Below are positions 1 through 64,000 of a DNA stretch of 64,000 nucleotides, in pieces. The stretch is from contig JBDRFG010000008.1 in the NCBI GenBank assembly GCA_043819135.1, positions 29,004-93,003 on the forward strand, read 5' to 3'. A program made the translations under genes and the position numbers. The stretch comes from Candidatus Eiseniibacteriota bacterium (GTDB lineage: Bacteria > Joyebacterota > Joyebacteria > Joyebacterales > Joyebacteraceae). Each line of letters starts with the position of its first letter. Positions within the stretch are counted from its first letter, which is position 1. The notes below the pieces were generated by a model, which worked only from the letters and a program-made list of their open reading frames with translations, had not been told where the DNA came from and did not search any database.

Positions 1-2
1 CG

Positions 3-659
3 CTCGTGTCGTGGCTCACGCCGGGAACGGACCCCATACACAAGATCTCCATCATCCCGAGAGGCCACGCGCTCGGCATAACGCACTTCCTCCCGGTGGA
101 CGAGAGACACAACTTCGGCAAGCAGTACTGGCTGAACACGCTGACCAGCGCCCTCGGAGGACGGGCCGCCGAGAAACTCGCCCTCACTGATATCACTACG
201 GGCGCGGCACAGGACATCAGTTACGCAACGGAGATCGCCCGGCGGATGGTGTGCGAGTGGGGAATGAGCGAGGTGCTCGGGCCCGTGACCTTCGGGATGG
301 AAGACCACCAGATCTTCCTCGGTCGAGAAATGGGCAGGGTCAAGGACCACAGCGAAGCCACGGCCGTGCTGATCGACAAGGAGATCCGGGCACTGGTTGA
401 CGGGGCGAGCGACCGCGCCGAGAGGCTCCTGTCCGGCAACCTCGACAAGCTGAGCCTGCTGGCCGAGACTCTCCTGGAACGTGAGACGATTACCGGGGAC
501 GAGGTCAACGAGATGTTCAGTATCGCTACGAAGCTCGAGGGCGGCCCCGCTGAGGACGCCGGCGAGAAGACTCCTTCCTGCGACGAGAAGAACGAATCCG
601 ACGCGCAGGCGTCTGGTGAGCCCCCGTCGCCCAAAGACACCCAACCCCCGACAGAGTGA
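3..659 (+). CDS. ftsH: ATP-dependent zinc metalloprotease FtsH, C-terminal M41 part (5' end lies outside the window)
   Basis: KISIIPRGHALG, LGGRAAE, TTGAAQDI and MVCEWGMS..LGP motifs; ftsH-folP synteny. Confidence 0.95.
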   Translation, partial: LVSWLTPGTDPIHKISIIPRGHALGITHFLPVDERHNFGKQYWLNTLTSALGGRAAEKLALTDITTGAAQDISYATEIARRMVCEWGMSEVLGPVTFGMEDHQIFLGREMGRVKDHSEATAVLIDKEIRALVDGASDRAERLLSGNLDKLSLLAETLLERETITGDEVNEMFSIATKLEGGPAEDAGEKTPSCDEKNESDAQASGEPPSPKDTQPPTE

Positions 660-662
660 CCG

Positions 663-1880
663 ATGACCGACACTCTTTCCCCACGAGCACTGCTCATCAC
701 TTCACGTGAGGATGCCGCGCGCGAGATGCTGAAGATCGGCGTCTGCGAGGGCGGGGTCGACGCGATGGAAGGGAAGACGCGCACGCTGGTCGTGAAGGTC
801 ACCGACGCCTCCGTTCCGGCGGCTCACGTCCTCAAGCAGCAGATGCTGTCGCTGGGTGGCGACGCCGCCGTCGCCAAGGGTGTTATCACACACGCCGTCG
901 ACTCGACCGACGTTCTTATCATGGGAACGGCCCGGCAGATGCGCGACCTTACGCGGAAGCTGTCCTGGCAACCGTTCGGGCTTCCCGAGCTCGGGGAACA
1001 TATCTCATCGCTGCTCGACACGCTCGAAGGTCAGGGAGCGTCCGTACTGCGTGCCGGACCATACACGCTCGACCTGTCGGAGCGGGTTCACGTCATGGGC
1101 ATTCTGAACGTCACACCCGACTCCTTCTCGGATGGTGGCGACTACCTTCGCCCCACGGCGGCTCTTGAGCGGGCGCGCACCATGATCGAAGAGGGGGCCG
1201 ATATTATCGACGTCGGCGGACAGTCCAGCCGTCCGGGGTCGCAACCCGTGAGCGAGGACGAAGAGCTCGAGCGCGTGGTGCCCGTTATCCAGAAGCTGCG
1301 AGAGGAGTGGGACGGTCCTGTTTCGGTCGACACCTACCGCGCCCGCGTAGCAGAGCAGTCACTTGCGGCGGGTGCCTCCATCGTGAACGACATCACGGCC
1401 TTCACGGCGGAGCCTCGTATCGGCAAGGTGACCGCGGACGCCGGAGCCGCGGCGGTGCTGATGCACATGCGAGGGTCTCCCGCCACGATGCAGGAGAACC
1501 CGGTCTACACGGACCTAATGGGAGAAGTGGCTTTCTTTCTTCGCTCGGCCATCGAGCGCGCAACGTCGGCAGGAATCGCCGGTGACCAGATTGCCATTGA
1601 CCCGGGAATAGGATTCGGAAAGACTACGGAGCACAACCTGGCGATACTCAGGCGCCTGCCGGAACTGGCCGTCCTGGGCAAGCCCGTACTGGTCGGGCCG
1701 TCAAGGAAGAACTTCATAGGCAACGTCCTGGACCTGCCCGCGGGAGAACGCCTGGAGGGGACATTGGCCACGGCAGCATACGCCGTGGTGCAGGGAGCCA
1801 GGATCATACGAGTGCACGACGTCAGGCCGACCGTCCGCGTTACGCGGATGGTGGAGGCCTGCATTTCGTCGTCTGCATAG
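663..1880 (+). CDS. folP: Dihydropteroate synthase with ~135-aa N-terminal extension
   Basis: MGILNVTPDSFSDGG, IIDVGGQSSRPG, DPGIGFGK, SRK and RVHDV motifs. Confidence 0.95.
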   Translation: MTDTLSPRALLITSREDAAREMLKIGVCEGGVDAMEGKTRTLVVKVTDASVPAAHVLKQQMLSLGGDAAVAKGVITHAVDSTDVLIMGTARQMRDLTRKLSWQPFGLPELGEHISSLLDTLEGQGASVLRAGPYTLDLSERVHVMGILNVTPDSFSDGGDYLRPTAALERARTMIEEGADIIDVGGQSSRPGSQPVSEDEELERVVPVIQKLREEWDGPVSVDTYRARVAEQSLAAGASIVNDITAFTAEPRIGKVTADAGAAAVLMHMRGSPATMQENPVYTDLMGEVAFFLRSAIERATSAGIAGDQIAIDPGIGFGKTTEHNLAILRRLPELAVLGKPVLVGPSRKNFIGNVLDLPAGERLEGTLATAAYAVVQGARIIRVHDVRPTVRVTRMVEACISSSA

Positions 1881-1911
1881 CGGAGTGTAAGGACCGTCGG
1901 AGAGAAGAGCG

Positions 1912-2679
1912 ATGCCAAGCTGGAGAATCGTGATCGACTTCATCGACGTAGCGATCGTCGCGTTCATCGTGTACCAGCTGCTCCTCCTGCTGCGGGGACG
2001 GCGCGCGATGCAAATGCTGACCTCGCTGTTCGTGATCGTGATCATAGGATTCGGCGCGCGCTGGCTCCAATTCGACGCTCTGAACTGGCTCATGTCCGGC
2101 CTCAAGGGCATCTGGGCGGTCATCTTCGTAATTCTGTTCCAGGACGATCTCAGAAGACTGCTCGGCCAGGTCGGGCAGAGCCGCTTCCTGAGGCCGCTCG
2201 TCAAGCTCGAAGAGAGCGAGGCGATAGACGCCATCGTCGCCGCCGCCAAGACGATGTCCCAAAAGAGCACGGGTGCGCTGATGGTCATCGAACGTTCCGC
2301 GAGACTGATCAACTACTACCAGACCGGAGTACAGCTGAACGCGCCGGTCGTGTCCACTCTGTTGGAGTCGATCTTCACGCCGCTCACGCCACTCCACGAC
2401 GGAGCGGCCATCATCAACAGCAATCAGATCGTCGCCGCACGCTGCACGTTGCCACTGTCCCAGAATCCTTACTTCGTCCACACCCTCGGCACGCGCCACC
2501 GCGCGGCGGTTGGGCTGACGGAAGAGACCGACGCTCTTGTCGTCGTGGTCTCGGAGGAGACTGGAGAGATATCGCTCGCCCTCGCGGGGCAGATCTCCAG
2601 AGGGCTCTCTCCCGGCGCGCTGAAGGAAAGACTCGTGCAGCTCCTGGGACCTGAGAAGGCTGAAGGAACAGGAAACTAG
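1912..2679 (+). CDS. cdaA: Diadenylate cyclase CdaA/DacA
   Basis: Three N-terminal TM helices; PLHDGA, GTRHRAA and VVSEETG motifs. Confidence 0.93.
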   Translation: MPSWRIVIDFIDVAIVAFIVYQLLLLLRGRRAMQMLTSLFVIVIIGFGARWLQFDALNWLMSGLKGIWAVIFVILFQDDLRRLLGQVGQSRFLRPLVKLEESEAIDAIVAAAKTMSQKSTGALMVIERSARLINYYQTGVQLNAPVVSTLLESIFTPLTPLHDGAAIINSNQIVAARCTLPLSQNPYFVHTLGTRHRAAVGLTEETDALVVVVSEETGEISLALAGQISRGLSPGALKERLVQLLGPEKAEGTGN

Positions 2680-2689
2680 AGGAGACCTG

Positions 2690-5377
2690 ATGTACGACCA
2701 CGAGAGAACGAATCGCATCGTCGGATGGGCGCTCGGCGCGTTCGCGCTGATCATGTATCTCATGACCACCGCGCCGGTCGTAGCGTTCTGGGACAACGGA
2801 GAGTTCATCGCCGTCGGGTACACATTGGGTGTCGGGCATCCGCCGGGGTCTCCTGTCTACACACTGATCTCCAGGTTGTTCTCCGTGTTGCCGTTCCCCA
2901 ATCCCGCCCAGGCGGTCAACTTCCAGTCGGTGCTCCTGGGCGCGCTCTCGCTTGCCTTCCTCTACCTGGCCATCGCCAAAATGGCCAAACGGTGGGAGGG
3001 CAAGGTGCAGAGCTTTTCTGACGGACTCCCCACCTACGTCGCGGGGATCACGGCCTGCATCTTCGCCGGGTTCTCGTTCAGTTTCTGGGAGAACGCTCTG
3101 GAGGCGGAGGTCTACGCCACCAACATGCTGGTGATGACGTCGTCGCTCTGGCTGATCATGAGGTGGTCGGAGATCCGCGAGACGCCGAGGGACACGAGGT
3201 ATCTGTACCTGATCATGTACCTGTTGTCCCTCGGGATCGGTATCCACATGGGTTGTCTCCTGTGGGCGCCGGGCATCCTGCTCTTCATGATCTTCTTCGA
3301 GAGAAACTACCTGGGGGTCATCTTCCTCGGTCTGCCGCTGCTCATGGGCTTCGTGCTTCTCTCGAAGGGCATGGACTGGTACAGGGGACCGCTCGGGCTG
3401 TGGCTGATGTGGGCCGCCGTGACGGTCTTCTATGCGACACCAGCGCTCTGGCCCGACCAGCCGAGGGTCAAGGGCAAGCGCGTTAAGGCGCAGAGGGCGC
3501 ATCCTGCCGTCATGCCATCCTGGCTGACGATGGGCCTGGCCATCGTGGGCGTCATTCTGCTTTTCGCCACCATGTCGGGGCACGGGGGCGGCGCGGGCGC
3601 GTGGTTCCTGGGCGCCGCAGCCGTGTCGGCGGGCGCCATCTTCCTTTTCGTCCGGATGCTTCGCAAGGGCACCATCGACAGGCCGGAGATCCCCGCGAGA
3701 CTGGTCCTTGGGACGGTCGCCCTGGCGGTCGTGGCCCTGTCGGTGCATGCCTATCTCCTGATAAGGGCGCGCCTCAATCCCGCTATCAATGAGTCCGACC
3801 CGGACACCTGGGGCGCCGTCCTCGATGTGATGAGGCGAAAGCAGTACGAGCCGATGAGGTTCTTCCCACGACGGACCCCGTTCGCCAACCAGTTCAAGAT
3901 TCTCTGGGGATACTACCGCATCCAGTTCCCGGTGTTCCCTCGTGAGCTGTGGTTCGCATCCGTACCGCCATTCCTCTTGGCGATCTGGGGCGCCATCGCA
4001 CATCTGAAACGCGACAGACGGACGGCGGCGATGATGCTCGTCGGTTTCGCGGTCGCTTCCGTGGGACTTCTTTTCTACCTCAATATCTCCGATAACGAGG
4101 TGAGGAGCCGCGAATACTTCTGGGTGCCGTCCTACTTGGGCCTGGCCATCTGGATGGGAATCGGATCTGGCGCAATCGTCAGATGGGCCGGGAAAATGGA
4201 GACCCTCTACCGGAACGTCATCATCGGGGCGCTTCTACTGCTGGCGGTCATGCCCATCGTCATGCAGTTCCACATCATGGACAGAAGCGAGAACAAGGTC
4301 GCGTATTACTACGGCTGGAACATGATCAACTTCCTCGAAGAAGACGCGATCATAATCACGAACGGAGACAACGACACGTTCCCGCTGTGGTACCTCCAGC
4401 AGGTCGAAGCCATTCGCACGGACGTCGACATCGTCAATCTCTCGCTCATACAGATCAACTGGTACATCGAACAGCTGAAGGACCGCGGCGTGCCGATGAG
4501 CTTCACGTACGACGAGATCGACAGAATGACACCCTATTGGACGCGCGACGCCGACACCGGCGAGCTCACGCTGATCACGCTGAAAGACATCACGCTCCAT
4601 GACATCTTCCGGGTGAACGACTGGAAGAGACCCATCTATTTCGCTGTCACCGTCAGCGACTTCATGGGCTACTACGACAGCCTCGAGCTCGAGGGGATGG
4701 TGTTCCGCCTCAGGCCTGACGCGGGCCGCCACATGATCAACGTAGAGAAGACGTACGAGAACTGCTTCGAGAACTACCGATACGACAGCCTGGTCGATGT
4801 CGAGGACGGCTGGAGGGTGATGGATGAGATCTACAAGCCGCAGACCACAACGCGACTGGTTACCAACTATGCGGCCGGATTCTCTCGCCTGGGGTTCAAG
4901 GCGATGCAGTCTCCTCCGATCGACGCGGAAGAGGCCGTCCGCCTCTACAACATCGCGCTGAAGTTCGCCCCGGACTACGGGCCGGCGCTGAACGGCCTCA
5001 TCGCCATCTACGCGGTGCACTTGAGGCAGCCCGAGAAGGCTCTCCCGCTCGCCGAGAGGCTGCTTGAGGCCCAACCCGAGAGGATCGAGACCTGGGTACG
5101 CTACGGCTGGGTTCATCTGATGATCGGAGAGCGGATCGAGAGGAGCGGCGACAGCGCGGGTGCGCTGCCGCACTTCGAGGAATCCGTGCGGGCCTACGAG
5201 CACACCCTGAGCCAGGAGCCGGAGAGGAGTGAGCTCTACGCTCCTCTTCTTTCGATGTATCAGAAGCTCGACAGGACCAGAGAGCTGAACAGCTTGCTCG
5301 ACCTGTGGGGCCGGTACGCGCCCGAGGAGCTTCAGGCCCTGATGGAATCCGGCGCCGGGCAGCGGACCACGCCGTAG
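2690..5377 (+). CDS. DUF2723 (TMEM260-like, GT-C fold) membrane protein with C-terminal TPR-like repeats
   Basis: FWDNGEF, GHPPGSP, EAEVY and NGDNDTFPLWYLQ motifs; many TM helices; helical repeat C-terminus. Confidence 0.85.
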   Translation: MYDHERTNRIVGWALGAFALIMYLMTTAPVVAFWDNGEFIAVGYTLGVGHPPGSPVYTLISRLFSVLPFPNPAQAVNFQSVLLGALSLAFLYLAIAKMAKRWEGKVQSFSDGLPTYVAGITACIFAGFSFSFWENALEAEVYATNMLVMTSSLWLIMRWSEIRETPRDTRYLYLIMYLLSLGIGIHMGCLLWAPGILLFMIFFERNYLGVIFLGLPLLMGFVLLSKGMDWYRGPLGLWLMWAAVTVFYATPALWPDQPRVKGKRVKAQRAHPAVMPSWLTMGLAIVGVILLFATMSGHGGGAGAWFLGAAAVSAGAIFLFVRMLRKGTIDRPEIPARLVLGTVALAVVALSVHAYLLIRARLNPAINESDPDTWGAVLDVMRRKQYEPMRFFPRRTPFANQFKILWGYYRIQFPVFPRELWFASVPPFLLAIWGAIAHLKRDRRTAAMMLVGFAVASVGLLFYLNISDNEVRSREYFWVPSYLGLAIWMGIGSGAIVRWAGKMETLYRNVIIGALLLLAVMPIVMQFHIMDRSENKVAYYYGWNMINFLEEDAIIITNGDNDTFPLWYLQQVEAIRTDVDIVNLSLIQINWYIEQLKDRGVPMSFTYDEIDRMTPYWTRDADTGELTLITLKDITLHDIFRVNDWKRPIYFAVTVSDFMGYYDSLELEGMVFRLRPDAGRHMINVEKTYENCFENYRYDSLVDVEDGWRVMDEIYKPQTTTRLVTNYAAGFSRLGFKAMQSPPIDAEEAVRLYNIALKFAPDYGPALNGLIAIYAVHLRQPEKALPLAERLLEAQPERIETWVRYGWVHLMIGERIERSGDSAGALPHFEESVRAYEHTLSQEPERSELYAPLLSMYQKLDRTRELNSLLDLWGRYAPEELQALMESGAGQRTTP

Positions 5378-5447
5378 CCCTCCGAGCATTCCGGCCCGGT
5401 GTGCGAAGCCTCTCGCTGCATCGGCGGCACGACGAACACGAATGAAA

Positions 5448-8093
5448 CTAGCCGCGGAGGATGGCCATGGCCGGCCCGTCCTCCGCGGTCAGGTACTGGC
5501 GAGCGACACGGATGACGTCACCGCCGGTGATTCCCCTCACCATCGCTGGAAGCCTGTCGATGTGTTCGTATCCGACACCCGCGACCTCGGCCAGGATGTA
5601 GCTCGCGGCCCGCGCGGCGCCCCTCTGCATGGATATCTCGAGCATCCCGGCCAGATGGCGCCGCCCTCTTTCGAGCTCGTCCTCTGAGAGCCCGTCCCGC
5701 GAGAGTTTCGAGAACTCGGAGACGAACGTGCGGACCGCGGCCTCTTCCTGGCCGGACTGCGTTGTCACGTAGCCAACGAGCGCGCCCCCTTCACGAAGAG
5801 CCACTGGCATGGCTCTCACGCTGTACGCGAAGGGCGGCCGTTCCCGGAGTTCCCTCCAGAGCCTCCCTCCCATCATCGTCAGCGCGCCGGACACGACGTG
5901 CATCGCGGCCGAGTCCCGCGTTCCCATTCGAGGGCCCTGGAAGCCTACGGCCACCGACGACTGCCCCTTCCGATCGAGTCGCTCATCAATCTGACCAGCG
6001 GGCGGCGGCGGCGCCCGAAGCTCTCCAAGAGACTCCGCGGAGGACGGCAGGTCCTCGAGAGCCCGCTCGAGTTCATGTGCGGCTCGGTCTATGGACACGT
6101 CGCCCGTCATGCACACGTAGAGGTTCCGAGCCGAAAATCGCTCCGAGTGCCACTCCGCCGTGCGCTCAGAAGACATACGGGACAGTGTCTCCGTTGTCCC
6201 GGCGATCGGGCGACCGTAGGGATGGCCCGGGAAGAGCAACGGTACCAGGCGGAGCATCGTTCTGTTGAAGGGATGGTCCTCGGCTTCGCCCAGTTCGGCA
6301 AGCGCTTCCGCTCGGACGCCCTCGAAATCGCCGGCGTCGAACACAGGAAGACACACGGCCTCACAAAGAACGTCCAAAGCCTCATCCAGGTGTTTCGACA
6401 GGACGCTGGCGCCGACGCCGAAACCGTCACGGTCGACCGAGACGGAGATGGCGCTTCCCAATCCCTCAATGTCGTCGGCGAGCAACGACGCCGACCGCGT
6501 GACCGTTCCTCTGAGCATGTGCTTGAGAGTGAGGTTGGTGACTCCAAGCAGAGCGTCGGGCTCGTCCGCGAACCCGCCCCTGAACGCAAGCGCCACGGAG
6601 ACGAGGGGGACGTACGCCGACTCCCTTACGATCAGTGTCGCCCCGTTCGACAGCGTCCGTCTCCCGCAGGCGGCAGACGCGGTCTCGCGCGCGATGAGGG
6701 GCCTCGTGAACTCCTCTTCCGCACTCCAGGAACTCCACCGCTCCCTCAGCGCGGAGCCTATTGCCGAGCGGCTCCCCGATTGAGCAGCCGACACCAACGC
6801 ACTCGAGCCGTCATGCACCGCACGGCTTCCCTCCGGCACGTAGGCCAGCATCGCCGCCGCGTCTACGTTCAGATACGTGTTCGCCGCTCGCTTCACGTCG
6901 TCGGCCGTCACGGCCGCAAGCCGGTCGATGTACTCCTCGGCGTACCTGTGGCCTCCCATCGTCTCGAAGAAGCCCAGTGTCATCGCGGCGGACTCGACGG
7001 TCTCGTGCTCCAGAACGTAGCCAGCCTCAAGCCTCCTGACGCTCTTGCGCATCTCTTCGACAGCCACCGGGGTGTCTCGCAGACGCCCGATCTCACTGAA
7101 GAGCCCCTCGACGATCGCCGGTGGTGAAGCGTCGAGCGTACCGACGGCGCTCACGGCGACCACTCCGACGTCGCGATGCGCCACCACTGACGCACTTATG
7201 TCGGACACAAGGCCAGCCTTTGTCTGGAGGGACTTCCTGAGACGGGAGCTTCGTCCGAGGCCCAGCAGGCTGCAGAGCACATCGAGAACCGGCATGTCCG
7301 GGTCGCAAACCGGGGGAGCCGGAAAGCCGACTATCAGGTAGGGCTGGCGCAGGTTCCCGCTCACTACGGAAGACCAAGGAGTCCACTCCGGAGCACGCGT
7401 CGGGGGCGAGGACACGTCTTGCCGACCTTCGGCGCGCGCGTCGGCCCCGCGATCAGCACCGGCGTCCCCGCCTCGCCCGAGGAACTCTCGCGCCTGCGCG
7501 ATAACCTCGTTCCCGTCCACGTCCCCCACCACGACCTGAACCATGTTTGTAGGCTCATACCACCGGTCGAAATGGCCGGCAAGGGCGCGGCCGTCGATGC
7601 CGGAGAGCGTCTCCTCGGTTCCCGTGATGCTGCGCCCATATCCGCTGTCTCGGAAGACCATCTCCGTCAGGCGGCGCCACGCGAACACCGGCGGATTGAG
7701 TTCGGACATGCGCGTTTCCTCGACGATAACCGACCGCTCGGCATCGACGGAGGCTTCATCGAAGACTGGCGAGCCGAGCATCTCGGCCTGTGCCTCGAGG
7801 ACCGCTGCCCAGTGGAGCGCCGGCACTACCTGGTAGAACGCGGTGTGATCGCACCCCGTCCTCGCGTTGAGATAGCCTCCGGCGTCCTGGACCGTGCGGG
7901 CGAGCGGGCCGCGAGGGTCGTCTTCGCTGCCCTTCAGGAGCATGTGTTCGAGGAAGTGAGACACACCCGAGAGAAGCGCAGGCTCGTCGGAAGAACCGGT
8001 GCCGACCCACAGATTCAGGGCGACGACCGGTGCGACGTGCACCTCGTCTACCAGGAGGGTCATTCCGTTCGGGAGGAGTACGCTCCGGACCAT
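5448..8093 (-). CDS. M16 (insulinase/pitrilysin) family zinc protease
   Basis: Inverted zincin motif HFLEH; GGYLNART; a second, inactive M16 half (LSNGATLIV, HPYGRP). Confidence 0.9.
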   Translation of the reverse strand: MVRSVLLPNGMTLLVDEVHVAPVVALNLWVGTGSSDEPALLSGVSHFLEHMLLKGSEDDPRGPLARTVQDAGGYLNARTGCDHTAFYQVVPALHWAAVLEAQAEMLGSPVFDEASVDAERSVIVEETRMSELNPPVFAWRRLTEMVFRDSGYGRSITGTEETLSGIDGRALAGHFDRWYEPTNMVQVVVGDVDGNEVIAQAREFLGRGGDAGADRGADARAEGRQDVSSPPTRAPEWTPWSSVVSGNLRQPYLIVGFPAPPVCDPDMPVLDVLCSLLGLGRSSRLRKSLQTKAGLVSDISASVVAHRDVGVVAVSAVGTLDASPPAIVEGLFSEIGRLRDTPVAVEEMRKSVRRLEAGYVLEHETVESAAMTLGFFETMGGHRYAEEYIDRLAAVTADDVKRAANTYLNVDAAAMLAYVPEGSRAVHDGSSALVSAAQSGSRSAIGSALRERWSSWSAEEEFTRPLIARETASAACGRRTLSNGATLIVRESAYVPLVSVALAFRGGFADEPDALLGVTNLTLKHMLRGTVTRSASLLADDIEGLGSAISVSVDRDGFGVGASVLSKHLDEALDVLCEAVCLPVFDAGDFEGVRAEALAELGEAEDHPFNRTMLRLVPLLFPGHPYGRPIAGTTETLSRMSSERTAEWHSERFSARNLYVCMTGDVSIDRAAHELERALEDLPSSAESLGELRAPPPPAGQIDERLDRKGQSSVAVGFQGPRMGTRDSAAMHVVSGALTMMGGRLWRELRERPPFAYSVRAMPVALREGGALVGYVTTQSGQEEAAVRTFVSEFSKLSRDGLSEDELERGRRHLAGMLEISMQRGAARAASYILAEVAGVGYEHIDRLPAMVRGITGGDVIRVARQYLTAEDGPAMAILRG

Positions 8094-8190
8094 AGTGCCT
8101 TCCGATGAATCGGGCCTGATCAGCGGGCCATCCGCTGACCAGCCCGTCGCGGGCAGTGGGACTGCTCGGACCGGTCCCGACGGGCCGGCT

Positions 8191-9819
8191 CTACAACTCC
8201 CGGAAGCCCAGCGTCGTCTCCACGAGTGCGGGCTGGATGCTGCCCGTGTCCAGGAGCTCGTCGTGGAACGTCTTGAGATCGAACGCGGCTCCGGCGCGGG
8301 CCTCGTACCGCTCCCGTATGCTCAGGATGGCCAGCTTTCCCACGAGATAGCTCGAAGGCTGAGTTGGGTTGCCGGTGTAGCGCTTGACCTCCGCCGTTGC
8401 GTTGATCCTCTCGAGCCCGACCTCGGATATCATGAACTCGATCGCGTCGTCCACGGACATCTCTCCAAGCTGAAGTCCGACGTCCACGACCACGCGGGCG
8501 GCGCGCCACCGCGTCTCCTTCAACTGGCCGAGGCGCGTTCGGGCATCGGTGTAGAAGCCGGCGTCCTTCATCATCTCTTCGCAGTAGAGCGCCCACCCCT
8601 CGATGAAGACCGTGTTCCAGAGGAGCTTGCGAACCTTGCGGTGATTGAGATTCGAGCGGACCAGCTGAAGGTGGTGACCCGGATACGCCTCGTGAAGCGC
8701 TATGACGGGGATCGTGTGGACGCTGTGCCCCCTGAGCTGCTTCTCCTGGTCCTCCGGTGACAGGCTCTCGTCCGCGGGAGTGACATAGAAGAGCCCCCTC
8801 TGCTTCTTCTCGAAGGGACCCGCCGGATGATAAGCCGCGTACGGGAGGATCTTCCTCAGGAAGACGGGCGTGTCGATGACCTCGAGTTCCTCGTCATCGG
8901 GAATGGTGACAAGATCGTGCTCGAGGACGAAGTCTCTGGCCCTGGCCATCTCTGAGGCGTAGTGCTGTCTCAGACTCGCCGCGGGCGGGTGGTCGGACTT
9001 GAGATCGTCCATGATCTCACTCGTGGTTCTGTCTGCGTCAATCTCGCGCGCCACATCTTCCATATTCTTCGTGGTTTCGACGAGCATGCGCCTGCCAAGG
9101 TCTCGTAACTCGGCACTGTCCATGTCAAGCATGTGATACTCGCGGGCGAGCCACTCGTAGCGCTCACGACCGACGTGGAAGGGCACCTCCGACTTCTCCG
9201 CCAGCCCTTCGAGATAGCCCGCGGCACCTTCGAAGGCCTCCCCGGCCGCGCCGCCTGCGCCCGCGAGTTCCGCTCGAAGCTGCGGCACCTCCTCTCCGAT
9301 GCCCGGGATGACCGCTTTGACGAACCCCACTCCGCCTCTGGCGATCTCGGCTCCAACCGTCGCGAAGACCGCCGGAGACTCCTTGATGTTCTCCCGCATC
9401 GCGTCGAGGACGTCGGGGATCTGCTTGAGTCTGCCGAGGAGCGAGCGTGCGCGGTCCGGCAGCGGAGCGAAGTCACCGAGGACGAGTTCGTTGCATCCGG
9501 ACAGCGCGGTACCAACATACTCATAGGGCTTGAGCTCGTGCGTGCGCAGTTGCTCGTACTCGAACACCGCGAGCCTCAGCGAAGCCCGCAATGCTGCCGC
9601 GTCGACTCTGACCTCGACGGACTCGCCCTCCAGGGACAGGGCCGAAAGGTCCCGGAGCAGCGACTTCAGGTGGTCGTTCTTCTCCTGCTGCGCGTCCACC
9701 CCGAACTCGCCAAGCTCGCCGTCGCGGTCGTGGACTCCGAGGAACGTTGCCATGACCGGGTAGTCGACGAGCAGAGTGCTCACATAGTCTTCGACGATCT
9801 TGTCGAATCCAACGCTCAT
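8191..9819 (-). CDS. DUF885 family protein (putative metallopeptidase), no signal peptide
   Basis: HEAYPGHHLQ, EGWALYCE, EVKRY..PTQPSSYLVGK and FHDELL motifs; AGGAGG before ATG 9819. Confidence 0.88.
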   Translation of the reverse strand: MSVGFDKIVEDYVSTLLVDYPVMATFLGVHDRDGELGEFGVDAQQEKNDHLKSLLRDLSALSLEGESVEVRVDAAALRASLRLAVFEYEQLRTHELKPYEYVGTALSGCNELVLGDFAPLPDRARSLLGRLKQIPDVLDAMRENIKESPAVFATVGAEIARGGVGFVKAVIPGIGEEVPQLRAELAGAGGAAGEAFEGAAGYLEGLAEKSEVPFHVGRERYEWLAREYHMLDMDSAELRDLGRRMLVETTKNMEDVAREIDADRTTSEIMDDLKSDHPPAASLRQHYASEMARARDFVLEHDLVTIPDDEELEVIDTPVFLRKILPYAAYHPAGPFEKKQRGLFYVTPADESLSPEDQEKQLRGHSVHTIPVIALHEAYPGHHLQLVRSNLNHRKVRKLLWNTVFIEGWALYCEEMMKDAGFYTDARTRLGQLKETRWRAARVVVDVGLQLGEMSVDDAIEFMISEVGLERINATAEVKRYTGNPTQPSSYLVGKLAILSIRERYEARAGAAFDLKTFHDELLDTGSIQPALVETTLGFREL

Positions 9820-9903
9820 TGGTCCTCCTGTGTCATTCCCGATGATGGCCGTCACGGCGAAGTGTCGGTCGCATCCGGATTGTCACACAGCAGGAATGAG
9901 CGC

Positions 9904-10365
9904 TCAAGGTGATTCGCTGCGGCCCGGCCGTGTGCCGCCGCAGGAGCGGTGATAGACGCCCGCTCCCAGACCGAGCATCATCGCGCATTCGGCGAGACTC
10001 CCGGCAAGTGAGTGCAGCAACCGTCGACGCACGGGGGAGCACACGACGGGGAACGATGCGCTCCTGTGTCCTCCCGCTGAGGCCGCGTACATCAGGATAC
10101 CCATGGCACCGCATGCCCGCTCGCACGCCGTGTCGCGGCTCGCGCACATATCCCGCCCGGTGAGTCCGGAGTTACGGGAGCCAACCGGCTCCACCTCGAA
10201 GCAAAGACCGCCGACGAGAAAAGAGTTGAGTCTTGCCAGGTCATCAGGATCGACGGTGACTCCGCCGGTGTGGTCACCGTGGCCCGAGGACAGAGCCCGT
10301 ACCCTCCGGTCGGGAGTCCTCCGTGCCGCTGTTGCCCGCGTCACTGCCTGTCCGCTCGCCTCCAC
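9904..10365 (-). CDS. Hypothetical Cys-rich protein
   Basis: 153-codon ORF filling an otherwise empty gap downstream of a sigma54 motif; no recognisable family; start uncertain. Confidence 0.4.
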   Translation of the reverse strand: MEASGQAVTRATAARRTPDRRVRALSSGHGDHTGGVTVDPDDLARLNSFLVGGLCFEVEPVGSRNSGLTGRDMCASRDTACERACGAMGILMYAASAGGHRSASFPVVCSPVRRRLLHSLAGSLAECAMMLGLGAGVYHRSCGGTRPGRSESP

Positions 10366-10506
10366 GGGGCCTTCAGCAGGGCGTCGGGGTCTGGCCGGGC
10401 GCGCCCAACGTCGTCATCACCACACCGCACCGGTGCCTCCGCAAGAGCCGGCGCCGCCCTCCAGTCCCCTCACCCCGCACTATACGTTCCTGCGGGGTAG
10501 TCTCTG

Positions 10507-10522
10507 AGCAACCGCCATGCCA
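10507..10522 (-). promoter_or_regulatory. sigma54 (-24/-12) promoter
   Basis: TGGCATGGCGGTTGCT on the minus strand (GG-N10-GC). Confidence 0.7.
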
Positions 10523-10661
10523 CCGCCGACGCGGAGGCTCCAAAACGGGTCCGCGCCCGGGCAAGACCCCGCGGCGTCGTCGACTAGGGCGGCACGCCCA
10601 ATCAACAGAAGCGGGGCCCCGCCCCGAAGGCGACGCCCCACCGTGAATACGGTTGACGATT

Positions 10662-11624
10662 TCAGAGCGTACGACTGCGCCTCATGGCCGCGTACCCTTC
10701 AAGCACAACACCGAGCTTCCTGATGTTGGTCGCCAGTCTCGTGGCCTCCGCAAGCCCGCCCCTGGCGCTCCTCTCCATTAGCTCGGCCACGCGGCTACCG
10801 TCCCCCTTCTCTGTCTCGGCCGTAATGATCCTGTCAGCCGCCTTGAGCGCCGCCTCCGCGTCCTCTCGTCTCTTCTCGAGCGGACCAACGGCCTGCGAGG
10901 CGACCTGCGCCATCGTGCGGGCCGCGTCCCTGAGTCCGTTGACGGCTCTGGCCAGCGCCGCCTCATCTATGGACGGTCGCGCCACTTCGTCCACGACGGC
11001 GTCAGCCAGCAATTCCGCCTCCCGGGCGAGCGACCCGAGCGACCTCAGCCGTGCAGCGGGGTCGCCGGGCGACGGGTCGCCAGAAGCCCCTCTCGCAACT
11101 CCTGCCACCAGCCCGCGCGCCTCGCTTAGGCAACCGGCCACCTTGCGCAAGATGGCGATCTCCGCCGTCGCGCCCTCACTGAGTTCCTTGAGTGAAACGA
11201 GGAGCTCGTGCGAAGACCTCATGATCTCCGGAGCGGCGCGCTCGAGCTCCTCTATGACGTCTTTGCTCGACGTGAGCGCGGACCGAGTGTCCGTGGAATC
11301 CCTTATGAGCGTGACCAGCATGTTGATCTCGTCGTTCAGCTGACCCAGCTCATCCGTCCGCGTCAGATCTGACAGCACGCCCGTGTCGCCGTGTCGGGCC
11401 ACGTAGCAGGCGCGCGCCAGCCTCCGGATCGCCCTGGTCAGCGCATTCCCCCAGATGGCCGCGACGACGACGGAAAGGACAAGAAGACAGCCCAGCACGA
11501 TCTGGATCGCTGCGGGCTGTGCTCCACCGACGTACATCGCAAGTAGCAGCAAATCCTGTAGTACCAGGATCCCGACTACCAAGAGGACTATCTTGACCTC
11601 GATGCTGGGGCCAGTTCGTTCCAT
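10662..11624 (-). CDS. Membrane HAMP-domain protein with degenerate methyl-accepting chemotaxis-like coiled coil
   Basis: Two TM helices, HAMP motif (RTDELGQLNDEIN), Ala-rich helical cytoplasmic part. Confidence 0.7.
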   Translation of the reverse strand: MERTGPSIEVKIVLLVVGILVLQDLLLLAMYVGGAQPAAIQIVLGCLLVLSVVVAAIWGNALTRAIRRLARACYVARHGDTGVLSDLTRTDELGQLNDEINMLVTLIRDSTDTRSALTSSKDVIEELERAAPEIMRSSHELLVSLKELSEGATAEIAILRKVAGCLSEARGLVAGVARGASGDPSPGDPAARLRSLGSLAREAELLADAVVDEVARPSIDEAALARAVNGLRDAARTMAQVASQAVGPLEKRREDAEAALKAADRIITAETEKGDGSRVAELMERSARGGLAEATRLATNIRKLGVVLEGYAAMRRSRTL

Positions 11625-11726
11625 CGGACCTTCCCTATGCGGCGGGCCGTTTGAGGTGTCCGCTGCATACATGACACGCACACCAACGTGTGTGCGAGAT
11701 CCCTCTCTGCACTCTCCCTTGGATTC

Positions 11727-11742
11727 TGCAAGTAGCATGCCA
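11727..11742 (-). promoter_or_regulatory. sigma54 (-24/-12) promoter
   Basis: TGGCATGCTACTTGCA on the minus strand, ~100 bp upstream of the HAMP gene. Confidence 0.75.
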
Positions 11743-11787
11743 GCAGGATGCGGCGCCCAAGCGCCCAGGCAGGCGGTATTCCGCCGC

Positions 11788-12576
11788 TCAGCCCAATTCG
11801 TACAGTTCGGGCCTGCGATCCGCGAAGATGTCGTTGGTCTCAGTGACCGCCTTGTTGCGGGCGAGTGTTGGGTCGATATCGACCACGAACACGCCCTCCC
11901 CATCCACGTCAGCGCGCGTCAGGATCTCACCCTTGGGGGCGACCACCTGGCTTCTGCCTGTGAAGGTGAACTCACTGCCCGCTCGGGACTCGGTCCCCAC
12001 CCTGTTCGACGTCAGAGCGAACACGCTGTTCTCGATGCATCGCGTCACCATCGCATCCTGGCAGAACGGCAGGACCAGGTTCGTGGAATGACAGAGGATG
12101 TCCGCGCCCTTGAGAGCCAGCGTGCGCGCTATCTCGGGGAATATCCAGTCGAAACAGATCATCATGCCCAGCCTGACGCCGTCGACCTCTACGACCGACG
12201 GGCACCTGTCACCCGGGTCGAATATCCTCTTCTCGTTATGGAAGAGCTGCACCTTGCGATATACGGAGACAGTCCCATCAGGAGGAACAAGGATCGAGGA
12301 GTTGTAGAGCCTGTCCCCCGCCCTCTCCGCGAAGCCAAGCACGATCGTCGCGTTCTTCTCGGCGGCCATTGCAGCCACACCCTGAAAATCATTGCCACCC
12401 GGGTCCTGCGAGAGCGACATCGCCTCGTCCCTCGACTCGAAGATATAGCCCGAAAGAACAAGCTCGGGCAGCACGAACAGATGGGCGTCTTCGTCAGCGA
12501 TCATCGAGAGCAGCCTCTCGAGGTTCCCATTGATGTCCCCGAACTCCGGCCGGAACTGCACAACGCCTGCTCTCAT
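11788..12576 (-). CDS. Nitrilase / carbon-nitrogen hydrolase family protein
   Basis: Glu-Lys-Cys triad motifs LPEL, YRK and ICFDWIFPE. Confidence 0.92.
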   Translation of the reverse strand: MRAGVVQFRPEFGDINGNLERLLSMIADEDAHLFVLPELVLSGYIFESRDEAMSLSQDPGGNDFQGVAAMAAEKNATIVLGFAERAGDRLYNSSILVPPDGTVSVYRKVQLFHNEKRIFDPGDRCPSVVEVDGVRLGMMICFDWIFPEIARTLALKGADILCHSTNLVLPFCQDAMVTRCIENSVFALTSNRVGTESRAGSEFTFTGRSQVVAPKGEILTRADVDGEGVFVVDIDPTLARNKAVTETNDIFADRRPELYELG

Positions 12577-12682
12577 TGCTCATCCTCCTCGTGTGCCCGC
12601 ACAGCATACGTAATCCATCAAGAATTGGGGTCTGAGGTCAGATTTCTGCACCACGACCGTCACGTTCCTGAACCTCACCGGG

Positions 12683-12698
12683 TGGCGTGCTTCTTGCA
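12683..12698 (+). promoter_or_regulatory. sigma54 (-24/-12) promoter, distal
   Basis: TGGCGTGCTTCTTGCA. Confidence 0.65.
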
Positions 12699-12795
12699 GT
12701 AAGGCCCGGTAGCCGGCGCCTTCCGCCGCCCACAAATCGTGCGCTCTCTCACCGTTAGCGGCCAGGAGCGAGTGGACGCTCGGGAATCCGCAGCC

Positions 12796-12811
12796 GGGTA
12801 CGGAATTTGCT
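12796..12811 (+). promoter_or_regulatory. sigma54 (-24/-12) promoter, proximal
   Basis: GGGTACGGAATTTGCT, 49 bp upstream of ATG 12860. Confidence 0.55.
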
Positions 12812-12859
12812 TTTGGGGCCACGACAGCACGGAGGTCTTCACCTCACGGGTATCGGATA

Positions 12860-13675
12860 ATGGCAGAACGAACACATCGAGCCAAGACGAAAGAATCGTC
12901 GACCCGCACTCGCGGCAGCCGGCGCAAGAGCAAGAAGCTGAACCTGGGCGCCGATGTCCAGACTTCATACTTCTTCATGCTCAACTGCCTGCTGCACTCC
13001 AGGGTCAATATCGGGATAGAGTCCAACTCAGAGGTGTACGACGAAGACGTCAACGTCTACCTCGCCCACCTGCTGAACGCTCACATCGACCCGAGATACC
13101 TCCTCAGGGTCTCCCGCTACGTGGCACCGACAGATGCCGACGTCGCAACCTCCTTGAGCTGCAACGCAGACTACCGTAGCCGGTACGAGACCTACAAGGC
13201 CAACGCCGACTTCCTTCTCATGGCCGTCAGCGTGTTCGACTTGTTCGACGAACCACGGCACAGCCGCCCCCATCAGCTCAGAACGCCCAAGCAGGTGTAC
13301 ATAGGAAGGGCCTCGATCTATTACTCCCTCGCGTCGTCGTACGCCACCAAGCTGGCACACGGAGAGAGCCCCATCGCGGACACTCTCCTCAAGCTGTCGG
13401 ACGGCATCGACGACTACGTGAAGATCCTCTCATACATGCGGGGGCAGTACCTGGATTTCATCAGGAGATACTCCCCGGGCGAGCTGTTTCATCTGGACCG
13501 TGCGCTCGAGAAGATCGAGAAGGACGAGACCATCGAACAGCTGCGCAACGAGTTCCTCGACACCTACCACGCCTGGATGAAGACCGGTGTGCCGGAACTC
13601 AAGCGTAAGCTCGAGGAGCAGGCGAAGCTCCTGAGGGAGGTGGACCCGACGTTCGAGTTCACTCCGCCGCGCTAG
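12860..13675 (+). CDS. Hypothetical all-helical protein
   Basis: 271-aa ORF with natural composition, basic N-terminus and a strong terminator downstream. Confidence 0.8.
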   Translation: MAERTHRAKTKESSTRTRGSRRKSKKLNLGADVQTSYFFMLNCLLHSRVNIGIESNSEVYDEDVNVYLAHLLNAHIDPRYLLRVSRYVAPTDADVATSLSCNADYRSRYETYKANADFLLMAVSVFDLFDEPRHSRPHQLRTPKQVYIGRASIYYSLASSYATKLAHGESPIADTLLKLSDGIDDYVKILSYMRGQYLDFIRRYSPGELFHLDRALEKIEKDETIEQLRNEFLDTYHAWMKTGVPELKRKLEEQAKLLREVDPTFEFTPPR

Positions 13676-13740
13676 AGCACACGAGCAATCTCAAGGTCTG
13701 TTGACGCGCGCCGCACGCAGGACGAAGTGCCCACAGGCGA

Positions 13741-13771
13741 AACGACCCTCCTCAAACCGAGGAGGGTCGTT
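13741..13771. terminator. Probable bidirectional intrinsic terminator
   Basis: Perfect 13-bp stem AACGACCCTCCTC-aaacc-GAGGAGGGTCGTT between convergent genes. Confidence 0.75.
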
Positions 13772-13834
13772 CGCGTTCTTCATGCATACTTCCAAAGGAG
13801 TAGCGCAGAAGATGCCGGCGGATCGTTCCCGACG

Positions 13835-14491
13835 CTACCTCGCCGGAATGGTCAGTACCTTCCCCACTGGGATGACGTTGGGGTTCGAGATGCCGTTGGC
13901 CTGCACTATGTCCGCCACCGTCACACGGTACTGCTGCGCGATCTGCGCGAGCGTCTCGCCACTCTTAACCTCGTGAGTGTAGCCGGTGGCCATCGAGGCG
14001 ACCGAGGTCCTGAGCGCGTCAACGTCCTGTCTGAGACGCCGGTTCTCGTCCGTAACCTCTTCCAGGACGATCTCCATCCGGCGCATCATGTCGTCGCGGT
14101 CTTCCTGTCGACCTGAATCGACGGTCCTGATGCGGTCCTCCAGCTCGATACCGAGCTGCTGCTGGCCGTCCCGGACCGCCTCCAGCCCCCTGGAGAAATC
14201 AGTGTCAAGACCCGACAGCTGCCCCGATATCTGGTCAAATTGATATCGGAGCGCGCCGTTCTCTTCTTCCAGAGCGGCGATTCGCCCCTCCATATAGAGG
14301 ACCTTCTCAGACAGGCTCGCCTGACCGCGCGAGAATTCCTCCGACGCCTCCCACACGTCCCTCTTCACAGCCAGTCCGCCCGTGCCGCAGCCCGTCAGCG
14401 ACAGGCTCAGCGTTACCACGAGTGCGACCGCTGTCGCTCCGTGCAGTCCGGATGCGCGCAGGCCGGCACCCGGGCAGGATGCTTTTCTCAT
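13835..14491 (-). CDS. Lipoprotein with coiled coil and C-terminal LysM domain
   Basis: Lipobox LSLTGC; LysM HEVKSGETLAQIA...NPNVIPVGKVLTIP. Confidence 0.88.
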   Translation of the reverse strand: MRKASCPGAGLRASGLHGATAVALVVTLSLSLTGCGTGGLAVKRDVWEASEEFSRGQASLSEKVLYMEGRIAALEEENGALRYQFDQISGQLSGLDTDFSRGLEAVRDGQQQLGIELEDRIRTVDSGRQEDRDDMMRRMEIVLEEVTDENRRLRQDVDALRTSVASMATGYTHEVKSGETLAQIAQQYRVTVADIVQANGISNPNVIPVGKVLTIPAR

Positions 14492-14568
14492 GTTCCGTCC
14501 CTCCGCCGGTCAGATACGTGTTCGGCGCGGGGGGACACCCCGTCACGCCGACAGACGTTGCGCGCAGC

Positions 14569-15102
14569 CTACATCGAGACCGCGAAGTGTGCCCTGCGGT
14601 TCTGGGACCACGCATCTTCCGTGCTGCCAAATGCAGCCGGCCTCTCCTCACCGTAGCTGATGGTGGTCAGCCTTCCGGAGTCGATGCCGAGACCTACGAG
14701 ATAGCGCCGCGCCGCGAGCGCCCGCTGCTCACCGAGTGCCATGTTGTACTCGTTGGTGCCGCGCTCGTCGCAGTGTCCCTCGATCAGAACGCGTGCTTCA
14801 GGATTCTCATTCAGCCACGAGCCGATTCTCTCGAGCGTGCCTGTGTCACGGTCGAGCACGCGGTACTGGTCGAATTCGAAGTAGATGTCCGCGAACTCCT
14901 TGCTCAGAACGTCGACGTAGATGGCGTCATCGCGCTCTCCGAGCCCAATGTCACCGCTGACGACTCCCTCGATGTCCTCGACCACGTCAGGCTCGATGGT
15001 GATGTCTTCCATGATCTCTTCCTTGGAGCCGCATCCGGAAAGCGAGAGGGCGAGGACGACGGCGAGCGAACCCATCAGCAGAAGAGCGAGAGTCTTCTTC
15101 AT
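14569..15102 (-). CDS. pal: Peptidoglycan-associated lipoprotein Pal
   Basis: Lipobox LSGC; IEGHCDERGTNEYNMALGEQRA, SYGEERP and NRRAHF. Confidence 0.95.
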   Translation of the reverse strand: MKKTLALLLMGSLAVVLALSLSGCGSKEEIMEDITIEPDVVEDIEGVVSGDIGLGERDDAIYVDVLSKEFADIYFEFDQYRVLDRDTGTLERIGSWLNENPEARVLIEGHCDERGTNEYNMALGEQRALAARRYLVGLGIDSGRLTTISYGEERPAAFGSTEDAWSQNRRAHFAVSM

Positions 15103-15141
15103 TCCGTTCCTCCTTCTTGGAACTCGGTTAGCGTTTGGAGA

Positions 15142-16449
15142 CTAGAACGACCAGGCTGGACTCAGGTAGTCCCCGCCGCCGCTCGTCAGTCTCAGTGGTT
15201 CCAGTTCGTAAATGTCCAGCATGTAGAGGTTCGACTTGCCTCCGGACTTCATGCTGTAGACGAGGTGTCGTCCGTCAGGAGCCCAGGATGGATCCTCCTT
15301 GTTCTCCCAACCCGTCGTTAGCCGTACCACCTCCTTGGTCTCAACGTCAACCGTGCAAATCTGAAACACCCCATCTGCCTTCGAAGTATACGCTATCAGA
15401 TCGCCCTTGGGCGACCAATCCGGAGATGTATTGTACCCCCCGGTGTAGGTCAGACGCTCGGCAGTGCCGCCGGTCGAGTTCATGACGTAGACCTGAGGGG
15501 AGCCCGACCGGTCGGAGACGAACGCGATCTTACGGCCGTCGGGCGACCAGCACGGAGACGATTCGGTGCTTCTGTCGAACGTGAGCCTCTTCGGGGCGCT
15601 GCCGTCGGCCTTCAGCCTGTATATCTCCGTGTTGCCGTCGTGCGACAGCGACATCGCGATATCGTTCCCGCGCGGGGAGACCGCGACGAAGGCGTTCAGC
15701 CCTGGGAACGACGTCAGCCTCACCGGTGTTCCGGACGAGACCTGGATCGCGCAGGCTTCCTGTCTCTGGTCCCGGAATCTCGTGTAGGCCAGGCGATCGT
15801 TGCCCGGGAACCACTCGGGGTAGACGGTCAGCATGTCGTCCATGGTGACCCTGCGGCGATTCTCCCCGTCGTAGTCCATCACGTAGACCTGCTTGATGCC
15901 GGTCACGTTGGACACGAACGCGATCTTGGACAGCGCTATCCCGTGCTCGCCCGCTATCAGCGCCACTATGTCGTTCGAGAGGGTGTGCACGGCGTCGCGC
16001 CACTGCCCGGCCTTCCCGGCGTACGTGCGCTTCAGGATGGCCTTGCCCTGCCCGAGTTCGTAGACCGTCGCCTCCATGCTGAATTCGGACAGACCGGCAT
16101 CGAACGAGCCCTTGACCAGGATCTCGCTGCCGAGGGCAATCCACTCCGGGAACAGGACGCGCCCCACCGCTCTGTCCTGCGCCTCCGTCTCGTCGACGAA
16201 CTCGAGGTTCTCGACCACGCTGAAGTGGCCCGAGTTCGAGAGGTCGAAGATAAGAACGTCGCGAATGTCCGACCCTTCGACCATACTGCCAGTTCCCTTG
16301 AAGAGCGGCAGCGCAACCGCGATCTTCTCACCGAACCCCTTCTCGATGCTGAGATACACGTCCTCCGCACGCGCCGCGCCCTCCAATGCCAGAAGGAGCA
16401 CGACCGCCAGCGCGCACTGAATTGTGATGCTGTGTCGAATGAAGCGCAA
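15142..16449 (-). CDS. tolB: Tol-Pal beta-propeller protein TolB
   Basis: TolB N-domain plus PD40 repeats (SPCWSPDGRKIAFVSDRSG). Confidence 0.93.
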   Translation of the reverse strand: MRFIRHSITIQCALAVVLLLALEGAARAEDVYLSIEKGFGEKIAVALPLFKGTGSMVEGSDIRDVLIFDLSNSGHFSVVENLEFVDETEAQDRAVGRVLFPEWIALGSEILVKGSFDAGLSEFSMEATVYELGQGKAILKRTYAGKAGQWRDAVHTLSNDIVALIAGEHGIALSKIAFVSNVTGIKQVYVMDYDGENRRRVTMDDMLTVYPEWFPGNDRLAYTRFRDQRQEACAIQVSSGTPVRLTSFPGLNAFVAVSPRGNDIAMSLSHDGNTEIYRLKADGSAPKRLTFDRSTESSPCWSPDGRKIAFVSDRSGSPQVYVMNSTGGTAERLTYTGGYNTSPDWSPKGDLIAYTSKADGVFQICTVDVETKEVVRLTTGWENKEDPSWAPDGRHLVYSMKSGGKSNLYMLDIYELEPLRLTSGGGDYLSPAWSF

Positions 16450-16535
16450 CGTGACCTGCCTTTCAGTCTACGTCCCGGCGCCCGCTCTGGTCGGTTGCCT
16501 GCGTGCCCGACCCGCCATCGCGCGACGGGAATGCG

Positions 16536-17237
16536 TCACCGTGTGACCGTGAAGTCTATCGTTACGTCCAGGCGATCCCCGAGGTATGTGCCCGGGAGCT
16601 CGGCGAACGGAGCCGAGGAACGGACGGCCGCCAGCGCTGACTGGTCGACCGTGGGCCAGTTGGACGAGCGCGAGATCCTGAGATTCGTGATGGCGCCCGT
16701 GCGCAGGACCGTGAACGACACTCTCGCCGTCGGGACATCGCCCCCGGTGAACCGGGAACTCGGCTGCTTCCAGTTCCTGGTTATCTTCCCTTGCAGCATA
16801 GTCAGGTAGTAGTCGGCCACGACCTTCCCGGCGCTTATCTTCGTGCCGCCCGAGGGGGCCTGTGGCGCAGGCGTGTCCTCGCGAGGCGTCTCCTTCGGGC
16901 GACTCGCGTCCTCTTGCTTGAGCCTCTCCGCTATCCGCTCCTCGAGGCTCTTCTCGACACGCTTCGGCGGTGGCGCGACGACGTTGCGGACCGGCCGCTT
17001 CACGGGCTCCTCGGGGATAAGATCTTCCTCCGGTGGCGTCTCCGCCGGCGCGGCCTCGGGTTCACGGACCGTCTCCTCCACGACCTCCTCCGCCAGCGCC
17101 TCCCGTGGGAGGTCGACCAGTTCCACGGCGTAGACCTCCATGGCAAGCGGTTGTCTCGTCCCGAGACTCGGAAGGATCGGCATGAGGGCCATCAGGGCCA
17201 CATGCACCGCCGCAGATATGATGAAGACCCTTCGCAT
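16536..17237 (-). CDS. tolA: TolA/TonB-family energy transducer
   Basis: N-terminal anchor with SxxxH, Pro/Glu-rich linker, TonB_C-like domain; lies between tolR and tolB. Confidence 0.8.
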   Translation of the reverse strand: MRRVFIISAAVHVALMALMPILPSLGTRQPLAMEVYAVELVDLPREALAEEVVEETVREPEAAPAETPPEEDLIPEEPVKRPVRNVVAPPPKRVEKSLEERIAERLKQEDASRPKETPREDTPAPQAPSGGTKISAGKVVADYYLTMLQGKITRNWKQPSSRFTGGDVPTARVSFTVLRTGAITNLRISRSSNWPTVDQSALAAVRSSAPFAELPGTYLGDRLDVTIDFTVTR

Positions 17238-17256
17238 GTCGTGCGTCCCCGTCCGC

Positions 17257-17667
17257 CTAGTCGGCCGGCTTCGTGGCCATCGCGAGCCTGGAGATCCCCA
17301 CTCCCCTGACCGTATCGAGAACCTCCACGACCTTGCCGTACCGGAGGTCCGTGTCCGCCTTGATGAGCACGGCCACGTCCTCTCTCGCGGCGTGGATGTT
17401 CGCGAGACGTTCTGCCAGCTCCTCCAGCGTCACGCGCTGCCCCTCGAGGTAGACGCGTTCGTTGTCCGCCACCGAGATGGTCAGCACCTCCGCCACGTCT
17501 ATCCTCTTCGGATCCGCCGTCGGCAGCGTGATGTCTATGCCCTGCTCGATCATCGGTGCGACAATGATGAAGATGATCAGGAGCGTCATCATCACGTCAA
17601 CCAGCGACGTCACGTTGATCTCGCTGACCAGGTTCAGGTCGTACTGGCGTTTCCGTCTTCTGCTCAC
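17257..17667 (-). CDS. tolR: TolR/ExbD
   Basis: EINVTSLVDVMMTLLIIF; IKAD..LRYG. Confidence 0.9.
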   Translation of the reverse strand: MSRRRKRQYDLNLVSEINVTSLVDVMMTLLIIFIIVAPMIEQGIDITLPTADPKRIDVAEVLTISVADNERVYLEGQRVTLEELAERLANIHAAREDVAVLIKADTDLRYGKVVEVLDTVRGVGISRLAMATKPAD

Positions 17668-17680
17668 AGACCGTCTCCGC

Positions 17681-18367
17681 CTACCTTGCGCCGAAGTTCC
17701 TCTCGACCGTTGAAAGGAACTCCGAGGAGAAGTTCTCCATGCGCTGCGTAAGGTTTCTGACGCTGTTCATCAGGTAGTTGTACCCTATCAGGGCCGGGAT
17801 CGCCACGGCTAGGCCGGCCACGGTGGTCGTCAGGGCCGCCGACACTCCTGGCGCCACGCTGCTGATGCTGGCACTGCCAGTCATGGACATCGCCGCGAAC
17901 GCCTTCATGATCCCCCAGACGGTCCCAAACAGGCCGACGAACGGCGCGACGCCCGCGGTGGTCGCAAGGACGATCAGATACGCGCGCAGTTCCATCACCT
18001 GTTCCGATATCGCGGTTTCGAGACTGCGTTCGAGGCCGTCCATCTGAACCATGGACAGCGAACGGCGCGCCTGCATGCGGTCCTTCCCTCCGAGGATCAT
18101 CGTCAGTTCCGCGAGTCCGGCCTCGAATACAGCCGCGAACGGTGAGACACCGAACCCAGCGCGGTCGGCGTAGTGTTCCACCATGTCATCGGGGGCTTCC
18201 CGGAACTTCGCGAGAAACGCGAACGACCTCTTGCTGGCTCTGCGAATGACGCCGTTCTTATAGATGATGATCGCCCACGCGAAGATAGAAACAAAGAACA
18301 GCAGGAAGACGATGAGCTTCCCCATCACTCCTGACTGGCCTATGCTTGCCAAGAATCCCGTCCCCAA
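17681..18367 (-). CDS. tolQ: TolQ (MotA/TolQ/ExbB family)
   Basis: APFVGLFGTVWGIM; ALTTTVAGLAVAIPA. Confidence 0.92.
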   Translation of the reverse strand: MGTGFLASIGQSGVMGKLIVFLLFFVSIFAWAIIIYKNGVIRRASKRSFAFLAKFREAPDDMVEHYADRAGFGVSPFAAVFEAGLAELTMILGGKDRMQARRSLSMVQMDGLERSLETAISEQVMELRAYLIVLATTAGVAPFVGLFGTVWGIMKAFAAMSMTGSASISSVAPGVSAALTTTVAGLAVAIPALIGYNYLMNSVRNLTQRMENFSSEFLSTVERNFGAR

Positions 18368-18378
18368 CGTTATGTCTC

Positions 18379-19809
18379 CTATTCTGCGTCGGACGAATTC
18401 GCGCCCAACGTATCTGTAGCAGATTCCAGGTATTCGAGCCAGCGCTCCTCAACGGCGTCGAGCGAGTCACCGAACGCGGACTCAATGAGCGCTCCAGCTA
18501 CGTCCGATCGTCCCGCGGAATCAGCGTAGAGATCTCGCAGGGCCTCGATTCCCTTCTCGTGAAAAAGGAAGTCCATCAACGAGCCCGCCGCAGGCTGCGA
18601 GAGCCTCTCGTCAAGCCGCACAAACATGGCAGCGTCGACCAGCATATCAAGGTCCGGCAAGACCTTACGCCCGAGCAGGTCGGCCCCCTCTTCGCGCACC
18701 GGTCTGCCGCCCCACGTTCTCCCCGCGTAGACAGCCAAGCCGTCGCGAATCAGTGGAGTATACAGTCTGCCCTGCGCCCGCGCACTCACGAGCTTGAACA
18801 TCTCCCGCGTCAGCGCTGCCTCCGAACCGCCGACCCACGCCACATGCACGGCACCCGCCCATTCGACACGGTGCGCAATAGCTGGGTTGTCAGTCACCCT
18901 GAGTTTCTCCTCAAGGGATGCGTAAAGATAGCAGTCTATTCGCTTGTCGAACCCCGTGTCCTTCTGTCCCCCTGGATCCGCGTCCGTCAGTTCCTTGACA
19001 CGCTCCCTCGTCCGCGCGCAGGCCTCAAGGATCTCCTCAAGCGTCTCCTCGAAAACGTCACTCTCATAGCGAAGCACGACACTCTGAGACTCTCGCCACG
19101 ACCAGTCAGAGAACGGATTGACGCTGCGGATCGCTTCGCCTCTTCCCATCCAGCCGAGACCCAGCACGGAGATGACACCAAAGATCGCTGCCGCCATACG
19201 AGCACGACGGCGGGGTAGTCCGAACACTGATTCGCCCGAGATACCGAGAAGAACGAGAAACCAGATGACCGCAAGATCTGATTGGCTGGCGACTCCCCAG
19301 AGGAAGGGCGACGACGCCTTGTCGACAGTGAAGGTGAGATTTAGCCCCGACATCGCGGTATGCGTGAATGGGATGAGCGCCGTGAGAAGGATCGCAGAAA
19401 CTCCTATCGGTACCGACGCGTGGCAGACCGCGGAGAACGCGCGGCGGAAGGTGCCACGTCCACCTAGCAGCCGCGCCACAACCATAAAGAGAAGTGTCTG
19501 TAGTAGTGTCGCACCCGTGACTCCGACAATGCCCGAGATCACCATGGCCGCTGGCGTGCCGCTGCGAATTTCGACGGGGTCGTTCCCGGTCAGGAGAGCC
19601 CGCAGCTCTACCTCCTCGTCCATGAACCCCGCCGAGAAGGCGAGCAGACCGCTCAATACCGCTGCGGATATCACGAACGCGAGCGGCAGGATCCAGTGCG
19701 GCCGCTCCGTCAATCGCCGGAACGTACGACCGGGAAAGACCAGAATAAGAGTGAGCGCGGCCAGTGGGTTCAGTGGGCGCGTCTCGGTGGAGGATGCATC
19801 GGTTGTCAC
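18379..19809 (-). CDS. YIP1-family membrane domain fused to a degenerate peptidase MA-like domain
   Basis: N-terminal P..TF..L...P.W..PL with ~5 TMs; C-terminal TREMFK...DGLAVY resembling HExxH...EGLAxY. Confidence 0.65.
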   Translation of the reverse strand: MTTDASSTETRPLNPLAALTLILVFPGRTFRRLTERPHWILPLAFVISAAVLSGLLAFSAGFMDEEVELRALLTGNDPVEIRSGTPAAMVISGIVGVTGATLLQTLLFMVVARLLGGRGTFRRAFSAVCHASVPIGVSAILLTALIPFTHTAMSGLNLTFTVDKASSPFLWGVASQSDLAVIWFLVLLGISGESVFGLPRRRARMAAAIFGVISVLGLGWMGRGEAIRSVNPFSDWSWRESQSVVLRYESDVFEETLEEILEACARTRERVKELTDADPGGQKDTGFDKRIDCYLYASLEEKLRVTDNPAIAHRVEWAGAVHVAWVGGSEAALTREMFKLVSARAQGRLYTPLIRDGLAVYAGRTWGGRPVREEGADLLGRKVLPDLDMLVDAAMFVRLDERLSQPAAGSLMDFLFHEKGIEALRDLYADSAGRSDVAGALIESAFGDSLDAVEERWLEYLESATDTLGANSSDAE

Positions 19810-19866
19810 GAGGGCTTCCGCTCCTTGGACGCAATGCCGGGACGAATGGCCGGCGGGGATTGTCAG

Positions 19867-19895
19867 ACACTACCCTGATGTTGAAACGGTGTCAA
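19867..19895 (-). promoter_or_regulatory. sigma70-type promoter of the YIP1-tol-pal operon
   Basis: TTGACA-17 bp-TAGTGT. Confidence 0.7.
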
Positions 19896-19917
19896 GAAGG
19901 GAGAGCCTGTCGGCAGG

Positions 19918-20832
19918 TCAGATTCCTCTCACCGACCGCTTCCGCCGCTCGAACGTCGCTATCTCCTTGATGCCGGCCTTCTCGAGCATGCGAACGGCGA
20001 TGTCGAAGTCCATGCCGACCTGGCGGGGCGCATGGGCGTCGGAGCCAAGCGTGACCGCGACGCCGTGCCGGGCACAGAGCTTCAGGAAGGACAGGCTGGG
20101 GTACGGCTCCACGGCACGCACCCTCAGCCCGGATGTGTTCACTTCGATGGCGACGCCCGCCTCGCTCAACGCGAGCGCGGCGGCCTCGTAGAGGTGGTCG
20201 ATGGGCACCCGGCTGACGATGCCGTGTTTCTTCACAAGGTCGGGGTGCGCCATGATATCGAACCCGCCCTCACGGGCGGCCTCACAGAAGAGCGCGAAGT
20301 ACTCCACGTAGACCTCGTCGGGGTCTCGCCCCTGATAGCTCGACAGCCGTCTGCTGTCGTCGAACCCCCATCCGTCGATGTAGTGCACGGAGCCGTAGAC
20401 GTAGTCGAAGTCGATGTCTGCGGCCGCGGCCCAGATCTCGTCCATCTGCCCCGGAAAGTAGTCCATTTCGATGCCGAGCCGCACCGTGATGCCGCCGGCC
20501 GCACCGCGCAGTTCCTCGATGAGACTGACGTATTGCGGAAGCTGATGCGGTCCCATCGTCAGGTGCTCGTCGCTGATCCTCAGGAGCGGCATGTGGTCGG
20601 CGAACCCTATCTCCGTGAGACCGCGTTTCACGGCCTCGCGTACGTAGTCGATCGGCTCTCCGATGGCGTGTCCACAGAGCTTCGTGTGAATGTGGTAGTC
20701 GACGAGGTTGCGGAACCGGGCGGGTTCGAGCTCGCGGGTCTGGCGCGTCCAACCGAGCCAGCGGCGCTTGAGGCCGCGCCTCACCCTCAAAACCTGGCCT
20801 CTGGCACACGCGAAGGGGCTTCTTACCGTCAT
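19918..20832 (-). CDS. PHP-domain histidinol-phosphatase (HisJ/HisK family)
   Basis: DYHIHT..CGHA, DH, GSVH, AHPD, EVNTSG and GSDAH motifs. Confidence 0.88.
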   Translation of the reverse strand: MTVRSPFACARGQVLRVRRGLKRRWLGWTRQTRELEPARFRNLVDYHIHTKLCGHAIGEPIDYVREAVKRGLTEIGFADHMPLLRISDEHLTMGPHQLPQYVSLIEELRGAAGGITVRLGIEMDYFPGQMDEIWAAAADIDFDYVYGSVHYIDGWGFDDSRRLSSYQGRDPDEVYVEYFALFCEAAREGGFDIMAHPDLVKKHGIVSRVPIDHLYEAAALALSEAGVAIEVNTSGLRVRAVEPYPSLSFLKLCARHGVAVTLGSDAHAPRQVGMDFDIAVRMLEKAGIKEIATFERRKRSVRGI

Positions 20833-21353
20833 CGCTCCTCCACCTGGGGATCTGCCTCCACTCCCAGCTTCCGCGCAACGTCACCGGTCGCGGCTTCCAC
20901 CATCTCGCGCAGCCGGTCGGGGGAGTCACTGACGCTGACGGCGGCCATTCGGCGGCGGCCGACAACTGACGCGGCCGTCCCGATCAACTTGACGCGCCCC
21001 TCGGGCAGCGCCTGTATGTGGAGGCTGACGATTGCCCAGGCGACCGGATCTTCTCCGACGGTGACCTCGGCGGTGGACGTTTCCCTCAGGCCCCGTGCGA
21101 ACATCCGGGTCGCAAGCACGGCGAACGAGTCTGCCGGGACCGCCAGAAGGGAATCGGGAACGGCGATGGTGGCCCTCTCCACTCGTATCGTGCGCGGGCC
21201 GTCCGCCGGAACCAGCTCCACCGAACAGCGGTGGACGCCGACAGCGACGAAGACCAGGCTGACGAAGAGCAGCACCTTGAGCCACGGGGACTGAGACCGC
21301 CACCCGCCTCCCGTGACTGGACGTTCCTGCTCCGCACTCTCCGGCTTCCGCAC
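20829..21353 (-). CDS. Hypothetical membrane-anchored protein
   Basis: One TM helix; ATGA overlap with the PHP gene. Confidence 0.6.
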   Translation of the reverse strand: MRKPESAEQERPVTGGGWRSQSPWLKVLLFVSLVFVAVGVHRCSVELVPADGPRTIRVERATIAVPDSLLAVPADSFAVLATRMFARGLRETSTAEVTVGEDPVAWAIVSLHIQALPEGRVKLIGTAASVVGRRRMAAVSVSDSPDRLREMVEAATGDVARKLGVEADPQVEER

Positions 21354-21359
21354 GGGCGA

Positions 21360-22838
21360 CTACTCCTCTCCCCACGCGCGCTTGAGCAGGGCTGGGTCGG
21401 GTGGGCTGGTGAACAGACTGACCACAACGAAGACCACGAGCGACACGAAGACCCCGGGGATGAACCCGTGCAGACCGAGCGGATTACCCCCGAGTACCCG
21501 CCCCGCAATCATCCACGCCAGCGCGACCACCACCCCGACCATCATGGACGATGTAGCGCCTGCCCTCGTTCCCCGCTTCCAGTAAACACCGAGCACGACC
21601 GGCCACAGACAGGCCGACGCGATGACCGCCCAAGCGAACGCCGTGATGACCAGCACGAGCGCGGGCGGGCGGAACGCTATGAAGAGAGCGATGAGCCCCG
21701 CCATGAGGCTCGCCATCCGCCCCAGCAGAACCTCGTGGGAGGGACTACTGCCGGCGCTTGCTTCTCCGGATGGATTCGTCGGTGCGCCGCCGCGACGCAG
21801 GTCTCTGACGATAGCGCCGCTGACGATTATCAGCACGGACGCGAACGTCGACATGCCGGCGGCCAGGACTCCCGCGAGGAAGATGGCGCCGCCCCAGGGG
21901 TTCAGCACGGCCTGCGTCAACATCGGGATGGCGAGGTCGGGATTCTCGAGCGGCGGCAGAAGCAATCGGCTCATCGCGCCGGTCATGTAGGGCAGAACGG
22001 CCATTGCGCCGCCGAGCGTCGCCAGCACCGTACCCAGCCTGAGGACCCGCGTGTTCTTCATCGAGTAGAATCGCACAAGAAGCTGCGGCATGCCCCAGAC
22101 CCCCAGGCTCACGATGAGAGCGTAGGACACGAGCCCTCCCCAACCCCACACGCCGGGCGTCTCGACAAGCCCCGGGTCCAGCGCGGCGAGCTTGAGGCTT
22201 GCCTGGGTGAGGCCTCCGACTTTGCCGAGCGTGGCGAACGCCAGCAGCAGCAGACCGAAGATCATGATCCAGGCCTGGACGAAGCTGGTCCAGACAACGG
22301 CCAGGTACCCCCCTACGGAGACGTATATGAGAATGATGAGTCCGGCTATGAGCACGGCAGTCGTGTAGGGAATGCCCATAAGGCCTTCCATGATGCGCCC
22401 CATGCCCACCAACACACTCACGTTGTAGACGATCATGAAGACGAATATGATGAGCGCGGAGAAGACCTCGGCCTCGCGCGCTCCGTAGCGCTTCCCGATG
22501 AACCCTGGAATGGTCATGGAGTCGAGGCGCGTGGTGAACTGCCACAGTCTCCGCCCCAGCACGATCCACACCAGCGTGCATCCCACGAGGACGTTCGCCG
22601 CCGCGATCCACAGAGTGGACATCCCGTAGCTGTAGCCGAACGCGCCCCCGCCGACGATGACGACAGAGCTGAAGTACGCTGCCACGAACGAGAACGCCGT
22701 CACCCACGGGCCTACCTGCCGGCCTCCGATGTAGAAATCCGACGCGCTCTTCGTCTTCCTGCCCATCCAGAGCCCGAGTCCTACGAGCAGCGCAAGGTAG
22801 AGACCCAGGACCGTCGCGTAGACCGCGGTGTTAGTCAT
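21360..22838 (-). CDS. Sodium:solute symporter (PutP/PanF-like)
   Basis: About 13 TMs; DFYIGGR, GGYLAVVWT and GMPQLLVRF motifs. Confidence 0.92.
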   Translation of the reverse strand: MTNTAVYATVLGLYLALLVGLGLWMGRKTKSASDFYIGGRQVGPWVTAFSFVAAYFSSVVIVGGGAFGYSYGMSTLWIAAANVLVGCTLVWIVLGRRLWQFTTRLDSMTIPGFIGKRYGAREAEVFSALIIFVFMIVYNVSVLVGMGRIMEGLMGIPYTTAVLIAGLIILIYVSVGGYLAVVWTSFVQAWIMIFGLLLLAFATLGKVGGLTQASLKLAALDPGLVETPGVWGWGGLVSYALIVSLGVWGMPQLLVRFYSMKNTRVLRLGTVLATLGGAMAVLPYMTGAMSRLLLPPLENPDLAIPMLTQAVLNPWGGAIFLAGVLAAGMSTFASVLIIVSGAIVRDLRRGGAPTNPSGEASAGSSPSHEVLLGRMASLMAGLIALFIAFRPPALVLVITAFAWAVIASACLWPVVLGVYWKRGTRAGATSSMMVGVVVALAWMIAGRVLGGNPLGLHGFIPGVFVSLVVFVVVSLFTSPPDPALLKRAWGEE

Positions 22839-22953
22839 TTGGCCCTCCGTCCGATCCCGAGAACCACACGGCCCAGACGATCGAGGTGACGATACTGGCT
22901 GCCACGACCAACAGAGCGCTGAAGGTCGGCCACGGAAGTCCGAATGGTCCCAT
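22831..22953 (-). CDS. 40-aa single-TM protein, probable symporter accessory subunit (absent from the ORF track)
   Basis: AGGAGG then ATG; MGPFGLPWPTFSALLVVAASIVTSIVWAVWFSGSDGGPND*; overlaps the symporter start. Confidence 0.7.
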   Translation of the reverse strand: MGPFGLPWPTFSALLVVAASIVTSIVWAVWFSGSDGGPND

Positions 22954-22986
22954 GCTTCCTCCTGAACGGAGCCGCCGCGAGTTCCC

Positions 22987-23841
22987 CTAGAAGAACCGGT
23001 AGTAGACCCTGACGTACGGCGCCCAGTCGTAGTCGAGCGCGCTGACGCCCACCTTGCCCCTGGCGCTCGCGGATATCAGGGCACTCACACCGATATTCAG
23101 GTTGTCCCCGTTCCACATGATGCCGGGGCACGCGTAGGTCCTGTAGAACTCCGAGGGTGTCTGCCCGAACACGCCCTTGAACTCCCAGAGCAGGTTCCAG
23201 CTCTCATCGAGCGGCGCCTCGATGGTCGCCAGGGCCGCGATGAGATCCGGCACGTCCCCGCCGCTCTCGCGGTCTCCGTTGAGCCAGTAGGTCAGGCACG
23301 CGTGTCCGGTGATGGCGCCTTCCTGATGCGTGATGACGCCGCCCACCATGTAGTCCGTAGACCCGTCCGACAGAGGGATGTCCCCGTCGGCACCGCCTGT
23401 CGGGAATCTGACGCCGACGAGGGCCGCCACGCGGGGGTACCCGCTTTCACCCCTGAACAGCTGGATCTTCGGGTCGATGATGATGTCACCCAGACCCGTT
23501 GCCGACTTTGCCGGTTCCTCGAGATCGTACTGGCGGTACTGGTCCTCCAGGGGCAACGCGGCGCGCACCGTGAGCCAGTCCGTCACGCCGTAGTAGATAC
23601 GGGGAACAAGTGAACCGGCGGTCCACTGTCTCTCTTCCGTGAAGCCTACCCAGCCCGACCCGCCGTTGCCGTCCTCCTGCCACGAAACCGTGAAGTCCAG
23701 CCACGAACTCCAGACATCGAGCATGAACGTCCCGGCGGGGATGGTGTTGGCGCTCGCGCTGACGATCGGAAGAGCCGAGGCGGCAGACGTGAGGAGCAGC
23801 ATGCAGGCAACGGCCAGCACGTGGAGCCTCGTGATCTTCAA
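22987..23841 (-). CDS. Putative outer-membrane beta-barrel channel (MetA-pathway/SphA transporter-like)
   Basis: Signal peptide; GLGDI..FPTG motif; C-terminal aromatic YYRFF; TTG start with GGAGG. Confidence 0.7.
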   Translation of the reverse strand: MKITRLHVLAVACMLLLTSAASALPIVSASANTIPAGTFMLDVWSSWLDFTVSWQEDGNGGSGWVGFTEERQWTAGSLVPRIYYGVTDWLTVRAALPLEDQYRQYDLEEPAKSATGLGDIIIDPKIQLFRGESGYPRVAALVGVRFPTGGADGDIPLSDGSTDYMVGGVITHQEGAITGHACLTYWLNGDRESGGDVPDLIAALATIEAPLDESWNLLWEFKGVFGQTPSEFYRTYACPGIMWNGDNLNIGVSALISASARGKVGVSALDYDWAPYVRVYYRFF

Positions 23842-23910
23842 TTCGTTCCCTCCGCGAAGGAGATGGTGCCCGACACGAGCGGGCACAGACGATCAGCCAT
23901 CATTACCGAG

Positions 23911-23939
23911 ACACTAGTGCATACCGCTCGAGGGGTCAA
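23911..23939 (-). promoter_or_regulatory. sigma70-type promoter
   Basis: TTGACC-17 bp-TAGTGT. Confidence 0.6.
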
Positions 23940-24010
23940 TCCCGCTGTGAGGCCTGAGGTACCTGCTCGCGTCCGGCAGGTGATGCCCGGCACCTACGAC
24001 GCCGCGATGC

Positions 24011-24039
24011 TTGGCCTCCGTGCGCGCATGTGCTATGGT
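24011..24039 (+). promoter_or_regulatory. sigma70-type promoter with extended -10
   Basis: TTGGCC-17 bp-TATGGT, with TGn before the -10. Confidence 0.45.
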
Positions 24040-24089
24040 CTTGATTGGAAATCACACTCAACAAGTGGCAGGATTCTGGAGCCCAAAAC

Positions 24090-25436
24090 ATGAAGATGTC
24101 GTCCATTCCCAGAAGTGCCAGGTTGTTCCTGACCCTATCGTCTGCTCTCGCCGTCGCTGGCGTGCTCTTCTTGTTCGCCGTCTCTTCAGCGCAGAGCACG
24201 TCCGCGGACCGCGGCGCTCCTCCCGGCGCATGGCGGTCCAAGATCAGGGAGCCGGAAACTCCCACGGGCGGATGGCGTACGGCCAGAGGCTCGCACCTGA
24301 CCGAGGAACAGCAGATCGAGCTGAACAGACTTGAATCGCTGGGCTATCTGGCAGGCGGAGCGAGCGCTCCTTCCCAGTCCGGCATCACCGTCTGCGACGA
24401 ATCACGCAGCTGGAGCGGCCTCAACCTGTACGTCTCCGGTGATTCGCCGGGAGCCAGGCTCATGGACATGGACGGCAACGTGCTCCACGAGTGGATCTAC
24501 TCGTTCTCCGACGCGTGGCCTGGTCGCTCCCTGGAATTCAAGTATGAGAGAGGAGCCGAATACTGGTTCCACGCTCATCTCTTTGAGAACGGAGACATCA
24601 TCGGTGTCTTCAACGGTCTCGGCCTGGTGAAGCTCGACAAAGACTCCAACCTTATCTGGAAGTACACCAGCGGGAGCCATCATCACATCCACGTCACAGA
24701 TGACGGACGCATATTCACCATCACTCGTGAGTTCAGGCTGGATCCCAGAATCAGCACCACGAACAAGATGTCAGGAGACGCGATCGCCGTTCTGGACGCG
24801 AACGGAAGGGAGCTCTCTCGCGTCTCCGTGCTCGAGGCGTTCTGGAATTCGGACTACGCAAGCTGGCTGAGGACAGGGGTCATCAATGCCGGTCGGCAGA
24901 AGATCGACCCATTCCACACCAACAGGATCGTGCCTCTTGATGGGAGGCTTCAGGGACGCATCCCGGCATTCAAGGAGGGAAACGTCCTTCTCTCCATGAG
25001 GAACCTCAACGCGCTCGCCGTACTCGACATGGAACGTGGTGAGATCGTGTGGACGATGTCTGGCATGTGGTTGCAGCAGCATTGCCCGTCCGTTCTCGAC
25101 AACGGCAACATTCTCCTGTTCGACAATCAGGGAGATTACGGCTCGTCACGCATATTGGAGTTCGACCCAGTCACGCAGAAGATAGCCTGGCTCTACGAGG
25201 GGAATGGGGAGGACGACTTCTACTCCGAGAAATTCGGGAGCGTCCAGAGGCTCCCCAATGGAAACTCTCTCATTGCGGAGTCACACTTCGGCAGGGCGTT
25301 GGAGGTTACACCGTGGGGCGACATCGTCTGGGAGTACTACAATCCCGCACGCGCCGGGGACAATAACGAGTTCATAGCGAATCTCTTCGAGATCGAACGC
25401 CTTCCCCAGGACTTCCCGACGGACTGGCTGAACTAG
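24090..25436 (+). CDS. Arylsulfotransferase (ASST) family secreted protein
   Basis: Signal/TM segment; HH, FHTN, QQH, FDN and QRLPNGNSLI motifs. Confidence 0.85.
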   Translation: MKMSSIPRSARLFLTLSSALAVAGVLFLFAVSSAQSTSADRGAPPGAWRSKIREPETPTGGWRTARGSHLTEEQQIELNRLESLGYLAGGASAPSQSGITVCDESRSWSGLNLYVSGDSPGARLMDMDGNVLHEWIYSFSDAWPGRSLEFKYERGAEYWFHAHLFENGDIIGVFNGLGLVKLDKDSNLIWKYTSGSHHHIHVTDDGRIFTITREFRLDPRISTTNKMSGDAIAVLDANGRELSRVSVLEAFWNSDYASWLRTGVINAGRQKIDPFHTNRIVPLDGRLQGRIPAFKEGNVLLSMRNLNALAVLDMERGEIVWTMSGMWLQQHCPSVLDNGNILLFDNQGDYGSSRILEFDPVTQKIAWLYEGNGEDDFYSEKFGSVQRLPNGNSLIAESHFGRALEVTPWGDIVWEYYNPARAGDNNEFIANLFEIERLPQDFPTDWLN

Positions 25437-25468
25437 GCCGCCAGTGGTCGATCCAATTCATCAATGCA

Positions 25469-26026
25469 TCAGCCACCGTATTCATCCATCCAGGCGAACT
25501 CCTCGAACGGGTGTCGCCCCGGACGCGTCGGCTCGCCGGCGGCCTGATCCTCCGACAAGAGATCGTTGATCTCGTCCGTGTGCTTCCCGAATATGATGAG
25601 CGAGACCACGTGCATGTCGTCCGGGACGCCGAGAACGCCGCGGACCTTCTTCGGGCTGTAGCCGGCTATCGGGTGCGCGACGAGTCCTAGTTCGGTGGCC
25701 CGCAGGATCATGAGTGCTGTCGCCATGCCCGAGTCGAACAGAAAATATTCACGCTCTCTGATCTGACAGTCAAGATCGACCCGGCTGAGAACGGCCACGA
25801 TCATGGACGAGGCACGCGCCCACGCGTTGCCGTCTGAAAGCGTTCCGAACATCTGATCGAGAACATCGGGTTTCCGCACGAAGACGAAGCGCCACGGCTG
25901 GTTGTTGAAGCACGAGGCGGACAGCCGCGCTGCCTCAGCGAGATCTCTGACGGTCTCGTCTGATATTTCCACCGGAGCCAGCGCCCTGTACGCCCGTCTC
26001 GCTTCTATCGCGTCCTTGACGTTCAC
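25469..26026 (-). CDS. Nitroreductase family protein
   Basis: RRAYR, SCFNNQPWRF and GLVAHPIAG. Confidence 0.9.
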   Translation of the reverse strand: MNVKDAIEARRAYRALAPVEISDETVRDLAEAARLSASCFNNQPWRFVFVRKPDVLDQMFGTLSDGNAWARASSMIVAVLSRVDLDCQIREREYFLFDSGMATALMILRATELGLVAHPIAGYSPKKVRGVLGVPDDMHVVSLIIFGKHTDEINDLLSEDQAAGEPTRPGRHPFEEFAWMDEYGG

Positions 26027-26067
26027 TGTCGCGTCTCCCTCTGTTGGATGCATATTCTACCGCAGGC

Positions 26068-26910
26068 TCATCGGTCCATCAGAGACCGCACGCGCTCGAG
26101 CCTGTCGTCCCGGTCCGGGTGGTCCGCCACCGGGTTCCGGTCGCCGTAGAGGCGCGCTCCGTGGGACGGGCGCTCGACCCTGTATAGGATTCCAGAGAAG
26201 AGTCGGTCCTTCACGCGCGCGAACTTGAGCGCCTCTTCCAGCGAAGCCGCAGGCGCGTCGACAGCCTCCACCATGGCCTCGTATCTCTCATAGTAGTTGG
26301 TGAACGTGACGCTCGGCTGCAGCACCTCCACAAGAGAGAACCCCTCGTGCTCGACGGCCGCTACGATGATGCCGGACAGCTCCTCGATCCTCGCAGAGTA
26401 CCCTCGAGCAACGAAGGTCGCGCCTGCCTCCAGCATCAGCACCAGCGGGTTGAAGGGATCCTCCTCGTTGCCGTGCGGCGTCGAGGGACCCTCGAACCCG
26501 GCCTCGCTGGTCGGCGAGCGCTGTCCCGTTGTCAGCGCGTAGACACCGTTGTCGTGGACGACCACCGTGATGTCGGCGTTCCTCTTCGCGGCGAAGAGCA
26601 GGTGCGCGATGCCCTCCCCGTACCCCGCCCCGTCGCCCGTGAAGGCCAGGACCTTGAGTTCCGGGTTCGCGAGCTTCGCTCCCTGCGCAACGGCCACCGA
26701 CCGCCCGTGAAGGGAGTACACGCCGGACAGAGAGAGGTAGTCGAATATCTTCGCGTGGCATCCTATGCATGCGGTCATGAAGAGCCGGTCGCTACCGATG
26801 CCGCGTCCTTCGAGCACCTTCACCGCCCTCTTCACGGCGTTCATGATCACGAAGTTGCCGCACCCGGGACACCAGGTATTCTCAGCTCCTGTCGAAAGGT
26901 CGTCCTGCAT
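26068..26910 (-). CDS. korB: 2-oxoacid:ferredoxin oxidoreductase beta subunit
   Basis: WCPGCGN, IGC, HGR, TPP motif GDG...N, YALTTGQRSPT. Confidence 0.9.
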   Translation of the reverse strand: MQDDLSTGAENTWCPGCGNFVIMNAVKRAVKVLEGRGIGSDRLFMTACIGCHAKIFDYLSLSGVYSLHGRSVAVAQGAKLANPELKVLAFTGDGAGYGEGIAHLLFAAKRNADITVVVHDNGVYALTTGQRSPTSEAGFEGPSTPHGNEEDPFNPLVLMLEAGATFVARGYSARIEELSGIIVAAVEHEGFSLVEVLQPSVTFTNYYERYEAMVEAVDAPAASLEEALKFARVKDRLFSGILYRVERPSHGARLYGDRNPVADHPDRDDRLERVRSLMDR

Positions 26911-26967
26911 ATCGCTGCTCCTTCGATGATTCGGCCATCGCCCGGCGGGACGCCGGGCCACCTGACT

Positions 26968-28626
26968 CTAGCCGATGGCTTCCCGGATCTCTTCCGCCAA
27001 CTCAACGGGCTCGAACGGACGACCGTCGTACCGCAGGATGACATCCGACGCACTTCCGCCAGCGCGCTCCGCCATAAACGTAGCGAACTGGCCGGTCGAA
27101 CTCTGTTCGACCACTACCGTTGTCTCGTCCTCCAGGTCCGTGAGTTCCCACACCGGGAACGGCTCGAGGTAGATGGGCTGGACCACGCGCGCGGTGATTC
27201 CGCCTGCGGCCAATGCCTCGAGAACGCTCATGGTGGTCGAGCCGTAGGTCAGAATGACCGGACCTTCGTCCCCGAAACGATTGACGGTCTTCAGCCCGCG
27301 CAGGTGCTCGGTGAGCGAAGCGCCCTTTCTGTCTCGCTTGTCGTGCATGGCCGCTATCGCGTCGCCCTCTTCCGTGGTGATGCCATCCTCGTCGTGCTCG
27401 TAGCTGGTCCACTTGATGGACTCGGCGGAGGGTGGGAAGAGAAGAGGAGACACGCCGTTCGCGGTCTCTCGGTAGCGCCGGTAGCCGCTGCCCGCGTGCA
27501 TGAGCGGCTCCGCCCACGCCGCCGACCCCGCGTCTATCTCGGTCGTCACCCTGCTCTCCGACAGATGCTTCTCAGTCAGGAGTATCCCCGGAGTCTGGTA
27601 GGTCCAGACCAGCGCCAGCATCTCCGCCGCGAGCCTGAAGGCCTCTGCAACCGTGCCCGGCGACGCTATGACGCGGGGGAAGTCGCCGTGGCCCTGACCG
27701 AGCGCGAACCGCAGGTCCGCCTGCTCGGTGTACGTTGGGACTCCCGTCGACGGCCCCGGCCGCGACGACAGGACGCTCAGGAACGGGGTCTCCGCCATGC
27801 CGGCGAACGAGAAGGCCTCCTCCATCAGCGCGAAGCCCCCCCCGCTCGTTCCGACCATCACTCGCGCGCCCGCGGCGGCTGCGCCTACGGCCATGTTGGC
27901 CACGGCGATCTCGCTCTCAGGGTGGATGACTGTGATGCCAAGGTCCCTGTCGTGGGCGGCCAGGAAGTGGAGCACGGTCGACGCCGGAGTCATCGGATAG
28001 CCGATGTACATGTCCAGCCCGGCGGCAGCCGCGCCCAGAGCAATCGCCTCGTTGCCCGTGAACATCCGCTTCTCATCGCCACCGCGATCCACTGTGAATC
28101 GCCCGCCGGCCTCCTTCCTAACGTGGTCGTATATGGCGGAGGCGAACGCGATGTTGTCCTCGAGGTCGTGCCTGTATTCTTGTTTGATCAGAGCAGCGAG
28201 TTCCTTCTGCGACAGACCGACGGTGGCGCACAACGCGGCTAGCCCGCTGACACCGACTCTCAGCGCCGCGTTGGGATACTTGGCCGCCTCCGTCGACATG
28301 GGCACGCCGATGCCCTCTCCGTTCTTCACCGCATCGGAGTTGAACACCATGACGCCGCCGTCCCCCAGGTGAGACCTGTGCGCCTTGTAGCTGCGCTCGT
28401 CAAGAACGACAACCACGTCCGCCCCCATGTAGTGGCTGAGGACCTCGCGCGTGGAGCTCGTGACCACCGAGAAATTGTGGCCTCCCCTGATGAGACTTGG
28501 GTAGTCATCCATCTGGAAGACGTGCCGCCCCATGGAGGCGAACATGTTCGCGGCCGTCGAGCCCGCCTTCTTCACTCCTTCTCCGGCCTTGCCACCGACT
28601 ATGTAGGTGAACACGTCTGCCGCCAT
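26968..28626 (-). CDS. korA: 2-oxoacid:acceptor oxidoreductase alpha subunit (gamma-alpha fusion)
   Basis: IRGGHN, GYPMTP, ESEIA, TSGGGF and RPGPSTGVPT. Confidence 0.92.
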   Translation of the reverse strand: MAADVFTYIVGGKAGEGVKKAGSTAANMFASMGRHVFQMDDYPSLIRGGHNFSVVTSSTREVLSHYMGADVVVVLDERSYKAHRSHLGDGGVMVFNSDAVKNGEGIGVPMSTEAAKYPNAALRVGVSGLAALCATVGLSQKELAALIKQEYRHDLEDNIAFASAIYDHVRKEAGGRFTVDRGGDEKRMFTGNEAIALGAAAAGLDMYIGYPMTPASTVLHFLAAHDRDLGITVIHPESEIAVANMAVGAAAAGARVMVGTSGGGFALMEEAFSFAGMAETPFLSVLSSRPGPSTGVPTYTEQADLRFALGQGHGDFPRVIASPGTVAEAFRLAAEMLALVWTYQTPGILLTEKHLSESRVTTEIDAGSAAWAEPLMHAGSGYRRYRETANGVSPLLFPPSAESIKWTSYEHDEDGITTEEGDAIAAMHDKRDRKGASLTEHLRGLKTVNRFGDEGPVILTYGSTTMSVLEALAAGGITARVVQPIYLEPFPVWELTDLEDETTVVVEQSSTGQFATFMAERAGGSASDVILRYDGRPFEPVELAEEIREAIG

Positions 28627-28660
28627 CGCGCTCTGCTCCTGCGGGCCGGGTGTTTCTCCG

Positions 28661-28909
28661 TTGAGCACCGTCTGTCAACACGCGCTCAACCGTGTATCAA
28701 CACCTCATCTACGGCCTGCTGTAAGAGTTATCACCATTCTGCGGCCGGTTGTGCACCACCAACGTCCTGTTGTACACTTCGGCCGACGAATTCTCCACCG
28801 CATCACATCGGGTTGTGCACCGCGGAGGCTCGCGTCCGCACCGGCTGCCCACTGAGCATCCCCTGTCCATCCACCTGATGTCCACGGGGTTATCCCACGG
28901 CTGTCCACA
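28661..28909 (+). repeat. Helically phased array of degenerate DnaA-box-like 9-mers
   Basis: About 17 co-oriented 9-mers (e.g. CTGTCAACA, TTATCACCA, TTGTGCACC x2, TTGTACACT, TTCTCCACC, CTGTCCACA) spaced 11-12 or 21-23 bp. Confidence 0.6.
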
Positions 28910-28972
28910 TCACGCCGCAGGCGGCCGTCCCATGGGGCGCCAGCGCCGCCATCGCCCGGCTCCCGGCATCTT

Positions 28973-29776
28973 TCACGCCCGCTCGGCCGGTGAGCTGCTC
29001 AGAGCCAGAGCCAGATCGGCCAACGTGATGAGGTCCAGCGCGTTGTGATGGAAGACGGTCAACATATCAGATGCATCTCCCGTGCGCACGAAGCGATGGT
29101 ACGCGGCCGGGATCTCCTCGCCAGGGATGTCGCCCGACCGGCGGCGCCCGCAGACCTTCCATTCGAGGGTCTGAAGGCGGCAGTCGGGGAACACGCCTCG
29201 CCAGCGTCGCCTCGCATGGTGAAGCAGGTCGAGATGCGGCGGCTCGCCGGGCTGCGGGACGCCGTGGAGAACGAGCCGGTCCCGGAGCACGGGCATATCG
29301 AACGACTTGCCGTTGAACGAGACGAGCATGCCGGAACTGTCGAGCATCTCGGCCCACGCACCCAAGAGCTCGCGCTCCTCCCTGTAGTCACGGGCGAAGA
29401 CCTGGCTCAGGCGGACGTCACCGTCCGCGATGCGCATGACCCCCAGCATGAAGACCATGTTCCCACCCAGGCCCGTAGTCTCCGTATCGAAGAAGAGGGC
29501 TCGCTCGGGATTCCCGAGGAGCGCCCGGATCTCCTCGTGGACGCCCTCCCCCTCGGAAGCGTCGCGAGCGCCTCCGGCGAGCCTCGCGAGGAGAGACTCG
29601 AGTTCGTCGGCGGACGTCAGTTCGCCGAGGCTGCGCTCAACGACAAGCACCCCGTCGGTCCTCACCGCTCCAGCCATCTCCTCAAGGCTCGCGGGAACGC
29701 TCTGGCTTCTCTCGCGAGGCCTAACGGGGCGGCGCCGGGCGATGTCGCCCAGCCGCTCTTTGAATTCGTCTCTCAC
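28973..29776 (-). CDS. RNase H-like DEDDh exonuclease, YprB/MrfB family
   Basis: FFDTETTGL, SFNGKSFD, HLDLLH and HNALDL motifs. Confidence 0.88.
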   Translation of the reverse strand: MRDEFKERLGDIARRRPVRPRERSQSVPASLEEMAGAVRTDGVLVVERSLGELTSADELESLLARLAGGARDASEGEGVHEEIRALLGNPERALFFDTETTGLGGNMVFMLGVMRIADGDVRLSQVFARDYREERELLGAWAEMLDSSGMLVSFNGKSFDMPVLRDRLVLHGVPQPGEPPHLDLLHHARRRWRGVFPDCRLQTLEWKVCGRRRSGDIPGEEIPAAYHRFVRTGDASDMLTVFHHNALDLITLADLALALSSSPAERA

Positions 29777-29821
29777 TCTCGATGCGTCTCCATGACGACG
29801 TTGTAATGGTCGACGGGCACG

Positions 29822-30835
29822 TCACCAGGCGGAATGGACTCCCAGACCCGGCTCGTCGGGAAGGAACATCCTGCCCTGCTCTATTCTCACCCCGCTGAAC
29901 GGGTCGTTCTTCATCAGAAGTCCGCTGTCCAGGTCGGCGTAGTCCATGAGCGGAGAGATGTGTGCGGCCGCCGTGATGGCCAGCGAACTCTCCATCATGC
30001 ACCCGATCATCGTTTTGAGACCGAGCTCGCGGGCCGACCGCGCCATCCTGACAGCCTCAACCAGGCCACCGCATTTCATCAGCTTGATGACCACGCCATC
30101 CACGGCCGGCGCCACAGCGTGAAGCTCCTCACTGGTGGGACAGCTCTCGTCCGCGAACACGGCGATGCCGGAACGCTCCTTCACGCGCGCGAGCCCGTCG
30201 ATGTCGTCGGCGGGAACCGGCTGCTCCAGAAACTCCACGCCCATGTGCGCGAGTTCGATCGCCTTCTCGACCGCCTCTTCCGCGGACCAGGCGCAGTTCG
30301 CGTCCACCGTGACGGCGGCCCCCGTCGCCTCCTTGATCCTGCGAACGATCGAGAGGTTGGTGTCAGCATCGAGCTTCACCTTGAGCATCGGGAAGCCACG
30401 GGCCTCGATCGCCTTCTCCAGCATCACGTCCGGATCGTCCAGACCGATGCTCATGATTGTGGCCGGTGCGTCGGCCGGATCCAGTTCGAAGTGCCGATAG
30501 AGGGGCATTCCATACCGCTTCCCCATCATGTCGTGCGCCGCTATCTCGAGCGCCGCGCGAGCCGACGGGTTCCCTTTGAGCCCTCTCGAAGTGAGGTCCG
30601 CCATCAGTTCCGCTTCGTGCGTGCAGTCGTCCACTACACCCCGCATTCTCTCGAGCACTTCGACGACGGTGTCTGCAGTCTCGCCGTAGAAACGCGAAGG
30701 CGCCGCCTCTCCGAGCCCCGTGAGCGTACCGTCGGAGAGCTCCACGATGACGCACCTGCTCGATGCGCTCGTCGTTCTGGCTGTCCGGAAGACGTGTCGC
30801 GGAACGAGTTCAATGATGTCGAAGGAGAGCTTCAT
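29822..30835 (-). CDS. Dipeptide epimerase (L-Ala-D/L-Glu epimerase, enolase superfamily)
   Basis: KVK, VDAN, EQP, DES, KLMKCGG, GCMMES and DLD motifs. Confidence 0.9.
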   Translation of the reverse strand: MKLSFDIIELVPRHVFRTARTTSASSRCVIVELSDGTLTGLGEAAPSRFYGETADTVVEVLERMRGVVDDCTHEAELMADLTSRGLKGNPSARAALEIAAHDMMGKRYGMPLYRHFELDPADAPATIMSIGLDDPDVMLEKAIEARGFPMLKVKLDADTNLSIVRRIKEATGAAVTVDANCAWSAEEAVEKAIELAHMGVEFLEQPVPADDIDGLARVKERSGIAVFADESCPTSEELHAVAPAVDGVVIKLMKCGGLVEAVRMARSARELGLKTMIGCMMESSLAITAAAHISPLMDYADLDSGLLMKNDPFSGVRIEQGRMFLPDEPGLGVHSAW

Positions 30836-30875
30836 CGGAGACTCCAGTGAAGTGTACACCTCTGACGGGAGACGC

Positions 30876-31562
30876 CTAGCGCAGGAAGGGGTTGCGCGTT
30901 CGTTCTTCGCCGATCGTCGTCGCGGGTCCGTGACCGGAGAGCACTACGGTTTCATCTGGAAGCGAGAGCAGCTTCTCCCCTAGCGACCGAAGAAGGACGT
31001 CATATGCGACCGCACCCTCGTTGCAGCTGTCCGGAAGATCACTCCTGCCTATCGATCCCGCGAAGAGCGTATCGCCCGTGAAGACGAATCCGTCGCCCAC
31101 GAACACGACTCCCCCGCTGGAGTGACCGGGCGTGTGCCCGACGGTCAGAGAGATGTTGCCGAACGAAACGACGTCGTCGTCCTTGAGAAGCCCGTCGGGA
31201 GGCGACACGTGTATGTCCATTCCGAACATCCTGGACGCGTTGCGGACAGGGTCGGTCAGCTTGAGTGCGTCGAGCTGGTGGATGAGGACCTCCCCTCCCA
31301 CGGCGACCTTAAGGTAGTCGTTGCCGGACATGTGGTCCGGGTGGCCGTGCGTGTTCAGGATGTACTTGACCCTGACGCCCAGGCGTCTGATCTCGCCAGC
31401 CAGCTCGGACGTGTCTTCCGTGTCCATGGTGCCGGGGTCGATGACGACGCCCTCCATCGTCTCGCGACACGCGACGACGTAGCAGTTCGCGGCCGCGAAG
31501 CCGACGACCGTGCTCTCGACGATGATGTCTGGGTCAATGGCGTGGATGGTCCATCTGAGCAA
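30876..31562 (-). CDS. MBL-fold metallo-hydrolase (glyoxalase II-like)
   Basis: THGHPDH, TPGHS, FTGDTLF..SIGRSD and GHGP. Confidence 0.92.
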   Translation of the reverse strand: MLRWTIHAIDPDIIVESTVVGFAAANCYVVACRETMEGVVIDPGTMDTEDTSELAGEIRRLGVRVKYILNTHGHPDHMSGNDYLKVAVGGEVLIHQLDALKLTDPVRNASRMFGMDIHVSPPDGLLKDDDVVSFGNISLTVGHTPGHSSGGVVFVGDGFVFTGDTLFAGSIGRSDLPDSCNEGAVAYDVLLRSLGEKLLSLPDETVVLSGHGPATTIGEERTRNPFLR

Positions 31563-31602
31563 GGCGCTACCTCCCGCGTCGATGACGGAATCGTAGACCC
31601 GC

Positions 31603-33921
31603 CTACTCCTTCGACAACATCGCCTTGAGGAGCAGTCTTGCCGATTCCTTGTCCGGGATCGGCCAGCTGCCCTGGGCGTCGGGGTCCTGCTGTATGGCCG
31701 GACGCAGGATGGGTAGACCTACGCAGGATGGGCAGCCGTCCTCGCAGTCGCACTCGTCGACCAGCTCGAGGCAGCCCTTCAGTAGTTCGTCGATCACGCG
31801 ATAGCCGGTCTCCGCGAACCCGAGACCTCCATCGTAGCGATCGTAGAGGAACATCGTGGGGCTGCCCGTGTTGCTGCTGTCTACTATACCGCCAATGTCG
31901 CGTCGGTCACACATTGAAAAGAGGGGCAGCACCGATATCGCCATGTTGCGTATCCCGACCAAGCCCTCGACCGGGTTCCGACCCATCGCGCGGAGTTCGT
32001 TCATCACCGCCCTATCCGGGATGAGCCACATGGCCGCCGTATCGAGATGCAGCGAGGGAAGGTCCAGGTTGCACCACCCGATGGAGTCGAGCTGATAGAA
32101 CTTGATCTTCTTGAAGGCCGACGTCAGCCACGTGACCGTGGCGTCACCGAAGAACACGCGACTGCCGCGCCGGACCTTGTCGGTCTTTTCCTTCTGAATG
32201 CGAATGGACGACTCGAGCACCGGCTGCGTGTAGTAGTCGACCTCCTGCTTCTCGACGTATGCGATCTTCTGCTCGAGGTCGAGGTCGCGCACGAAGTACG
32301 TCTCGCCCTCGTGCAGGTAGATGGCCTCAGGGTACACGAGCTCGAGCGCGCTGATACCATCGACCACGCCGATGACGGAGTTGTCGTTCTTGACGTCAAC
32401 GATCGCGAACGTGTTGTCGGACATGGTCCTCAGGCTCACTTCGCGCGCCGGGAAGTCCGTCGTCGACCAGTAGTGGCGGCCGTCCAGCTCCTTGAGCTGC
32501 TCGAACTCCTCAAGCAGCTGGACGATTGGTTCCGTCATCTCACCAAAGCGCTCGCCGTCAGCGTCGGTCAGCGGAAGCTCGAACGCGGCGCACTTCAAGT
32601 GCTTCGACAGGATGTACTTGTTCTCGGGGTCGATGATGGCATTTTCCGGTGACTGCCGGAAGAAGTACTCGCCGTGCCGCATGAGATACTGATCGATGGG
32701 ATCGTTGTAGCCGACCAGGACGGCGAGCGACTCGTCCGACGCTCTTCCCGCGCGTCCCGCCTGCTGCCAGGTGCTTGCGATGGTCCCGGGGAAACCGACG
32801 ATTATCGCGGCGTCGAGACTACCTACATCTATCCCCAGCTCGAGCGCGTTCGTGCTCGCGACGCCCATCAGTTCGCCCGAGAATAGCTGGCGCTCGATGT
32901 CGCGCCGTTCCTCGGGCAGATAGCCACCCCTGTAAGGACGTATCTTACTGGCGTATTCCGGTTTGATGTGCTGGAGCGTCTCTTTCGCGTACTTGTAGAT
33001 GAGCTCGGCGACCACGCGTGCCCGGCCGAACGCTATGGTCTGGAAGCCCTCGGCGATGAGCTTCGCCATCAGCCAGTGGCCCTCGACGTTCGAACTCCTG
33101 CGCTCCATCTGCGTGGGATCCAGGAACGGGGGGTTCCAGAGCACGAAGTGCTTCTTTCCCCTGGGACTGCCGTCGTTGTCAACGACCGTGACCTCGTGGC
33201 CCGTCAGCTTCTGCGCGAGGTCCTTCGGGTTCGCGATCGTGGCGCTCGAACAGATGAACTGCGGACTGCTACCGTAGTGCTCGCAGATACGCGCCATACG
33301 CCGCATCACGTTCGCGACGTTCGACCCGAAGATGCCCCGGTAGGTGTGGATCTCGTCGATGACAACGTACTTAAGATCCTTGAAGAAACGGTTCCACTTC
33401 GGGTGGTACGGCAGGATGCCCGCGTGGAGCATGTCGGGGTTCGAGAGAATGATGTTGCCCTCGTCGCGGAGCTTCCGGCGTGTGTGACGCGTGGTGTCAC
33501 CGTCGTAGGTGCCAGCGCGCACCAGCTCGGTGAGGCGCTCATCGAGCGCCGAAAGCCGCACGAGCCCCTTGAGCTGGTCCTGGGCCAGAGCCTTGGTCGG
33601 GAAGAGATAGAGCGCCTTCGCGGTGGGATCCTCAAGCAGCTTCTCGATGACGGGAATGTTGTAGCAGAGCGTCTTGCCGGAGGCCGTGCCGGACACGACG
33701 ACGACGTTCCCGCCGTTACGCACCGCGTCGATGGCCTCGACCTGGTGCGAGTACAGCTTCTCGACGCCCGCGGCCCCGAGTGCTGCGCTCAGAACGGCGG
33801 GCACAGGACGGGACAGCTCGCCGTAAGACGCCTCCCTCGCGGGAAGCACCTCGATGTGCCTGATCTGTCCCTTGTACTCACGCTCGTGCTGGATCTTCTC
33901 GAGGAAGTCTGTGATGGTCAT
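31603..33921 (-). CDS. DEAD/DEAH-box helicase with DUF1998 Zn domain (MrfA/YprA/Hrq1 family)
   Basis: TASGKT, PTKALAQDQ, DEIH, SAT, QQAGRAGR and C-terminal CDCEDGCPSC. Confidence 0.93.
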   Translation of the reverse strand: MTITDFLEKIQHEREYKGQIRHIEVLPAREASYGELSRPVPAVLSAALGAAGVEKLYSHQVEAIDAVRNGGNVVVVSGTASGKTLCYNIPVIEKLLEDPTAKALYLFPTKALAQDQLKGLVRLSALDERLTELVRAGTYDGDTTRHTRRKLRDEGNIILSNPDMLHAGILPYHPKWNRFFKDLKYVVIDEIHTYRGIFGSNVANVMRRMARICEHYGSSPQFICSSATIANPKDLAQKLTGHEVTVVDNDGSPRGKKHFVLWNPPFLDPTQMERRSSNVEGHWLMAKLIAEGFQTIAFGRARVVAELIYKYAKETLQHIKPEYASKIRPYRGGYLPEERRDIERQLFSGELMGVASTNALELGIDVGSLDAAIIVGFPGTIASTWQQAGRAGRASDESLAVLVGYNDPIDQYLMRHGEYFFRQSPENAIIDPENKYILSKHLKCAAFELPLTDADGERFGEMTEPIVQLLEEFEQLKELDGRHYWSTTDFPAREVSLRTMSDNTFAIVDVKNDNSVIGVVDGISALELVYPEAIYLHEGETYFVRDLDLEQKIAYVEKQEVDYYTQPVLESSIRIQKEKTDKVRRGSRVFFGDATVTWLTSAFKKIKFYQLDSIGWCNLDLPSLHLDTAAMWLIPDRAVMNELRAMGRNPVEGLVGIRNMAISVLPLFSMCDRRDIGGIVDSSNTGSPTMFLYDRYDGGLGFAETGYRVIDELLKGCLELVDECDCEDGCPSCVGLPILRPAIQQDPDAQGSWPIPDKESARLLLKAMLSKE

Positions 33922-34002
33922 GCGGGAGGATGCTCCTGGTGTCTGCTCGTGGTGGACCGCGTGATCGCCGCGCGGCCGATGTCGCATCGGTTGCCGGGTC
34001 GG

Positions 34003-34398
34003 TTACTCGTCTTCGCTCTTCAGTTCGAGCCAGAGCTCGAGACCAAGCTCCCGAATGCTCTCCAGCCCTCGCCGTGCGGCCGCGCCGATGTCGGTTGCCA
34101 GCATCGCACCGAGGACCTCGCAGCTTTCCATCTCGTCGCATTCGGCGCATGTGGCGAAACCGCGCTTCGTGGCGCACGGACGAATCCGACACCCCGCGCA
34201 GAACGAGATCTCATTCGGACCGCGGCAGCCCCCGCACATTATCTGCTCGGATCCCACCTTGGCGCCGAACTGCAGGGAGATGAACTCGGCGATCTCTTCT
34301 TGCTTGTCCAGGTCGCCTTCGCTGAAGGCGACGTATACCTCACACTCGCCGCAGTAGAGGCCACAGATACCGACCAGCGTGAGATCGACCGTGCTCAT
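34003..34398 (-). CDS. DUF3795 Cys-rich protein
   Basis: CGLYCGEC, CGGC, C.IRPC and CAEC. Confidence 0.85.
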   Translation of the reverse strand: MSTVDLTLVGICGLYCGECEVYVAFSEGDLDKQEEIAEFISLQFGAKVGSEQIMCGGCRGPNEISFCAGCRIRPCATKRGFATCAECDEMESCEVLGAMLATDIGAAARRGLESIRELGLELWLELKSEDE

Positions 34399-34435
34399 AA
34401 TATCTCCGGCCACTCCCGAGGAAATCCCGGCCGGC

Positions 34436-34840
34436 TCAGGACGCGTGCTCCTCCGCTTCCGCCTCCGCCACCCACGCATCGAGGCCGATCTCGAGGATTC
34501 GTTCCAGCGTCTTCCGCGCGGCCCCGTAGTCGCCGCCCTTGTAGAACGCCTCGAGCATCTCGCAACCGTCGTAGCTCTCGCACTCCACGCAGAGTGTAAC
34601 ACCACGTTCCCGAGCGCACAGAAGGACCTTGCAGTCGCTGCTCCAGTGCTCATCGAACGGGCCCCAGCATCCGCAGCAGTGAATCTTATCGGGCTCGCAG
34701 GCGGCGTCGCAGTTCTCGATGATCCAGTTGGCGATGTGCTCCTGCGCCTTACGGTCGCGGGTCTCGCCCGCCACGTGGATGTCGCAGTTCTTGCAGTAGA
34801 TACCGCAGGCGCCAAGATACTCCAGGTCGATCTTGCCCAT
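34436..34840 (-). CDS. DUF3795 Cys-rich protein
   Basis: CGIYCKNC, CCGC, CKVLLC and CVEC. Confidence 0.85.
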   Translation of the reverse strand: MGKIDLEYLGACGIYCKNCDIHVAGETRDRKAQEHIANWIIENCDAACEPDKIHCCGCWGPFDEHWSSDCKVLLCARERGVTLCVECESYDGCEMLEAFYKGGDYGAARKTLERILEIGLDAWVAEAEAEEHAS

Positions 34841-34865
34841 CGCCCGATCTCCGGTTCGTGGTGCG

Positions 34866-35864
34866 CTAGCTCAGTTCCTCGCCCAGCATCTCCATCATCA
34901 GTTCCGCGTTGCGCGCCGCGTGCCCCGCGTGGCAGTTGTTGAAGAACGCGTAGACCTTCTTCACCTTGCTCTCGAGGCTCAGCATCTTATCGGCCCACTC
35001 GGTCAGTTCCGCTCTATTGTAATCATAGTCGTAGCGGTCGCCGCCACCCTTTCCCCACCAGTTCTGCTCATTCCTGCCGTGGAGCCTCACGTAGCCCTCG
35101 TCGGTCGTGGCAGCTACCACCGGGGGCACGAGGCCCTTGAGCCTTGGTTCATCTACGGAGCAGTAGCCCACCCGCAGGTCGCGCAGGAGTTCGAACGTCT
35201 TGTCCTCTATCCACGAGTCATGCCGAAACTCGATGAAGAGCGGGTCCTCGCCCAGTCTTTTCCGCAACGTAACAAGGTGCGCCTTCGCCGGCTTGCTGTT
35301 CTTGAACTTCCAGGGGAACTGGGCGAGGTAGCCCGCGAACTTGTCTGCCTCCTTGAGGGGCGCAACAGAATCGACGAACTCACGGTACATGTGAGAGTCG
35401 TCCTCTATCTCGTGGGTCATGCCTCCGAACAACTTGACGACGAACTCGAATCCCGCCGGGGTCTTCTGTTCCATGCGCTCAAACATCGACGCCGTGGGAA
35501 TGCGGTAGTAGCTGGAGTTGATCTCGACGACGTCGAAGTGCCTGACGTACTCGTCCAGCATCCTGCCTCGCGGAGTCCCCGCCGGATAGAACGGGCCGAC
35601 CCAGTCGGCGAAGCTGTAGCCGGACGTGCCTATTCTGATGCGCCCATCGCGCCCGAGTGGCTTGAGATGCGGCGGCCCAGGCCTGCTGTCGTAGGCGCCC
35701 GACTCGTCCGCCGGCGAGCCCGTTCCGGGCGACGCCGCACCGAACAGGTCGCCCTGGTCGTCTTTGTCGCGGTTGATCACGCTTGCCTCGCTGATGTCCG
35801 GTGCTTCGGCGCGCGGAAGCCCCCTTGGGGCATCACTTCCCGCCGGACCGCACGCGGTCGTCAC
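34866..35864 (-). CDS. DUF72 domain protein (start uncertain, possibly GTG 35780)
   Basis: IRIGTSG, VEINSSYY, QFP, EFRH..W, YVRLHGRN and FFNN. Confidence 0.88.
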   Translation of the reverse strand: MTTACGPAGSDAPRGLPRAEAPDISEASVINRDKDDQGDLFGAASPGTGSPADESGAYDSRPGPPHLKPLGRDGRIRIGTSGYSFADWVGPFYPAGTPRGRMLDEYVRHFDVVEINSSYYRIPTASMFERMEQKTPAGFEFVVKLFGGMTHEIEDDSHMYREFVDSVAPLKEADKFAGYLAQFPWKFKNSKPAKAHLVTLRKRLGEDPLFIEFRHDSWIEDKTFELLRDLRVGYCSVDEPRLKGLVPPVVAATTDEGYVRLHGRNEQNWWGKGGGDRYDYDYNRAELTEWADKMLSLESKVKKVYAFFNNCHAGHAARNAELMMEMLGEELS

Positions 35865-37281
35865 TGTCCTGCCGCCTCAGCATGTCGAACGGACTCGTGG
35901 AGATGCTCGAGTTCAGGGGCGTGTTGTCGATGTTCGCGCTGGCGTCGTGCCAGCGCGACATCGGAGACCACCCCATGCCCACGGTCGGGTCCGCGCCCAC
36001 GCTCATCCTCTGGAACCGCGGCTCGGCGACGCGGCGGGGGGCGCCCCACATGCGCTCATCCTGCGAGACGAGACGCGCTCTCGTTATTGCCTGCTCACCG
36101 TACTTGTCTCGGATCTTGTCGACCGCGGTCAGGAGTTTCCGGTGCGTGTCCTCCTCTTTCTGTCTGAAGAGGTCTATCTGCAGGACGTCCGGGATCTTCA
36201 CCAGCCCGGAGCAGTGGACGCCGACCAGCCTTATCGAATGTCCCGGCCTCCAATGGTGATGCATCAGGTCGCGCGCAACACGATAGATGACACGCTCTTC
36301 GTCGGTATAGAACTCTATCTTCTTCTGCCTGCCTACCGACTCGAAGTCCGAAAAACGGAGCCGCATTGAGATGACGTTGCCCAGGTAGCTCTTCTTTCTC
36401 ATTCTTCGGGCGACCTGGTCGGTCAGCCTCAGAAGCACCTTCTCGGCCTCGGCGATGTCCCGGGTATCCGCGGGAAGGGTGTGCTCGTGGCCCATCGATT
36501 TGACGGGCATACCCTCGAAGTAAGGAGTGACCGGCGTGTCGTCTCGCCCCGCCGCCATCATGTGGAGGATCTCTCCCATGATGCCAAAGCGGCGACGCAG
36601 CATGGCGACCGGGAACTCCGCGAGCTCGTGTATCCTGAGCACGCCCATCAGGCTCAGAGCTACCGCCGTTTTGCTTCCGACGCCCCAGATCTCGTTGACC
36701 GGAAGCTCGCCGAAGACCTTCGTGAATTCACCGGGACGCACGATAGAGACACCGTCCGGTTTCTGGAACCCCGAGCACATCTTGGCGATCAGTTTGTTCG
36801 GGCCGATGCCTATCGACGCGGTCAGATCGGGAAAACGCTCCTGCATGCGCGCCTTGATCTGCCGGGCGGCCTCCTCGCAGTTGTCCCACGTCCACTCGGT
36901 GCCCGTCATCTCAATGAACGCCTCGTCGATGCTGTAGGGCTCGACGATGGTCGAGAACTCCTTGTAGATACGAAGGAGTTCAAGCGACACGTAGATGTAC
37001 TGGCCGGGATTTCCCTCGACAGGAACCGCGTGCGGACACAGGTTGAAGGCCTCCACCGTGGACATACCCGACCGGATGCCGTACTTGCGCGCCGGATAGG
37101 ACGCCGCCGCCACGACGCTGCGTGTGGTCGGTTTCCCGCAGACGATGATGGGCAGGCCGCGGAGCTTCGGCCGGCACATGACCTCGACCGACGCGAAGAA
37201 CGCGTCCATGTCGACGTGGAAGACGAGCCGCTCAAGCGGTGTGTTCCCTACGCCGGCCCGTCTGGTGCGTCTGTCGAGCAT
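35833..37281 (-). CDS. dinB: Y-family DNA polymerase IV
   Basis: HVDMDAFFASVE, ASYPAR, YSIDEAF, GIGPNKLIAK and clamp motif QIDLF. Confidence 0.93.
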   Translation of the reverse strand: MLDRRTRRAGVGNTPLERLVFHVDMDAFFASVEVMCRPKLRGLPIIVCGKPTTRSVVAAASYPARKYGIRSGMSTVEAFNLCPHAVPVEGNPGQYIYVSLELLRIYKEFSTIVEPYSIDEAFIEMTGTEWTWDNCEEAARQIKARMQERFPDLTASIGIGPNKLIAKMCSGFQKPDGVSIVRPGEFTKVFGELPVNEIWGVGSKTAVALSLMGVLRIHELAEFPVAMLRRRFGIMGEILHMMAAGRDDTPVTPYFEGMPVKSMGHEHTLPADTRDIAEAEKVLLRLTDQVARRMRKKSYLGNVISMRLRFSDFESVGRQKKIEFYTDEERVIYRVARDLMHHHWRPGHSIRLVGVHCSGLVKIPDVLQIDLFRQKEEDTHRKLLTAVDKIRDKYGEQAITRARLVSQDERMWGAPRRVAEPRFQRMSVGADPTVGMGWSPMSRWHDASANIDNTPLNSSISTSPFDMLRRQDSDDRVRSGGK

Positions 37282-37320
37282 CCGCCCCTCCCGTTCCCAC
37301 GGTTTCTTCGTGCGACCGCG

Positions 37321-38409
37321 CTAGATCGCGCGCGCCCAGAATCCGCTCCCGAAGAGCGGCTCGTTGACCTCGAGTCGCATCAGTATCTCGTTCTCACCGG
37401 ACCCCAGCGGAAGCTCGACCTCGAACTGATCCGGCATGAGCCTCCCCCACCCGTCGGCGTCGCTCCTGCCCGGGTCGTACCACCCCCTGGGCTTCCCTGC
37501 GAACACACTTGTCCCGTTCAGCCACATCGAGAGCTGATCGGTGTAGGTCAGGCAGAGCCGGCGCGCGGCTTCTGTGGCTGACCCAAGCGTCGCCTTGGCG
37601 AACACGACACCCTTCCGGCAGTACTCGCCCGGGTCGACGGCCACCACGTTGACCACTCCCCTTCGATCCGTCGCAACGTCGCGCCAGCCCGCGTCGCCGG
37701 TGCGAACAGCAGCGACGGGATCGTCCAGACCAAAGCCCTGGGGAAGCATGCGGCTGATGGACCAGTCCCGGATGACTCCCGGGCCTGCCACGCTCCCCCA
37801 TGTATCGTCGAGAATGGGCTCGACGTTGCTCAGAGCGGTCACACGTAGGTTCCGAAAATAGGCGGACGCGTAGTAGCGCCATAAGCGCACGCCGCCCGAA
37901 GCGAACGGCAGGTCGTAGACGGTGAAAACAGGAGCGGGATCATCACCCACCCAGAGGTTGGCGACTGTCTCTCCGGCGTCCAGGCGCAATCTGAGCCACT
38001 CGCCCCGGACGGACGGCGCCGTGCGCTGGGACAGCGGCCCGAGCTTCCACGAGGTGTTGCCGTCGTCGTATCTGCCGCAGCCCTCGAACAGTCTTTCGCC
38101 ACCCTCAGGTGATGCCGGGAAGTGGAGGTTGCAGCACCCGGACTCGTCGCTCTGCACATGGAAGTCGAAACCGAGGAACCCGGACTCGTCGCCCACGGGC
38201 AGCACTTCCACTTCGAGCCGGTAGTTCCGCCACGTGTCGTCGCCGGCCCATCCGAGCCAGTGCCCGGCGTTCGGGTCGCCAGCCTTCAGGTGGAGCACAC
38301 CACCGTGCTCCGGGTCCTCTATAAGACTGATGGGTGGGATCGGCCACCGGTCGGTGGAGCCGCCGTCGAATCTGTCTTCGAAAAGAACTTCTCCCTCGCG
38401 GTGCGTCAC
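37321..38409 (-). CDS. Hypothetical protein with ConA/DUF1080-like beta-sandwich and galactose-binding-like domain
   Basis: W.NYRLEVEV, GEW..L.L, GGV.L and FRNLRV patterns; C-terminal L..GENEIL; GTGA overlap with fpg. Confidence 0.6.
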   Translation of the reverse strand: MTHREGEVLFEDRFDGGSTDRWPIPPISLIEDPEHGGVLHLKAGDPNAGHWLGWAGDDTWRNYRLEVEVLPVGDESGFLGFDFHVQSDESGCCNLHFPASPEGGERLFEGCGRYDDGNTSWKLGPLSQRTAPSVRGEWLRLRLDAGETVANLWVGDDPAPVFTVYDLPFASGGVRLWRYYASAYFRNLRVTALSNVEPILDDTWGSVAGPGVIRDWSISRMLPQGFGLDDPVAAVRTGDAGWRDVATDRRGVVNVVAVDPGEYCRKGVVFAKATLGSATEAARRLCLTYTDQLSMWLNGTSVFAGKPRGWYDPGRSDADGWGRLMPDQFEVELPLGSGENEILMRLEVNEPLFGSGFWARAI

Positions 38410-39359
38410 TTCTTCTTACCTCGTTCGGTGGGTTTCTTCTTTGTGGGTTTCTTCCCGGCGGTCTTCTTCCCCGCCGGCTTCTTCTTCGCGGGCGTCTTCC
38501 TTTTACCTTTGAGCTTCTTCGCCGCGGCCCCTTTTCCCGTGCCCTTCCTCGGCTTGAGCGGCTGACACTTCGGACATATGAAGCTCGCTGTGCCGCCGGT
38601 CTTGATCTTCACTACCGAATCACTGCAGGCCGGACAGGGCTTGCCTTCACGATATCCGACGATGATGTCCTTCATCTTGAACCCGCCGCGCTTCCCGTAG
38701 AGGTCGCGCTCGTAGAACGCGCCGCGCTTCTTCAGGGCAGGCTTCAGCCCCTTCTGTATGCCGTTCCAGAGCGCCTCGACATCATCATCGGACAGAGTGT
38801 CGATGGTGCGAAGCGGATGCAGCCTCGCGAGGAAGAGAATGTCGTGGACGTAGGCGTTCCCGATGCCGGCGATGCGCTCCTGGTTCAGGAGGAACGACTT
38901 GATGGCACCCTTGCGTTTGCTGAGCATCTCGCGGAACTCCGCCAGGGACACGTCGATGGCGTTGGGCCCGAGCTTCGCGCTCATCGTGTGCTTGCCCAGC
39001 GCGCCCTCAGCGGCATAGTGGGTGTATCCGAACCACCAGAAGTTGATCGCGAGCGTGGTCTTGTCCATGAAGTGAAACGCGATGCGCCACTTCTCGGGCA
39101 TGCTCTTCCTGTCGACAAGAAGCATCTCCCCACCCATGCCCATGTTAATGAGGAGATACCCCTTCGTGGTCTCGGTGAAGAGCCACTTTCCGTGGTAGGT
39201 GGTCCCCTTGAGCTTCGCACCCGCAAGCGCGCTCTTGAACTTCTTCGCCGGGACGTTCAGACACTTGGACTGGAGGACCTCTATCTCCTTGATGGTCTTA
39301 CCGGTGAGTTCCTTCTGCATCTCACGCGCGCGCGACGCTATCTCGGGGAGCTCGGGCAT
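38406..39359 (-). CDS. Fpg/Nei family DNA glycosylase with Lys-rich C-terminal tail
   Basis: N-terminal PELPE, H2TH AGIGNAY..DILF, zinc finger CPAC...CPKCQ. Confidence 0.9.
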   Translation of the reverse strand: MPELPEIASRAREMQKELTGKTIKEIEVLQSKCLNVPAKKFKSALAGAKLKGTTYHGKWLFTETTKGYLLINMGMGGEMLLVDRKSMPEKWRIAFHFMDKTTLAINFWWFGYTHYAAEGALGKHTMSAKLGPNAIDVSLAEFREMLSKRKGAIKSFLLNQERIAGIGNAYVHDILFLARLHPLRTIDTLSDDDVEALWNGIQKGLKPALKKRGAFYERDLYGKRGGFKMKDIIVGYREGKPCPACSDSVVKIKTGGTASFICPKCQPLKPRKGTGKGAAAKKLKGKRKTPAKKKPAGKKTAGKKPTKKKPTERGKKK

Positions 39360-39372
39360 GTGACTTCTCCGT

Positions 39373-40440
39373 CTAAGAAAGATAGATGGCGAACTTGCAG
39401 CGGTCGTGGCCCTGCAGCACGGATTCCTCGCACGTCACCCTGACGGACCTCTCCAGAATGGCCTCCCACAGGGGCTTGAACCAGCCCGCGCCGCAGTTAC
39501 AGAACGTCGGCGACACCTTCCCGCCCCTCAGGATCGTCGCCTTGATGATGGGGCAGTGGCAGGCGGAGGCGCGCTTGACAACAGGGTCGGTCGCCTCCTT
39601 GTGCTTCGCCGCCTCTTGCGGAGCCTTGTCTATGAAGATGACGTCGTTCCCGCGCTCGGGGTCTTTGTAGTAGGGCGCTCCCTCGTAGCCCGGGTCTTCC
39701 TGGAGCCACGCCATGAACGGCTCGAGGCCGCCGAGTTCATCGTACTTGCTCTTGAGCTTCCGGATCTGTTCGGCCGGGTAGATGTGGGCGCAGCGGCACA
39801 CTATCTCCCGACGCGTGTCCGCATCGGGGACGGCCGCGTCCAGACGCTCCATCGCGCTCTTCACCCAGGCGATCTTGTCGTCGGTGTCGGACTGCGGGGA
39901 GATGTCTTCGCTGCCCTCGAGCACGTCGCGCCTGACGTCGTCGCCCGCGAAGCGCCCAAGGCTGTCCTCGAACCTCTCGAGCCACTTCGGCAGGAGCATC
40001 GGAACCTGAAGCTCGGCGGTGTACACGCCCGGGTCTTCCGGGTCGTCTCCGAGGTGCGCCTCCCGCCACGGCTCCTCCGATACGCCGATGTGGTGCTCGA
40101 TGGTGTAGCGCCACATCGCCCCGAACTGCTCCCCTATAGACTTGCCCGCCTCCTCGGAACCGTACTGTCCACGGAAGGTCGAGCACAACATCTGGCCGCC
40201 CTCGAGCACGCGACTCTTCACCTCGCCGCTCTCGATGGGCGCAGTGACCGGCAGACACACCTCTATAATACCCCCGCCGCGGTATATGGCGATGCGATCG
40301 CCGTCGGTGTGCGGTCCGACCACACCCTCAAGTTTCGTGAAATGGTCACCTATCTCATCGTAACCACCCTGGAACCGTATGGTTGCCACGAGCGTGTCGT
40401 CGACGGTCTTCCAGTGCACGTTCAGTTGGTCGTTCGCCAC
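39373..40440 (-). CDS. GyrI-like effector-binding domain fused to a Cys-rich DUF6144/V4R-like domain
   Basis: N-terminal EVCLPV...RE.HL...TAELQVP; C-terminal C.C, CHCP, FCNCGAGW and ESVL.G..RCKFAI. Confidence 0.65.
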   Translation of the reverse strand: MANDQLNVHWKTVDDTLVATIRFQGGYDEIGDHFTKLEGVVGPHTDGDRIAIYRGGGIIEVCLPVTAPIESGEVKSRVLEGGQMLCSTFRGQYGSEEAGKSIGEQFGAMWRYTIEHHIGVSEEPWREAHLGDDPEDPGVYTAELQVPMLLPKWLERFEDSLGRFAGDDVRRDVLEGSEDISPQSDTDDKIAWVKSAMERLDAAVPDADTRREIVCRCAHIYPAEQIRKLKSKYDELGGLEPFMAWLQEDPGYEGAPYYKDPERGNDVIFIDKAPQEAAKHKEATDPVVKRASACHCPIIKATILRGGKVSPTFCNCGAGWFKPLWEAILERSVRVTCEESVLQGHDRCKFAIYLS

Positions 40441-40551
40441 GAGGGCTTCTCCTCCCGATCCGTGTGGATGAGTCAACCCGCTTCATCAGGTTCAACACGC
40501 GCTCGCTCGCGTCGGCTGCATGCGTCTGAAAGGTCCGCAGGAACGTCAACA

Positions 40552-43086
40552 CTACGACGGCAGGATGATCCTCGGGCGCCGGACGCCCACGCGGAGCTGC
40601 GTGGTGCCGTCGACGAGTGCCAGCCGGCCCTCGTGCGCTGAAAGAGCATCCATAAGCTCCTTCGCTATTGACGAGGCCCCGAAGGCCCCGGTCATGACCA
40701 GCGTGAAGCCGAGTTGCGGCTCCAGCACATCCTCGAGGTCAACGCCGCCCGCGATGAGTCCGGCCGCGCCCGTTTCCCGGCACTCCGTGATCGCGGCCGC
40801 GTCCGCGCGCTCGAGCACGGCCACGCACCCGGGCTCGATGTGGCCTATCGTCAGCGGACCGTGCGTCTCGCCGCCGCTTCCCCAGACCCCGTGGATGTCT
40901 GTCCCCTCGCTCACGACCGTGCACCCTCGCTCGGTCACCGACTCCACGGTCCCCGGGAGCCACGCCTGGACTTCGAGTTCCTCCAAAAGCGGCTCTATCA
41001 TGATCATACCGAAACGCTTGTTGATCCGGGAGACCTTCCCGCGAACGGGCGACTTCGACGTTCTGAATGAACCTCCGGAAGTGACGGCCGCGAGCCACTG
41101 ACCGCGCTCGATTTCATCGCCGACCGCGACCTTGAGATACGGCTTCAGCCGGTCGGCGTGCACGCCGAGTTCCTTCGCCACTTGAACCGTTGTCAGCACT
41201 TGAGCCTCTTCGGGGCTTTCCCGCACGACCACCGTCCCGTCGGGCAGGATCTTCTCGATTCTTCCCTCCACGGGTGAGCGGTAGGAGTGCGGATTTCCGA
41301 ATCGCTTCTGCTGCTTCGCGATGACCTCTTTCCTGGCGACATCGTCCCCGACGCCCTTTAGCAGCACATCGCCAATACTTTCCGGCTCGACCTTCATCAC
41401 GCGCGCCACGTTCAGGAAGAACGGCCTCAAGAACTGCCGGACGCTCCTGGCGACTATGGTGTCGGCCTCAACAACATCGCCCGGCTTGACAAATACCTCT
41501 CCCTCGGTCGCCAGCTCTCTTCGTATGGAGATTCGTCCGCGTTCTACGCGCGACTCCGCGTGAACGCGTTCATCGCTACCAGGTGGCTCGAAGCCGTCCC
41601 CGGCGGTCACGCTTGAAGACCGCACACCGAGAGCGCCATCGACGGTCCCGAGCTTAACGAGCGCCAGTTCGAAGAAGAGTTCCTTCGCGAGCCCCGGATC
41701 CATCTCCGCCAGCACGCCGAGGTGCGGGAACATGACCGCGCGGTCGACCGCGAGTTCGACATGGCCGTCCGGGGTGAGCGCGTCCGTGAGCATCATGGCG
41801 GCCGCGTCTCTCGGCGAGTGCGACAGAATGCCGCCGCTTCCGATGATGAGATCGTAGCCCATAACCTTGAGACGTCCCTTAAGCTCAGGCCTCCCCGGTT
41901 CATCACGAAGCATCGCGTTCACGTCGAGCGCACCCGGAAGCTCGCGCTCGGGCATGCCGGCCATGACCTTCAGGTGCTCTCGCACGGCCTCGCGGATCGC
42001 AACGGTGGCAATCGCCCACTCGATCATTGCGTCCTCGGCGGTAGTGGGGAGACCGGTCGGGTGAACGTGCTTGTTCCCTACCCGGTTCCAGAGTTCCCTT
42101 TCCTCGATCTCGAAATCCAGGAACTCAATGATCTGACGCGCGCCCCCGAGCTCCGCTACGTTGAGCACGCTGTAGCTCATGCCGATGTTGGCGCTGACCG
42201 TACGCACGACCTTACCGCGGCACGCGGAGAAGACGTCGGTGGTCGCTCCGCCTATGTCGATCGCGAGAATGGCCGTATCGAGATCGGCGGAGACGAGCGC
42301 CAGCAGGTCCGCGAACGCCGCCGGCGTCGGGCGGATCGGCGAGGACACCCACGGCTTGAGCTTCTCGTAGCCGGGCGCCACTGACATGACGTGGTCCATG
42401 AAGATCTCGTGGATGGCATTGTGGGCGGGTCTCGTGTTCTCGAGCTTCTCTGACGGACGGACGTTCTCAACCTGCCGGAACAGGAATCCGTCGCCCAACG
42501 CCTGCTCGACATAGGGGCCCGCGTTGACGTTGCCGGCGTAGACGACCGGCAGCTTCGAATCGGGATTGAGCTTGGGGTGGAGTTCGGATTCAACGAGTAG
42601 TTCCGCCAGGAAGGCGGGCGCGGTGATAGCCTCTCCGTCGTATCCGCCCGCAAGGAGCACCATGTCAGGCCGGAGCCTTTTGAGGTCCTCGATCTGGCGG
42701 TAGGCGGTCCGCCCGTCGTTCATACAGATCACATCAAGGACGATGGCTCCCGCGCCCAGGGCGACGCGGTCGGCCGTGTCCGCGGTGATGTTCCTCACCA
42801 GCCCGGTAACGACCATGGCCAGGCCGCCGCCCGCGCTTGAAGTCGAGAGGTACGGCACCGCGGGCGCGCCGTGTTCCAGGAGAACCTCGCCGGACTCCTG
42901 CTCGAGCGCTCGCAGCGCCTGCACAACACCGACGGACACGTCTTCGTGCGGCTTTTCGACCGTCGTCGGTGCCTCGCGGCGGAAATATTCCCAGCCGCTA
43001 TTCTCCGTACGCTGAAACAAAACTGCCTTCGTCGTCGTGCTGCCAACGTCGGTGATACATATCCTGGTTAGCTCGGGGGAGTCCAC
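40552..43086 (-). CDS. GlmL/MutL-like ASKHA ATPase fused to a C-terminal barrel-sandwich-hybrid-like domain
   Basis: TDVGSTTTK, TSSAGGGL, ALGAGA, DIGGATTDVFS and GSGGILSHSP; C-terminal V..GD.V and SPVEGRI repeats. Confidence 0.8.
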   Translation of the reverse strand: MDSPELTRICITDVGSTTTKAVLFQRTENSGWEYFRREAPTTVEKPHEDVSVGVVQALRALEQESGEVLLEHGAPAVPYLSTSSAGGGLAMVVTGLVRNITADTADRVALGAGAIVLDVICMNDGRTAYRQIEDLKRLRPDMVLLAGGYDGEAITAPAFLAELLVESELHPKLNPDSKLPVVYAGNVNAGPYVEQALGDGFLFRQVENVRPSEKLENTRPAHNAIHEIFMDHVMSVAPGYEKLKPWVSSPIRPTPAAFADLLALVSADLDTAILAIDIGGATTDVFSACRGKVVRTVSANIGMSYSVLNVAELGGARQIIEFLDFEIEERELWNRVGNKHVHPTGLPTTAEDAMIEWAIATVAIREAVREHLKVMAGMPERELPGALDVNAMLRDEPGRPELKGRLKVMGYDLIIGSGGILSHSPRDAAAMMLTDALTPDGHVELAVDRAVMFPHLGVLAEMDPGLAKELFFELALVKLGTVDGALGVRSSSVTAGDGFEPPGSDERVHAESRVERGRISIRRELATEGEVFVKPGDVVEADTIVARSVRQFLRPFFLNVARVMKVEPESIGDVLLKGVGDDVARKEVIAKQQKRFGNPHSYRSPVEGRIEKILPDGTVVVRESPEEAQVLTTVQVAKELGVHADRLKPYLKVAVGDEIERGQWLAAVTSGGSFRTSKSPVRGKVSRINKRFGMIMIEPLLEELEVQAWLPGTVESVTERGCTVVSEGTDIHGVWGSGGETHGPLTIGHIEPGCVAVLERADAAAITECRETGAAGLIAGGVDLEDVLEPQLGFTLVMTGAFGASSIAKELMDALSAHEGRLALVDGTTQLRVGVRRPRIILPS

Positions 43087-43295
43087 AGGGCGCTGCCTTT
43101 CCGTCCGAGGATTGCTTCGTCCGAATGTAACACTCCGAGATTCAAGGAGCACGCACACTCACATGTTACCACTCCGGGAAATGTTGTGAAGCAATTCCCG
43201 GAGTCGCACCACCAGACACCGGGAACAAAGCGCGGACTCGCGTCCTCCAATACGCAGATGTCCAACTGGTCACCTGAACAAGGAAGGGGCACCAA

Positions 43296-43730
43296 ATGCG
43301 TAATTATCGCCGATCGTTCGTGATGTTGACGGGTAGTCTGATCCTGATGGCACTGGCCTGTACCGCCTGTGGGGACACGAGCGTCGTAGCTCCCGTCGCA
43401 CCGGCCGAGGCAGCGTCCCGCGCCGACCTGCCTGGAGAGTTCGAGGTTCTCATCCAGATCTCACCCGCCACGCTCGTTCTTGACTCGCCCGGGACCTGGG
43501 TTACCGTGCACGCCGAGATCGCCTACAGAGACGTAGACAGCGCCACTCTCACGATGAACGGTGTGGTGCCGACGTATTCCAAATCAGACGATTGCGGCGA
43601 CCTCGTCGTGAAGTTCGAGCGCGAGGACATTCAGAACATCGTGTCGCCTCCAGAGGCAACGCTCATCCTGACGGGTCTGACCGTATCCGGTGAGTCTTTC
43701 ACAGGCTCGGAGACGATAACGGTCCAATAG
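43296..43730 (+). CDS. Hypothetical secreted/lipoprotein with Ig-like beta domain
   Basis: Signal peptide with Cys (LACTACG); RBS AAGGAAGGGG; beta-rich sequence. Confidence 0.7.
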   Translation: MRNYRRSFVMLTGSLILMALACTACGDTSVVAPVAPAEAASRADLPGEFEVLIQISPATLVLDSPGTWVTVHAEIAYRDVDSATLTMNGVVPTYSKSDDCGDLVVKFEREDIQNIVSPPEATLILTGLTVSGESFTGSETITVQ

Positions 43731-43792
43731 GGTCGTCCATCGAACACGCTTCATACCCGCCGCGGTGTCATGCAGGCATCGCGGCGGGTCTC

Positions 43793-44257
43793 TTATAGAA
43801 GCAGCCCACCCTCGTGCCTGAGAAGCCATTCCTTCCGCTCAAGGCCGCCCCCGTAGCCCGTCAGGCCCCCGTCGCTGCCGATGACCCTGTGACAGGGCAC
43901 AATGATCGAGATGGGATTGTCGCCGTTGGCCGCCCCGACCGCGCGCACGGCGGCGGGCTTCCCTATGGCCCGCGCGAGGTCGCCATACGAGACCGTCTGC
44001 CCGTATGTGATGCTCTGGAGTCCCCGCCACACTTCCCGCTGGAACTCGGTCCCCCTGAGCGCGATCGGCAGGTCGAACTCCTGTCGAGAGCCCGCGAAAT
44101 ACTCGCCAATCTGCCTGACAGCTTCCTCGCACACGTCGTTCGTGGCGGCGCCTGCTCGTCGCTCTTCGACGAAGAAGAGCGAGGTGACTCCCTCTGAAGT
44201 ACCACCTATCTCGATCAGACCTATCGGCGAATCGTAGTACGCGAAAGATGTCTGCAT
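43793..44257 (-). CDS. ogt: Methylated-DNA-protein-cysteine methyltransferase
   Basis: GTEFQ..VW, RAVG.A and PCHRV active site. Confidence 0.95.
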
Positions 44258-44283
44258 GTTGCCTCCCGACGCGCCCGCCCTCT

Positions 44284-44535
44284 CTAGCCGTCAAGATCGG
44301 TGCGTGAAAGCGTCCATCCCATCGTGCGGGTGTTGTACACGAGTTCGTAGAAATCTTCTTCGCTGGTTATCACGGAGAAGTAGTGAAGCTTGTACTGCCC
44401 GTCGTGTTCCTCCCACTTGCCCGTCACCCTGTCGACGTCGAAGATCCTGTTCTTCCATTTGAAACGAAGAGGGTCGAGTTGGCCGCCGCTGAACCTGGTC
44501 AGAACCGTGACCGACTCGTTGATTTCATGGATCAT
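44284..44535 (-). CDS. Small DUF6504-like protein (83 aa)
   Basis: P.RFKW..R...V..V...W...YFSV......YELVY.....W.L pattern; true start at ATG 44535 inside the longer track ORF. Confidence 0.7.
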
Positions 44536-44651
44536 TCCATCTAGCCCCGTTTCGTAGGTGTTCTCGTGGCGGGACGCATTTCCGGCCGACGGAATCGGCG
44601 GACGGATGCGGCACAGTTGACCCGGCGTCGTCTGCCCGAGCCGTCGGCGCG

Positions 44652-45407
44652 TCACTGCTGCCGGACCCCGACCGGCATGATCCCGAGCGGCTCGGCGTCG
44701 ATCCGGAGGATCTTCTTTACCCCCTCGTCGGAGAACGCTCCGACGAACGTGGTCCCTAAGCCCAGGGTTTCCGCCTGGAGGTGTATGTTCTCGGCGACGG
44801 CACCCACTTCTATATGAACGTACCGGATGCCGCGATCGCCGTACTTCTCCATGGTCCTCGAGTAGACGCCTGCTATCACGATGTCGAGCGCCGCTTCCCT
44901 GACACACTCCTGCGACAGCGCCTCGTCACAGAGCTCGGATCTCAGGTCTCCCTTTCTGATCATCTCTAGGGAGTGAGTCTTGGGAATATACCGGTAGGCG
45001 CCCGCCGCGAGGTCGTCGACCTTCCCCGCAACGACGAAGATCTCTATCGGGTACTTGGCGCCCGCCGATGGCGCCGCGCGCTTGATGCCGTCTTCCCCTG
45101 TCACGCCCTGCGCTGCCCAGAGAAGTTGCGACACATCGGCGAGAAGCACCGGCGCGTCTCGGAACCTGCGCACCGAGCGCCTGCGCGAGATGGCCTCCTC
45201 CACCGACAACGACCCCGTCTTCCTGGGCCTGGGCAGCGGCACCACGTCCGGGTGCGACGATTTGAGTTCCTCTTCGCTCGTGCGAGCATCCTCATTTATG
45301 GTGATCTCGCGGACCTTGGCGGGCGTGCCCGTCAGAAGAATGAGAGCCACGACGAAGGTCGCGATCGCCACCACGCGCTTCATCGAATACGTTCTTGTAC
45401 GCATCAT
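44652..45407 (-). CDS. SagB/ThcOx-family nitroreductase-like dehydrogenase with N-terminal signal/TM
   Basis: RRSVR, LLWAAQG, PSAGAKYP and EVGAVAEN..L; ATGA overlap with lexA. Confidence 0.88.
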   Translation of the reverse strand: MMRTRTYSMKRVVAIATFVVALILLTGTPAKVREITINEDARTSEEELKSSHPDVVPLPRPRKTGSLSVEEAISRRRSVRRFRDAPVLLADVSQLLWAAQGVTGEDGIKRAAPSAGAKYPIEIFVVAGKVDDLAAGAYRYIPKTHSLEMIRKGDLRSELCDEALSQECVREAALDIVIAGVYSRTMEKYGDRGIRYVHIEVGAVAENIHLQAETLGLGTTFVGAFSDEGVKKILRIDAEPLGIMPVGVRQQ

Positions 45408-46033
45408 CTTTGGAACCTCCTCATAAGCCCGACAACACGCCCGAGAACCCGGACGTCGCCACGCTTGTCGAGCAGGATGTCGTCGTAGTCCGGGTTCTCA
45501 GGTCGGAGCACGACCTTCCCCTTTGAGGCCACGTAGGTCTTGACTGTCGCCTCGTCGTCGAGCATCACCACAACGATGTCACCGTTCTTCGCGTCGGGCT
45601 GCGGACTCACTATCACAAGGTCGCCGTTGATGATCCCGGCGTTCTTCATACTGTCGCCGGTGACGCGCAACGCGAAACACTCTTCGTTCTGAGCTATCAT
45701 CTCGTCGACCGCGAGCCTTCCCTCGATGTTCTCTTCCGCGAGCATCGGAACGCCGGCCGCGACTCGACCGACCAGCGGGATCTCTATGGTGCTGCGAGAA
45801 GGCTCGACCTTAACGTGATGCTCGAGCCACTCGATGCCGCGCGAGATCCCCTTGCTCCTCTTTATGTACCCGAGCTTCTCGAGAATGGAGAGGTGATAGC
45901 GCACCCCGTTGGTCGACGAGATGTCGGCCCTCTCACCTATCTCGCGGATGGTTGGCGACCGGTCGTGCTTCCGGATCGTCTCGGTGATGAAGTTGAGAAT
46001 CTCTTCCTGCGTCTGCGTGAGATCGTGTCTCAT
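45404..46033 (-). CDS. lexA: SOS repressor LexA
   Basis: wHTH (PTIREIG...STNGVRYHL), cleavage site VAAG, catalytic GDSM and ATVK; ATG at 46033. Confidence 0.96.
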   Translation of the reverse strand: MRHDLTQTQEEILNFITETIRKHDRSPTIREIGERADISSTNGVRYHLSILEKLGYIKRSKGISRGIEWLEHHVKVEPSRSTIEIPLVGRVAAGVPMLAEENIEGRLAVDEMIAQNEECFALRVTGDSMKNAGIINGDLVIVSPQPDAKNGDIVVVMLDDEATVKTYVASKGKVVLRPENPDYDDILLDKRGDVRVLGRVVGLMRRFQR

Positions 46034-46200
46034 CTCTGGATTATCTCCTGCTCGTAAGACCGAGGCGGGCCGCGCCGTTTGTGGGGATTGGGCGGGCGAG
46101 CTGACCATTTCCCGTTGCCACCCAATGCGCGGCCCTGATACCCCGGCCCGTGGGGAGCCTTTGTTTTCGGAACCCGGAGCGGCTGGCCTGGTTGCCACCC

Positions 46201-46245
46201 TGCACATCTGTGCACCACATTACTGCACGCATGTGCAGGAGTCAA
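46201..46245 (-). promoter_or_regulatory. lexA promoter with two TGCAC-N4-GTGCA operators (SOS boxes)
   Basis: TTGACT-17 bp-TAATGT; palindromes at 46224-46237 (in the spacer) and 46201-46214 (over the TSS). Confidence 0.85.
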
Positions 46246-46393
46246 GAGGAAAAGAAAGGGGCTCTTGGGGAGTGTTCAGAGAACCCCTCAGATACAATTC
46301 CAAGAGGAGGGGCCAGCACCACCGCCGCTGTTGAGGAAGCACGCCGCGCCCGGGGCGACCCTGCCCGGCACAATGCCCCTGAGCATAGCGAAC

Positions 46394-46418
46394 GGGCCGC
46401 CGGAGAATCCGGCGGCCC
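46394..46418. terminator. Hairpin / probable terminator downstream of the DUF5362 gene
   Basis: GGGCCGCCGGA-gaa-TCCGGCGGCCC, perfect 11-bp stem. Confidence 0.6.
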
Positions 46419-46448
46419 TTGAGATCGATACTCGACTCACATCACGGG

Positions 46449-46841
46449 TCAGTAGTTGTTCATGAACGGGATCAGGGAAGCCAGTCCTACGGTGAAGATG
46501 ACAATGATGCTGACGATTATTCCTATCAGAGCCAGCACCCCGTAGATGGTGAAGTAGGTCTTGAGTTTCGACAAGGCGCCGTAGAGCTCCATCTTGCTGC
46601 CGCTCGCTTGCGCCGCCTCCACCGTGCCTGCCGTCTGGAAAAGAAGGACGCCGATCCAGATGGGCAGCCAGCAGATGACTATGCCCACGATCGAGAGGGC
46701 GATGAGAACGCCGTAGATGATCATGAGCACGCCGAGGAACTTCATCCAACCCTTCGCCGCGAACAGCGGAGCGCTGATCTCGCGGATAAGCTGCTGCTCA
46801 CCGCCCCCAGAGGGGGTGAGACCACCGGTCACATCTCCCAC
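46449..46841 (-). CDS. DUF5362 family membrane protein
   Basis: WMKFLGV, WLPIWIGVLL and KLKTYFTIYG; AGGAGG before GTG. Confidence 0.8.
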   Translation of the reverse strand: MGDVTGGLTPSGGGEQQLIREISAPLFAAKGWMKFLGVLMIIYGVLIALSIVGIVICWLPIWIGVLLFQTAGTVEAAQASGSKMELYGALSKLKTYFTIYGVLALIGIIVSIIVIFTVGLASLIPFMNNY

Positions 46842-46939
46842 GATCCACCTCCTGGCTTGAGACCAAGAAGGACCCCATGACACTCGCGGGAGGCTAGCAC
46901 CGACGACGCGCGGCGGTCAAGCGCCTGTCGTGGGGCCCG

Positions 46940-47131
46940 TCAGCGCCCACCCTGAGCAAGTCGCTCCAGCGCGCCCGGCAACATCTCGGTGAACGCGCGG
47001 ATCTCGTCGCGAACCCGACGATAGATGACCAGTGCCTCATCTTCGCCGCGAAGCTCACGTACCTCGCGCGGGTCGATGCCGTGCGGCTCAATACCCGCGG
47101 AGCGCACATCGATCGAGTCCGCCTGGCGCGA
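46940..47131 (-). pseudogene. Arsenate reductase ArsC (LMW-PTP type) remnant
   Basis: Reads SRQADSIDVRSAGIEPHGIDPREVRELRGEDEALVIYRRVRDEIRAFTEMLP; lacks the N-terminal CX5R loop and the central region. Confidence 0.6.
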
Positions 47132-47455
47132 TCACTTCTCGCACCCGCAGTCGACGTTCCCGGCGAGGATTTCTTTCCAGTCGCCGATGACATCGTGCGT
47201 CCAGCAATCGTCGGCCCCGGCGGCCTCGCGCATCACGAGCGCGAGTATGTACGCCAACTCCTTGACGGTGGCCCCGGCTTCCAGTGCGCCCTTGAAGTGC
47301 TTGAGCACGCAGGGCTTCGAACGGGCCCTTACGGAGAGCGCGAAACAGATGAACTGGTAGGTCTTCTCATCTATTGTGCGTCGGTCTCCGTACAGCTCGT
47401 CCATCTGATCCAGCTGCTCCGCGAATTCAGGGAAGAACTCGGCCAGCATCCTCAA
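47132..47455 (-). CDS. Carboxymuconolactone decarboxylase (AhpD-like) family protein
   Basis: IDEKT..ICFALS, C..KH..GALEAGAT..E. Confidence 0.85.
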   Translation of the reverse strand: MRMLAEFFPEFAEQLDQMDELYGDRRTIDEKTYQFICFALSVRARSKPCVLKHFKGALEAGATVKELAYILALVMREAAGADDCWTHDVIGDWKEILAGNVDCGCEK

Positions 47456-47458
47456 GGT

Positions 47459-48070
47459 TCACCTCCTGACGGGTGTCTCGTTCGGTTGAGCAACACTGTC
47501 GCGCACGCTGCCACAAGGGAGGTCTGGCTTGCGCGCCTCGCTCAGGCTGGCTTCCACCTCGCCCTGTATGTAGGAGAGGAAGGTCGGCTTGTCCCCGACG
47601 AGCCCCCATATGGTCTCCAGTTTCTCCCAGCTTCGTTCCTCGCCCGCCTCTACCACGGACACCACGAGCGAACTCTCGAAGATGTCGTATGCGTCGACGA
47701 GCGTCGTGCTGGACTCGTCATCCAGATTGAGGATTGACCACACGAGTCGTCCGTCGGCCAGCTCTTCGGCAAAGCGAGAGCGAATCGCCTCCTCGGCGTA
47801 TGCCTCGAACTTGAGGCAGGTGTCGCAGCGGAGCGTGCGGTGAAAGTAGTAGACCTGCACGTGGTTCGCGAGCGGCGCTCCCAGCTCGGAGCTCGCGGTC
47901 GAGTCAGAAGCCGCCGCCTCTGGCGCATCGCCTCCCGACGACGCGCCGTCGGCACGGCACGGTACGGCGCCGAGCGACAGCGCAAGGGTGGCGACAAGAA
48001 GCGTGAGGAACGACCCGACCAACGCCGGAGAGAACCAGACCAGGCGGACTCGCACCGTGTTTCCCGTCAC
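47459..48070 (-). CDS. Exported thioredoxin-fold protein (ArsF-like, ars-operon associated)
   Basis: Signal peptide; VYYFH..RCDTC..FE; WEKLETIW. Confidence 0.75.
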   Translation of the reverse strand: MTGNTVRVRLVWFSPALVGSFLTLLVATLALSLGAVPCRADGASSGGDAPEAAASDSTASSELGAPLANHVQVYYFHRTLRCDTCLKFEAYAEEAIRSRFAEELADGRLVWSILNLDDESSTTLVDAYDIFESSLVVSVVEAGEERSWEKLETIWGLVGDKPTFLSYIQGEVEASLSEARKPDLPCGSVRDSVAQPNETPVRR

Positions 48071-48303
48071 GCCGCCTCCAGCAACGCTTTGATCTCGTCG
48101 ACCGACAGGAGCTTGCCCGCGCTCTTCACGTCGCCGTCCACAGCCAGCGCCGGAGTCAGCATCACGCCGAATCCCATGATCTCGTTGATGTCGGTGACCT
48201 TCACGACTTCGCAGTCGAGTCCCGACTCACTGACCGCGCTTCCGACCCGCTCCGCCAACATCTTGCATTTGGGGCACCCGGTGCCCAGTATCTGGACCTT
48301 CAT
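48067..48303 (-). CDS. Small redox-active disulfide protein (MTH895/TM0996-like)
   Basis: ILGTGCPKC; GVMLTPAL.VDG. Confidence 0.9.
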   Translation of the reverse strand: MKVQILGTGCPKCKMLAERVGSAVSESGLDCEVVKVTDINEIMGFGVMLTPALAVDGDVKSAGKLLSVDEIKALLEAA

Positions 48304-48313
48304 TGTCTCCTCC

Positions 48314-49615
48314 TCATCCGACGAAGGCGCCGTAGAGCATGCCTGAGACGGTCGCCATCACCACAACCAGCGCGACGAAGACGAGCGTCTTCTTCGTTCC
48401 CATGATGCTTCGAATAACCAGCATGTTCGGAAGCGACAGCGCTGGCCCCGCCAGAAGCAGCGCCAGCGCCGGTCCCTTACCCATGCCGCTACCGATGAGC
48501 CCCTGAAGGATCGGCACTTCGGTCAGCGTGGCGAAGTACATGAACGCCCCGGCCACGGACGCGAACAGGTTCGACCATATCGAGTTCCCCCCGACCGCGC
48601 GTGCGACCCAGATGGAGGGGATCATCCCTTCCTGCCCCGGGCGTCCCAGCAGAACACCGGCGACCAGGACGCCGAAAAGAAGCAGCGGCAGTATCTGCTT
48701 GGCGAACCCCCAGCTCGACTCGAACCACTCGCCCAGCTCGTCGTTCCGAATACTCGTTACAGCACCGAGACCCACGATGCCGGCCGCGAACGGAAGCAAC
48801 GGCTGACCGCGCGCAAACAGCGCAAGCACGACGACCGGCACCGCCACAAGGACCAGCCGCGACACCTTCAGCCCGAACCACGTGACGAGCACCGCTCCGA
48901 GCCCGAGCGCCAGGATTGACGTCACGATCCACTTGCTCGAGTAGATCGCCGCCCACGCGCCCGTTCCCTCCGTGGGCCTACCCCAGTTCGCGAACACGAG
49001 AATGCCGACCATCAGTGCGAAGTAGACACCGTTCTGCCAGAGCGGCCTCACGACCACAGGCTCGGGCATGGCCGCCTGCGCGTCCGCCTTCTCGAGCTCT
49101 TCCTTGCGAAATATGAGGTGCATGAGAAGTCCGATGACTACGCTGAACACCACGGCGCCCACGGCCCGGGCGATGCCGAGCTCGGGTCCCAGCACCCTCG
49201 CGGTCAGGATGATGGCCAGCACGTTGATAGCGGGGCCCGAGTAGAGGAACGCGGTCGCCGGACCCAGCCCGGCGCCCATGCGGTAGATGCCCGCGAAGAG
49301 CGGCAAGACCGTGCAAGAGCAGACGGCAAGTATCGAGCCCGAGACCGACGCAACGCCATAAGCGAGCGGCTTTGGTGCGCGGGCGCCGAGGTACTTCATC
49401 ACCGATTCTTTCTTCACGAATACGGCGATGGCCCCCGCTATCAGAAACGCCGGGAGCAAACAGAGCACGACGTGCTCCCGCGCGTACCACTTGACGAGGT
49501 GGAGCGCCTCCATGATGGAGTTGTCAAACCGCGGGAGACCCACGGGCAGGTAGAACGCGGCCAGAAAGACCGCGGTGATGATCGCAAGAGGCTTCCACTG
49601 TCCCTTCCAGCTCAT
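48314..49615 (-). CDS. ArsP/DUF318-family permease
   Basis: AVCSCTVLP, FLYSGPAIN, YFATLTEVP and LAGPALSLP. Confidence 0.9.
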   Translation of the reverse strand: MSWKGQWKPLAIITAVFLAAFYLPVGLPRFDNSIMEALHLVKWYAREHVVLCLLPAFLIAGAIAVFVKKESVMKYLGARAPKPLAYGVASVSGSILAVCSCTVLPLFAGIYRMGAGLGPATAFLYSGPAINVLAIILTARVLGPELGIARAVGAVVFSVVIGLLMHLIFRKEELEKADAQAAMPEPVVVRPLWQNGVYFALMVGILVFANWGRPTEGTGAWAAIYSSKWIVTSILALGLGAVLVTWFGLKVSRLVLVAVPVVVLALFARGQPLLPFAAGIVGLGAVTSIRNDELGEWFESSWGFAKQILPLLLFGVLVAGVLLGRPGQEGMIPSIWVARAVGGNSIWSNLFASVAGAFMYFATLTEVPILQGLIGSGMGKGPALALLLAGPALSLPNMLVIRSIMGTKKTLVFVALVVVMATVSGMLYGAFVG

Positions 49616-49675
49616 CGTTCCTCCAGGAGTGTTCTTTCGGGGTTCGTGACGATTTGAGCCCGCGGCCGTCCGACG

Positions 49676-50374
49676 CTATCGCGCCGTGTACAGCAGGTAG
49701 ACACCGCCCAGGATTACGAGCGCCCCGCAGACGCGCTTCACGATCACTGCCCCACGGGATCGCTCGTTCCAGTCGAGGTAGCGCTGGACGAACTCGGTGA
49801 ACGTCCCTGCGAGCACGATGAACGAACAGTGGCCTATCCCGTACACTAGAAGGAGCAGCACGCCGTATGCCAGATTGGTCGACGCTAGCCTGAGTGTGAC
49901 GCCAAGCATCGGCGCCATATACGCGAACGTGCACGGCCCGAGCGCCACGCCGAAGACGAGCCCGAGAACGAACGCGGCGAGCCCTCCCCTGCGCTTCATC
50001 TTGACGCTCCCAGGACCGGACCATGGCATCCGGATGACGTCCAGGAGGTTGAGACCCACCACGAAGAAGATGACGGCGACCGCGTAGTTGCCCCAGCGCC
50101 CGACGTCGCCGAGCATGCGTCCGGCAGCCGCAGTGACCCCGCCGATGGCGCCTATCGTGACGAGGATGCCGACCGAGAAGAGCACCGAGATGCCGAAGGC
50201 GCGTCGCGTGGTAATCTGTCCTTGCCCGTTTATGAACCCGACGATGAGCGGAATGCTCGCGAGGTGGCACGGACTCAGGATGATGCTCAGGATGCCCCAC
50301 AAGAACGAGGCCCCGAGCGCGACTGCGGGGGCGCCCTCGACGGCGCGCGTAAGTGTGATGAAGAGCTCTCCCAT
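49676..50374 (-). CDS. ccdA: Cytochrome c biogenesis CcdA / DsbD-like protein
   Basis: LSPC and GPCT motifs within 6 TMs. Confidence 0.85.
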   Translation of the reverse strand: MGELFITLTRAVEGAPAVALGASFLWGILSIILSPCHLASIPLIVGFINGQGQITTRRAFGISVLFSVGILVTIGAIGGVTAAAGRMLGDVGRWGNYAVAVIFFVVGLNLLDVIRMPWSGPGSVKMKRRGGLAAFVLGLVFGVALGPCTFAYMAPMLGVTLRLASTNLAYGVLLLLVYGIGHCSFIVLAGTFTEFVQRYLDWNERSRGAVIVKRVCGALVILGGVYLLYTAR

Positions 50375-50437
50375 GTATCCCCCCGGTTCCTTGGTTCAGT
50401 CGGTGCCGCAACGCATGCCGGCAGCGACGGCGCCGCA

Positions 50438-50464
50438 TCTGCCGCCGGTCGCGCCGGCGGCAGA
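50438..50464. other. Intra-operon stem-loop
   Basis: TCTGCCGCCGG-tcgcg-CCGGCGGCAGA. Confidence 0.5.
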
Positions 50465-50465
50465 C

Positions 50466-50957
50466 TTACTCCTCGAAGACGTACCCGAGCTCCGCCCACT
50501 TTGCGAGCATGTCCTCGCGCGAGAAGAACCCCTGGTGGCGGAAGAGCTCGTTGCCCTCCCCGTCGAAGAATATTTGCGTCGGGATGATCTTGACGCCGAA
50601 CTCCCGCGCCGCCGACGCGTCCTTCCATACGTCGATGAACCTGACGTCCAGCTGCCCCTCGAACGTTTCCTTCATCTCCTCCAGAATAGGCGCCATCACT
50701 TTGCACGGCACGCACTTGTCGGCGCCCAGATCCAGGAGCACTGGGAACCCCGCCGTGACGACCGTACCGGAAGCCACGGATGAGCCCGATGACGCCTCTC
50801 TGGAAGTGGGGTCGGAGGCCGCGACGGACGTGCCCTCGGGCAGACTCGATCCTTCCTCTGCCGGCCTCGAATCATCGCCCGCGCCTCTACCGCACCCGCA
50901 CGCCAGGACTCCGGCGGCAGCGATCACGAACGCGGCCAGCCAGAACCTGCCAGCCAC
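50466..50957 (-). CDS. Thioredoxin-family lipoprotein
   Basis: Lipobox VLACGC; CVPC; IPTQIFFD; start uncertain. Confidence 0.85.
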   Translation of the reverse strand: MAGRFWLAAFVIAAAGVLACGCGRGAGDDSRPAEEGSSLPEGTSVAASDPTSREASSGSSVASGTVVTAGFPVLLDLGADKCVPCKVMAPILEEMKETFEGQLDVRFIDVWKDASAAREFGVKIIPTQIFFDGEGNELFRHQGFFSREDMLAKWAELGYVFEE

Positions 50958-50967
50958 CGTCACCTCT

Positions 50968-51288
50968 CTACTCGACACCATGCCTGCCACAGGATGCCTC
51001 CCCCTTGAGGACCGCTTCCACGCAGTCAAAGAAACCCATAACACATGCCATGCGAAGTGAGTAGTAGACCTCGGAGCCTCTCTTCTCGTCGCTCAGGATG
51101 CCGGCGGACCTCAGGATCGAGAGGTGTTTCGAAACGGTCGACATGTCGGCGCCCACCATCTCGGTCAGCTCGTGCACGCAGCGCTCTCCTCGCGACAGCT
51201 CGTCGACTATGTAGAGCCGCGTCGGGTGCGCCATCGCCTTGAGCACGCGCGCGCGTTCCTCGAATGTTGCCCTGGTTTTCGCGTTCAC
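50968..51288 (-). CDS. arsR: ArsR/SmtB metalloregulator
   Basis: KAMAHPTRL, ERCVHEL, STVSKHL; AGGAGG before GTG. Confidence 0.9.
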   Translation of the reverse strand: MNAKTRATFEERARVLKAMAHPTRLYIVDELSRGERCVHELTEMVGADMSTVSKHLSILRSAGILSDEKRGSEVYYSLRMACVMGFFDCVEAVLKGEASCGRHGVE

Positions 51289-51352
51289 CGCTCCTCCTGA
51301 CCGCGGTCCGAGATGTCCGCTGAAGGGTTTTCGACAGAGGGTCTCTTCTAAC

Positions 51353-51389
51353 ACTTGGCTATTTTACCAAATTACCAAATCATCATCAA
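51353..51389 (-). promoter_or_regulatory. arsR promoter with overlapping inverted-repeat operator
   Basis: TTGATG-17 bp-TAAAAT; imperfect palindrome ACTTGGCTATTTTACCAAAT at 51353-51372. Confidence 0.75.
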
Positions 51390-51435
51390 GAGAAAAGGAC
51401 CGTCCCGCGGCGGATGACGGCCCCCGTCCCCTCGT

Positions 51436-52653
51436 CTATTCCTCGGCGTCACCGTGGTCGTGATGCCCGAAGTCTTCTTTGTCGTACTCCATGCCGGGCC
51501 TGAACGCCGACATTTCCCGCAGCCGCTTCGCTATCCCCGGCAGCACCTCCAGAACGAGGTCGACGTCCTCGTCGGTCGACCACCTGCCGAACGTGAACTG
51601 AAGCGAGCCGTGGGCCTCTTCGTGCTTGATGCCCATCGCCAGCTGGACGTACGAGGGCTCGAGCGTCCTGGCGCTGCACGCCGAACCGCTCGAGACGCTG
51701 ACGCCCTCCATGTCGAGCGACAGAAGAAGGCTCTCCCCCTCGATGTAGGCGAGTCGAACGTTCGCGTTGTTCGGTAGTCGCCGGTCACGTGGGCCGTTGA
51801 GGGTCGTGTCCTCTATGTTGTCGAGGATCCAGTCCATCAGCCGGTCGCGCATGGGCCTGACACGGGCAACGTCGGACTCCATCTCGGCGGCCATGATCTC
51901 CGCGGCCACGCCGAACCCGACGATGCCGGGGACGTTCTCGGTCCCGGATCTCAATCCCTTCTCCTGCCCTCCTCCATGCACGAGTGCCTCGAGCCTGGTG
52001 CCCTTCCTTATACAGAGAGCACCCATGCCCCTGGGCCCATAGATGTCGTTGGACGACAGAGTCATGAGGTCGAACGGTAGAGTGGACAGGTCGATGGGGA
52101 TCCACGCCTCGGCCGCCGTCGCGTCGGTGTGAAAGAGGATACCCGCGGCCCTTGCGATGTCCGCGATCTGGCCGACGGGCTGTATGGTGCCGACCTCCCC
52201 CACGGCCATCATCACGGAGATCAGGATCGTATCGTCGCGGATCGCCGCCTCGACGTCGGCGGGATCGACGAATCCCTCGGAGTCGACGGGGAGGCTCGTC
52301 ACCTCGAAACCAAGTCGCTCGAGATACTTGAGCGGCGTGATGACCGAGCGATGTTCGACCACGGACGAAATGATGTGTTTGCCCTTGGACTGGAGCTTGA
52401 GAGCCGCGCCCTTGAGCGCCATGTTGTTGGATTCAGTCGCTCCGGACGTGAAGACGATCTCGGCAGGTGTGGCGCCGACGAAAGACGCGACGCGTGCACG
52501 CGCTTCCTCGAGCGCCTGGCCAGCGGCGTCGCCGTCATTCCTGAATAGAACGGAAGGGTTTCCGAAGTGCTCGGTCATGTGGGGAATCATCGCCTCGACG
52601 ACGCGAGGATCCACCGGCGCTCCGGACTGGTAGTCGAGGTATCCTCTGGTCAC
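51436..52653 (-). CDS. IscS/NifS-like cysteine desulfurase homolog lacking the PLP-binding Lys (SSNDIYGPRG)
   Basis: YLDY, FGNPS, FTSGATESNN, GGGQEKGLRSGTEN and SSGSACS; canonical HK replaced by ND. Confidence 0.9.
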   Translation of the reverse strand: MTRGYLDYQSGAPVDPRVVEAMIPHMTEHFGNPSVLFRNDGDAAGQALEEARARVASFVGATPAEIVFTSGATESNNMALKGAALKLQSKGKHIISSVVEHRSVITPLKYLERLGFEVTSLPVDSEGFVDPADVEAAIRDDTILISVMMAVGEVGTIQPVGQIADIARAAGILFHTDATAAEAWIPIDLSTLPFDLMTLSSNDIYGPRGMGALCIRKGTRLEALVHGGGQEKGLRSGTENVPGIVGFGVAAEIMAAEMESDVARVRPMRDRLMDWILDNIEDTTLNGPRDRRLPNNANVRLAYIEGESLLLSLDMEGVSVSSGSACSARTLEPSYVQLAMGIKHEEAHGSLQFTFGRWSTDEDVDLVLEVLPGIAKRLREMSAFRPGMEYDKEDFGHHDHGDAEE

Positions 52654-52726
52654 TGGCGTCCACCTCCACTCCCCGGATAACGACGCGGCGCCGCGGCGTT
52701 TCTGGCGGGTTGTCAGACGTCGCGCG

Positions 52727-53095
52727 TCAGAAGGACAGAATGGCGTCCGCGTCGAGCGAGAGGTCGTTCAGTGTCGCTGCGCCGACTACCTCCACTCCGT
52801 CGATGTAGTCTCCCCTGCTGAGTCCCATGAGCTGAGAGCTCTGCTCGCAGACCAGGAACGTCACGCCCGCGTCGGCGGCCCGCTTCATTACCTCGGACAG
52901 CTTGGGGAAATCTCCCATCTGGATCTTGTCCGCCTCGCCGGTCTTGACGACGGTGATCCCCTTGCCCAGGAAGTAGACGGTCGCGTCTACGCCCATGGAG
53001 ACGGCCACGGTCGCAAGAACGAGGGGCGAATACAGTCTCATCGGGGTATCGATACCCGAGGTCTGCACGTAGAGGATACGCTTCTTGTCCGCCAT
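52727..53095 (-). CDS. DsrE/DsrF-like sulfur relay protein
   Basis: YF.GKG, GV..LVCEQS and VVGAA motifs; GGAGGT RBS. Confidence 0.85.
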   Translation of the reverse strand: MADKKRILYVQTSGIDTPMRLYSPLVLATVAVSMGVDATVYFLGKGITVVKTGEADKIQMGDFPKLSEVMKRAADAGVTFLVCEQSSQLMGLSRGDYIDGVEVVGAATLNDLSLDADAILSF

Positions 53096-53188
53096 TGTCA
53101 TTACCTCCGGTGTGGAGGATGCCTGGGACAGCCCGGGCGGTGCCACCGTGCCGCACGACCGGCGCTCCCGGTCGTTCCGTGGGCACCG

Positions 53189-53437
53189 CTACGCCGTCCG
53201 GCGAATGAGGAACCGAAAGACGTTGCCGTCCTTCTCGCAGGAGATGAGCTCGTGGCCGGTTCTCTTCGTCCAGCTCTTGATGTCGGGCTCTGACGATGGA
53301 TCGTCGGCCAGGAGCTCAAGCACTTCGCCGACCTCGACGTCGCCTATCGCCTCGTTGACCCGTATCACGGGCTCCGGGCAGAAGTAGCCGGTCATGTCGA
53401 GTGTCTCGGCGACGATTCTCTCGCTGTCGTCCCCCAT
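53189..53437 (-). CDS. tusA: TusA-family sulfurtransferase
   Basis: LDMTGYFCPEPV, DDPSSEPDI..W...GH. Confidence 0.92.
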   Translation of the reverse strand: MGDDSERIVAETLDMTGYFCPEPVIRVNEAIGDVEVGEVLELLADDPSSEPDIKSWTKRTGHELISCEKDGNVFRFLIRRTA

Positions 53438-53628
53438 TGTACCTCCGTCCATCACGGTCTCTTGACGTAGTCGGACTCGCGGGACCAAGCCAGATGCGCG
53501 CCATGTCTCTTAGTTGGCTCCCGCGAGCCCTGCGCACGTCTTATTGTGCACACGCATTAGGATGCCGACACGCCGACGTGGGTTCTCGGCGCCGGCTGCT
53601 CGGTTGCTGCCTGGAAACGGGCTAGTGG

Positions 53629-54297
53629 CTAGTAGACGATGGCCGAGTGCAGTATCCCCACAAGCGCCCAGAGTGGCCCCAGGACCCCCGAGAAGATGAG
53701 AAGCATCAGGATCATGAATCCGTAGCGCCCGATGCTGAGGAACTGCCAACCCATGTCGCGCGGCAGGGCGGCCGCGATGAGACGGGACCCATCGAGCGGT
53801 GGAATCGGCAGAAGATTGAAGAGAGCAAGAAGCAGGTTGATGTATATGCCCCACGAGGCGATGGTCGCGACGAACAGCCATCCGAACGACAGCGACACGT
53901 GGAAGACGAGCGAGTAGACCATGACCTGCGCCAGGTTCGAGACGGGCCCGGCCATGGCCGTGATGGCGAAGTCTCTCATCGGGTCCTTGAACTGCCGCAT
54001 GTCGATCGGGACGGGCTTCGCCCAGCCCAGGAGCGGGAGGTGCATTATCACGGCTATCGCCGGCAGGATGATACTCCCCACGAGGTCGATGTGGGGTATC
54101 GGGTTCAGGGTTATCCTGCCCTGTCTCCTGGCCGTGGGGTCACCCAGCTTCTCCGCCACCACTCCGTGCGAAACCTCGTGGATGATCACGGAGAAGAGCA
54201 GGATGGCTATCGTAACAGGGATCCGGAGTACGCTGATGATGCTGTCCAATGGCGCCTCGCGCGCGCTGCGCAGTAGTTCCTCTGTGCGGCCGGTCAC
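53629..54297 (-). CDS. Site-2 protease (M50) family protein
   Basis: HEVSH and FNLLPIPPLDG; start may be TTG 54249. Confidence 0.92.
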   Translation of the reverse strand: MTGRTEELLRSAREAPLDSIISVLRIPVTIAILLFSVIIHEVSHGVVAEKLGDPTARRQGRITLNPIPHIDLVGSIILPAIAVIMHLPLLGWAKPVPIDMRQFKDPMRDFAITAMAGPVSNLAQVMVYSLVFHVSLSFGWLFVATIASWGIYINLLLALFNLLPIPPLDGSRLIAAALPRDMGWQFLSIGRYGFMILMLLIFSGVLGPLWALVGILHSAIVY

Positions 54298-55032
54298 TCA
54301 GGCCTCGTCGTCCTCAACCTCGTCGCCGGCCCAACCCGCGTCGTTCGTCCGTCCGGCGACGACATCCACGATGTCCTTGAACCGCGTTATGACCTCGCAA
54401 TCGACATCGTCGTAGGCTCCGACCGGATCGAAGAGCACTGGCAGCATGCCGGCCGCCCTCGCCCCGCGCACGTCGACCTCGTAGTAGTCGCCGACGTATA
54501 CCGCTTCCTCGGGCGACAGAGAACTTCTCTTGAGCGCGTCCCGGAAGATCCCGCGGTTCGGCTTGCTGATACCCACGATAGCCGAATCGATGACGAAGTC
54601 AAACCGGTCAAGAATGCCGATCTCGTCCAGCCTCCACTCCAGGCGCCCGTCCGAGTTGGATATGATGCCCAGAGACAGGTTCCGCGCCGCCAGTTCGTCC
54701 AGAGTGTCGTCCAGACCCTCGACCGGTTCCTTCCATATGCCGAGCCCGGTGTCGTTCGCAACGCGAGTCATCTCGATCGCGTCCGGGATCGTTTCCGCCG
54801 GAACGCCGAGCAGCTCGAAGAACGGCGTGTAGTACACCGACCAGAATTCGTGCACGCCCGAGCCGGGAGAATCTGCCACCGATCTGTCGAACGCGCTTCT
54901 GGCGGCGGCCTCGGCTCGCACGATCCCCTCAATGGCAACCTCAACACCAAGAGCCTCGCAGATATCCCGGTAGATGTAGTAATCCGGGAAGAGGATCGTA
55001 TTGCCCGCGTCGAAGAAGACGCCTCGTATCAT
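54298..55032 (-). CDS. HAD-superfamily hydrolase
   Basis: FFDAGNT, ISN, KP and VGD...DV.GA. Confidence 0.9.
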   Translation of the reverse strand: MIRGVFFDAGNTILFPDYYIYRDICEALGVEVAIEGIVRAEAAARSAFDRSVADSPGSGVHEFWSVYYTPFFELLGVPAETIPDAIEMTRVANDTGLGIWKEPVEGLDDTLDELAARNLSLGIISNSDGRLEWRLDEIGILDRFDFVIDSAIVGISKPNRGIFRDALKRSSLSPEEAVYVGDYYEVDVRGARAAGMLPVLFDPVGAYDDVDCEVITRFKDIVDVVAGRTNDAGWAGDEVEDDEA

Positions 55033-55053
55033 GCCGGATACCTCATACCTGCC

Positions 55054-56514
55054 CTATCGGGACGGAACCGCCCTCGTGACCCGCTGCGCGGACGCGCCCG
55101 CGTTCAGACTGTGCAACCAGGCGTTGTGGTAGTCGTGGAGCGCGTCGACCTCGCCGCCGGCGCCCGGGGCGTCATGCGAGAGGCCGCGGTCAAGCGCCGC
55201 CCGCGCCGCCCGCGCCGACATCTTCGCGGCGGCAAGCTCCATGCTCTTTCTCAGGTCGCGGTCGACCTGCTCGAGCACGGCGCTCTTGCGCCTCTCGTCC
55301 AGGTCGTCCGAATAGCCCGCTCTATCACAGTAGAGCCTCTCGAGCGCGTCCTCGGCCCTGGCCACCAGTGTCGACATGTGCTCCACGGCCCGCTCCGCCA
55401 GCATCGCGTTCGCCTCCACCTGATATGCGAGAAGCGCACCGATGCGCGCTCGGGCCTCCTCGCTCGCCGCGCCTCCCATGTAACCGCGCTCGTGACCCTG
55501 TTCGCCCGCCGCAGCCTCGTCGTGTGGCTCGTTGAGCACGCGCTCTGTGAGGTCGCGCGCGAGTTCCCAGTCGCTCCTCATCACTGTCCAGGGGATGTAG
55601 AGATCGCCGTCCGCCGCGGGGGGCGCACTTAGAGCGTCCACCGAGCTCGCGGAGGGCTCGAGGAGTTTCCCGAGTTCTACGAGTAGATCCAGCACGCCCG
55701 ACATCGACTCGAGAGCGGGGCCCGTCCTCTCGGACGGCTCTCCGCTCGTCGCCACTGCCCGCGACGCCTCGGCCCATTTCTCGGTGAGAAGTTCGCCGCT
55801 GCTCGCGCTCAGTGAGTCGACCAGAACGCCCAGGTCGTGGGTACCGGCCGCGACCGTGGCGCAAACGGCATCGATCCGCCTAGAAGTCTCGACGATCCTG
55901 GGGGCGAGTTCCGCTATGCTGTTCGAGTTGCCCTGCGCGACGGCCTGCTCCAATTGTCGCTGGTCGGCCGCGAGTCCGGCCGCGAGGTCGGCCGAAGCCT
56001 CACCTCCGGCGGTGACGCGGTCCACCAGCCCCTCGAAGCGTGTCATCATCCCGCGGGCCGGCGTGGAGGAAAACTCGTGCCACACGACGAAGCCGAAGAG
56101 GGTGTCCCTGAGAGCGCTCTCCGCCGGGATGATCCTCGATATCCCGGCGATGCCGAAGGTGACGTCCAGCTCTCCGATCGCGGTGACTGTCTTCCTTATG
56201 CGCGCTGTGGTAGTCGAAAGTTCCTCTCCCGCCTCAACGAGCGTGGTCAGGTCCTCACCAGTCTGGGTCTGGGCGATCATACTGAACTCCGCCGACAGCC
56301 CATCGGCGAACTGAGTCTTGAGATCGAGGATCGTCGGAACCAGCCACGGCCGAAGCGGGATGTCATAAGGAAGTTCGGCGCCCGCAGGCGGAGCCACCGG
56401 GATGAGCACGGCGTCCTGGGCCGTCACTACGGACGGAGTGACCGCGCAGATCAGTAGTATCGCCAGCATGCGAAGACCAAGGGAAAAAATGGAGTTCGTT
56501 CTCATGCGCATCAT
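55054..56514 (-). CDS. Hypothetical secreted alpha-helical protein
   Basis: Signal peptide (..VVTA/QD), Ala-rich helical body, no known motif. Confidence 0.7.
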   Translation of the reverse strand: MMRMRTNSIFSLGLRMLAILLICAVTPSVVTAQDAVLIPVAPPAGAELPYDIPLRPWLVPTILDLKTQFADGLSAEFSMIAQTQTGEDLTTLVEAGEELSTTTARIRKTVTAIGELDVTFGIAGISRIIPAESALRDTLFGFVVWHEFSSTPARGMMTRFEGLVDRVTAGGEASADLAAGLAADQRQLEQAVAQGNSNSIAELAPRIVETSRRIDAVCATVAAGTHDLGVLVDSLSASSGELLTEKWAEASRAVATSGEPSERTGPALESMSGVLDLLVELGKLLEPSASSVDALSAPPAADGDLYIPWTVMRSDWELARDLTERVLNEPHDEAAAGEQGHERGYMGGAASEEARARIGALLAYQVEANAMLAERAVEHMSTLVARAEDALERLYCDRAGYSDDLDERRKSAVLEQVDRDLRKSMELAAAKMSARAARAALDRGLSHDAPGAGGEVDALHDYHNAWLHSLNAGASAQRVTRAVPSR

Positions 56515-56660
56515 CGAGAGCTCCCCCTGCGGACAGGACGAATACCGCCTCTGTCCAAATGTATGTGATTCATGCGCTGTCGTGGACCGTAGGCCCTCGT
56601 CATCACCGAACCGGCGGGCTCAAACAGAACGCGCCCGTCGGTGAGTAAATGGTATCACAG

Positions 56661-56676
56661 TGCCATTCGCGTGCCA
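56661..56676 (-). promoter_or_regulatory. sigma54 (-24/-12) promoter
   Basis: TGGCACGCGAATGGCA (GG-N10-GC). Confidence 0.6.
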
Positions 56677-56703
56677 ACATGGGGCATTCAAGACCGCATG
56701 CGC

Positions 56704-56732
56704 TTGCCCAAAGACGCACCAGGGTGCATAAT
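56704..56732 (+). promoter_or_regulatory. sigma70-type promoter of the DUF3857 pair
   Basis: TTGCCC-17 bp-CATAAT. Confidence 0.55.
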
Positions 56733-56804
56733 TGGCCCTGAAACGAATCACAGGAGCGCCCGGGGCCTCGACTCCGGGCTCAACCGGGGATGGGGGAACC
56801 AGAG

Positions 56805-58784
56805 ATGCGAGAACGCACACGAAGCTCCCTTGGCCTTCTGCTAGCGGTCGCCGTGGCGGCGCTGCCGACGCTCGCTCACGCGGTTCTCGAGCCGCTGGAG
56901 CTGTCGGAAGCCGTCAGCCTGGCGAACGCCCTGGGGGGCCTCGAGAAATACCCGGACGCCAATTCCGTCACCGGTCTCGACCACGCGCGCATCGAGTTCG
57001 ACGAGAGCGGCGCCTACGAGGAGTACAACCACACATTCACGAAGGTGCTCACCGAAGAGGGGCGGGACAGCAACGGCAGCGTGGCGCTCACCTACCACAG
57101 ACGATACGGTTCCGTCGAGATCGTGATGGCGAGAGTCGTCAAGGCCGACGGAACGGAGATCGTGGTCGGAGAAGACCTCATCACCGAGGGCACGCCTCCG
57201 GCTGTTTCCGCGATGAACATATTCGAGGAGGACTTCCGGGAAGTGTCTGTCGTCTTTCCGGGCCTGGAGGTGGGTGACGCCGTCGAGTACATTGTCCATC
57301 AGAGCTACGAGCCGCTGATCGACAACGGCTTCACCGGCATCTATTTTCTCCAGCATGTAGAGCCCATCGCCGAATCCCGAGTGACGATCGTCGGCCCGTC
57401 GAGTCTCCCGCTCGTCCACGTCGTCAAGAACGGCGAAGCTGAGTTCACGGAGAGCACCGACGGCGGCCGCACGACCTACACGTGGACCACGCGCGACGCG
57501 CCCAAGATCGAGCGCGAACCGGCCATGGCGCCTCCGAGGCAGTTCGCCATGAGGCTCATCGTCTCGACGATGCAGACTTGGGAAGAAACGTCCCGCTACG
57601 TCTGGAAGATGGTCGACGAGAAATGCGTGGCGGAGGATTCCATTGTGGACCTCGTGGCCGAGATCACGGACGGGCTGACGTCCACCGAGGACAAGATCCG
57701 AGCCATCCACTACTGGATCCTCGCGAACGTGCGCTACCTCGGCATTGCGATGGACCGCGGCGCGTTCCTCGAGCCGCACCTCGCTGCCTACACGCTCGAG
57801 AAGGAGTACGGCATCTGCCGGGACAAGGCGACGCTCATGATCACGATGCTCTCGGAGATCGGCGTGCCTGCCTGGATGGTGGCGATCAATCCGAGCCACA
57901 GGATGGACACGGAGATACCAACCATCTACTTCGAGCATGGGATCGTGGCCATCGAGGGGCCGGACGGCGACTACCTCTACATCGACCCAACGATCGAGGA
58001 AACGCGCGAGGTCTACGCCGCCTACGTCGGCGACCGTTACCTCCTGGTCGCCACGGAGGAAGGTGAGGACATCCGACAGGCCCCGCACGTTCCTGCCACC
58101 GCAAACTCGGGCGACATCACGGACCGCGCGGTGCTGACAGACGACGGAGGCATCGAGGGCGATGTCACCATCACGGGGAACGGCTTCTACGAGCTCATAC
58201 TCCGGACCGTCAATAAGAACATGGGTCGGGAGCAGTTCGAGGACACGGCCCAACAGATGCTCAATGGCGTCTACCCGGGAGCCGAACTCAAGAGCTTCTC
58301 GGTCACGGACGCCGACGACCTCTACGAACCGACGACGATCGAATTCTCCTATCGCATAGACGACTACGCGCTGAACGCGGGGCCTTACACGCTCTTCCGC
58401 GTTCCGGCCGCGACAGGCTCGTTCGAGCTGTTGTCCGAGTTCCTCTTCGAGCGGCTGGTGGGACTGCCGGAACGTCAGTACCCGGTGGCTCTGGGAGTCA
58501 CCCTCGGAGTCGACGAGAAGGCGGAGGTCGTGCTTCCCGACGGATTCAGCGTGGAGAACCTGCCTGACGCCGTCGATTTCGAGGCGGGCGCCATCAGCTT
58601 GTCCATGACCTACGAGTATGTGCCGCGGGACGCGGGCGGAGGCGGGGTCATCCGCTACAACAGGAGATTCGGGATCGACGCTTTCGAAATCTCCCCCGAG
58701 GACTACCTGAACCTGAAGGAAGCGGTCAGACTCGCCGCGAGTTCCGAAAAGGGCGAGGTCATTCTCAAGAGAGAGGAGGGCTAG
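56805..58784 (+). CDS. Secreted DUF3857 + transglutaminase-like protein, catalytic triad intact
   Basis: FPGLEVGD; GICRDKA (Cys), FEH (His) and IDPT (Asp). Confidence 0.88.
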   Translation: MRERTRSSLGLLLAVAVAALPTLAHAVLEPLELSEAVSLANALGGLEKYPDANSVTGLDHARIEFDESGAYEEYNHTFTKVLTEEGRDSNGSVALTYHRRYGSVEIVMARVVKADGTEIVVGEDLITEGTPPAVSAMNIFEEDFREVSVVFPGLEVGDAVEYIVHQSYEPLIDNGFTGIYFLQHVEPIAESRVTIVGPSSLPLVHVVKNGEAEFTESTDGGRTTYTWTTRDAPKIEREPAMAPPRQFAMRLIVSTMQTWEETSRYVWKMVDEKCVAEDSIVDLVAEITDGLTSTEDKIRAIHYWILANVRYLGIAMDRGAFLEPHLAAYTLEKEYGICRDKATLMITMLSEIGVPAWMVAINPSHRMDTEIPTIYFEHGIVAIEGPDGDYLYIDPTIEETREVYAAYVGDRYLLVATEEGEDIRQAPHVPATANSGDITDRAVLTDDGGIEGDVTITGNGFYELILRTVNKNMGREQFEDTAQQMLNGVYPGAELKSFSVTDADDLYEPTTIEFSYRIDDYALNAGPYTLFRVPAATGSFELLSEFLFERLVGLPERQYPVALGVTLGVDEKAEVVLPDGFSVENLPDAVDFEAGAISLSMTYEYVPRDAGGGGVIRYNRRFGIDAFEISPEDYLNLKEAVRLAASSEKGEVILKREEG

Positions 58785-60758
58785 ATGAAGAAGCTCGCAT
58801 TCACACTGACGGCTCTGGCCCTTCTCGCGGGCTGCGCGACTCTGACACCGCCTGTCGGCAAGGTCGCCCCGGTTGATGAGGGTTTCTCGCAGTGGTTCGA
58901 CACGGACGTCGCCGGTCTCGTAGAGAACGCCCCCGACAAGGAGGACTATCCCGACGCCTCGGCCCTGCTCCTCAAGGTGCAGGAGACAGCGGAGGTCGCC
59001 GACGACGGGTCGGTTGTGACGACGCGTAACAAGCTCATCAAGGTACTGACGCTCAGGGGCCGTGAGCGATACGGCAATCAGTCGTTCCTGTTCAACACGG
59101 AGCTTTCGGAGCTTTCGTTGGTCAAGGGCGTAACGACCACGAAGATGGGACGGGTGGTCGAGGTGGAGGAAGACGCAGTCAACGAGGTGACGCCGGCGTT
59201 CCTCGAGGGAGCGTCGATGTACGCCAACGTCATGGAGAAGGTCGTCTCGTTCCCGGTGGCGGGACCGGGATCGACAATGGAGCTTCAGCTCAGGGGCGAC
59301 CACCAGCCGGCCGCCGACGGCAGCTACTCCGGCATCGAACACATGGGCGCCATGGACCCGCTGTTCGACGCCTCCTTCACCATCCGCTATCCCGAGGGCG
59401 CGGAAGCTCCGCAGAGCGTCGGTTACACGGGGAGCCTGGGCGCCACGACGATAAGAAAATCCGCCGATCCGTGCGAGATCGTCTACAGCGTCTCCGACGT
59501 CCCGGCCCTGGTCGAAGAGGAGAACATGCCTCCGGCTGATGAGCTCTATCCGACCGTCGTCTACTCGTCGTACACGAGCTGGCAGCAGCCGGCTGAGTTC
59601 TTCGCGGGCGAGTTCTTCCCGCGCGTCGAGACCAGCGGAGAGATAGTGTCGCGCGCGACCGAGTTGACGCGGGGGTTGTCGTCCAGCGAGGACAAGACGC
59701 GGGTGCTGTTCCTGGACGTCGCGACAGGCGTCAGGAACGTGCATATGCGACTGGGCCTCGGTGGGTACGCCCCGAACGACGCAAGCCAGGTGCTGAAGAA
59801 CAAGTATGCCGACACGCGCGACAAGGCGGTGCTTCTCATCAGCATGCTGCGCGCGGCCGGCGTCGACGCGTACCCCGCGCTGGTGGCCGGAAGCCCGGAC
59901 GCCCGCTTCACAGAGTCGGTGCCGACTCTCAAGCAGTTCTCGCGCATCCTCGTCGCGCTGCCGGACGGCGATTCCTACCGCTTTCTGGACCCGTTTCTCA
60001 ACGACGCATCCTACGGCTTCGTGCGGTGGGGGCGCGGGAACACGAGTCTGGTGGTCAAAGACGACGGCTCCGGCGAACTCGTGGATGTCCCCGGCTTCCG
60101 CGCGTCGGAGAACCACTCGCAAAAGAGCATGCTGGTGACGCTCGACGGTGACGGGAACGCGGACATCCGCGCTTCCTGTGACCTCACGGGCTACTTCGAC
60201 AGGAAGACGCGGATAGACCTCAAGGACGCGACGACGCCGGAGGAGCAGAAGCTGTTCGATACGGCCGCGAACCTGGTGTCCGCCGGCGCGTCCGATTCCG
60301 ACCACTCGCACTCGGACCTCACTGACCTCGTCGAGCCGGTCACCGTGCTCCAGAACATCGAGGCGGAGGGATTCGCGGTGCCGCAGGGCGACATGATGAT
60401 CGTCCACCTGCCTCCGTTCCCCTACTCGTTCGCCGCGACGGGCGTCTATCCGTCGCTTTCGGAGCGCCGCTACGCCTTCGAGTTCCCGTGCGAATTCCGA
60501 AGCGACTTCGAGATCCATCTGTCGCTGCCGGAGGGATACGAGGTTGCGTGGGCGCCGGAAGACGTTATGCTCACGACACCCGACGCGGTGTTCGAGCTGT
60601 CGTGTGAATTGCACGAGGATGAGCGCAGCGTGGTCTGGAGACGGTCGGTGGCCGTCAACGAGCGCAGCGTCGCCGTCCACAACTACGACAAGTTCAAGGA
60701 GAGCTACGACGGCCTCATCTCTCCAAAGAACCGGCTGCTGCTACTGAAGAAGATCTAG
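58785..60758 (+). CDS. DUF3857 + transglutaminase-like lipoprotein, catalytically degenerate
   Basis: Lipobox LLAGC; ADTRDKA (Cys to Thr), FSR (His to Arg) and LDPF. Confidence 0.85.
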   Translation: MKKLAFTLTALALLAGCATLTPPVGKVAPVDEGFSQWFDTDVAGLVENAPDKEDYPDASALLLKVQETAEVADDGSVVTTRNKLIKVLTLRGRERYGNQSFLFNTELSELSLVKGVTTTKMGRVVEVEEDAVNEVTPAFLEGASMYANVMEKVVSFPVAGPGSTMELQLRGDHQPAADGSYSGIEHMGAMDPLFDASFTIRYPEGAEAPQSVGYTGSLGATTIRKSADPCEIVYSVSDVPALVEEENMPPADELYPTVVYSSYTSWQQPAEFFAGEFFPRVETSGEIVSRATELTRGLSSSEDKTRVLFLDVATGVRNVHMRLGLGGYAPNDASQVLKNKYADTRDKAVLLISMLRAAGVDAYPALVAGSPDARFTESVPTLKQFSRILVALPDGDSYRFLDPFLNDASYGFVRWGRGNTSLVVKDDGSGELVDVPGFRASENHSQKSMLVTLDGDGNADIRASCDLTGYFDRKTRIDLKDATTPEEQKLFDTAANLVSAGASDSDHSHSDLTDLVEPVTVLQNIEAEGFAVPQGDMMIVHLPPFPYSFAATGVYPSLSERRYAFEFPCEFRSDFEIHLSLPEGYEVAWAPEDVMLTTPDAVFELSCELHEDERSVVWRRSVAVNERSVAVHNYDKFKESYDGLISPKNRLLLLKKI

Positions 60759-60830
60759 ATCCTGCGATGGGTGCGGATCGTCGCGGCACGAGGTCTCGGC
60801 GGTCCGGCCCCTCCCGCTTCGCGAGTTTCC

Positions 60831-63800
60831 ATGAGATACCGCGCGCTTGAAGAGATAGCGGGAAAGATCGAGCGGAAGCACATTCCGTTCTCGGACCTCA
60901 TGCCGTGGCGAGTGCGCCGAATCCTCCTCGTGTCGAGTCTCTACGACTCGTTCACGTTCCAGGAGGACGGCAACCTCGGCGAGATGCTCTTCTCCGAGTA
61001 TCAGGAACTCAATCTGAGCTCCGTCCCCACTATCACCAGGGTGTCGACGGCCGAGGAGGCGGTGCGGGAACTCGCCGACACCAAGCCCGACCTCGTCATC
61101 ACGATGCCTCGCGTCGGCGAGATGGACGTCTTCGAGTTCGGCCGTCAGTGCAGAGAAATGGCGCCCGAACTCCCCGTGGTTCTCCTGGCCTACGACACGC
61201 GCGAGCTGGCGATTCTCAAGGAGAGACTGGAACGCAAGGCCATCGACAGGTTCTTCGTGTGGCTCGGCGACGCCAGGGTCTTTCTCGCCATTATCAAGTG
61301 GGCGGAGGACCTGATGAACGCCGGGCACGACGCCGAGATCGCCGGGGTCAAGCAGATCCTCCTCATCGAAGATTCGATCCGATTCTACTCCGCATACCTG
61401 CCGATGCTCTACGGCGAGATAATGCTGCAGACGCAGACGCTCATGGCCGAGGGAGTCAATCGTATGCAGCAGTTGATGCGCATGCGGGCTCGACCCAAGG
61501 TGTTGCTGGCCGGGAGCTACGAGGAGGCCGAACAGCTGTTCCGGGCGAGCGGCGAGCATCTGCTGGGTGTCATCTCCGACGCCCGATTTCCGAGGGCCGG
61601 CAAGTCGGATTCGTCCGCCGGACTCGAATTTGCCCGCATGGTCAAACAACAGGATGCGGGCACACCCGTTCTCATTCAATCGACCGACGAAGGGATCGCA
61701 AAGAAGGCGGAGGAACTGGGAGCCGCGTTCTGTCGCAAGACGTCACCGAGGCTCCTGCACGATGTGCGCGGGTTCATTCGCAAGCATCTGGGGTTCGGCG
61801 ACTTCGTGTTCCGGGACGAGGGCGGAGCCGAGGTAGCTCGGGCCGACGACCTCCGCAGCCTCGTCGATGCGCTCAAGACCGTCCCGGAAGAGTCGCTTCT
61901 GTTCCACGCTAACCGCAACGACTTCTCCACCTGGCTGATGGCGCGTACTGAGTCCGACCTCGCCAAGGCTCTCAAACCCCGGAAGACCGACGAGTTCACG
62001 AGCCCGTCCGCGATGCGCGACTATCTGCTGTCGGCGGTCCGAACGTATCGGAGCCGCTCCCGGGCCGGCCTGGTCGAGGAGTTCTCCAGTGCGACGTTCG
62101 AACCGGAGACCACTTTCTCGCGGATAGGCTCGGGGTCGCTCGGAGGCAAGGGACGAGGCCTTGCGTTCGTCAACTCTCTCCTGAACGCATACGAGATCGA
62201 GGACCGCATCGACGGCGTCCACATCCACGTTCCGAGCAGCGCGGTCGTGGCGACGGGCGTGTTCGACCAGTTCATGGACGAGTCGGGGCTGACCTCGTTC
62301 GCCCTCGACGAAGAGGATGACGGGAAGATTCGCGAGGCGTTCCTGGCGGCCGAGTTCCCTGGTGAGACCAGGGACGAGCTGTCTTCGTTCCTGTCGCGGG
62401 TGGAGTATCCCCTGGCCGTGCGTTCATCGAGCCTCTTCGAGGATTCGTCGTTCCAGCCGTTCGCCGGCGTGTATCAGACCTACATGATCCCCAACTCCAA
62501 CGCGGACCTGGACGTTCGTCTCAACGAACTCTGCCGCGCGATCCGCCTGGTGTACGCGTCCACCTACTCCGCGGACTCCAAGGCCTACATCGAGTCGACT
62601 CCCAGCCGCCTGGAAGAGGAACGGATGGGCGTGATCATCCAGCAGATGGCCGGGCGAAGGCACGGCGACTACGTCTATCCGAACCTGGCCGGCGTCGCGC
62701 GCTCCTACGACTTCTATCCGGTTAAGGGAATGAAGGCCGAGGACGGCATCTCCTCGGTGGCTCTCGGGCTGGGCAGGATGGTGGTGGAGGGAGGCCGCGT
62801 GGTGCGCTTCTCCCCTGCCCACCCGAACAAGCTCTTCCAGTTCTCCTCGACGAAGGACTACCTGAACAACGCGCAGCGCGAGTTCTACGCGCTGGACATG
62901 ACCTGCGACGCGCCGGTCTGGAGCGCCACCGATCGGGTGGACGCCAATCTGGCTCTCTTGGGTCTCGATGTGGCGGAGGAGCACGGCACGCTCGACCGCG
63001 TGGCGTCGGTGTATTCCGCCGAGAACGACCGTATCTACGAGGGCACGGGCAGGCCCGGGCCCCGGCTCGTGACGATGGCCGGCGTCCTGGATGGCTACTC
63101 GTTCCCCCTGGCCGAGACGCTCCGGCTTCTCCTGGAGGTCGGGAAGGCCGGCTTCACCAGCCAGACGGAGATGGAGTTCGCTGTCAATTTCGCCGACAGG
63201 CCCGGCGAGCCGCACGAGTTCGCGTTCCTGCAGATTCGACCGATGGTCTTCGGCGGCGGGTTCGAGGACGTCGACCTCGGTGGGATAGAACCCAGAGGCG
63301 CCGTGGTACTCTCCGACGGTGCACTGGGTCACGGCCACATCGACGACATCAGGGACATCGTCTACGTGAGGCAGGACACGTTCGACAGAAGCAGGTCCGT
63401 CGACATCGCCGCGGAGATAGGAACCCTGAACGACCGGCTTACGAAGGCCGGCCGCCCCTACCTTCTGATCGGGCCTGGCCGCTGGGGCAGCGCCGACCCG
63501 TGGCTGGGCATACCGGTGCGGTGGACGCAGATCTCGAGGGCCCGCTGCATCGTCGAAACGGAACTCCCCGACATCAAGGTGGAGCCCTCGCAGGGCACCC
63601 ACTTCTTCCAGAACATCACGTCCTTCGGCGTGGGCTACTTCACGGTGAGCGGGAGCGGGCCAGGCGCGTTCATCGACACGGCCTGGCTCGATGCGCAGCC
63701 CGCCGAGTCGGAGACGGCTCACGTGCGCCACCTCTCGTTCGATGATCCGCTCGAAGCGGCGGCCAACTCGAGAACGGGCCACGGCGTAGTGCTGAAACCG

Positions 63801-63833
63801 GGGGTCCGGCTCACCGGACACGCCGACGAGTAG
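60831..63833 (+). CDS. Receiver-like domains fused to a PEP synthase/PPDK N-terminal ATP-grasp domain
   Basis: ILLVSSLYD..EDG, ILLIEDS, GGKGRGL, AVRSSSLFED, FAGVY, GPGRWGS and SQGTHFF. Confidence 0.85.
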   Translation: MRYRALEEIAGKIERKHIPFSDLMPWRVRRILLVSSLYDSFTFQEDGNLGEMLFSEYQELNLSSVPTITRVSTAEEAVRELADTKPDLVITMPRVGEMDVFEFGRQCREMAPELPVVLLAYDTRELAILKERLERKAIDRFFVWLGDARVFLAIIKWAEDLMNAGHDAEIAGVKQILLIEDSIRFYSAYLPMLYGEIMLQTQTLMAEGVNRMQQLMRMRARPKVLLAGSYEEAEQLFRASGEHLLGVISDARFPRAGKSDSSAGLEFARMVKQQDAGTPVLIQSTDEGIAKKAEELGAAFCRKTSPRLLHDVRGFIRKHLGFGDFVFRDEGGAEVARADDLRSLVDALKTVPEESLLFHANRNDFSTWLMARTESDLAKALKPRKTDEFTSPSAMRDYLLSAVRTYRSRSRAGLVEEFSSATFEPETTFSRIGSGSLGGKGRGLAFVNSLLNAYEIEDRIDGVHIHVPSSAVVATGVFDQFMDESGLTSFALDEEDDGKIREAFLAAEFPGETRDELSSFLSRVEYPLAVRSSSLFEDSSFQPFAGVYQTYMIPNSNADLDVRLNELCRAIRLVYASTYSADSKAYIESTPSRLEEERMGVIIQQMAGRRHGDYVYPNLAGVARSYDFYPVKGMKAEDGISSVALGLGRMVVEGGRVVRFSPAHPNKLFQFSSTKDYLNNAQREFYALDMTCDAPVWSATDRVDANLALLGLDVAEEHGTLDRVASVYSAENDRIYEGTGRPGPRLVTMAGVLDGYSFPLAETLRLLLEVGKAGFTSQTEMEFAVNFADRPGEPHEFAFLQIRPMVFGGGFEDVDLGGIEPRGAVVLSDGALGHGHIDDIRDIVYVRQDTFDRSRSVDIAAEIGTLNDRLTKAGRPYLLIGPGRWGSADPWLGIPVRWTQISRARCIVETELPDIKVEPSQGTHFFQNITSFGVGYFTVSGSGPGAFIDTAWLDAQPAESETAHVRHLSFDDPLEAAANSRTGHGVVLKPGVRLTGHADE

Positions 63834-63916
63834 TTCGCCCTCACCGCCCAATCGGATCGTGCTCGTGTTCTCTGCAGACCGCACCCTCTTCTCAGGACCA
63901 GCGACGACCGTACACA

Positions 63917-63952
63917 GCGAGGCGGCAGAAGGTAAACCCTCCGCCGCCTCGC
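63917..63952. terminator. Stem-loop, possible terminator
   Basis: GCGAGGCGGC...GCCGCCTCGC, 10-bp stem after the last gene. Confidence 0.45.
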
Positions 63953-64000
63953 GTTCGGTGCGGAACCGCTGTGCGGTCCGCCCTCGAGTCACTTCACCGC

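Follow-up and report, generated by a model that had tools for sequence, protein, structure and literature searches.

A lysine-less iscS gene preceded by tusA and dsrE in Eisenbacteria: candidate sulfur carriers for a putative non-catalytic partner of IscU

Introduction

How is sulfur supplied to an IscS-type protein that lacks the Schiff-base lysine of cysteine desulfurases? In the passages that two papers devote to Archaeoglobus, Archaeoglobus fulgidus IscS is described as having no desulfurase activity and as ligating the [2Fe-2S] cluster on IscU through a Cys (PMC7585200, PMC8918507); these passages cover IscS and IscU and make no mention of tusA or dsrE. In its section on this system, a 2022 review of cysteine desulfurases left open how Archaeoglobus IscS-IscU builds a cluster without a desulfurase, and free sulfide was its guess (PMC8918507).

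The question is raised in a bacterium by a locus in a 64,000-nucleotide stretch of a Candidatus Eiseniibacteriota genome (hereafter, the window). Three minus-strand open reading frames, at 53189-53488 (99 aa), 52727-53146 (139 aa) and 51436-52653 (405 aa), place tusA and dsrE directly upstream of a gene of the IscS type that we call iscS*. An initial annotation of this DNA described a cysteine-independent sulfur relay built on a desulfurase-dead IscS. Here, we report a computational analysis of the three genes, their relatives and the genomes that carry them.

Results

The iscS* gene (51436-52653, minus strand; GTG start with GGAGG before it) encodes a protein of 405 residues that matches Aminotran_5 (PF00266) with 229.3 bits (cut-off 21.5) over profile positions 2-370 of 371, which places IscS* in the IscS/NifS group of the class-V aminotransferase fold. 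Where active enzymes have SxHKxYGPKG, the PLP Schiff-base motif of IscS* reads LSSNDIYGPRG. The Asp is residue 203, invariant in the alignment, and its codon therefore lies at 52045-52047 (minus strand), at the catalytic-Lys position (E. coli K206; such position names follow E. coli numbering, taken from an alignment with solved proteins). IscS* has HTDATA for the H-x-D-A-x-Q of the sampled active enzymes, and MMAVGEVG at the NNE position. The mobile-loop Cys of active desulfurases is intact within SVSSGSACSAR (C326, invariant; E. coli C328; codon 51676-51678, minus strand), where it may act as a persulfide or cluster-ligand residue. These substitutions, the Asp codon, the retained SSGSACS Cys and a His/acid-rich C-terminus had all been read correctly in the initial annotation. 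A further loss, which that annotation did not list, is a Gln at the position of E. coli R354, where all 63 sampled HK-type proteins have Arg; R354 presumably binds the substrate carboxylate.

In a profile search, IscS* fell under all NCBIfam desulfurase equivalog cut-offs (NifS, 467 versus 530.75; IscS, 426.7 versus 548 and 423.4 versus 643.2). Judged by this score and by the missing Lys, Arg and Gln, IscS* is predicted not to be an active cysteine desulfurase (EC 2.8.1.7).

The same pattern was found across the family. The K206 position is Asp in 84/84 ND/WD sequences and Lys in 63/63 HK and 7/7 QK sequences; H205 is replaced by Asn in 98% of the ND set (84 ND/WD compared with 63 HK), and Q183 by Ala in 92%, whereas Gln is kept in 100% of the 63 HK proteins. 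The R354 position is variable among ND sequences and Arg in 100% of the HK set. H104, D180, the GATE-loop Thr and the loop Cys are present in 100% of the 84 ND/WD sequences, and the loop Cys in 100% of every sequence group compared. The C-terminal tail, FRPGMEYDKEDFGHHDHGDAEE (51439-51504, minus strand), was found by homolog comparison to be specific to the Eisenbacteria clade: it has 22 residues in IscS*, compared with a median of 8 in 80 ND sequences and 4 in Archaeoglobaceae, an extension of this type occurs in 9/9 Eisenbacteria-like loci, and at least two His are found in the tail of 114 of 120 close homologs among the matches listed.

The iscS* gene is under purifying selection. Among the matches listed, 119 of 120 homologs (70-91% identical) carry S-N-D and one carries N-E, with G-S-A-C kept in all 120. 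Median dN/dS was 0.18 for iscS*, 0.185 for dsrE and 0.27 for tusA, and the value for iscS* lay between 0.10 and 0.23 in 36/36 pairs. An ortholog of this ND gene is present in 30/31 genomes of the phylum.

In the tree, all 84 ND/WD tips fall into a single clade that contains zero Lys-bearing tips and whose most recent common ancestor has support of only 0.35. Two archaeal sequences are the sister (support 0.96) of the Eisenbacteria group, which has 9 tips and support 1.0. A second lysine-less clade, with Lys changed to Gln (7 sequences), lies on a separate branch. The best solved match of IscS* is A. fulgidus IscS2 (PDB 4eb5; E 1.5e-131; residues 4-383 aligned); the PDB entries for the IscS2-IscU system are 4eb5, 4eb7 and 4hvk, with 4r5f for the D199K variant. 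The motif in 4eb5 is SSNDIYGPKG, and the Archaeoglobus passages report the protein as inactive (PMC7585200, PMC8918507), so that the Lys-to-Asp precedent named in the initial annotation proved to be real. The two proteins share SSND, D-A-T-A for D-A-x-Q and an intact Cys loop; the Arg is lost in both, to Leu in A. fulgidus and to Gln in IscS*. The S-S-N-D motif, the Ala for Gln and the placement in the ND clade make IscS* a Lys-to-Asp IscS of the A. fulgidus type.

The two upstream genes agree with their first description as neighbours encoding TusA (CPEP) and a single-Cys DsrE, by both open reading frames and Pfam profiles. The tusA frame as listed reaches 53488 (TTG), and translation probably begins with the ATG at 53437, within a few bases of a preceding GGAGG, giving a gene at 53189-53437 (minus strand). 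Its product matches PF01206 with 78.5 bits (cut-off 28.6) and carries YFCPEP, with the active-site Cys codon at 53369-53371 (minus strand) by translation and alignment. The CPxP Cys is retained in 73/73 cluster TusA sequences; in an alignment of 48 sequences C19, P20, P22, D44, D45 and D51 are invariant, DDP...D containing the equivalents of E. coli D45 and D51, and Cys19 is likewise shared with E. coli TusA (for the roles of Asp45 and Asp51, see PMC2854127). The best solved match of the TusA profile is E. coli TusA, and the score of 61.1 is below the E. coli TusA equivalog cut-off of 78. The profile, the CPxP Cys and the Asp pair identify a sulfur carrier of the TusA/SirA family, and this is the sole TusA of the host genome.

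The dsrE frame as listed reaches 53146 (GTG); the start is probably the ATG at 53101 or 53095, with GGAGG before it, which gives a gene at 52727-53101 (minus strand). The product matches PF02635 (66.1 bits; cut-off 22.7) and PF13686 (53.9 bits) and has one Cys, within FLVCEQS, at codon 52847-52849 (minus strand; invariant alignment column C85), which is retained in 57/57 cluster DsrE sequences. This residue and the PF02635 match place the protein in the DsrE/TusD family. NCBIfam models for DsrE subgroups, which are DsrE2 and TusC only, scored under their equivalog cut-offs (39.5 versus 210 and 17.3 versus 94, respectively); the subgroup may be DsrE4, DsrE5 or a new one. The nearest solved chain, 3mc3, is an uncharacterised DsrE/DsrF-like protein, and no second gene of the family (dsrF/H or tusB/C) was found at the iscS* locus.

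In terminator and promoter scans, no terminator was found after iscS*. A promoter-like site, TTGATG-17-TAAAAT with TG (51361-51389, minus strand), which is a consensus match only, from a scan of the region that found 3 sites against 1.0 expected, lies between iscS* and the downstream arsR and may mark the end of the tusA-dsrE-iscS* unit. Two contigs of a groundwater RNA library are identical to the window, at 52210-52365 (in iscS*) and at 53232-53551, the latter spanning tusA and 114 bases upstream; because RNA libraries can contain DNA and contigs from public runs show neither strand nor level, these are at most a hint of expression. No public run contained half of the searched sequence words.

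Linkage was defined as the same strand within 1.5 kb, in loci flanked on each side by 1.2 kb or more. Of 60 ND-type loci, TusA was linked in 50, DsrE in 39, IscU in 51 and all three in 33, compared with TusA in 0, DsrE in 0 and IscU in 27 of 58 Lys-bearing loci, the two samples being differently drawn (ND loci through a DNA pattern, Lys-bearing loci through relatedness to the query). A comparison of this kind had been proposed in the initial annotation, and it came out in favour of the proposed link: the tie between lysine-less iscS genes and tusA/dsrE is strong and conserved, and is found in archaea and many bacterial phyla. Since the ND group is one clade, the linkage may reflect few evolutionary events. 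In the separate Lys-to-Gln clade, tusA joins iscS in most sampled loci, with dsrE present or not. A single chance juxtaposition of tusA-dsrE with iscS* was considered, and is ruled out by the 60 ND and 58 Lys-bearing loci.

The order tusA-dsrE-iscS(ND)-iscU was found in an Archaeoglobus sp. genome and in one Archaeoglobaceae genome. The sampled Archaeoglobaceae thus share with the window a tusA-dsrE pair in front of iscS, but have iscU directly after it, whereas the single IscU of the window genome is unlinked; they also lack the VGE for NNE and the long tail of IscS*. In the Archaeoglobus sp. genome, which may be incomplete, only one gene, the ND gene, matches Aminotran_5 strongly, and the next three matches, which were classified, are an aminotransferase and two SepCysS with no desulfurase, which suggests that sulfur there does not come from an IscS/NifS-type enzyme. 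The window host, unlike the Archaeoglobus system, is a bacterium that has a canonical NifS as well. The same set, tusA-dsrE-iscS-iscU, is found in the Methanosarcina acetivorans isc1 cluster (MA0806-MA0811): the legend to Fig. S1 gives MA0810 as SirA-like and MA0809 as DrsE superfamily, beside an IscS1 without the catalytic Lys (MA0808) and IscU1 (MA0807) (PMC7585200). That paper, in the parts that concern this cluster, mentions the neighbour genes in the supplementary legend only, as being of unknown function, and describes a HIT protein and an adjacent 24 kDa IscU1, both of which the window lacks (PMC7585200). In the literature searched, whose scope did not include the founding MIS paper (Garcia et al. 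2022), no paper interprets the link between tusA/dsrE and lysine-less iscS. The gene cluster is widespread in anaerobes, and the Eisenbacteria locus represents a bacterial variant of it.

The absence of iscU noted at first sight holds for the locus and fails for the genome. No NifU_N/IscU match occurs in the window, so the iscU directly downstream that marks the A. fulgidus type is lacking at the iscS* locus; the whole genome has one match, on another contig, and 31/31 genomes of the phylum have one unlinked IscU. In most other lineages iscU comes immediately after the ND gene (51 of 60 loci). In the phylum, where IscU shares a contig with the ND gene, it lies 95-109 kb away, and iscU adjoins the ND gene in zero Eisenbacteria genomes; the case for IscU as the partner of IscS* is thus one from homology alone. 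No SufB/D match was found in the host genome (92% complete), which relies on NifS/IscS-type proteins and one IscU.

Among Eisenbacteria, dsrE stands directly upstream of the ND gene in 25/30 genomes, and tusA and dsrE occur at the iscS* locus only, if one sets aside the weaker second matches to the TusA family that a few genomes have. When lost, the two genes are absent jointly: 4 of the 30 genomes with the ND gene (G010, G021, G023 and G024) have neither of them anywhere, and three of these are 98-100% complete. At one locus without the pair, iscS* comes immediately after an M50 gene at the same syntenic position. That iscS* is kept without tusA/dsrE in these relatives indicates a role independent of the carriers, and a relay "built on" IscS* overstates the dependence.

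Discussion

We propose that tusA, dsrE and iscS* form one sulfur-trafficking unit for Fe-S cluster assembly, in which IscS* is a non-catalytic partner of IscU whose Cys loop is loaded by TusA/DsrE; we give this reading about an even chance of being right. IscS* would be a non-catalytic member of the IscS/NifS fold: having no PLP internal aldimine and no Arg, it should be unable to take sulfur from free cysteine, while it retains the mobile loop with its Cys and, in the cofactor pocket, the residues that bind ring and phosphate. By analogy with the relative from Archaeoglobus, its most likely docking partner is the single unlinked IscU of the genome, to which its loop Cys would be offered as a persulfide carrier, a cluster ligand or both. 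The scaffold or Cys-ligand role suggested in the initial annotation agrees with the findings on the Archaeoglobus protein, and both that role and the inactivity are carried over here from papers on that protein. TusA and the single-Cys DsrE would bring sulfane sulfur to the loop Cys, the sulfur originating possibly from NifS and cysteine, or from sulfide-, polysulfide- or thiosulfate-derived persulfides. The conserved residue losses, the gene linkage, the purifying selection and the co-occurrence with NifS and IscU are observations of this analysis, and we infer the contacts, the direction of transfer and the source of sulfur. A supply independent of cysteine, loading from sulfide or polysulfide and a flow opposite to the canonical one, all suggested in the initial annotation, are hypothetical. 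A complex prediction for IscS*, TusA and DsrE (48-row alignments; DsrE scored) gave 0.09 against a mark of 0.32, and has no bearing either way.

Known systems use these families in other arrangements. The E. coli relay from IscS to TusA to TusBCD, with TusD a DsrE homolog, joins the same three families in one pathway, but in E. coli the sulfur comes from IscS, an active desulfurase, whereas IscS* has no Lys; and the window DsrE is alone, unlike E. coli TusBCD, with no adjoining dsrF/dsrH or tusB/tusC. The E. coli relay genes, to our knowledge, are not clustered with iscS. Sulfur oxidisers likewise have a tusA-dsrE pair of Cys-based carriers (DsrE3A-TusA in Metallosphaera cuprina, rhd-tusA-dsrE2 in Allochromatium), and the passages on M. 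cuprina report mutual binding of DsrE3A and TusA and the transfer of a thiosulfonate group by them (PMC4175335). These pairs adjoin hdr-like or dsr energy-metabolism genes, whereas the window pair adjoins iscS*; DsrE3A has Cys-X7-Cys, whereas the window DsrE has one Cys and lies far under the DsrE2 cut-off. [quoted passage not shown] The host genome resembles MIS in having an IscS-like and IscU-like pair without chaperones or carriers and no SufB/D, but two carrier genes adjoin one of its S components, which is lysine-less, and S lies apart from U.

A different reading keeps the ordinary flow from cysteine: NifS makes the persulfide, TusA/DsrE carry it, and IscS* receives it as an adaptor, or acts as a regulator in competition with NifS for the single IscU, in which case the system would not be cysteine-independent. 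The host genome encodes, elsewhere, a canonical NifS with SSHKIYGPKG that reaches the equivalog cut-off (531.8 versus 530.75), and a second paralog of 42-53% identity is found in 28/31 genomes of the phylum (its Lys was checked in G000 only). NifS could feed TusA in the ordinary direction, its presence means that a non-cysteine source is not required, each genome has a single IscU, and transfer from IscS to TusA is established in E. coli (PMC2854127). On the other hand, the Archaeoglobus sp. genome has the four-gene cluster with the ND gene as its only strong Aminotran_5 match (the genome may be incomplete), and none of the 58 Lys-bearing loci has a tusA link. We consider this flow unlikely.

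It is also conceivable, if quite unlikely, that IscS* is a structural partner or cluster ligand of IscU only, with the linkage reflecting co-regulation and TusA-DsrE serving another client. Such clients might be tRNA thiolation, molybdenum cofactor synthesis or reactive-sulfur handling. The four relatives that retain IscS* without tusA/dsrE would fit, as would the docking surface: W45 and E49 of E. coli IscS dock TusA (PMC2854127), and neither is conserved in the ND clade, in which none of 84 sequences has Trp at the W45 position (46 have Asp) and E49 varies; of the equivalents of W45, E49, D52 and R55 only R55 is kept, equally in ND and Lys-bearing proteins. The sole genomic TusA is at the iscS* locus, so that other pathways, if they depend on a TusA, would need this one. 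Evidence to the contrary comes from the adjacency of TusA/DsrE to lysine-less iscS in archaea and many phyla compared with 0/58 Lys-bearing loci, the same tusA link in a second lysine-less clade, and the restriction of Eisenbacteria tusA/dsrE to the iscS* locus (weaker second TusA matches aside), with joint loss.

Instead of a passive scaffold, IscS* might be an enzyme with non-covalent PLP or PMP and a different chemistry, which we regard as improbable. A carrier-bound persulfide or thiosulfonate substrate, or a PMP-type transferase reaction, could be named as such chemistries. The His that stacks on the ring, the Asp that faces the pyridine N and the Thr of the phosphate loop, each at 100% in 84 ND sequences, indicate a cofactor pocket under selection, and A. 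fulgidus IscS is described as holding PMP alone and PLP in complex with IscU (PMC8918507). However, the same passages report no such activity for the Archaeoglobus protein and PMP in its D199K variant as well (PMC8918507), and both the Arg and the Gln that are invariant in active enzymes have been lost. Finally, a decaying NifS duplicate or a sequencing or assembly error, which the joint loss of several catalytic residues and scores under every NCBIfam desulfurase cut-off might suggest and which the initial annotation had named as possible refutations, was not seen and has a negligible probability, being ruled out by Asp in 119/120 homologs among the matches listed, a full-length frame, dN/dS of about 0.18 (0.10-0.23 in 36/36 pairs), orthologs in 30/31 genomes and the SSND motif of the crystallised protein (4eb5).

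The proposal of a non-catalytic IscU partner loaded by TusA/DsrE can be extended, tentatively and with considerable doubt, to a second entry of sulfur into IscU-based cluster assembly in anaerobic Archaea and Bacteria, in which the loop Cys of lysine-less IscS would receive from TusA/DsrE a sulfane sulfur derived from sulfide, polysulfide or thiosulfate instead of cysteine. Eisenbacteria would then run both entries on one IscU according to sulfur supply, and the His/acid-rich tail would add metal handling where iscU is not adjacent.

Conclusions

The tusA and dsrE genes in front of lysine-less iscS are concrete candidates for the missing sulfur donors, also in the sampled Archaeoglobaceae, and the linkage may explain how sulfur reaches a "dead" IscS for Fe-S clusters. 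The question of cluster assembly becomes a simple set of transfer assays. Eisenbacteria offer a natural experiment for it, with a dead and a live enzyme side by side on one IscU, close relatives that have iscS* without tusA-dsrE, and a clade-specific His-rich tail.

A Lysine-Less IscS Encoded with Two Sulfur Carriers

Three genes lie close together on the reverse strand of the window: tusA (53189-53437; ORF as listed to 53488), dsrE (52727-53101; ORF as listed to 53146) and iscS* (51436-52653), which encodes an IscS/NifS-like protein of 405 aa. The intergenic gaps are 87 and 73 bases, each gene has GGAGG ahead of it, and GC content is approximately 63%. The tusA and dsrE products match the Pfam families TusA (78.5 bits) and DsrE (66.1 bits), and the iscS* product matches Aminotran_5 over its full length (229.3 bits). 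The top NCBIfam model for iscS* is NifS, with a score (467 bits) that lies under every desulfurase cut-off.

Asp203 of iscS* (codon 52045-52047, reverse strand; motif LSSNDIYGPRG) replaces the Schiff-base Lys of active enzymes. HTDATA occupies the place of H-x-D-A-x-Q and AVGE that of NNE, and the Cys loop SSGSAC is intact, all as read in the initial annotation. Alignment with E. coli IscS, whose numbering is used below for H205, K206, Q183 and R354, revealed a further loss: iscS* has Gln at R354, the Arg of S-I-R-F. Among the best 120 homologs from the protein collection, which share 70-91% identity, the pair at H205-K206 is N-D in 119 and N-E in one, and G-S-A-C is kept in all 120. In pairwise comparisons among nine Eisenbacteria-type loci, dN/dS of iscS* was 0.10-0.23 (median 0.18; 36 of 36 pairs usable), with a median of 0.185 and a maximum of 0.21 for dsrE (15 of 15 pairs) and a median of 0.27 and a maximum of 0.36 for tusA (11 of 15 pairs). 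A sequencing error at the motif or a decaying gene, both raised initially, is therefore ruled out by the conservation of the Asp and the Cys loop and by the low dN/dS.

The same pattern was found in an alignment of 161 IscS-family sequences from the fetched loci, classified by the H205-K206 pair as ND (83), WD (1), HK (63) or QK (7), or as having Gln at the Lys position (7). K206 is Asp in 100% of the ND/WD sequences (n = 84) versus Lys in 100% of the HK sequences (n = 63); H205 is Asn in 98% versus His in 100%, and Q183 is Ala in 92% versus Gln in 100%. R354 is unconserved in ND/WD (Leu commonest, 29%) and the N-N of NNE is relaxed, whereas both are 100% conserved in HK. All ND sequences (100%) keep the ring-stacking His, the Asp that faces the pyridine nitrogen, the phosphate-loop Thr and the loop Cys. 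The ND group has lost the residues for turning over cysteine; selection still acts on the mobile Cys and on the residues that bind a pyridoxal-type cofactor. The QK sequences (L025-L027, L036, L039, L040, L055), from Patescibacteria and Saccharibacteria, read S-S-Q-K, with a Cys loop of S-T-A-S-A-C and with Lys, Gln183 and Arg kept.

Precedent in Archaea

Lysine-less IscS proteins have already been described in A. fulgidus and, as IscS1, in M. acetivorans. Among solved structures, iscS* is closest to "probable cysteine desulfurase 2" of A. fulgidus (4eb5; E 1.5e-131; motif SSNDIYGPKG); in 4r5f the Lys of this chain is restored. The precedent cited initially proved real: passages of PMC7585200 and PMC8918507 state that A. 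fulgidus IscS is without desulfurase activity owing to Asp for Lys, binds PMP and provides a Cys ligand for the [2Fe-2S] cluster on IscU; they also ask where the Archaeoglobus cluster obtains its sulfur, and guess at free sulfide. The neighbour genes in M. acetivorans are "SirA-like" and "DrsE superfamily" in a supplementary legend (Fig. S1) of PMC7585200 and "genes of unknown function" in a passage of its main text; in the full texts searched they are named nowhere else. Fe-S biogenesis reviews present the minimal IscS-IscU system as carrier-free (PMC12192291, PMC13066941). No paper interpreting the link of lysine-less IscS with tusA/dsrE was found in full-text literature searches, whose scope did not extend to the possibly relevant Garcia et al. 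2022.

Linkage with tusA and dsrE

The proposed association of ND-type IscS with tusA/dsrE was borne out. A degenerate DNA pattern for N-D-I-Y-G-P-K-G retrieved at least 117 stretches from the species-genome collection, 80 of them with 5-kb flanks; one of these (L094) contained no IscS gene and matched by chance. All stop-to-stop frames were searched with small TusA, DsrE and IscU HMMs built from the loci in hand, and partners were counted if they lay no more than 1.5 kb away in the same orientation, at loci flanked by at least 1.2 kb on either side. Among 60 ND loci, 50 had TusA, 39 DsrE, 51 IscU, 38 both TusA and DsrE, 33 all three and 3 none, versus 0, 0, 27, 0, 0 and 31 among 58 Lys-bearing loci, the two samples being drawn differently and relatives within each not being independent. 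Lysine-less IscS genes are thus as a rule linked with tusA/dsrE. Both carriers have an invariant Cys in the cluster sequences (TusA CPxP, 73/73; DsrE, 57/57).

The usual ND order is tusA-dsrE-iscS-iscU with short gaps, found exactly in Archaeoglobus sp. and one Archaeoglobaceae genome; Bathyarchaeia loci often have tusA only. Other archaeal hosts are Asgard archaea, Thermoplasmata, Methanomassiliicoccales, Methanocellales, Hadarchaeum and Halobacteriota, and bacterial hosts include Deltaproteobacteria/Syntrophia, Aminicenantes, WOR-3 and Stahlbacteria, together with Spirochaetota, Clostridia, Acidobacteriota and Gaiellales. At a Nitrososphaerota locus (L014:1947-3518, forward strand), the iscU after a lysine-less IscS (S-S-W-D) is split by a LAGLIDADG-domain intein, giving a 523-aa NifU_N protein.

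The ND clade contains no Lys-bearing tip, and its node support is weak (0.35). The nine sequences of Eisenbacteria type group in one clade of the tree (support 1.0), sister (0.96) to archaeal L148 and L152, both also without downstream iscU, and the large bacterial ND group is placed elsewhere; this suggests that the gene was acquired separately in the Eisenbacteria. The seven Gln-type sequences (L019, L020, L021, L028, L012, L013, L015; motifs A-G-D-Q, A-A-N-Q, A-A-S-Q; Cys loop G-S-T-C or G-S-S-C) form a second lysine-less group (1.0), which lies outside the ND clade and joins three HK sequences (0.94). Their hosts are Sumerlaeota, Desulfovibrionaceae, Syntrophomonadaceae, Eubacteriales, Planctomycetia and Omnitrophota, and their arrangements are iscS-iscU-tusA-dsrE, iscS-iscU-nadA and rrf2-nfu-iscS-tusA. 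Most of these loci have tusA, so that the link occurs a second time, separately from the ND clade.

The Eisenbacteria Version

Of 31 genomes of the phylum (one family, eight genera), 30 have the ND ortholog, which is complete and at least 70% identical in 28 and partial in two. A second paralog (42-53% identity) occurs in 28 of 31. In the window's genome, the one checked for its Lys, it reads SSHKIYGPKG, HTDAVQ and ANNE and reaches the NifS equivalog cut-off. ND-type and Lys-bearing IscS likewise occupy separate loci in a Methanoperedenaceae genome (G003; L208, L216), where the Lys-bearing gene is followed by its own iscU, and in a Methanomassiliicoccus genome (G004; L209, L217).

Directly upstream of iscS* lies dsrE in 25 of the 30 ND-bearing genomes, with tusA beyond it in 24 and a contig end in the remaining one; G018 has tusA-dsrE at the edge of another contig. 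Neither gene was found in four of the 30 (G010, G021, G023 and G024; 98, 100, 78 and 100% complete). At L016, iscS* occupies this syntenic slot immediately after peptidase M50, with about 280 bases where the window has tusA-dsrE, so the pair was gained or lost as a unit. HAD hydrolase and peptidase M50 genes (53629-55032, reverse strand) lie upstream of tusA, a synteny kept in related Eisenbacteria (L011, L016). Immediately after iscS*, and likewise on the reverse strand, comes a six-gene redox/efflux-type cluster (47459-51354). It encodes an ArsR-family regulator (50968-51354), a thioredoxin that carries a long extension at its N-terminus (50466-51044), a DsbD_TM/ArsG-like membrane protein (49676-50374), an ArsP_1 permease (48314-49615), an MTH895/ArsE-type Trx_3 protein (48067-48303) and an ArsF-family protein (47459-48070). 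At L011 and L016, a Trx_3 gene directly follows iscS*.

The reported lack of iscU holds for the neighbourhood of iscS* in every genome, but all 31 carry one unlinked IscU, 95-109 kb away where on the same contig. The window's TusA is the only one of its genome (92% complete), in which SufB/D was not found and a second, weak DsrE-family match occurs (G000:C126:3339-3548, reverse strand; 31.1 bits; profile positions 36-115). The C-terminus of iscS*, FRPGMEYDKEDFGHHDHGDAEE, described initially as His/acid-rich, belongs to a conserved tail, P-G-M-E-Y-D-K-x-E-F-x-x-H-x-H, with at least two His in 114 of the best 120 homologs. The median tail is 8 residues in 80 ND sequences, and the His-rich tails of archaeal L097 and L105 are unrelated to it.

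Possible Function and Sulfur Source

Judged by its residues, the iscS* product, in which the Arg and Gln conserved among active enzymes are missing, should be unable to form an internal aldimine; its gene is conserved, with an intact Cys loop, and is accompanied by genes for two Cys-based carriers. In E. coli, the loop Cys of IscS gives up its sulfur to TusA, approximately 4 Å away (PMC2854127), and Metallosphaera DsrE3A and TusA bind each other and pass on a thiosulfonate group (PMC4175335). The likeliest reading is that TusA and DsrE pass sulfane sulfur on to C326 in IscS*, a protein that would sit on the unlinked IscU and deliver sulfur and/or a ligand for cluster assembly. Two findings weigh against an obligatory relay of this kind: the four carrier-less relatives, and the E. 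coli TusA-docking residues of IscS, which are not conserved in ND sequences. The interpretation first proposed is supported in part: the link with TusA and DsrE stands and a scaffold or carrier role fits the Archaeoglobus precedent, and cysteine independence and reversed flow are possibilities.

As for the sulfur, NifS and cysteine could supply it in the window's genome. In the Archaeoglobus sp. genome sampled, no strong Aminotran_5 match besides the ND gene occurs and the next three hits are one aminotransferase and two SepCysS, which favours a non-cysteine source there. What the window adds to the known lysine-less IscS is a bacterial variant without adjacent iscU and with a conserved His-rich tail, in a genome that also retains a canonical NifS and whose sister genomes have shed tusA-dsrE.
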